In this document: positions 1-25,235 of the stretch, in pieces
Layout of the letters: each line of letters starts with the position of its first letter
Numbering within the stretch: position 1 is the stretch's first letter
Virus record (IMG/VR): IMGVR_UViG_3300017777_001407
Span: 1-25,235 of that record
Strand: one strand, 5' to 3'
Source: a virus
Lineage: Duplodnaviria; Caudoviricetes
Length of the DNA: 25,235 bases
The notes under the pieces: model-generated
What the model saw: the letters and a program-made list of their open reading frames with translations, nothing else
Databases searched by the model: none
Told to the model about the DNA's origin: nothing
Translations under genes and position numbers: made by a program

Positions 1-1
1 G

Positions 2-253
2 GAACTAAAAGAAAAGTTCGAGCAAGCCGACAAGATCAAAGAAGTGCTTGGCACATACTTTGAGAAGGAAGATCTTGAGGTGGGTATCGTTATCTCTGTG
101 CTGATGAGTATGTTGGTGGGTATCTTAAAAGATACAGGCACACCACCGCACCATGCGATTCTGATGTTTGGAACCTTGGTTGCCAAGAGTTATGAAGAAG
201 ACGATGAAGAAGATGAACCTAATGAGAAAGGAGTAGCACAATGGCTAAATTAA
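2..253 (+). CDS. hypothetical phage protein, 5'-truncated, acidic C-terminus
   Basis: Frame is open from base 2 (ELKEKFEQADKIKEVLG...) to TAA at 251-253 and overlaps the next gene start. Confidence 0.6.
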   Translation, partial: ELKEKFEQADKIKEVLGTYFEKEDLEVGIVISVLMSMLVGILKDTGTPPHHAILMFGTLVAKSYEEDDEEDEPNEKGVAQWLN

Positions 254-1506
254 CTGCCGAACAACGCATCGAGAGATGCCATGTCCAAATGATGAAGCAC
301 AAGAACTTTTGTTTGTTCTCAGGCTTGTTTATGATTGGTAAGGTCAGCGTGTTGGACAAAGAGTTGCCGTTCACCGCACAAACTAATGGACTTGATGTAG
401 TGTATGGTCGTGGCTTTGTCGATAGTCTGAATGACAAGCAGTTGTCGTTTCTTATACTGCATGAGAATATGCACAAGGCTTATCGGCATCTGATTGTGTG
501 GGAGAAACTATACAAGGAGAACGCTGTTCTTGCGAACATGGCGTGCGACTATGTGATTAACTTGCAGATCCACGACTACGATACGCAACAGGAAGTCACC
601 GAGTTCCCGACTACACCTGATGGTAAGAACCTTGGTTGTCTTGATGAAGCATATCGTGGCATGGATGCACACCAAGTCTTTCTTGAACTTGTGAAGAAGC
701 ATGGCAAGAACGCAGGCAAGAAGAAGGTCTATGTCATTGGTCAAGGTGGTCAGCCATCTGATGGTAATGACGAAGGCGAGGGTGAAGGCTTACCCGAAGG
801 ACTTGACGAACATGATTGGGAAGGTGCTCAAAGTATGACTGAGCAGGAGAAGGAAGCCCAAGCCAAAGAGGTCGAGTCAGCCCTGCGTCAAGGATCTATT
901 CTCGTGGGTAAGATGGGTGGCAATGTGGATCGCAACATCAGCGAGATGCTCGTGCCCAAGATAAATTGGAAGGATGCTCTGCGTGAGTTCGTGAAGTCAG
1001 TCACCCAAGGCAAAGACCAAACAACATGGCGTAGGCTACACAAGAGATATATAGCCTCAGACATCATTATGCCGAGTAGTTATGACGAGAAGGTAGGCGG
1101 TATCGTCATTGGCATTGACACATCAGGGTCTATCGGAACTGAGGAACTTACTCAGTTCTTGTCCGAGGTGAAGTCTATCTGTGATGAGGTCAGCCCTGAA
1201 AAGATTGATGTGTTGTATTGGGATACTCATGTGGCATCACGAGAAACATATCAGAACAACGAGTTGTCTAACTTGGTTGAGTCTACCAAGCCTGCGGGTG
1301 GCGGTGGGACTGAGCCTGCCTGTGTACCCAAGTATATGCACAAGCATGGCATCAAAGGCGAGTGTCTGCTCATGCTAACTGACGGCTACATCCCTGATCA
1401 GAACCCAAGTAATTGGCAGATTGATATGCCTGTGTTGTGGTGTGTTAAAGGCAACAATCACTTTAACGATACTAAAGTAGTAGGAAAGGTGGTGCATGTT
1501 GAGTAA
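241..1506 (+). CDS. DUF2201-type putative metallopeptidase with C-terminal VWA domain
   Basis: 421 aa with SD AAGGAG upstream. HExxH (HENMH) followed by ANMACDYVIN, an acidic Gly-rich linker, then MIDAS motif DTSGS, GGGT and LTDG. Confidence 0.85.
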   Translation: MAKLTAEQRIERCHVQMMKHKNFCLFSGLFMIGKVSVLDKELPFTAQTNGLDVVYGRGFVDSLNDKQLSFLILHENMHKAYRHLIVWEKLYKENAVLANMACDYVINLQIHDYDTQQEVTEFPTTPDGKNLGCLDEAYRGMDAHQVFLELVKKHGKNAGKKKVYVIGQGGQPSDGNDEGEGEGLPEGLDEHDWEGAQSMTEQEKEAQAKEVESALRQGSILVGKMGGNVDRNISEMLVPKINWKDALREFVKSVTQGKDQTTWRRLHKRYIASDIIMPSSYDEKVGGIVIGIDTSGSIGTEELTQFLSEVKSICDEVSPEKIDVLYWDTHVASRETYQNNELSNLVESTKPAGGGGTEPACVPKYMHKHGIKGECLLMLTDGYIPDQNPSNWQIDMPVLWCVKGNNHFNDTKVVGKVVHVE

Positions 1507-1690
1507 TCAGAAAAGGGTAAATGTCTCAATTAACCAAGAGACAATGGACTCACTAAGAGAAGTGCGGGATAGGCTATCTGGGGAACTAGGTTTCCCCCTA
1601 ACCTATGCTCAAGCAATACAACATTTAATCAACGCACAAATAAAGGCTCAGTCTTTAAATGTGCACACACAAGGAGAAGCAAATGAATAA
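1496..1690 (+). CDS. small putative ribbon-helix-helix DNA-binding protein
   Basis: 64 aa, overlapping both neighbours. KRVNVSI alternating strand followed by two amphipathic helices. Confidence 0.5.
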   Translation: MLSNQKRVNVSINQETMDSLREVRDRLSGELGFPLTYAQAIQHLINAQIKAQSLNVHTQGEANE

Positions 1691-2570
1691 CTCAATTAGT
1701 ATCGGCTCATCAGCCATGTTGGTAGAACTCAGCATCCGTAGTTGGACAGGTCGCAAGTTAGACAAGAGTGTATCTGCCGAGATTGATGTGGCTAAGAACA
1801 CGAAGACCTCGGTGGTCAATGCGAACAAGAACTTGATGGCAGGCACAGGTGTGCTTGACAAGATCATTAAGTATGCAGCCAATGCACGAGCATGGCACAT
1901 TTCGCAGACGCTACCATGGACTGACAACGGCTCACGCTTATTGCCTATGTCTAACTTCATGGTATACAAAGATCAGTTGGGCAAGATGGAAGAAGGCTAC
2001 AACGCATTAGTCGATAAGTTCATTGATGCGTATCCAAATCTCATTACTGCCGCTGCGTTTCAATTGGGTGATCTATTCGAGAGAACAGAATATCCTCAGA
2101 TCCATACGCTTAAACAACGCTTTGCTTTTAACTACAACTTCTTCCCTGTCCCCAACGCAGGAGACTTCCGCATCGACATCAACGAAGAAGCCAAAGCCGA
2201 GATCATTGCGAACTGCAACAAGGCTTACGAAGACAGACTTAATAACGCAATGCGTGATGCTTGGGAAAGGTTGAAGGATTGCCTGACCCGCATGAGTGAT
2301 CGCTTGGTTGTTGAGGTGGTCAATGACGAGAAAGGTAATCCAAGCCAAGAGTTCCGTGTGTTTCGGGATAGCATGATTGACAACGCCAAGGAATTGGTTG
2401 ATATGTTGCAACACTTAAACCTGACCAAAGATCCTATGATGGAACAGGCAAGGCGGAGTCTCAAGTATGTGCTAGACAAGTATGATGCTGAGACTTTGCG
2501 TGAATCGTTTACTGCACGCACAGATGCCAAGGCACAAGTAGATGCAATCCTTAACAAGATGAGTTTCTGA
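1683..2570 (+). CDS. DUF3150-like phage protein
   Basis: SD AAGGAG at 1671-1676 favours ATG 1683 over 1659. Motifs LVELSIRSWTGRKLD, TLPWTDNGSRLLP, FERTEYP and HLNLTKDP resemble the family usually found beside phage VWA/MoxR genes. Confidence 0.65.
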   Translation: MNNSISIGSSAMLVELSIRSWTGRKLDKSVSAEIDVAKNTKTSVVNANKNLMAGTGVLDKIIKYAANARAWHISQTLPWTDNGSRLLPMSNFMVYKDQLGKMEEGYNALVDKFIDAYPNLITAAAFQLGDLFERTEYPQIHTLKQRFAFNYNFFPVPNAGDFRIDINEEAKAEIIANCNKAYEDRLNNAMRDAWERLKDCLTRMSDRLVVEVVNDEKGNPSQEFRVFRDSMIDNAKELVDMLQHLNLTKDPMMEQARRSLKYVLDKYDAETLRESFTARTDAKAQVDAILNKMSF

Positions 2571-2571
2571 T

Positions 2572-3459
2572 ATGGTAAATATTGATAAAACAAATCTCAA
2601 ACAAAAGCACAAGGATGCTGAGATGCACCCAAACCTTCTTGGTTATGTGACTGAGGTTGAACTAATCAAACCGACCTGCGACTTTTTTGTGAATGACGAG
2701 TGTGTGCAGACGGGTTGGCGAAGGGACGACTCAGGTAATACTGAAGACTACAAGCAGATATATCGTGTCAATGTCAGAGAAGATGGCGAGACCATCGGGT
2801 TCTTGTCTATCGTAAGACAGTATCGCAATGGTGCTAACGAAGATGTGTTCGGTGTGGGTTCGTTTCGTATTAACAAGTCACGAGGTAGAGGTGATGAGAC
2901 AACGACCAAGCACTTGAAGGTTGCCTTGCGTAATGTCAAGAAGTTGATGGTAGGTAGGGACTACACCGAGTTAGCCGATCTTATTAAACATAATGTGGCT
3001 AACTCAATCCATAGTCTTATTCATCATACTAAAAACCATGTCAAGTGGGGGATTGAGCAAGAGGAGTTGGCAATAGACTATGCTCTTCTTGCATACCACG
3101 CAAGAAACAATGGGATGGATAGCGTGGTGCTACCTGCTAACGAGAAGAAGTATGGTCGTAGAAAAGAACTTGATAAAGAAATTGCTAAGTATATTGAGGT
3201 GCAAACTTTGCATGACATGATTGCCAAGAAGCAAGGGTATGGTGTGCAAACTTTTTCAAATGGTTCTTATGCGGTATATAACTTTAGCAACAACAGCATA
3301 AAGAAGTATAAGACTACGGAAGAACTACCAAGCGACATAATGATCCGACTACCCATGTTCAAGGTCATGCAAATGGAAGAAGTAAATGTTGCATTTGGTT
3401 GTATGGTAAAGGCGGACATGTATTTCATCGTAAGTGGTGAACTAAAGATGGAGTCCTGA
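2572..3459 (+). CDS. hypothetical phage protein
   Basis: 295-aa ORF starting 1 nt after the upstream stop; no recognisable motif. Confidence 0.75.
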   Translation: MVNIDKTNLKQKHKDAEMHPNLLGYVTEVELIKPTCDFFVNDECVQTGWRRDDSGNTEDYKQIYRVNVREDGETIGFLSIVRQYRNGANEDVFGVGSFRINKSRGRGDETTTKHLKVALRNVKKLMVGRDYTELADLIKHNVANSIHSLIHHTKNHVKWGIEQEELAIDYALLAYHARNNGMDSVVLPANEKKYGRRKELDKEIAKYIEVQTLHDMIAKKQGYGVQTFSNGSYAVYNFSNNSIKKYKTTEELPSDIMIRLPMFKVMQMEEVNVAFGCMVKADMYFIVSGELKMES

Positions 3460-3465
3460 TATACT
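3457..3465 (+). promoter_or_regulatory. extended -10 sigma70-type promoter
   Basis: TG-A-TATACT. The predicted start near 3471 coincides with the 5' end of the first hairpin. Confidence 0.55.
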
Positions 3466-3470
3466 ATTTA

Positions 3471-3651
3471 GCGAACTGTTCTCCTTGAATTAGTTCGTTT
3501 GTAATGCCGTGAGTATTGCCTAACAGATGTGATCTCATGGCGTCACCGCAAGGTGAGCATCTCCCCAACGCAAGTAGGATGCGGAATCTGTTTTAGCCTA
3601 CAAAAGTTTTGTTCATATCAGTTCCTAGCCCCTCTTCGGAGGGGCTTTTTT
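3471..3651 (+). ncRNA. candidate structured small RNA (about 180 nt)
   Basis: Bounded by promoter and terminator. Stems 3470-3478/3491-3499, 3504-3513/3534-3543, CACC-GCAA-GGTG 3544-3555 and 3557-3562/3577-3582, plus a pseudoknot AACAGAT 3522-3528 / ATCTGTT 3586-3592. Confidence 0.6.
3627..3651 (+). terminator. Rho-independent terminator
   Basis: AGCCCCTC-TTCG-GAGGGGCT followed by a T tract. Confidence 0.92.
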
Positions 3652-3653
3652 AT

Positions 3654-3690
3654 TGTGCACATTTCAAGATCGGGTCTTTATTTGTGCACA
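3654..3690. repeat. tandem palindromes TGTGCACA (putative operators)
   Basis: TGTGCACA at 3654-3661 and 3683-3690, with a third copy at 1660-1667. Confidence 0.5.
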
Positions 3691-3726
3691 TAGGGTAAGT
3701 CCTAATAAAAATAATTTACCAAGCAC

Positions 3727-3754
3727 TTGCTTTTCTTTGGCGACATACTATACT
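3727..3754 (+). promoter_or_regulatory. putative sigma70 promoter of the replication operon
   Basis: TTGCTT 3727-3732, 16-nt spacer, TATACT 3749-3754, with AT-rich sequence upstream. Confidence 0.5.
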
Positions 3755-3788
3755 GTGTCAATAAGTAGTAAATAAACAAGGAAAACAA

Positions 3789-4091
3789 ATGACGCCTGAA
3801 GCGAAAGTTAAGGCATCGGTAGTCAAGATACTCAAAGACTACGGTGTCTATTATTTCTTCCCTGCCACCCACGGCTATGGTCGTAGCGGTGTGCCCGATA
3901 TTATATGTTGCTACATGGGTGCGTTTATTGCCATCGAGTGCAAGACCATCAAGGGCAAACTAACTGCATTGCAATAGCGAGAGATACTACGGATAAGGCG
4001 AGCAGGCGGTCAGTCTTTTGTAGTCAACGAAGATTTGCTTGACGACTTGAAATTATATTTTGCGTCCTTTGACGAAGATGGGCGGGGCTAA
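3789..4091 (+). CDS. VRR-NUC domain nuclease interrupted by one in-frame TAG (3975-3977); readthrough, nonsense allele or sequence error
   Basis: PE..VK, GYGRSGVPDII, AIECK and TALQ precede the TAG. After it the same frame continues REILRIRRAGGQSFVVNE...DEDGRG to TAA 4089-4091, the expected VRR-NUC C-terminus (100 codons in total). Confidence 0.8.
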
Positions 4092-4157
4092 ATGTTCACC
4101 CCGATGACCGTTTTTGTGCGTTGTTTGATGACCGTTACAACAAAGAAGGATTAGTCC

Positions 4158-4538
4158 ATGCTTAAAAAATTATGTCATGACCAAGTAAAAATTTTGCTTG
4201 AACGGATGGATACCAACCCCGAAGAATTTGCCGTAGTGGAGGGTAAATGGGATGAGTTTATGCCAAATCGTTCAAGGTTTAATACCTTTACCAAAGTTGA
4301 GCAGTATTTAATTCGTCAAAAATTTACAAAAATAATAAAAAATATCGAGCGTCAAGAAACATATGACGCAATACTTGAAACGCTTGTGTTCAAAGAAGAA
4401 GCAAAAGCCAAAACCAAACGCCATTACTCGACTTCAAATCACCCTGTGCTTGGGACACCTCCGATTATTTATGAGGCTTCGGTCGATACAAAGACAGGAA
4501 AAGTAAAAGAAATAATAAGAGAGTGGGCAAAGCCTTGA
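4158..4538 (+). CDS. hypothetical phage protein
   Basis: 126 aa, SD AAGGA at 4146-4150; stop overlaps the polymerase start. Confidence 0.7.
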   Translation: MLKKLCHDQVKILLERMDTNPEEFAVVEGKWDEFMPNRSRFNTFTKVEQYLIRQKFTKIIKNIERQETYDAILETLVFKEEAKAKTKRHYSTSNHPVLGTPPIIYEASVDTKTGKVKEIIREWAKP

Positions 4539-6367
4539 ACATACTAACCATAGACTTTGAAACATACTACGCAGTGGACTTCTCGTTGACTAAGTTGACG
4601 ACAGAAGAGTATGTGCGTGATGATCGCTTTGAGGTGATAGGTGTAGCCGTCAAACAAAATGATGGCGAACCACAATGGTTTAGCGGGACAGGGGAAGAAG
4701 TTTGTGGATTTCTTCGGAAGTTTGACTGGGACAACTCCTTCGCTTTAGCCCACAATGCTATGTTCGATTCAGCGATTCTCAGTTGGACATTTGGTATTAA
4801 GCCGAGAGCTTGGTTTGATACCCTATCTATGGCACGAGCATCAGATGGTTTAGACGCTGGCAATAGTCTTGCAAAGTTAGCCCAAAGGTATAACTTAGGG
4901 GTCAAAGGCAATGAGGTAATCGACGCCAAAGGCTTACGCAGAGCCGACTTTAGCCATAATCAACTAGATAAATACGGTGAGTATTGCAAAAACGACGTGG
5001 CTTTAACCTATGATTTATTTCAGACCCTACTACCTCGGTTTAGCCTGCATGAGTTAAAGCTGATTGATTTGACACTCAGGATGTTCTATGACCCTGTGTT
5101 GTTTTTAAACACACCTTTGCTTGAGCAACATTTGATGCAAGTCAAAGCCCGCAAAGACAAACTACTTGCTGCTTGTGTAGCAGATAAAGATACGCTGATG
5201 AGTAACCCCAAGTTAGCCGACTTACTTATTAGTCTTGGGGTTGAGCCACCAATGAAGGAAAGCCCTGCTAATGGTAAACAAACATACGCTTTTGCCAAAA
5301 ATGATGAAGGATTTAAAGAACTTGCCGAGCACCCTGATGAACGAGTACAGGCGATTGTTGCTGCTCGCTTGGGCACGAAGTCTACCCTTGAAGAAACCCG
5401 AACAGAGCGTTTTATTGCGATCTCTAAGAGAGGCAGAATGCCAGTACCACTTAGGTATTATGCCGCCCATACGGGGCGTTGGGGTGGTGACGATAAGCTT
5501 AACCTTCAAAACCTTCCAAGAAAATCATTACTTAAAGAAGCGATCGTAGCCCCTGACGGATATGTATTAATTGATGCCGACTCTAGTCAGATTGAAGCAA
5601 GAACAGTCGCATGGCTATCAGGACAGAACGACTTAGTGACAGCCTTTGAGGAGAAGCAGGATGTATACAAAATCATGGCATCGTCTATCTACGGAAAGAC
5701 GCAAAATGAAATCACGGATGGCGAGCGGTTCGTGGGTAAGACAACAATCCTCGGTGCGGGGTATGGCATGGGTGCTACCAAGTTTGGGATACAACTCAAA
5801 ACTTTTGGGGTGGAAATTGATGATGCGGAAGCGACTCGGATTATACAAGTCTATCGTGACACATACCCCTACATACCTAAACTTTGGAAGGAAGCTAACA
5901 GTTCCCTTGATGCCCTCAGAACTAAAAAGACTGCACAGGTTGGGTGTCAAGCGCAGGCACTTACCCTTACGCAAAATGGATTTCTACTCCCAAGCGGGTT
6001 GTATTTAAACTACCCTGATTTGCAAAAAGACGAAGACGAGCAATACTCATATGCAAGCCGACGTGGTCGTATAAAGATTTATGGTGGTAAAGTTATTGAA
6101 AATGTGTGCCAAGCGTTGGCTCGGTGTATCATTGGCGAACAAATGTTACGCATTGCAAAGCGTTATCGTGTAGCATTAACGGTGCATGATGCTGTAATGG
6201 CAGTTGTACCTGAAGGGCAAGAGAAAGAAGCATTGCTGTATATCAATGAGTGTATGCATTGGCGACCCTCTTGGGCTACTACTTTGCCTCTTGCTTGCGA
6301 ATTAGGTATGGGTAAGAGCTACGGGGATTGCAGTAAAAAGCAATCTATTGAGAAATGGGATATTTAA
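4535..6367 (+). CDS. polA: phage DNA polymerase, family A, with 3'-5' exonuclease domain
   Basis: Exo motifs DFET, HNAMFD and YCKND; polymerase motifs DSSQIEAR (A), RFVGKTTILGAGYG (B) and TVHD (C). Likely start TTG 4535 overlapping the upstream TGA (GTG 4523 is an alternative). Confidence 0.95.
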   Translation: MNILTIDFETYYAVDFSLTKLTTEEYVRDDRFEVIGVAVKQNDGEPQWFSGTGEEVCGFLRKFDWDNSFALAHNAMFDSAILSWTFGIKPRAWFDTLSMARASDGLDAGNSLAKLAQRYNLGVKGNEVIDAKGLRRADFSHNQLDKYGEYCKNDVALTYDLFQTLLPRFSLHELKLIDLTLRMFYDPVLFLNTPLLEQHLMQVKARKDKLLAACVADKDTLMSNPKLADLLISLGVEPPMKESPANGKQTYAFAKNDEGFKELAEHPDERVQAIVAARLGTKSTLEETRTERFIAISKRGRMPVPLRYYAAHTGRWGGDDKLNLQNLPRKSLLKEAIVAPDGYVLIDADSSQIEARTVAWLSGQNDLVTAFEEKQDVYKIMASSIYGKTQNEITDGERFVGKTTILGAGYGMGATKFGIQLKTFGVEIDDAEATRIIQVYRDTYPYIPKLWKEANSSLDALRTKKTAQVGCQAQALTLTQNGFLLPSGLYLNYPDLQKDEDEQYSYASRRGRIKIYGGKVIENVCQALARCIIGEQMLRIAKRYRVALTVHDAVMAVVPEGQEKEALLYINECMHWRPSWATTLPLACELGMGKSYGDCSKKQSIEKWDI

Positions 6368-6549
6368 TGGACGGCAAAGTGGAGTATTCAGATTTTTATT
6401 TACATGCATCTAAAGAAATTAAAGCGGCTCATGATGCGTTAGTAGCAAACAAATTTCAACAAGCGTATGACCACTGCTTAAATGCTCAAGTCGAGATTCG
6501 GTTGATGAGTGGAGCGGTAAGAACTTGGATACCTGTGGAGGAAGAGTGA
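6367..6549 (+). CDS. small hypothetical phage protein
   Basis: TAATG stop/start overlap with the polymerase; helical 60 aa. Confidence 0.6.
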   Translation: MDGKVEYSDFYLHASKEIKAAHDALVANKFQQAYDHCLNAQVEIRLMSGAVRTWIPVEEE

Positions 6550-6740
6550 AAAAGTTACCCTGCTTAACTACTAGCGAAATCAACAAAGAAATAGGACTTA
6601 TGTTGACAAGTAAATTTATTCTTGAGAAGTTAAAAGTTAAGCCTGTTCACTACACAAAAACAAGCTATCTTTGGGAAGACGCTGACGAGATTCGTATTAA
6701 GTTAGCTAAGTATTTAATTGATTCAATAGGGAAAAAATAA
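6546..6740 (+). CDS. small hypothetical protein
   Basis: GTGA overlap with the upstream stop and GGAGG upstream. Confidence 0.55.
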   Translation: MKKLPCLTTSEINKEIGLMLTSKFILEKLKVKPVHYTKTSYLWEDADEIRIKLAKYLIDSIGKK

Positions 6741-7169
6741 GTGGTACGGAAACCATTTGAACAAGATCTTTTTGATGAGTTTGATGCCCCTGCAAAACAG
6801 GCGATAGCAAAGCATATTGAAAATGTATTTGATGTAGTAGTAATGCCAAACCCTGATCAGTACGGTATTGATCTTTTAATAATAAAAAACGATAAAGTTT
6901 TGGGGTCGGCAGAAGTAGAAGTTAGACAGTGGATTGAGTGTAGGTTTAGCACAATCCATGTATTGCAAAGAAAGCAGAAGTATTTTAGTGATCGCACCCT
7001 GTTCTTTGCTTTGGCAAAAGATTTAAAAAGTGCTCATTGGATTGAAACTAACAAAATAGATAGACATCCTTTGATTGAAGTTAGTAATTACAAAGTAGCA
7101 AGTGGAGAGTTATTTTTTGATGTTCCTATTAATGAATTTGTACGCATAGAACTGGAAACAAATGCCTGA
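6741..7169 (+). CDS. putative PD-(D/E)XK-fold nuclease-like protein
   Basis: 142 aa; DQYGIDL...AEVEVR resembles a restriction-endonuclease-like core with ExE in place of ExK. Confidence 0.5.
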   Translation: MVRKPFEQDLFDEFDAPAKQAIAKHIENVFDVVVMPNPDQYGIDLLIIKNDKVLGSAEVEVRQWIECRFSTIHVLQRKQKYFSDRTLFFALAKDLKSAHWIETNKIDRHPLIEVSNYKVASGELFFDVPINEFVRIELETNA

Positions 7170-7836
7170 CTTTACTTGGTCTTACTCGTCTCTTGGGATG
7201 TTCCAACAGTGCCCCAAAAAGTATTATCACTTACGGGTGGTTAAGGATGTTGTTGAGCCTGAAACCGAGCATTTGACCTACGGCAAGATGGTGCATGAAG
7301 CGGCTGAGAAACACATCAGAGATGGTGAGCCGGTACCGGAGAAGTTCTCATTCCTTACACCAGTATTGGATGTGCTTAAGGACATACCCGGCCGAAAGCT
7401 TTGTGAACACAAAATGGGTTTGACTGAAGATTTAGAGCCATGCGGGTTCTTTGATAAAAATGTTTGGTTTAGAGGCGTAGCCGACTTAGTCATTATTCAG
7501 GATAACTTGGCACATATTGTTGACTACAAGACAGGCAAGAGCAGTCAGTATGCTGACACTAAACAGCTTGAACTTATGGCATTGTGCGTATTCAAACACT
7601 TCCCATTGGTTGAGCGAGTCAAAGCAGGGTTGGCTTTTGTGGTATGCGAGGACTTCGTGCGAGCCCATTACATCAAACATGACTCACCAGAGAAGTGGCT
7701 TACTTGGGTTCAAGAAACAGATAAGTTAGCTGCGGCACATGATAACAATGTATGGAACGCAAAGCCGAACTTCACATGCAAGAAGTTCTGCCCAGTAAAA
7801 GATTGTGAACACAATGGAAAAGGACACTATAGATGA
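7162..7836 (+). CDS. Cas4/RecB-like PD-(D/E)XK exonuclease
   Basis: WSYSSL..F.QCP, G..VH, RGVADL, IVDYKTG, QL..MA and C-terminal C...CP...C (1+3 Cys arrangement). Confidence 0.9.
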   Translation: MPDFTWSYSSLGMFQQCPKKYYHLRVVKDVVEPETEHLTYGKMVHEAAEKHIRDGEPVPEKFSFLTPVLDVLKDIPGRKLCEHKMGLTEDLEPCGFFDKNVWFRGVADLVIIQDNLAHIVDYKTGKSSQYADTKQLELMALCVFKHFPLVERVKAGLAFVVCEDFVRAHYIKHDSPEKWLTWVQETDKLAAAHDNNVWNAKPNFTCKKFCPVKDCEHNGKGHYR

Positions 7837-8027
7837 TTGGTGATGATGATTTAAGGGATTGCTTTGCGATGTTTGCTTTGCTAGGTATTATATTTGCGCA
7901 CAAAGGAGAAGATTCAGAATCAGCTTCGTTGACCGCTTATAAGTATGCAGATGCCATGATGGAAGCACGCATTAAAAGAGAACCTGAAGTAGGGATTGTT
8001 GCAGTCAAAACAAGGAGAAGAAAGTGA
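7833..8027 (+). CDS. small conserved phage protein (LRD.FA...AY..ADAM..AR type)
   Basis: ATGA overlap; pattern common in small phage proteins. Confidence 0.7.
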   Translation: MIGDDDLRDCFAMFALLGIIFAHKGEDSESASLTAYKYADAMMEARIKREPEVGIVAVKTRRRK

Positions 8028-8028
8028 T

Positions 8029-8259
8029 ATGCGACGGCGTTTGCAAATACTTGAAGTATTAAATGAAGCCCTGAACCTATTACCAAAACCAAAATATTAT
8101 GTACCAAAGTTTGGAGATGACAAGTTTGAATATGTACCTAATTTACGACGAAAACCAAGAGCTGATGCGCAAGGTCTCAAGACGAGAAGAAGCAAATCAA
8201 ATCGTCAGTGGGAGAGCTGGGTGGACGTACAAACGATTACGTTGCGAGAAGAAGATTGA
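8029..8259 (+). CDS. possible small hypothetical protein
   Basis: AAGGAG upstream and ATG 1 nt after the previous stop, but long overlap with the next ORF. Confidence 0.35.
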   Translation: MRRRLQILEVLNEALNLLPKPKYYVPKFGDDKFEYVPNLRRKPRADAQGLKTRRSKSNRQWESWVDVQTITLREED

Positions 8260-8290
8260 TTTATCTAACTTAGGAGAAGCGTTGATATGA
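8132..8290 (+). CDS. small hypothetical phage protein
   Basis: MYLIYDENQELMRKV...LGEALI; ATGA overlap with the downstream gene; start uncertain (8099 possible). Confidence 0.5.
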   Translation: MYLIYDENQELMRKVSRREEANQIVSGRAGWTYKRLRCEKKIDLSNLGEALI

Positions 8291-8493
8291 AAGTCAAATG
8301 TAAATTAGTAAAAGAATTACCTGATGGTTCTGCAATCATTATGGTCGATGCCGACGTAGAAGCAAGAGAAATGCTTATTGCCCATGGCTTTGTTGATATT
8401 GTTAAAGAGATAGTCAAGCAATCTAAAAAATACATTAGCAAAAAAAACGTTACAAAACTAACTAAGACACCTGCAAAAAAGATTAGAAAATGA
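8287..8493 (+). CDS. small hypothetical phage protein, basic tail
   Basis: GGAG upstream and ATGA overlaps at both ends. Confidence 0.65.
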   Translation: MKVKCKLVKELPDGSAIIMVDADVEAREMLIAHGFVDIVKEIVKQSKKYISKKNVTKLTKTPAKKIRK

Positions 8494-8663
8494 TAGTCAC
8501 CATACTTAATCTATTCGCTTTGTTTGTCGCTACCTGTGCGGTGCTGATCTTTGCCGTAGTCTTTGCGTTCTTCTTGTTCATTATGTATGCCTGTATTCAC
8601 ATTGGCTGGAGAGAGATTAAAGGGATGCCGTTGTCTGAGCTATGGGAGAGGATTCAGAAATGA
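8490..8663 (+). CDS. 57-aa membrane protein (absent from the ORF track)
   Basis: MIVTILNLFALFVATCAVLIFAVVFAFFLFIMYACIHIGWREIKGMPLSELWERIQK; ATGA overlaps at both ends fill the gap exactly. Confidence 0.7.
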   Translation: MIVTILNLFALFVATCAVLIFAVVFAFFLFIMYACIHIGWREIKGMPLSELWERIQK

Positions 8664-9298
8664 CATTCCTAGTTGCTAACATCCCACCCGTTAAATGCTT
8701 TGTGCGTAAAGAGTTTCTTTATAACCATGAGAAGGGGCATGGAGAACTAGAGCCTTGTGTGTGGATGACTGCCAAGGCAATCAAGGGTCAAGCCTTCCGT
8801 ATCGAGTCTATGCTAACTAACTACGGTGCGCTTTACGACAAGCTACCAATCCATGCGTATGTGTGGAAAGAAGTAGCCGAGCCGTTGCCGTTAGACCATC
8901 TACAAATATGGGACTGCCTATCGTATGACATGGCGGTGATTGAGAAATCTAATTTAAGAGGACTCAAGGTTAAGTTCTTTGGCAAGGACAAGCAGTTTCA
9001 TTTTGGCAATTACCTGTTCACCATTGACTTTGCCTCGCCCGAATCCAACAGACTAGATACTAGTTTTAGCGAGGGTGTTGAGGAACATAAGTCTTACAAC
9101 TTTATTAAGTTAGATAACGGGCAGTTTGCCTGCCAACCCAATAACCGATGCCTTTGGTACGATGTATCGCTCGTACCTGCTGTTTTAAAGACCCCTGATT
9201 TTCGTATACCTACTGAGGTATATAGCGTTGAGAACCACGCTAAGTGGAGTGCTAAAGATGAATGGTTTTATAACTTTGAAGAGATTAAAAAGGAGTAG
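8660..9298 (+). CDS. conserved hypothetical phage protein
   Basis: ATGA-coupled start at 8660 (MTFLVANIPP); motifs GALYDKLP, QIWDC, HKS and LDNGQFACQPNNR. Confidence 0.8.
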   Translation: MTFLVANIPPVKCFVRKEFLYNHEKGHGELEPCVWMTAKAIKGQAFRIESMLTNYGALYDKLPIHAYVWKEVAEPLPLDHLQIWDCLSYDMAVIEKSNLRGLKVKFFGKDKQFHFGNYLFTIDFASPESNRLDTSFSEGVEEHKSYNFIKLDNGQFACQPNNRCLWYDVSLVPAVLKTPDFRIPTEVYSVENHAKWSAKDEWFYNFEEIKKE

Positions 9299-9301
9299 TG
9301 A

Positions 9302-10075
9302 ATGTTAGAAAATGTAGAAGCAATAGAACCAAAGAAGCCCGCTAAATTATTTGTAGCTACACCAATGTATGGTGGGCTATGCACAGGCGGTTACACCATG
9401 GGTATCTTAGAGTGTGTGCAAACGTTTATGCCCCATCAAATCCAAATGTATTACTCGTACATGATGAATGAGTCTTTGATTACTCGTGCTCGTAATGGCA
9501 TGGCATATGATTTCATGCAGTCAGACGCAACACATCTGATGTTTATTGATGCAGACATTAGCTTTAAACCTGCTGACATTGTGCGTATGGTCAAAGCCGA
9601 CAAAGATATTATCTGTGGATTGTACCCAAAGAAAGAAATTAACTGGAAGTTAGTACACGATGCGGTCAAGCAAGGTGTGGACTACAAAGACTTGGGTAAT
9701 TACACAGGATCGTTTGTGGTTAACTTAGTAGGCGGTGTACACGAAACAGTAGGCAACATCAACGAACCCATGGAGATTGATAACGGCGGTACAGGATTCA
9801 TGCTGATTAAGCGTAATGTTTTTGATACTTTAAAACCATTAGTGCCGACTTATACCAACGACATGATCTTGATTGTAGATAAGAACCCAGTTAAGAAGAT
9901 TATTCACGAGTTCTTTGATACCAGCATTGATGAAGAGTCTAACCGATTGCTTTCAGAAGACTACCACTTCTGTAAGATTGCTCGCAAAGCTGGCTTCAAA
10001 GTATATGCCGCACCTTGGGCGAATCTAACCCATAGCGGGACTTACAACTTTAGCGGTCAACTACCAAGGGGATAA
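9302..10075 (+). CDS. GT-A fold (GT2-like) glycosyltransferase
   Basis: VATPMYGG, ESLITRARN, DxD in FIDADI, GTGFMLIKR and SEDYHFC; SD AAGGAG. Confidence 0.8.
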   Translation: MLENVEAIEPKKPAKLFVATPMYGGLCTGGYTMGILECVQTFMPHQIQMYYSYMMNESLITRARNGMAYDFMQSDATHLMFIDADISFKPADIVRMVKADKDIICGLYPKKEINWKLVHDAVKQGVDYKDLGNYTGSFVVNLVGGVHETVGNINEPMEIDNGGTGFMLIKRNVFDTLKPLVPTYTNDMILIVDKNPVKKIIHEFFDTSIDEESNRLLSEDYHFCKIARKAGFKVYAAPWANLTHSGTYNFSGQLPRG

Positions 10076-10076
10076 C

Positions 10077-10592
10077 ATGGACATAAGGGATGCTTTTGTT
10101 ATATCTGATGTACCAGATCATCAAAATTTAAAGCAAAAAATACTTGATGGGATTAAAGAAATGGGTATACATAGCTCAATAACTAGAACCATTAGCTTAT
10201 GTAACACCGATTGGGAGCTAAATCCAAACTACGTACGTCCATATTTTCCAATAGTACAACCATTGTTTGAAGACCAAAATAAAAAAATATGTAGTCTTTA
10301 CACTTTTGAAACAACCGCAGTGGTAAAAAATTTTTGGTTCCAACAATATGCTTTTGGAGATTATCACAACTGGCACCTGCATGATAATTGCATGTACTCA
10401 AGTGTTTACTATGTTGAATTACCTGAAGAAGGTTCTAAAACTACGTTTAACTTTTTAGGTAAAGAGTTTGAAATGGACGTAAAAGAAGGGCAAATTGTTT
10501 CGTCGCCAAGTATGCTTTTGCATTGTTCAAAATCAAATAAAAGCAAAAAGACAAAAACTATTATTGCTTTTAATACTGATATAAAAACATAG
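10077..10592 (+). CDS. putative 2OG-Fe(II) oxygenase
   Basis: HNWHLH..CMYSSVYYV, EGQIV..PSMLLH and KTIIAFN give a double-stranded beta-helix oxygenase pattern. Confidence 0.75.
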   Translation: MDIRDAFVISDVPDHQNLKQKILDGIKEMGIHSSITRTISLCNTDWELNPNYVRPYFPIVQPLFEDQNKKICSLYTFETTAVVKNFWFQQYAFGDYHNWHLHDNCMYSSVYYVELPEEGSKTTFNFLGKEFEMDVKEGQIVSSPSMLLHCSKSNKSKKTKTIIAFNTDIKT

Positions 10593-10601
10593 GGAGTAAA
10601 A

Positions 10602-11060
10602 ATGTTTAACATAACTGATCGGGGTAAGCCACAAGTATTTTTTGGTCTATGGGGAGATTTACCTACATGGTCAGAAATACTTGAGGATTTAGAACATAAC
10701 GTGTTTGAGGGTTTTGAAACAAAAGCGCTAGGCTATCTTGGTTTTGTTACCCACAGAGGGGAACGAATACCTTCAGTGTTAAAAATTAAACAAGAGATAC
10801 AAAAATTAGACCCAACTGCACCGTGTTCAGCACATATTTACATTAGTTTATTTTCTAAAAGCCAAACTTTTGGTAGACACAAAGATACCTCAGATGTATT
10901 TTTTATTCAGGCTTTGGGGCAAACAGGTTGGGCAATAGAAGATGATGAAGTAAAACAAGTTACGTTGTCTCCTGGAGACATGCTTTACATACCAAAACAA
11001 ATTTATCACACCCCCTACCCAAAATCACCAAGGGTTGGTTTATCTATTGGATTTGACTAA
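10602..11060 (+). CDS. JmjC/cupin-4-like 2OG oxygenase
   Basis: FGRHKD..DVFFIQ..G...W, LSPGDMLYIPK..YH and RVGLSIG (HxD...H triad). Confidence 0.8.
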   Translation: MFNITDRGKPQVFFGLWGDLPTWSEILEDLEHNVFEGFETKALGYLGFVTHRGERIPSVLKIKQEIQKLDPTAPCSAHIYISLFSKSQTFGRHKDTSDVFFIQALGQTGWAIEDDEVKQVTLSPGDMLYIPKQIYHTPYPKSPRVGLSIGFD

Positions 11061-11071
11061 AGGAAAAATAA

Positions 11072-11803
11072 ATGTTACCTAATTGTGAACTAGTAAAAGT
11101 AGACGGCACACAGTTCCTTGTGTTCAAAGGGCAAGACTTAATATCAACCCATTTAAAACAAGAACTGTACGAAAACGACATACATCAACTAAGCCTTAAG
11201 TTATTAATGGATGCACCTGAAGGAGTGGTGCTAGACATTGGTGCAAACCTAGGCACGTTTTGTATACCCCTTGCTAAAAAAGCATCAAAGCATACATATC
11301 ATGCCTTTGAGCCACAACGGATAATACATTACCAATTATGTGCCAATACGTTTATTAACGGGCTAGATAATGTTCATTGCCATAACTTTGGACTATCGGA
11401 TAAAGAAGAACGGATGGTACTTACCATGCCTGACTACGCTAATGAAGGCAACATTGGTGCGTTTAGCATGGACAAAGAAGTTCGTAAGAATGACTACGAG
11501 TGTAAAACCGAGGGTGTCAAAGAACCATTAGTAGTATTTACCTTGGACTCAGGTGCACACAAAAACGTACGCTTAATTAAAATTGACGTAGAAGGTCACG
11601 AACTAGAAGTAATTAAGGGTGGTATCAAAACCATCAAGGCAAACAACTACCCACCAATTATCTTTGAAGCATGGACGTGGAAGCCATGGTTTGAGCCCAA
11701 GCGCAAAGCATTGCTTGAATACTTAAAGGGTCACGGCTACGAGATACAACAGCTAGGGCAGAACAACTTAGCACAACACCCTAAATATAAGGAAACAAAA
11801 TGA
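11072..11803 (+). CDS. FkbM-family SAM-dependent methyltransferase
   Basis: VLDIGANLG, AFEPQ, LIKIDVEGHELEVIKG and PPIIFE. Confidence 0.9.
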   Translation: MLPNCELVKVDGTQFLVFKGQDLISTHLKQELYENDIHQLSLKLLMDAPEGVVLDIGANLGTFCIPLAKKASKHTYHAFEPQRIIHYQLCANTFINGLDNVHCHNFGLSDKEERMVLTMPDYANEGNIGAFSMDKEVRKNDYECKTEGVKEPLVVFTLDSGAHKNVRLIKIDVEGHELEVIKGGIKTIKANNYPPIIFEAWTWKPWFEPKRKALLEYLKGHGYEIQQLGQNNLAQHPKYKETK

Positions 11804-12000
11804 GCGAGCCAATTCCTTTTGCTGGCTGGGTAGATGTAGATGACAACATCCAAGAAACCCTGCGATTATTGACTGGAACAGACCCTAAAAACATGCCAAA
11901 ATACATAGTATTAGGCGATGGCGCCGTGTATTTTTACCGTAAAGAGGAGCAACGATATGCCTTATGTGAACAAACCCCGCCCTTACAAGAAGGAATATGA
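11800..12000 (+). CDS. small hypothetical phage protein
   Basis: SD AAGGA and ATGA overlap. Confidence 0.55.
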   Translation: MSEPIPFAGWVDVDDNIQETLRLLTGTDPKNMPKYIVLGDGAVYFYRKEEQRYALCEQTPPLQEGI

Positions 12001-12253
12001 ACAGTATGATGGTACGCCGGCGGTCAAGAAGAAACGGGCGCAACGTAATAAAGCTCGTCGAATTATGGAGCAGGCTGGGCTTGTCCACAAAGGCGATGGA
12101 AAAGATGTTGATCACAAAACTCCTCTATCAAAAGGCGGAAAAACGGTACGTAGTAATCTTGCGGTCAAAGATGCGGAGAGCAATAGATCGTTTAGCCGAA
12201 ACTCAGATCACTCAGTAAAAAAGAACAAACCCAAAAATGGAAATAGTAAATAA
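11957..12253 (+). CDS. HNH endonuclease-like protein
   Basis: SD GAGGAG 11944-11949 before ATG 11957; KDVDHKTPLSKGG...SNL......NRS. Confidence 0.85.
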   Translation: MPYVNKPRPYKKEYEQYDGTPAVKKKRAQRNKARRIMEQAGLVHKGDGKDVDHKTPLSKGGKTVRSNLAVKDAESNRSFSRNSDHSVKKNKPKNGNSK

Positions 12254-13802
12254 CAAAGCAATAGTAGTTACTACAAGACGCCCCAATCTTGTAACTGAAT
12301 GCATTCCCAAAAGCGAAGTTATTGAGACCAACGGCGACCTACATAAGGTTGCTGTTCGGTGGGGTTTAGACGAAGCACAAGCCCTATCAAAGCTTAAGAT
12401 TAAAAACGTACCATCCCCTATCCAAAGAGATTACAAGTGGCCTGGGCTTTACAAACCCATGGATCACCAAAAAGAAACGGCTAACTTTTTAACCCTTAAC
12501 AAACGTGCATTCTGTTTTAACGAACAGGGTACAGGCAAAACAGCCTCGGCTATATGGGCTGCAGATTACTTGATGGAACAAAAGAAAGTCTACAAAGTAT
12601 TAATTATTTGCCCCCTGTCTATTATGCAATCTGCATGGCAGGCAGATCTGTTTAAGTTTGCTATGCACCGCAAGGTTGGCGTTGCTTATGGCGACAGAGA
12701 TAAAAGAAAAGCAGTAATTGAAAGTGACGCTCAGTTTATAATCATCAACTATGACGGCGTAGACATCGTAGCCGACACCATTGCAAAACAAAACTTTGAC
12801 TTAGTAATTATTGATGAAGCAAATGCTTATAAGACTATTACTACTAAACGCTGGAAGACGCTTAACCATATCATAACCCCACGCACATGGATATGGATGA
12901 TGACTGGTACGCCAGCAGCACAGACTCCTACTGATGCGTTTGGTCTAGCAAAGATGCTTGTACCTGACAATGTGCCTAGGTTCTTTAGTGCCTTCCGTGA
13001 CCAGACCATGGTACAAATTACCAAGTTTAAATGGCTACCAAAACCTGATGCAAGCACAACTGTATTTGATGCACTACAACCCGCAATCCGATTTAAGAAA
13101 GAAGATTGCTTAGACCTACCGGAGGTTACACATGTTTTTCGGGACGCCCCCCTTACTGCGCAACAGACGAAATATTACAAAACGCTCAGAGACGAGTACC
13201 TTATGGCAGCGGATGGCGAAGAAGTTAGCGCCGTTAATGCTGCGGTTAAGATCAATAAACTCCTACAAATTAGTGGAGGGGCTGTCTATTCTGATACCGG
13301 TGCTGTCGTTGAGTTCGATGTTAGTAATCGTCTACGTGTTATTGAAGAAGTAATTGAAGAAGCTAGCCACAAGGTTCTTGTCTTTATTCCGTTCACGCAT
13401 ACAATAGAACTACTCAAGGCACATTTGAGAGGGGCGGGTATTACCTGCGAGGTTATCAATGGACAGGTTCCCGTAAACAAACGAACCGAGATATTTAAAA
13501 GGTTTCAAGAGCAAGTCGATCCTAAAGTACTTCTCATACAACCACAGGCTGCTGCACACGGAGTCACACTAACTGCTGCAGATACTATCATTTGGTATGC
13601 ACCAGTAACATCTATAGAGACTTATTTACAGGCAAATGCACGTATTGATAGGCAGGGGCAAAAGAATAAGATGACTATTGTGCATATTAAGGGTAGTCCC
13701 GTAGAGACTAAGTTGTACCATATGTTGCAGAATAAACTCGATGTACATACAAAAATAATTGATTTGTACCGACAAGAAGTTGACAATAAAGAGTTGACAT
13801 AG
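12237..13802 (+). CDS. SNF2-like superfamily 2 helicase
   Basis: EQGTGKT, IIDEAN, MTGTP, GVTLTAA and QANARIDRQGQ. Confidence 0.92.
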   Translation: MEIVNNKAIVVTTRRPNLVTECIPKSEVIETNGDLHKVAVRWGLDEAQALSKLKIKNVPSPIQRDYKWPGLYKPMDHQKETANFLTLNKRAFCFNEQGTGKTASAIWAADYLMEQKKVYKVLIICPLSIMQSAWQADLFKFAMHRKVGVAYGDRDKRKAVIESDAQFIIINYDGVDIVADTIAKQNFDLVIIDEANAYKTITTKRWKTLNHIITPRTWIWMMTGTPAAQTPTDAFGLAKMLVPDNVPRFFSAFRDQTMVQITKFKWLPKPDASTTVFDALQPAIRFKKEDCLDLPEVTHVFRDAPLTAQQTKYYKTLRDEYLMAADGEEVSAVNAAVKINKLLQISGGAVYSDTGAVVEFDVSNRLRVIEEVIEEASHKVLVFIPFTHTIELLKAHLRGAGITCEVINGQVPVNKRTEIFKRFQEQVDPKVLLIQPQAAAHGVTLTAADTIIWYAPVTSIETYLQANARIDRQGQKNKMTIVHIKGSPVETKLYHMLQNKLDVHTKIIDLYRQEVDNKELT

Positions 13803-13822
13803 TAAAGTAGTAGATGTAGTAT
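13780..13822 (+). promoter_or_regulatory. two tandem sigma70 promoters
   Basis: TTGACA 13780-13785, 17 nt, TAAAGT 13803-13808; and TTGACA 13794-13799, 17 nt, TAGTAT 13817-13822. Confidence 0.7.
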
Positions 13823-13863
13823 TAATTAACGGGCTCAGACCCGATATTAACAAGGAAACTAAA

Positions 13864-14283
13864 ATGAATGATGCCGAAGCGGTAGTACAACCCGTCGCCG
13901 ATATGGACAAACTGGTCAAAGTCTATATTAAAATACGTGACGCCCGTGACCAATTACGTCGTGAACTAGAAGAGAAAGAAGCTGATCTCAATGAACAGCT
14001 ATCTCTGATAGAACAAGAAATACTAGAAGTCTGCAAATCAACCAATGCCGATAGCATTAAGACTAAACATGGTCTTGCTATGCGGTCGGTTAAGAGCAGA
14101 TTTTGGACAAACGATTGGGAGAACTTCTATAAGTTCTTACATGAGCATGAAGCTCCCGATTTGCTTGAGAAAAGAATTCATCAGACCAATATGAAGCAGT
14201 TTTTGGAAGAGAATCCGGACTTGCATCCCGCCGGTTTAAATGTGGATCGCACATACGCTATAACTGTTAGGAGAAGCAAATGA
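13864..14283 (+). CDS. conserved phage replication-module protein (coiled-coil N-terminus)
   Basis: 139 aa with SD AAGGA; SIKTKHG, DWENFY.F, LLEKRI and PAGLN pattern. Confidence 0.8.
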   Translation: MNDAEAVVQPVADMDKLVKVYIKIRDARDQLRRELEEKEADLNEQLSLIEQEILEVCKSTNADSIKTKHGLAMRSVKSRFWTNDWENFYKFLHEHEAPDLLEKRIHQTNMKQFLEENPDLHPAGLNVDRTYAITVRRSK

Positions 14284-14436
14284 GTAACGTCGCTGAAATA
14301 GATACGCACCTAAGACAAGCTGCTATAGAACTATCTATAAAAGTAAATCAAAACTCGATTGATATAGACATAATTATTGCAGACGCAGAAATTATTTTTA
14401 ATTTTTTAAAAGGGAAAAGCAAATGAGTAACGTCGC
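14274..14436 (+). repeat. 20-bp perfect direct repeat AAGCAAATGAGTAACGTCGC
   Basis: Copies at 14274-14293 and 14417-14436. Confidence 0.9.
14280..14426 (+). CDS. 48-aa AT-rich hypothetical protein (absent from the ORF track)
   Basis: MSNVAEIDTHLRQAAIELSIKVNQNSIDIDIIIADAEIIFNFLKGKSK; AGGAG upstream and ATGA overlaps at both ends. Confidence 0.65.
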   Translation: MSNVAEIDTHLRQAAIELSIKVNQNSIDIDIIIADAEIIFNFLKGKSK

Positions 14437-15319
14437 CTTATTTAATAATCAACTACCCGACTATCTTAAGGAAGTCGAACTTGATGATGTAACCAAAGCC
14501 CTATCAGGTGGCGGTGGCTCACAAATTAAACGCATTGCGCTTGGCAATAATAAGTTTGTGCTTAAAGTGGATGGTACAGAAGTATCTAAGACCAACACCA
14601 GCAAGTTAGAAGTTGTTATTGTTAACGCCTCTAAGCACGTATCAAGAACTTTCTATGCTAAAGCATGGGATCCAAAAGCTGATGCTGCACCACCTGATTG
14701 CTGGTCTAATGACGGTGATAAGCCTGATGCGTCTATTAAGTCACCACAATCAGCAGCATGCGCTAACTGCCCACAAGATATTAATGGGTCAGGTCAGGGC
14801 AATACCAAAGCATGTCGTAAGAACCGCCGTATTGCAGTAGCTTTGGCGTCTGATTTAGATGGCGATGTTTATCAAATGACATTGCAATCCAAGTCTATTT
14901 TCTATGACATGAAAGACCCCGGTGATTTAGAGCACATGCCATTTAACCAATACGCTAAATACGTTGGCTCACAAGGCTACAACTTAAATAGCTTGGTTAC
15001 TGAGATGCGCTTTGATGAAGACTCAACAGTTGGTAAGTTGTTCTTCAAACCGGTGCGATTCTTAGAGCGCCATGAATGGGAGCAAGCCAAGAAACTTGGT
15101 GAAACTCAAGCTGCTAAGAGCGCAGTTACTATGACAATTGCACAAGCAGACGGTATTAAACCTAAGCTAGCTGCGCCAACAGCAAAGGCAGAGGTAGCCA
15201 AAGTTGAAGCGGAATCGATCTTTGAGCCTAAGAAGCGTGAAGAGAAAAAGGCTGAGCCGACTGCTAAACGAGACTTAAAAGCCGTGATGAGCGGATGGTC
15301 CACTGACGAAGAAGCATGA
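14423..15319 (+). CDS. putative ssDNA-binding/annealing protein with Cys4 motif
   Basis: PDCWSNDG..PD...CANCP...GSG...KAC, Ala/Lys-rich linker and acidic tail WSTDEEA; lies between helicase and primase. Confidence 0.6.
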   Translation: MSNVALFNNQLPDYLKEVELDDVTKALSGGGGSQIKRIALGNNKFVLKVDGTEVSKTNTSKLEVVIVNASKHVSRTFYAKAWDPKADAAPPDCWSNDGDKPDASIKSPQSAACANCPQDINGSGQGNTKACRKNRRIAVALASDLDGDVYQMTLQSKSIFYDMKDPGDLEHMPFNQYAKYVGSQGYNLNSLVTEMRFDEDSTVGKLFFKPVRFLERHEWEQAKKLGETQAAKSAVTMTIAQADGIKPKLAAPTAKAEVAKVEAESIFEPKKREEKKAEPTAKRDLKAVMSGWSTDEEA

Positions 15320-15543
15320 GTCTAAGAGGTTATAGTCTCCGTCTTGTTGAAGCAATAAAAGCTGGCAACCCTCGGCACCCGGGGGTTCGCCTTGGCAAGC
15401 ATTGCATCGCAAAGGGTATACCAGTATCACAGATGGCTAAGAAATTTGGCGTCTCCCGTATGACTATGTACACATGGTTTACGGGTGGTGGTACCCCACG
15501 CAAAGACAAGATTGAACTAATAGAGAAAATATTAAGCAGTTAA
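15316..15543 (+). CDS. Cro/XRE-like helix-turn-helix protein
   Basis: VSQMAKKFGVSRMTMYTWFTG..PR. Confidence 0.8.
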   Translation: MSLRGYSLRLVEAIKAGNPRHPGVRLGKHCIAKGIPVSQMAKKFGVSRMTMYTWFTGGGTPRKDKIELIEKILSS

Positions 15544-15550
15544 CGTCTAC

Positions 15551-15619
15551 GGGGACAGCTAGCTCGACGGAGCGAATCGGGATATTGCCGAATCCCTTGC
15601 TGTCCTTATTTTTTCGGTG
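15551..15619 (+). promoter_or_regulatory. structured three-way-junction RNA leader upstream of primase-helicase
   Basis: P1 15551-15559/15599-15607; P2 GCTC-GACG-GAGC 15562-15573; P3 GGGAT/ATCCC 15579-15596; followed by a T-rich tract and the SD. Confidence 0.6.
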
Positions 15620-15629
15620 TTGAGGAACT

Positions 15630-18467
15630 ATGGCAACAACAGATCTATTGACCGCAGTACTGGCACCCGAAGGAGAAGGGTGGTACTGCATAGTTGGCTT
15701 ACGGCAGGACGGGTCAAAACCCCCTGTGCAAACATTCCACGCAACTCTCGTGGAGGTAGAAGCACAAATTGATGTGCTGTTACAAGATAAGTGCAATGTG
15801 TACTTTGCTTGCGCTAAATATAAAGACCCCAAAGAGGGTAGGATCCAACCCAATACGGGTATGATTAAAGCCTTTTGGCTAGATATTGACTGTGGTGAGG
15901 GTAAACCCTATGAAAATCAAACAGAAGGATTAAATGCACTTAAATCTTTTTGTAAGAAGATTAATATGCCTTTGCCATCTGTGGTTGATTCAGGGCGAGG
16001 TATACATGCTTATTGGAGATTAAAAACTGTAATTACTCGGACAGAGTGGCGCCCAGTAGCAGAGCGACTTAAAGCGCTTTGTGAAGAGCATGGCTTTGAT
16101 GCTGATCCATCCAGGACCGCAGATAACGCATCTATTTTACGTGTACCAGAGACTCTTAATTTTAAAGAAGATCCTCCGTTACATGTAACAATTTTGGCTA
16201 TACAGCCCGAAATAGACTACGAATATGTCAAACAAACCATAGGCGTTTTAGTTGCGCCTGACTGGATGCCTCGGCAGTACAGCGAGTCTGCGTTATCTTT
16301 ATTAGGTAATAAGCAAAGCCGATTTAAAACCATCATGATTAAAACCATGAATGGGCAGGGATGTGCTCAGCTTGAGAACATTGCAATAAACCAAGACACA
16401 ATTGAAGAACCACTATGGAGAGCAGGCTTGTCGGTAGCGGCAGTCTGCGTAGATAGAGATAAAGCCATACATAAAATATCCGAAGCACACCCTGAGTACT
16501 CACCGGAGAACACGGAGCGTAAAGCTAATCAAACAAAGGGGCCATACACATGTCAAACATTCGAGAAGCTTAATCCTCAAGGCTGTGAAGGCTGCCAACA
16601 CAAGGGCAAGATATCATCGCCGGTGCAGCTCGGATCTGAAATTGCTGCTGCGGAAGATAACATCATCGTGGAGACGACGGAGACTGGTCAAGAGGAAGTT
16701 TTCGATATACCACCGTATCCATTTCCGTATTTTAGGGGGAAGAACGGCGGCGTTTATATTGAGATTAGGGATGACGATGGGGGTAGTGACGCAATAAATA
16801 TATACGAGCATGACCTGTATATTGTCAAACGCCTGCACGATCCTGCCAAAGGCGAGTCGGTTTGGATCAGACTGCACCTACCAAAAGACGGCATGAAAGA
16901 GTTTGCCATGTCAGCTACAGATGCAATGACATCAGAAAAGCTACGGGATAAGCTAGGCTACTTTGGGGTCATAGCAGCTAAAAAACAAATGGATGCGATT
17001 ATGGGATACATGATTGCGTCAGCAAAAAATCTACAACATTCAATGGAGTTAGAAGTTATGAGAGATCAGTTTGGTTGGGCCGACAAGGATCAAAAGTTTA
17101 TTATCGGTGAGCAAGAAGTTTCAGCAGAAAAGGTAGCATATAGCCCACCTTCAGTAGCCACTGGCTCATTAGCCGACTATTTAAAGCCAAAAGGTAGCTT
17201 TGAAGAATGGCAGCGTATAGTCAAGGTATACGATCAGCCTGGGTTTGAACCACATGCCTTTGGCTTCTTTACCGCCTTTGGTGCCCCACTACTTAAGCAT
17301 CTCAAACTCAAGGGTGCAATTATTAATCTAGTAAACAATATATCGGGTACTGGTAAGTCAACCATTTTGAAGATGTGCAATAGCGTATGGGGTCATCCTG
17401 AAGAGCTTATGTTGCAGTGGAAAGACACAATGAACTCCATGATCCACCGCCTTGGGGTTATGAATAATCTACCCGTGACTATTGACGAAGTTACCAAGAT
17501 GAGCGGCGACCACTTCTCAGACCTACTTTATGCTGCATCGCAAGGTAGAGGTAAGAACCGTATGAAACAGCACGAGAATGCTGAGCGTGCAAACGCTACT
17601 AAGTGGGGCACCATCTTACTAACTAGCTCCAATGCATCCTTCTATGACAAGCTATCATCCCTTAAAGCTACCCCCGATGGCGAGTTTATGCGCCTTTTAG
17701 AGTACAAGATTGAGCTTACAGGCACACTGTCTAAGCAAGAAGCCGAAGAGATATTCAATGCTTTGTACGAGCATCATGGACACGCAGGAGTTAAGTACGC
17801 CCAGTATTTAGTTACTGATTTAGAAGAAGCCATGGATCTTGTTATGCAAGTCCAACAGCGTATTGATAAAGCCGTTGATATGAGTAACCGTGAGCGGTTC
17901 TGGTCGGCTGTAGCCGCATGTAATATCGCCGGCGCTTTAATTGCTAAGGATTTAGGATTAATTGATTTTGATATACATAGGGTATATACCTGGATTGTTG
18001 CAGAACTCAAAGTCATGCGGCATGAAATTAAAGCCCCAACCAAGGGTGTGACTGACGCTATCAGTGAGTTTATTAACGAACACCGTGGCACTGTATTGGT
18101 AATTAATGACGAAGCCGACGGTCGTACTGGCATGGAACAACTGCCTATTGTTGAACCTAGATGGGATAAGCTGTACATCCGCATAGAGCCTGATACTAAA
18201 GAAATGTACATTAACGCCAAGCAGTTTAGGAAGTATTGCACCGAGAACCAGATTACTTTAAAAGATGTGCTGACTTCCTTGGAGGTAGATAAAGCCTACC
18301 TTGGGCTTAAGAAGAAGCGCATATCCAAGGGCACCAAGATTAAATCAGGAGCTATTGACTGCTTTGCTTTTGACCTGTCAGCTAAGGCGTTTGAAGACGA
18401 GCAACTTATTGAAATAGCACAGGATACGCCACAAGATGCTGATCCACGGTCTGAGCTTCAGAGTTAA
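15630..18467 (+). CDS. primase-helicase (RepB/AEP-like primase, Cys-rich middle region, DUF927-type helicase)
   Basis: WLDID, SGRGIHAYW, ILRVPET.N, PYTC..F....C..C, Walker A SGTGKST and Walker B VTIDE; SD GAGGA. Confidence 0.88.
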   Translation: MATTDLLTAVLAPEGEGWYCIVGLRQDGSKPPVQTFHATLVEVEAQIDVLLQDKCNVYFACAKYKDPKEGRIQPNTGMIKAFWLDIDCGEGKPYENQTEGLNALKSFCKKINMPLPSVVDSGRGIHAYWRLKTVITRTEWRPVAERLKALCEEHGFDADPSRTADNASILRVPETLNFKEDPPLHVTILAIQPEIDYEYVKQTIGVLVAPDWMPRQYSESALSLLGNKQSRFKTIMIKTMNGQGCAQLENIAINQDTIEEPLWRAGLSVAAVCVDRDKAIHKISEAHPEYSPENTERKANQTKGPYTCQTFEKLNPQGCEGCQHKGKISSPVQLGSEIAAAEDNIIVETTETGQEEVFDIPPYPFPYFRGKNGGVYIEIRDDDGGSDAINIYEHDLYIVKRLHDPAKGESVWIRLHLPKDGMKEFAMSATDAMTSEKLRDKLGYFGVIAAKKQMDAIMGYMIASAKNLQHSMELEVMRDQFGWADKDQKFIIGEQEVSAEKVAYSPPSVATGSLADYLKPKGSFEEWQRIVKVYDQPGFEPHAFGFFTAFGAPLLKHLKLKGAIINLVNNISGTGKSTILKMCNSVWGHPEELMLQWKDTMNSMIHRLGVMNNLPVTIDEVTKMSGDHFSDLLYAASQGRGKNRMKQHENAERANATKWGTILLTSSNASFYDKLSSLKATPDGEFMRLLEYKIELTGTLSKQEAEEIFNALYEHHGHAGVKYAQYLVTDLEEAMDLVMQVQQRIDKAVDMSNRERFWSAVAACNIAGALIAKDLGLIDFDIHRVYTWIVAELKVMRHEIKAPTKGVTDAISEFINEHRGTVLVINDEADGRTGMEQLPIVEPRWDKLYIRIEPDTKEMYINAKQFRKYCTENQITLKDVLTSLEVDKAYLGLKKKRISKGTKIKSGAIDCFAFDLSAKAFEDEQLIEIAQDTPQDADPRSELQS

Positions 18468-18633
18468 CTGGAAGAACTTTGTGGTTGGGTCATCCTTTTT
18501 TATACCTTGTTTGGATACAGAAGGGGCCCTAGCCCAAGTTAAACGCACCACAAAGCGTCTTGGGTACAAGATTAAGACTCAAATTGTTGTAGAAAAGGGA
18601 ATACGTGGGTTGCGAGTATGGCGGATTAGGTAG
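18436..18633 (+). CDS. small basic hypothetical phage protein
   Basis: W..F.VGSSFFIPC...GLRVWR; overlaps the primase end. Confidence 0.7.
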   Translation: MLIHGLSFRVNWKNFVVGSSFFIPCLDTEGALAQVKRTTKRLGYKIKTQIVVEKGIRGLRVWRIR

Positions 18634-18639
18634 TATTAT
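18610..18639 (+). promoter_or_regulatory. putative sigma70 promoter for a small RNA
   Basis: TTGCGA 18610-18615, 18 nt, TATTAT 18634-18639; predicted start near 18646. Confidence 0.45.
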
Positions 18640-18645
18640 CTGGGT

Positions 18646-18715
18646 GTAGCCCATGGCTACTTCATTTATTTCCTTGTTGGTAACAACTTTAGCCCCGCTT
18701 CGGCGGGGTCTTTTT
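18646..18715 (+). ncRNA. candidate small RNA (about 70 nt) with exposed anti-SD/anti-AUG segment
   Basis: Hairpin GTAGCC-CAT-GGCTAC, unpaired TTCATTTATTTCCTT, hairpin GTTG-GTAA-CAAC, then the terminator. Confidence 0.5.
18692..18715 (+). terminator. Rho-independent terminator between converging genes
   Basis: GCCCCGC-TTCG-GCGGGGT followed by CTTTTT. Confidence 0.88.
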
Positions 18716-21700
18716 AGTCCTCTGGATCCCCGTAGTCGTTCATGGCTGATAGCTGCCCAATAAGCTTCTTATTAAGGGACATACCACCAGTAATCTCAGC
18801 CAAACCACGTTGCTTATATCGTGTAGTTACCGAGCGACTTAAGTTTGTGCCTAATATAGAAACACCAGGATTAGCAGCATTAAACTTAATTATGGTTTCA
18901 AGCGTCTCTTCAATTAGGTCGGAATCGTTATTATCAACCCCCATAAAGAACGCATCTAACAAAGACTGCCTACGGTTAAGGATGTTTTGTTCCGCCGTCT
19001 TCATCTCAATATTAGACTTCTGGCGTTGAGCAAGGCGCTCTGGAGAGAACCCAATAAACTGCAATCCTGCTTCGTAGCCCGAAACATCCCCTAGGAGCTC
19101 ATTTCCCTTAAGGGTTGTGGCTCGCCCCTCAGAAGCTAAACGAATGCCTTTTAGAGCGTTTTTAATAACGGCTGGGGTGCCTGTTTCAAAAGCTCTTTCG
19201 ATATAGCCATCGTTATATTGTTTAACTGCCTCGGCACCGTTAATAACCAAGCCTGCTGAAGGGCCTAGTAGGTTAATAAACATGTTTTGCACGGCTGTAA
19301 CTTCATCAGAACTCTTACGGGTATCTCTGTACCACATGTCATTTAAGCTTAAACGGCTGGCTATATCTGCACCAAGCGCCTGTGATACCACCCCACGGGA
19401 AATAGAGTCGCCTACAAAGCCGCCAAAGGTCTCGTTGCACCAGTTTTTAAACCAGTTATCAAAGTCCCATTCTTCTTCGTCGTCGCCAAATACAGCTTGC
19501 ATAGCGTTAATAACACCAGACACAGCCCACCATAAGGGTAAACCCGAAGCTCCAGCAAATACTGCAGTTAATCCCAAGGTGCCAAGTAGTCTGTTACGAG
19601 CTTCTACTTGTATATCCTTCATGTATTGATCGACTGCTGCGTCTAATTCATTTGCAGTTAAAGGCTCGGCATCAGGAGTATTTATCTTACGACTTCCTTT
19701 TATTTGGTCGGCTATGTCTTTGTACATGCCAAGCCTAGGATCGTTTGGATCTATCTTTGCTATTTCTTTGCGCTGATCAGCTGTAAGAATGCTTCTTTGC
19801 CATTCGTACAAACTTCTAGCCAATAGGTAGGTCATTTGCTGGGCAAATTGCTTAAACTGAAGAATAACTTTAGCGTAGGCACTTTGAAAATAACGTGGTT
19901 TATTCAATGTTGAGTAATCAAACATTGATTTGTAGGTTAGTTCTTTGGTAACTTCAATTGCTTTATCAAACGCAGCTTGATCTGTATAGCCGTCGGCTTT
20001 AGCTTTATCGTAAGCTAAGTCAAATACGCTCATACCCACAACTTCACGGTTAAATTTCTCAGCGCCGTGAAACAAACCACTTAGCACTTTCATAACACTT
20101 TGGGTTTTACCAGTGTACAAATTAGAAGGGGCTTCAGCCATGCCAACTATGTCGTGTGATAACGTAATGTCAAACAAACCATCAACTACAAGTTTGTCGT
20201 AAGCACGCTGCTGCAATTCGGTTAATATGCCGGCTTTATTGTTTAATGAAGGAAAAGTTGCATTACCATCTTTATCTTTAAATCCAGCGCCAGCAAACTT
20301 CTTGGCAAGCGCACTCATTTTTGCGGCAGTTTTTGCATTACCAAATCTAGCACCTACTACAGGCAAGCCGACCGCTACAACACCTAGCATGTTTACCAAT
20401 GCTGAAGCAGGTGAAGTCATGAACCAAATAAAGGAAGTATTAGATAGAAACCCTGGTATTCCGCCAGTGTCCGTAGGATTCATTATGTATTCCATACGTT
20501 TTTCTAGCTCGGCTACATACTCAGCATCAATCTTGCCTTCTCTAGTATCTTTTTCTTTAAGCCCTTGTCTAGCTGTAGCTAGGTCATCAAACATCCCACG
20601 ACTATGTTTATATCGAGAATGCTGATAAGACATATGGAACGCCGACGACGTAAACGCACGCAGCATGTCTAGTTCCATACCAGCAACACCTTTACGGTTC
20701 ATAAACATCTTGCGGACGCTTTGATCTGGCAGGGTTAAGAAATAAAGCTGCTCTAAGTTTTCTTCAATATTAGCCTTAAGCGCTTCATTAGTCTCGCCTT
20801 TGCCTGACTTAATAATATTTTTGAGTTCTTCTAAGAACGTAAAGTCACGCATATTATCTGAGGCAAGTTCTTGTATAGAGTTACGAGCTTTGACTTCGCT
20901 ACCAGTAAGTTTGCGATTAAGGTCTTTTTCTAGTTCAGCTTTACGCTCGGCTAAAAACGCATTGCGTTGTGCAGCGCTCTCAAACAAATAAAACTCTTTT
21001 TTCTTGCCATCAAAGAACTGAACCGAGAACCTACCAAAACGACGTATTGGGAAATACACGTCTACCTTATGCTTAGAAAAATGCTCTCTTAATCGCTTAA
21101 CTTCAGGGTTATTCTCTAACTCTGCGGTTTCTAGGGCGTACTTAGGATCTTTAATATCTGCAGTGGTACGGTACTGCGCCTTCTTATTTTCAACGGCGTT
21201 GTTAATATAGTCGGCCAAGCTCTGCTTATAAAAGTCTCGCACTTCTCTATATATAGCCTGCCCTTCTGCGCCAATTTCTTGCCAGGCTTTGTCAACTTCA
21301 GGGCGCTGAGTCTTACCTTTGTCCGGATCTTTATTTAACGTAAACAAATTACCCTGTTTATCTGTATAAGGTGGGCGATCATCAAGCGTAACGTCAATCA
21401 TTAACTTGTTAAGTATTATTGCTAGCTTAGGATTGTCTTTCTGCCACTTTTGCCAGCGTAGTGCAATCTTCCTAGTCTTTTCAAGCCGTTGATTACGGTC
21501 GTCAAGCATACCCTCTACTTTTGCAATAAAGGTTCTAAACTGCGGGATTCTGCTACCAGCCAAATCATTTAACTGACGCAGGGTAAATCCGCCTAAATAG
21601 TACTTACGGGCCGTATCGTCAACGTTCTCAAGAAAATCCCCCATGCCTAGCTTTAGCATGTTCCAAGTTGGACGACCAAAAAATCTTCTATCTATGGTGT

Positions 21701-24700
21701 TCAAGAAGTTGGGATTAGCAGGCATATTGCCTTTTAATATTGATTTACCTCTAGCGGGGAAGGCACGCATATTAGCAGTAGTAGCTGGGGGAGCTTGCAA
21801 TATGATGTTAGCGTTGGCAATTGTGTAGCCAAGCACGTTGTCTAAACCAAAGAGTTTTGCAATAAATTTAGTAAATGCGTCCCATAAGCTTACTTTGCCA
21901 CCTTCATATCTAAGGTCTCGTAACAGATTTTGGAACTCTTCATTAGCAAAAGCTTCAGATACAAACTCGTCTACGCTTTTAAAACCGTACTCTTCAAACT
22001 CAGGCTTGCCTTCGTATTTCTTTTTAGCGTACTCAAATAGTTTATTTAGCTCAGTTACAGCGTCTTGTTGTTGCTTAGTTAAATTATTAAAGTTCTCTGG
22101 ATCTAAGGCATACATTGTTCCTGCATGAGTTACTTCATGTAGCAACGCCCAAGTGCTCATCCCACCTTTGCTTGAATTTAAATTAATAGTGTCTAAATAG
22201 CCACCGTAATACACACCAGCAGAGTCTATATGGCTTACTGCGTCTCGATACGCTTGAAGCACGGTATTAAATTGCCCAATAATAGGGGGTATTACATCTT
22301 TCATGTACTCTAGTCGGCCAGAGGCAATCGCTTCTAAACCTTCTAAATTGCCACGGAATACATCTTCTGTATCTAATGGCTGGTCAAACTTATAGTGTTT
22401 AATAAAGTCTGGACCCCAATCATACGTTCTGAGAGTATTTAAAAAAGTGGGTTTAGCTCGTTTGGCATTGTACTCAACTAATTCTTTAGCCAGGCGAACT
22501 TGTTGATTAATTACTACGTCAGTTTGTAAATTTAAACTTTTTAGTCTTCTTGCAAGATTAGTTATGAATTTATTGTAAGAACCAACTACTGATTCTCTAG
22601 TTAATAACTCAAGCGCTCCGTTAAGGTCCCCAGCTTCTATGCGAGCCTGAATTGCAGGATGCATTGGGTAAAACAACTTAGGATCAAGCGTTTCAGTCTT
22701 GCTAGGTGGTTTATACCGTTTAAGTCCTGCATCAAATACAAAACCTTCAGCTTTACCAGTAGGAGCACGGCTAATATTTTGGATGTATTTACGTGCTACA
22801 CCACCTTCTTTTTTAAGTTTGTCGGCCCGCTCTATGGCAGCGTCAGCATCCCTAACCATCTTTTGATACGCAGCTACTGTAGCGTCAAAGCGTTTTAGTT
22901 CTTTTGCAGGTAAGTTATCTTCGACCCATTTCTTAAATAATGTAGCCTGCGCTTTGTTTTGATCTTTAAATACTACGCCAGAATAAGTGTTGTCTTTTAT
23001 ACCAAGGTCAAACGCAGCCGAGCGCATAGCCAAACTATAAGTTGGGTAGCCGTTTCTGCCCCCAAAGTAAGCGTATGCAGCATTTTCTTCTGGCGTTCTT
23101 TGACTTGCTGGGATTCCGTCTAATATAGTTAAAGCCCTTTGAATCTGTTGGGCAGTGTATGGCTCCATGTTATTAAGAGCTTCTGTAGCCTCAAACGGCA
23201 ATACAGTCCCCTCTATACCAAGACTTGCACGCTCGTATTTGTTTAAAGCCTCTTTTAGCTGGGTACTAAAATCGTTAATGCCCCGTACAGTATTTAAATT
23301 AGGCGCAGAAGTTAACGACGCTAATGCTTCAGACTGGGATTTAACGTCCATACCAGCAAAACGCTGGGATAACCCAGAGGTCAAAGCCTCACGCTCTTTT
23401 GGTGCAATACTTAAGCTATCAAAGAACTGACGCAAAAAGTTTAGCCGCTTGTCTAGTTCTGGTCCAGCAAGTGGTGCGCTAACATCAGGACCTTTACCTT
23501 CTGCTTCAAATCTGGCTACTTCTTTACCAGTCTTAAACCCAAGAAACTCAGCAACATCATCAAGCATGTTGTTTACTTTGCTTCTAAAAGAAACAGATTG
23601 TGTTGGGTTAGCACTGCTAGACTTTAGGCTATTAAAGAAGGCGGTCAACGGTTTTAATGGGTTGTCGGCCGAGCCAATCAGCATCATCTGAGCACGTTCG
23701 CCTTCAGGTATAGCTTCAATACCTTTGGTTTCTGGTACATACCCAGCTGGTGCAGTTAGTTCAAATCCATCCCCAGTTGTGTCTAATGTACGTTTGGTAT
23801 CGTCACTAGGCTCTTCAAACTCAAACCCCATTTGTCCAGGAGCTCTTGCTGCTTTGATTTTGCCCTGTCCAGCAAGTTCAGCTTTTGCCTGCCGTACACT
23901 TTGCAGTTCACTATCTACTTGACCAAACTGTTGTTCTGCCCCGCCAATACGCTCATCGGTTGGGTCAACCTCACTGATCTCTCTTATGTAGCCTTTAATG
24001 TTATTGAGTTGGCTAACTAAAGCAGCTTCTCTTGTGTCTAGCTCATTTAGTTGATTGTTGAGTTCCTCATCTCGTTTTGCAGCATCTGCAGCAAGTCGAT
24101 TAGCTCTATCCAAGTCTGTTTCGGAAGGTTCTCCAGCTCCGGCGTCAGTTGCACCTTTTCTGAGTTTCTCTTCGTCAGATAAAGAAACGCCAGGCTCACC
24201 TGCTCCGGCGTCAGATTTAGTACCGTAGTCTCTTGCTTCATCTATAGCACTCCTGCCGGGCTCCCCAGCTTTTTGTAATTGACGTTCACGTCGGCCTTCT
24301 AAGTATGCACCAGCACCAGAACCTGCCAAACCAAACGAACCGCCACCTACTGCACCACGTACAGAAGACTCAATGATGCGATTAAATTCTTTGCTTCCCC
24401 AGATTTCTGGGTTTTCTTGGACAAACTTCTCGGCTGTAATACTGATTGCTTCTTGTGCACCCTCAGTCAAACCTTCTGTTGCAGCACTACCAATTGTAGT
24501 ACCAACGACTCGTCTAGCCACTTCTGAGGGCATACCTGATTTCTCAAGTATTTTTTCTACAACTCCAGCTTTTGCATTTGGACCAAGTTGTTTAAGAATA
24601 GCGACTGGCAATACTGAATCTAGTGCGGCTGATACAGAACCAGCTAAAAGAGCTGCACCGGTCTCCATTTGACCAGTCTCTTCATATATGTTTTGGAATA

Positions 24701-25235
24701 CTTCAGGAGCGTTAAGCGCATAAGAACCAAGAAAGGTTCCAGCAAGTTGCCCACGACCAGCACCTTCCGCCGTCTTCATTGCTGCGTATCTAGCTCCAGC
24801 TTCTGTAGCTTCACGCTCGGCTAACTTTTTAGCGGCTGCGCTAGCAGCCATACGCCCACCGACTGCGCCAATTCCCGCACCGGGTATCAAAGCCGTAGCC
24901 ATACCAGGTATTTGTTCTGCGACTGTTTCTAGTGCAAAGGGTATATAGTCGCCTATGCCTTTGACGTCGGATAAAGACTTATAGCGGGCACCGTACTTTT
25001 GCTCAATTTCTTTTTGAGTCTGCGCAGCTTCTTCCATCTGCTTAGCTGCATACTCGTCAGCGCCAACAGCTTTAGCCGCCATAGCAGGTAATACATCAGC
25101 AAGCAAAGACCCAGTTTGTTTAGCGCCACGTACAATACCACGCCCCATCATGCTTAGTACACCAGTATCCTGTGTAGGTTCTGGTTCAGGCAAACCAAGC
25201 TCAGCAGCCGTGTACTCTTTTTTGCTGGATGTTAA
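18714..25235 (-). CDS. very large virion/ejection-type polyvalent protein (PLxRFG-like motif, zincin HExxH), 5'-truncated
   Basis: Frame stays open from 25193 to the window edge. Gly/Ala-rich N-terminal part, LLHEVTH...DEFVSEAF, YFPIRRFG and hydrophobic C-terminal helices. Confidence 0.8.
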   Translation of the reverse strand, partial: LTSSKKEYTAAELGLPEPEPTQDTGVLSMMGRGIVRGAKQTGSLLADVLPAMAAKAVGADEYAAKQMEEAAQTQKEIEQKYGARYKSLSDVKGIGDYIPFALETVAEQIPGMATALIPGAGIGAVGGRMAASAAAKKLAEREATEAGARYAAMKTAEGAGRGQLAGTFLGSYALNAPEVFQNIYEETGQMETGAALLAGSVSAALDSVLPVAILKQLGPNAKAGVVEKILEKSGMPSEVARRVVGTTIGSAATEGLTEGAQEAISITAEKFVQENPEIWGSKEFNRIIESSVRGAVGGGSFGLAGSGAGAYLEGRRERQLQKAGEPGRSAIDEARDYGTKSDAGAGEPGVSLSDEEKLRKGATDAGAGEPSETDLDRANRLAADAAKRDEELNNQLNELDTREAALVSQLNNIKGYIREISEVDPTDERIGGAEQQFGQVDSELQSVRQAKAELAGQGKIKAARAPGQMGFEFEEPSDDTKRTLDTTGDGFELTAPAGYVPETKGIEAIPEGERAQMMLIGSADNPLKPLTAFFNSLKSSSANPTQSVSFRSKVNNMLDDVAEFLGFKTGKEVARFEAEGKGPDVSAPLAGPELDKRLNFLRQFFDSLSIAPKEREALTSGLSQRFAGMDVKSQSEALASLTSAPNLNTVRGINDFSTQLKEALNKYERASLGIEGTVLPFEATEALNNMEPYTAQQIQRALTILDGIPASQRTPEENAAYAYFGGRNGYPTYSLAMRSAAFDLGIKDNTYSGVVFKDQNKAQATLFKKWVEDNLPAKELKRFDATVAAYQKMVRDADAAIERADKLKKEGGVARKYIQNISRAPTGKAEGFVFDAGLKRYKPPSKTETLDPKLFYPMHPAIQARIEAGDLNGALELLTRESVVGSYNKFITNLARRLKSLNLQTDVVINQQVRLAKELVEYNAKRAKPTFLNTLRTYDWGPDFIKHYKFDQPLDTEDVFRGNLEGLEAIASGRLEYMKDVIPPIIGQFNTVLQAYRDAVSHIDSAGVYYGGYLDTINLNSSKGGMSTWALLHEVTHAGTMYALDPENFNNLTKQQQDAVTELNKLFEYAKKKYEGKPEFEEYGFKSVDEFVSEAFANEEFQNLLRDLRYEGGKVSLWDAFTKFIAKLFGLDNVLGYTIANANIILQAPPATTANMRAFPARGKSILKGNMPANPNFLNTIDRRFFGRPTWNMLKLGMGDFLENVDDTARKYYLGGFTLRQLNDLAGSRIPQFRTFIAKVEGMLDDRNQRLEKTRKIALRWQKWQKDNPKLAIILNKLMIDVTLDDRPPYTDKQGNLFTLNKDPDKGKTQRPEVDKAWQEIGAEGQAIYREVRDFYKQSLADYINNAVENKKAQYRTTADIKDPKYALETAELENNPEVKRLREHFSKHKVDVYFPIRRFGRFSVQFFDGKKKEFYLFESAAQRNAFLAERKAELEKDLNRKLTGSEVKARNSIQELASDNMRDFTFLEELKNIIKSGKGETNEALKANIEENLEQLYFLTLPDQSVRKMFMNRKGVAGMELDMLRAFTSSAFHMSYQHSRYKHSRGMFDDLATARQGLKEKDTREGKIDAEYVAELEKRMEYIMNPTDTGGIPGFLSNTSFIWFMTSPASALVNMLGVVAVGLPVVGARFGNAKTAAKMSALAKKFAGAGFKDKDGNATFPSLNNKAGILTELQQRAYDKLVVDGLFDITLSHDIVGMAEAPSNLYTGKTQSVMKVLSGLFHGAEKFNREVVGMSVFDLAYDKAKADGYTDQAAFDKAIEVTKELTYKSMFDYSTLNKPRYFQSAYAKVILQFKQFAQQMTYLLARSLYEWQRSILTADQRKEIAKIDPNDPRLGMYKDIADQIKGSRKINTPDAEPLTANELDAAVDQYMKDIQVEARNRLLGTLGLTAVFAGASGLPLWWAVSGVINAMQAVFGDDEEEWDFDNWFKNWCNETFGGFVGDSISRGVVSQALGADIASRLSLNDMWYRDTRKSSDEVTAVQNMFINLLGPSAGLVINGAEAVKQYNDGYIERAFETGTPAVIKNALKGIRLASEGRATTLKGNELLGDVSGYEAGLQFIGFSPERLAQRQKSNIEMKTAEQNILNRRQSLLDAFFMGVDNNDSDLIEETLETIIKFNAANPGVSILGTNLSRSVTTRYKQRGLAEITGGMSLNKKLIGQLSAMNDYGDPED

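Follow-up and report, generated by a model that had tools for sequence, protein, structure and literature searches.

A family of phage RNAs with a predicted double-pseudoknot core

The intergenic region between the early and replication genes of an uncultured tailed phage carries a member of a conserved structured RNA family, the predicted core of which is based upon two pseudoknots. The family is real and apparently undescribed; the function that we propose for it is unproven. At least 69 distinct cores were collected by scans of sequence collections, and these fall into two subtypes, A (25, including that studied here) and B (44). The window, by which we mean the whole stretch of DNA that was analysed, is a linear virus record of 25,235 bases with a completeness of about 40%. 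Its genes encode a DUF2201 protein, two unknown early proteins, a VRR-NUC-type nuclease, a family-A DNA polymerase, an SNF2 helicase, a DUF927 primase and a giant LPD39 protein. The RNA is located between the stop codon of the ORF at 2572–3459 and a promoter-like site of the nuclease/polymerase module, and its elements are itemized in Table 1. The + strand of 3457–3651 folds with z = −4.32 relative to shuffled sequences (z = −3.20 without the terminator), compared with z = −1.97 for the − strand. The original prediction of a structured RNA on the + strand is supported by covariation, by G-U pairs and, within the subtype of the window, by conserved promoter and terminator signals.

Table 1. Elements of the RNA and its surroundings, with positions in the window
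Feature	Position	Strand	Remarks
Extended −10 box TG-A-TATACT (putative promoter)	3457–3465	+	Overlaps the stop codon of the ORF 2572–3459; predicted start near 3471–3473
5′ leader hairpin	3471–3498	+	From the fold; accessory; anti-Shine-Dalgarno tract UUCUCCUUG at 3479–3487
5′ domain	3504–3560	+	Three-way junction P1/P2/P3
P1	3504–3507/3557–3560	+	Closes the three-way junction
P2	3508–3513/3534–3539 and 3515–3519/3529–3533, loop 3520–3528	+	Loop-closing pairs 96.2% paired
P3	3543–3556	+	Variable tetraloop; 80.7% paired, four two-sided pairs
Linker R-Y-C-Y	3559–3563	+	Conserved, pyrimidine, between the two domains; found in 67/77 rows
Pseudoknot 1	3522/3523–3528 with 3586–3591/3592	+	Covariation
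P4 hairpin, CGCA/UGCG, loop A-GUAGG-A	3569–3583 (3569–3572/3580–3583)	+	All cells paired in subtype A
Pseudoknot 2, H-type	GUAGG 3574–3578 with CCUAC 3597–3601	+	Covariation
Variable 3′ tail	3602–3626	+	Accessory; anti-AUG CAU 3614–3616, anti-Shine-Dalgarno UUCCU 3622–3626
Intrinsic terminator	3627–3651 (stem 3627–3646)	+	CUUCGG loop, U run
Separate promoter-like site TTGCTT, 16 nt, TATACT	3727–3754	+	For the VRR-NUC/DNA polymerase module; outside the RNA

The core that is shared by the two subtypes starts at its 5′ end with P2, whose loop has the form C-N-N-RYA(K)AU and is closed by the G that follows, and then continues through a helix into the R-Y-C-Y linker. After this the strand forms P4, with 4–5 bp and a loop comprising an A and 5–7 pairing bases, and passes by way of N-A into the 3′ strand of pseudoknot 1. 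A further 2–6 nt lead to the 3′ strand of pseudoknot 2, which is formed as G6/C6 or GAG5/C5UC in subtype B. Few unpaired nucleotides are invariant, these being the loop C, the linker C, the L1 A and the A that precedes the 3′ strand of pseudoknot 1. Several of the core pairs are constant in the identity of their bases, beyond the requirement for pairing alone. The linker is a possible tertiary strand; by eye no triple-helix covariation was found between it and either pseudoknot.

In the alignment of 26 subtype-A sequences the revised structure has 90.3% of its cells paired, exceeding all 500 shuffles and compared with 25–38% for slid controls, where the controls ignore relatedness and three cells are lost to alignment gaps. 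Pseudoknot 1, P4 and pseudoknot 2 are each 100% paired in these sequences, with two, one and one two-sided pairs respectively, and in pseudoknot 2 an A-U pair is replaced by G-C in three of the 26. The pairing of P1 in homologues was read by eye, the MAFFT register being poor in that region (61.5%). Across 52 members three types of pair are found at each of positions 2 and 3 of P4, and pseudoknot 2 exhibits UA/GC and AU/GU/GC switches; this set was selected by complementarity in pseudoknot 1 (with one chance row dropped), and is therefore circular with respect to that element. In an unbiased test the variable positions of pseudoknot 1 pair in all 68 loci that possess pseudoknot 2, the free positions giving four Watson–Crick combinations and two wobble cases. 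Seven loci in the final scan lack pseudoknot 2, and six of these fail to pair at the pseudoknot-1 positions.

Pseudoknot 1 had been foreseen as the pairing of AACAGAT (3522–3528) with ATCTGTT (3586–3592), and it is both complementary and covarying; covariation is present in the stems as well. The original structure had just this one pseudoknot, and missed the second together with the antisense-like arms described below. It placed a hairpin at 3557–3582 with an AC-GCAA-GT cap, for which there is no two-sided change in the 26 subtype-A sequences; there is disruption of each of the two outer pairs in 11 sequences, and of the A-U cap pair in 18. The alternative, P4 with pseudoknot 2, has no unpaired cell among those counted. 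The inner pairs of the proposed 10-bp stem are retained as P2, while its outer four are discarded since homologues pair that 5′ strand with 3557–3560. The GCAA hairpin at 3543–3556 exists, but its GNRA loop is not a signature, as homologues have GCAA, GTAA, TAAC, TTAT or AATT in its place, or relatives have none.

The subtypes share the core and differ in the wiring of the 5′ domain. In subtype A the helix preceding the linker uses the 5′ strand, so closing the three-way junction with the variable hairpin. In subtype B the corresponding helix is a long hairpin that forms 3′ of P2, and a third pseudoknot arises through pairing of the hairpin loop with the 5′ end of the RNA. For 26 members this has a mean of 6.65 Watson–Crick pairs, compared with 5.24 on swapping partners (maximum 5.73 in 200). 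The relationship between the two is a non-circular rewiring in the sense used in the accessible part of PMC10085705, the motifs of which come nearly all from RNA-only contigs. One subtype-B locus (L116, 1470–1530) has the middle of the RNA deleted from the P2 loop to P4 with both pseudoknot strands kept, and is either a minimal form that occurs naturally or an artefact of assembly.

The carriers are uncultured tailed phages and phage-like contigs, in which the RNA is mostly found directly 5′ of the VRR-NUC/DNA polymerase A module, with one copy per carrier among those searched whole. The first copies were obtained via relatives of the upstream protein (3 loci) and of the polymerase (69 loci), and a compensatory change in pseudoknot 1 was already present among them. 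Scanning viral contigs with the motif gave 20 loci, all with the full architecture, and a scan for the G6/C6 variant gave 50, comprising 46 genuine members (one with an internal deletion) and four chance matches. At least 118 loci were found in metagenomes, with both pseudoknot motifs in at least 29, and the final scan (in which two positions of pseudoknot 1 were left free) gave 75. The single match in a genome collection is a 5.3-kb contig in an archaeal bin (L162, CAIQQL010000047.1) that has the same phage gene order and the RNA, and is probably a misbinned viral contig. In a blastn search with 3440–3700, the matches among 50,697 cultured phage records were mainly to the terminator, with no record covering 80% of the query. 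A near-sequence-free descriptor returned 12 distinct matches in 1.88 Mb, all true members; it missed one member, which was caught by a looser version along with five chance matches in 2.49 Mb. No third subtype was found using two covariance models (of which R2 is weak, having six pairs only) and the sequence-free descriptor. The first pattern scan was based upon the GCAA hairpin, and none of its 17 loci was a homologue. That scan did catch, by chance, an intergenic element that is unrelated and conserved, has several hairpins and a stem resembling a terminator, and is located at about 1450–1600 in L004, L006, L009, L010, L011 and L019; it may be another phage structured RNA.

In a quick polymerase tree subtype A forms one clade of 22 rows with a support of 99, and the RNA is present in all 14 of the rows with enough upstream DNA. 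Subtype B occurs in lineages at 58–61% identity that are interspersed with non-carriers, and the RNA is absent from four near-complete relatives at about 50% that have the same replication genes. The gene upstream of the RNA differs between the subtypes. None of the phage proteins is both adjacent to the RNA and confined to carriers. A 314-aa early protein with no Pfam family (L282:12463–13404) is present in carriers of both subtypes and not in four non-carriers (E 1e-4), a distribution that may reflect phylogeny only. The window polymerase has at best 35–37% identity to those of cultured phages (Rhizobium RHph_TM phages and Pseudomonas KPP25), so that no host can be assigned from them.

Comparison with Rfam 15 gave no match at the gathering score for the window, in agreement with the original description of the RNA as an uncharacterised pseudoknotted phage ncRNA. 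With E up to 10, the best matches of 3300–3850 are driven by the terminator and lie far below the cut-off, and nothing was found for two divergent members (a subtype B and a short subtype A). Nor was anything found for 15 related loci, eight of them carriers. A search of the literature, with most subscription journals outside its scope, found no description of this RNA. Three of the six text supplements of PMC10690425 gave no match, and that partly accessible study could include the motif among its candidates. PMC5737381 and a bioRxiv article on Minerva are, in their accessible parts, not relevant to the description of a double-pseudoknot RNA.

The RNA follows directly behind a stop codon in most members. 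The TG-A-TATACT box and the leader hairpin are both found where they had been predicted, and the box is taken to function as a promoter; it is absent from the list generated by a σ70 scan because of its poor −35 box. All 28 distinct subtype-A leaders have a TAnnnT box 34–58 nt before the P2 loop, in the form TATACT in 20 and TG-extended in 18, noting that chance alone often produces a bare TAnnnT and that one lineage falls outside the leader pattern. The terminator is present as had been proposed, and one follows the RNA in all 24 subtype-A members with enough DNA, with a nuclease gene within 450 nt. Judged by sequence signals, subtype A therefore has the promoter of its own and intrinsic terminator expected of a base-pairing sRNA. 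The 43 subtype-B members are more varied in context; 12 have a terminator, 15 a promoter with no terminator, and 16 a Shine-Dalgarno sequence and start codon within 50 nt, and the nuclease gene is within 450 nt in 29. The idea of a stand-alone RNA holds for subtype A, but in subtype B a terminator is missing behind the RNA in 31 of 43. A riboswitch or 5′ leader was rejected on the basis of the subtype-A terminators and the mixed subtype-B contexts. The promoter-like site at 3727–3754 was read from the sequence and is not listed by the consensus scan. Four listed sequencing runs, represented by contigs only with shares of 0.08–0.20, show no peak of depth on the RNA. A contig from a freshwater RNA library spans 3458–3712 with a depth of 2.9, no deeper than its neighbours, and the runs examined contained no contig covering a subtype-B RNA.

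The core of the window RNA is flanked by two arms with the character of antisense sequences. The leader hairpin gives way to a short leader in some relatives; its UUCUCCUUG tract is perfectly complementary to CAAGGAGAA (1670–1678), the Shine-Dalgarno region of the early gene that starts at 1683. Every one of the 28 subtype-A leaders has a CU-rich pentamer, the set of five pentamers having been chosen after seeing the data. On the 3′ side a tail of 25–35 nt lies between pseudoknot 2 and the terminator in 14 of 20 distinct subtype-A 3′ ends and is absent in six; none was seen in subtype B. All 14 distinct tails are complementary to a Shine-Dalgarno sequence followed after 5–10 nt by ATG, where 0.27 would be expected from shuffles, although the 14 represent about three lineages only. 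Tails have been swapped between near-identical phages. A seed directly before the terminator is the usual layout of base-pairing sRNAs. On the minus strand the tails would open short reading frames, but these differ in frame and length, so a conserved minus-strand peptide is unlikely; a leftward promoter, by which the tail would become a genuine start site on that strand, was by eye not conserved. Searches for targets within the window and two related genomes (G001 and G002) gave best duplexes no better than the genome-wide background. A site of −26.0 kcal/mol at an early gene start in G001 is equalled by others at −25 to −27. An exact-match scan of viral contigs for targets yielded six loci, including one copy of the RNA itself and two located inside a protein-coding frame.

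For the window RNA we tentatively prefer a stable trans-acting RNA that represses translation starts through antisense arms carried on the core. Subtype A would be made by host RNA polymerase from its own promoter as a discrete RNA of about 180 nt. Subtype B would be cut out of operon transcripts, as suggested by the base pairing of both of its ends (the third pairing at the 5′ end and pseudoknot 2 at the 3′ end). The core would confer stability by resisting nucleases, and perhaps bind a host protein, while the initiation of translation would be blocked by pairing of the single-stranded arms to ribosome-binding sites. The repressed mRNAs are probably those of the host, since no target in the phage genomes scores above background. 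The constancy of the core while the flanking genes vary fits an RNA acting in trans. The optional nature of the arms is the main weakness of this antisense reading; with tails missing from six of 20 subtype-A ends and from subtype B altogether, the arms do not explain the conservation of the core beyond stability. Antisense RNAs of phages include C4 of P1 and P7 and CI of P4. VpdS of VP882 and PreS of lambda are known phage sRNAs that act on host mRNAs and, as described in the accessible part of PMC12197685, resemble the present RNA in being intergenic phage RNAs with their own promoter and terminator and having predicted single-stranded segments for mRNA start regions. The present RNA differs from them in its lack of an Rfam family match, its double-pseudoknot core and its optional, swappable arms; moreover no target was found in its own genome, and no integrase in the 67 of 79 ORFs scanned in a complete relative (G006). 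It would work like the known phage sRNAs yet, as far as that part of the source extends, belongs to none of their families (PMC12197685).

Other readings place the function in the core or in the mRNA. The compact core might be a decoy by shape for a host protein (a nuclease, an RNA chaperone, or a tRNA-handling or defence enzyme), with the arms incidental. This we judge to be on the unlikely side, for although the core alone is universal, its invariant pair identities suggest tertiary or protein contacts, and the contexts resemble those of processed stable RNAs, it leaves the conserved anti-Shine-Dalgarno and anti-AUG tracts unexplained, and no phage protein combines adjacency with restriction to carriers. 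Stacking of P4 and pseudoknot 2 would give about 10–12 bp and a 3′ unpaired A (the base after pseudoknot 2 is A in 56 of 77 rows), and could mimic a tRNA acceptor arm. Pseudoknotted tRNA-like structures are exemplified by the TYMV type, and similarly have a coaxial pseudoknot stack with a 3′ unpaired A and sometimes ACCA (accessible part of PMC12710915). They differ in that ACCA is present here in nine of 77 rows only (the register being ambiguous in 20) and no consensus T-loop or anticodon arm is visible; with ARAGORN reporting no genes, a tRNA, tmRNA or tRNA-like RNA was rejected. A cis-acting element of the operon mRNA, which would obstruct 3′ exonucleases or RNase E scanning or else be a protein-bound translational operator, is unlikely. 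The position just behind a stop codon would suit it, as would the subtype-B members with a promoter and no terminator and the 16 lying within 50 nt of a downstream start; set against this are the terminator, −10 box and separate downstream promoter-like site of subtype A, and a downstream gene that changes in 14 of 43 subtype-B members. Such an operator would tune early relative to replication gene expression in the manner of the T4 gene 32 pseudoknot, which like this RNA has a very short loop 1. That H-type pseudoknot is a known operator for gp32 and is likewise found in a phage replication region, whereas the RNA described here is embedded in a larger two-domain fold with a terminator in subtype A and has no tie to an SSB gene (accessible part of PMC10690425).

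An RNA providing a primer or R-loop for a replication origin at the boundary of the early and replication genes, modelled on ColE1 RNA II or the T7 primary origin, is highly improbable. The RNA is suitably placed for this, before the family-A DNA polymerase module and with palindromes and an AT-rich stretch after it, but in subtype A a strong terminator stands in the way, the G run is taken up by pairing inside the RNA, and the four non-carrier relatives dispense with it. HDV-like and theta ribozymes have the nested order P1-P2-P3-P1.1-P4 with the catalytic C in J4/2; the helix order here is different and there is no Rfam match, so these were rejected. A new class of small self-cleaving ribozyme processing phage operon transcripts is quite unlikely, and of the regulator, decoy and ribozyme that were initially offered it has the least support, the other two remaining candidates. 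In having two pseudoknots and a multistem junction within a core of about 100 nt, and in lying between phage genes, the RNA corresponds to the features by which candidates are picked (accessible parts of PMC10085705 and PMC5737381), and non-circular rewiring has been reported for hammerheads; yet invariant unpaired nucleotides are few, subtype A has its own promoter and terminator, and ten similarly chosen motifs showed no cleavage (PMC10085705, same part). The hammerhead itself, including non-circular permutations, was rejected as the CUGAnGA and GAAA blocks are absent from the A3 and A4 consensus (PMC10085705, same part). The pistol ribozyme, as presented in the accessible part of PMC6154101, has a hairpin-loop pseudoknot of about 6 bp (5–7 bp in pseudoknot 2 here), occurs near phage genes, and similarly has the pseudoknot partner strand coming after another helix strand. 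Unlike pistol, the partner strand here is the loop of an upstream hairpin, and there is no counterpart of the pistol P3, G40-C41-G42 block, purine 32 or G-U cleavage junction (PMC6154101, same part). The bases after pseudoknot 2 begin with A or C and vary, as does the linker before it, so the would-be catalytic residues are not constant. Twister also has a double pseudoknot with a hairpin loop pairing to a 3′ strand, but its pseudoknots T1 and T2 both arise from loop L4 rather than from two different hairpin loops, and its conserved U-A site and general-base G are lacking here (PMC6154101, same part). The dinucleotide preceding pseudoknot 1, the would-be cleavage site, is variously UA, UU, CG, GG or UG.

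Few small RNAs combine two covarying pseudoknots with a multistem junction, and motifs of this kind have often proved to be ribozymes, riboswitches or protein-binding scaffolds. Here such a fold comes in dozens of natural versions (at least 69) with two wirings of the 5′ domain and, as optional additions, arms directed at translation start sites, and at about 100–180 nt is small enough for self-cleavage, probing, structural and reporter tests to be cheap. Should the arms function as predicted, lytic phages would possess in this RNA a programmable repressor of translation, and synthetic sRNAs could be built upon it as a compact and stable scaffold. In its fullest form, which is rather unlikely, the proposal would be of a new phage RNA machine, in which a host-factor-binding or catalytic double-pseudoknot core, existing in two rewired, non-circularly permuted forms, carries exchangeable antisense arms that shut down host translation starts in lytic infection.

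No nuclease or reverse transcriptase linked to the RNA (as in an omega RNA with TnpB/IscB, a retron or CRISPR) was found among 27 window proteins, nor any match to integrase, reverse transcriptase or Cas/TnpB in the scanned ORFs of G006; an RNA-guided or reverse transcriptase-linked system was rejected on these grounds and because the upstream gene is not the same in the two subtypes. Some further features of the window lie outside the RNA. The VRR-NUC-type nuclease gene (3789–4091) has an in-frame TAG at 3975–3977, where relatives have a Glu or Asp codon; the G at 3975 is also read in contigs of three runs, and the TAG is a private mutation or sequencing error, not recoding. On the 3′ side of the terminator are paired TGTGCACA palindromes (3654–3690), with a related copy at 1634–1667 before the early gene at 1683. 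Relatives have other inverted repeats at this site followed by a TAGG-N-CCTA motif, and the palindromes likely serve a phage regulator as operators; the HTH protein at 15316–15543 is one candidate. An Rfam int-alpA match at 15552–15619 (37.1 bits with a cut-off of 35.8) is located directly before the DUF927 primase gene. The giant protein comprises at least 2,159 aa (18714–25235, − strand), with an LPD39 domain and DarB-like antirestriction matches. Finally, a cluster of modification-type genes at 8642–11803 encodes an Anp1-like glycosyltransferase, a 2OG-Fe(II) oxygenase, a JmjC/cupin protein and an FkbM methyltransferase.

Follow-up and report, generated by a model that had tools for sequence, protein, structure and literature searches.

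The phage RNAs sar, OOP and aQ are encoded opposite their targets. In the accessible part of a review of phage small RNAs, these three are described as antisense RNAs and are listed with 24B_1, PreS and VpdS as phage RNAs that exert post-transcriptional control over phage or host genes, with 24B_1 being a product of 20 nt for which an action on d_ant has been proposed and PreS targeting the host dnaN (PMC12197685). Two described RNAs come closest to the one analyzed here: c4 of P1 and P7, which the accessible text of its source presents as a ~77-nt phage RNA that occludes ribosome-binding sites (RBSs) on mRNA of the phage that encodes it (PMC5320573), and StxS of the Shiga-toxin lambdoid phages, presented in the corresponding part of its source as a 74-nt, Hfq-bound sRNA that pairs at an RBS and thereby represses one of the genes of the phage encoding it (PMC7547250). 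In the portion of the review available to us, temperate phages are the main source of the known sRNAs whose effect on genes of the same phage has been tested, these sRNAs mostly have a single target transcript, and no phage sRNA is described that matches a group of its phage's own early RBSs (PMC12197685). Among openly accessible papers (subscription papers were not covered), we found no description of the RNA reported below, which may nonetheless be listed in the structured-RNA catalogue of Fremin 2023 (PMC10690425), of which the part that we searched gave no hit.

We analyzed a 25,235-nt stretch of DNA (the window) that is part of a tailed-phage genome. Its plus-strand arm encodes DNA polymerase A, an exonuclease, an SNF2 helicase, a 298-aa protein, an HTH protein and a DUF927 primase, and at 18714 this replication arm meets a large virion protein gene on the minus strand. 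A predicted small-RNA unit sits in the 80-nt gap between a 65-aa ORF and that virion gene and comprises, with its flanking genes, the following features:

18436–18633, plus strand: 65-aa ORF, last gene of the replication operon, whose final codons contain the −35 box
18610–18639, plus strand: predicted sigma70-type promoter (−35 at 18610–18615, 18-nt spacer, −10 at 18634–18639)
18646–18715, plus strand: predicted ~70-nt small RNA, its 5′ start inferred from the −10 box
18646–18660, plus strand: 5′ hairpin of 6 bp, covarying
18661–18675, plus strand: unpaired segment, located in the sequence
18661–18683, plus strand: open anti-Shine–Dalgarno (anti-SD) seed, with a Watson–Crick core at 18669–18678
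18676–18687, plus strand: GUAA-capped (GNRA) hairpin of 4 bp, clade-specific, its 5′ arm overlapping the seed
18692–18715, plus strand: intrinsic terminator (UUCG stem 18692–18709, U-run 18711–18715)
18714–25235, minus strand: large virion or ejected protein gene, converging on the RNA terminator

The initial annotation had correctly placed the −35/−10 pair, the hairpins, the unpaired stretch, the UUCG terminator and four gene starts resembling the complement of that stretch, and had correctly read the minus strand as ATG-AAG-TAG. The U-run of the terminator and the stop codon of the convergent virion gene overlap. By itself, the promoter match does not exceed chance (16 found versus 19.5 ± 5.1 in shuffles). 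The fold of the RNA has a z score of −4.43 with the terminator and −2.37 without it, so that the terminator contributes most. The seed is more often unpaired than the remaining RNA body (0.70 versus 0.50, 51/64), a contrast that is partly built in because the rest of the body includes the 5′ hairpin. An Rfam search, one of the checks proposed at the outset, returned no family at 18610–18715 up to an E value of 1, and the Rfam C4 model had no match at gathering score in six related stretches.

We gathered relatives with the 65-aa ORF, whose protein is conserved among them; it matched no PHROG or Pfam family, and a search of 50,697 phage records did not return it. From a pool of more than 500 relatives we took three sets of 80 loci, the first two strongly overlapping. 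The unit (promoter, 5′ hairpin, open anti-SD stretch and terminator) recurs in 149 of 160 related loci, counted by a called terminator, the remainder being seven loci that were too short and four with no call, one of which (L297) was a false negative. Beyond the stop codon of the 65-aa ORF, a −10-like hexamer at a spacing of 17 or 18 is present in 98 of 103 distinct promoter regions, versus a background of 7.6%, and the Arg codon within the −35 box is CGN in 102 of the 103, whereas the next Arg codon is CGN in only 65. The U-run occurs on the plus side only, with a mean of 6.75/8 T after the terminator hairpin versus 1.8/8 A before it (n = 112). The 5′ helix is present in 107 of 112 distinct RNAs and covaries (95% of cells paired and 11 two-sided changes in 30 sequences, 0/500 shuffles), and the anti-SD word, the conservation of which was in question, is present in 105 of 108. 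The GNRA hairpin, although present in the window as originally described, is local to one clade (3/108 distinct RNAs), and the anti-AUG CAU is found in 37/108, so neither is conserved, and the consensus structure consists of two helices, the 5′ hairpin and the terminator. We found no conserved minus-strand ORF under the RNA among the 108 distinct RNAs. The idea that the segment is the vestigial RBS of a minus-strand gene was rejected, with an SD plus ATG in only 38/108 and the ORFs being 1–61 aa long with no shared sequence. From this conservation of layout we conclude that a plus-strand RNA unit of ~60–100 nt is under selection, and we infer from it that the unit is transcribed.

About a hundred distinct relatives thus keep the predicted RNA, with a seed that differs between phages. 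Three loci (L296, L301 and L306) have no promoter, RNA or terminator yet retain the target gene described below, making them natural RNA-less variants; we ruled out that an SD hidden in cis replaces the RNA in these loci, where accessibility ranks 4, 10 and 43 of 89. Among isolates, the nearest are Rhizobium phage RHph_TM27A and the Pseudomonas phages Rollin and KPP25; inspected by eye, they showed no such unit at the convergence point, and matches to the homologous gene starts reached just 6–7 nt. An Rz-like spanin in one relative points to a Gram-negative host. The sole good GTDB match, one MAG contig labelled Nanopelagicales, is probably a binned phage, because of that same spanin, and we set this host assignment aside. 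A tyrosine integrase was not found in any of 19 family records, 11 of which are 90% complete or more, nor a serine recombinase or ParA-like ATPase in the five complete family records; there is therefore no sign of a lasting resident state.

The seed is complementary to several distant gene starts on the replication arm, of which two stand out:

13794–13843, plus strand: predicted promoter of the main target operon (13794–13822) and 5′ leader hairpin (13830–13843)
13844–13868, plus strand: main predicted target RBS, of a Gp157/Gam-like gene, with a 10-nt core at 13849–13858
13864–14283, plus strand: 139-aa DUF7307 (Pam3 gp33-like) protein, its fold predicted to be Gp157/Gam-like, encoded at the head of its operon
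3775–3791, plus strand: second predicted target RBS, of a VRR-NUC-like gene (3789), with a 10-nt match

The predicted duplex between the seed and 13844–13868 has 14 + 7 bp and −20.8 kcal/mol, and this site ranks second of the 291 AGG/GGAG sites in the window. The top-scoring pairing site in the window lies within the primase coding sequence (17086; 17074–17109, plus strand; −18.9 kcal/mol) and is not a start. Of the regions upstream of the main target gene, 87/100 show the promoter pattern, versus a background of 4.4%. The 5′ leader hairpin, positioned where the target mRNA is predicted to begin, covaries in many relatives and leaves the RBS open, possibly as a protein-binding or stabilising element.

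The DUF7307 assignment of the 13864 protein is a weak one, under the Pfam cut-off (E = 1.8e-5). Its AlphaFold model (pLDDT 82.7) resembled predicted structures in BFVD, namely Siphovirus Gp157 (E = 2.6e-5) and a host-nuclease inhibitor (E = 4e-3), and a Foldseek search of the PDB found no match. By its modelled fold we therefore predict that the protein is Gp157/Gam-like. The KPP25 homologue of the protein (L400:18888–19292; hhalign probability 92%) is annotated as a 'minor head protein', a poor fit with both its replication-gene position and the Gp157-like fold. Proteins of the Gam type protect the ends of DNA from nucleases of the host. Gp157 is tied only loosely to phage resistance in the accessible part of its source (PMC6356513).

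If the RNA acts at this RBS, the two should change together. We compared 46 related records, taking as our measure the longest Watson–Crick run between an RNA and its own or foreign gene starts; the first set comprised 35 distinct seeds and 23 gene families, with start codons picked by a script that used an anti-SD motif and got some of them wrong. For the 13864 family, own pairs averaged 9.64 nt versus 7.05 nt for foreign pairs (0/5000 by chance), own runs of at least 10 nt occurred in 16/33 versus 6.3% off the diagonal, and the 13864-family start was top or tied among gene starts in 26/33 records. In a held-out set of 79 loci whose RNAs were absent from the first set (68 distinct pairs, some of them close kin of the first), own pairs again exceeded foreign pairs (7.96 versus 5.97 nt, 0/3000), with runs of at least 10 nt in 21/68; the effect persisted after clustering at 75% (n = 25, 0/3000) and 65% (n = 7, 8/3000), and none of five control genes had a match of at least 10 nt. 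As a control for phylogeny, we built a FastTree primase tree of 107 rows and drew from it 28 edge-disjoint pairs with different RBSs, in which the own match beat the swapped match in 17–18 and lost in 2–4 (p ~0.001), whereas for the control genes p ranged from 0.095 to 0.74. Together, these comparisons show that the predicted seed tracks the 13864-family RBS of its own phage.

The longest run is shorter than 9 nt in 54 of 107 RNA–target pairs, the match to the main target spans just 5–7 nt in some clades, and some predicted duplexes consist of two helices around an internal loop, with variable spacing between the helices. The unpaired segment was originally described as the complement of an SD plus start codon; the pairing that is conserved centres on the SD and spacer, from about −12 to −5, and only 3 of 53 strong pairs have a match that extends to the AUG. 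We dropped the notion that CAU-to-CGU changes preserve wobble pairs to the AUG, because it is the spacer of the target RBS that the CGU matches.

Both the main target gene and the VRR-NUC-like gene at 3789, which opens the polymerase operon, come first after a predicted sigma70 promoter. The VRR-NUC family also covaries with the RNA (own 7.33 versus foreign 5.70 nt, 1/5000, n = 12), as do the 2572 (19/5000) and 1686 (60/5000) families; no covariation was found for the 298-aa gene, polymerase, exonuclease, primase, helicase or the 11800 family. The VRR-NUC-like ORF (3789–3977, plus strand) has 62 aa here and ~95–130 aa in most relatives, possibly through an early stop or a frameshift. Of the four start regions singled out initially, those at 13852 and 3778 (rank 17) thus belong to covarying families, whereas the family of 11789 (rank 27) does not covary (1256/5000) and 11060 ranks only 94.

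For a comparison of early and late genes we used 17 records of 45–74 kb, which are related genomes, with the dropping of one relative as the only correction for kinship. Matches of at least 10 nt to the phage's own RNA were found at 31 of 606 early-strand starts versus 2 of 746 late-strand starts, and the two on the late strand were spurious ORFs that coincide with the gene for the RNA. When the main target was left out (16 records), 20 other early starts matched at this length versus 1.7 expected from foreign RNAs (0/5000), or 17 versus 1.3 when one close relative was dropped, and late starts with such a match numbered 0 versus 1.9 expected. The difference persisted when only strong-SD starts were considered at a threshold of at least 9 nt (40/425 early versus 3/455 late). 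The extra predicted targets depend on the lineage and include the VRR-NUC, AAA ATPase, 1686, 2572, vWA and 4158 families.

Two other candidate RNA elements lie in the window. A second predicted small RNA (3461–3652, plus strand) has the same layout, with a −10 box immediately downstream of the 2572 stop codon and then a terminator, and its fold has a z score of −4.5. It is ~130–190 nt long in relatives, among which we found 26 distinct versions, and 20 of the 26 have a covarying, pseudoknot-like pairing of 6–7 bp between a loop and downstream sequence; no Rfam family matched it at gathering level. With kinship ignored, its anti-SD seeds track the own 1686-family RBS (7.55 versus 6.29 nt, 0/3000, n = 22) and also the AAA ATPase RBS (11/3000). 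The other element is an Rfam int-alpA motif at 15552–15619 (plus strand), in the interval between the HTH gene and the primase, which scored 37.1 bits against a gathering threshold of 35.8, is followed by a U-run and also occurs in the related locus L104. In a phage in which no integrase was found, this motif is possibly an attenuator of primase expression.

Because the seed mirrors the RBSs of its own phage's early genes and changes with them, the RNA likely turns down their translation. Two hallmarks of trans-encoded sRNAs are found here, a promoter and intrinsic terminator of the RNA's own, evident from their conservation (98/103 promoters, 149/160 terminators), and a short accessible seed complementary to distant RBSs, evident from the computed complementarity. 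We therefore favour, as the probable role of this locus, a trans-acting sRNA with its own promoter and terminator that would repress translation of early genes and spare the virion genes. The initial annotation had put forward silencing of either the phage's own replication genes or a host mRNA; the covariation with own RBSs well supports the predicted targeting of the early, replication arm, and additional host targets are possible. In the mechanism we envisage, host RNA polymerase would begin to make the RNA as soon as infection starts, together with the early operons, and the RNA would build up. Its seed would pair with early mRNAs over about −12 to −5 and block ribosome loading, possibly assisted by host Hfq at the U-rich 3′ end. 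The first genes of strong early operons would be damped, chiefly that of the replication operon, and the outcome would be a negative feedback that sets in with a delay and does not affect virion genes.

A broader version of this model is tentative, and we put it at rather less than even chances: that in this large phage family, in which no integrase was found, the early-to-late switch is made at the level of translation, with each early operon block ending in a promoter-driven small RNA (the 18646 RNA and the second, pseudoknotted RNA at ~3470–3652) whose seed reads a lineage-private RBS signature of the early genes that is absent from virion genes, the same signature setting which relatives are shut out on superinfection.

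Superinfection exclusion could also be the main role of the RNA, with the RNA of a first phage silencing the early RBSs of a later close relative and the rapid co-divergence of seed and RBS marking immunity groups. This reading, which is compatible with early-gene repression, draws on the many distinct seed/RBS pairs across the family and on the report, in the accessible text on c4, that cross-action between P1 and P7 is limited by a change of 4 nt in c4 and the target of c4 (PMC5320573). The searches that returned no tyrosine integrase (19 records) and no serine recombinase or ParA-like ATPase (five complete records) weigh against it, and we consider it unlikely.

We give much less credence to a fold-back in cis, in which the seed would be the 3′ end of a long replication mRNA that folds onto the RBS of its first gene, with the separate promoter being secondary. 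The operon ending at the RNA terminator does begin with the main target gene, but the −10 box is conserved outside the ORF (98/103), the matched RBSs lie in other operons too (VRR-NUC, AAA and the 1686 family), and the int-alpA motif with its U-run intervenes between the target RBS and the seed. Equally improbable, in our estimation, is that seed and RBSs share a word bound by a protein, for example the HTH protein at 15316 or another phage regulator, with the word serving as an operator in DNA or as a decoy in minus-strand RNA, without any RNA–RNA pairing. The wobble counts leave room for this explanation, since they did not tell RNA pairing apart from a shared motif (21 G-U versus 26 A-C, with a background G-U share of 0.40, p = 0.32), as does the enrichment of early matches among promoter-proximal genes (16/36 versus 29/570 at a threshold of at least 9 nt), and late transcripts may read through the one-way terminator. 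The words are, however, non-palindromic and always SD-centred, they lie on the complementary strand in the unpaired part of a promoter–terminator unit, and the spacing of the helices varies. The reading that the RNA silences host mRNAs or soaks up Hfq, its phage RBS match merely mirroring the SD style of the host, is barely credible: anti-SD words are generic, and phage sRNAs that act on host mRNAs or Hfq (PreS, VpdS) appear in the accessible part of the review (PMC12197685), but late genes in the same host lack the match even at strong-SD starts and control genes of the same operon do not covary.

If the predicted trans-acting RNA represses as proposed, it would provide a simple RNA timer for the shut-down of early genes in lytic growth. 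Across a widespread family, a single small RNA and the RBSs of a set of early genes have been re-matched to each other many times, with late genes remaining without a match. The dozens of natural seed/RBS pairs that the family offers also lend themselves to cross-testing in a plain reporter assay that does not require the host.

The predicted targets of the 18646 RNA lie 4.8 and 14.9 kb away and not opposite it, which sets it apart from RNAs of the sar and OOP type. Its likeness to c4 is that, according to the accessible part of the source, the specificity of c4 resides in flanking sequence that co-diverges with the target (PMC5320573). The two differ in structure, with c4 having three stem-loops (P1–P3) with a′ and b′ loops and the 18646 RNA two helices that do not match the C4 model; in origin, with c4 processed by RNase P from a precursor and the conserved promoter of the 18646 RNA arguing for a primary transcript; and in setting, with c4 serving lysogeny immunity and the phages here having no integrase that we found and several matched early operons. 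StxS, as presented in the available portion of its source, is an RNase E-processed by-product of late-promoter termination in lysogens that targets a cargo gene and the host rpoS (PMC7547250), whereas the 18646 RNA matches core early genes and covaries with them family-wide. Judged by comparative analysis, this phage sRNA candidate is real and conserved, the comparative evidence for its targets is unusually strong, and its predicted mode of action is that of c4 and StxS.
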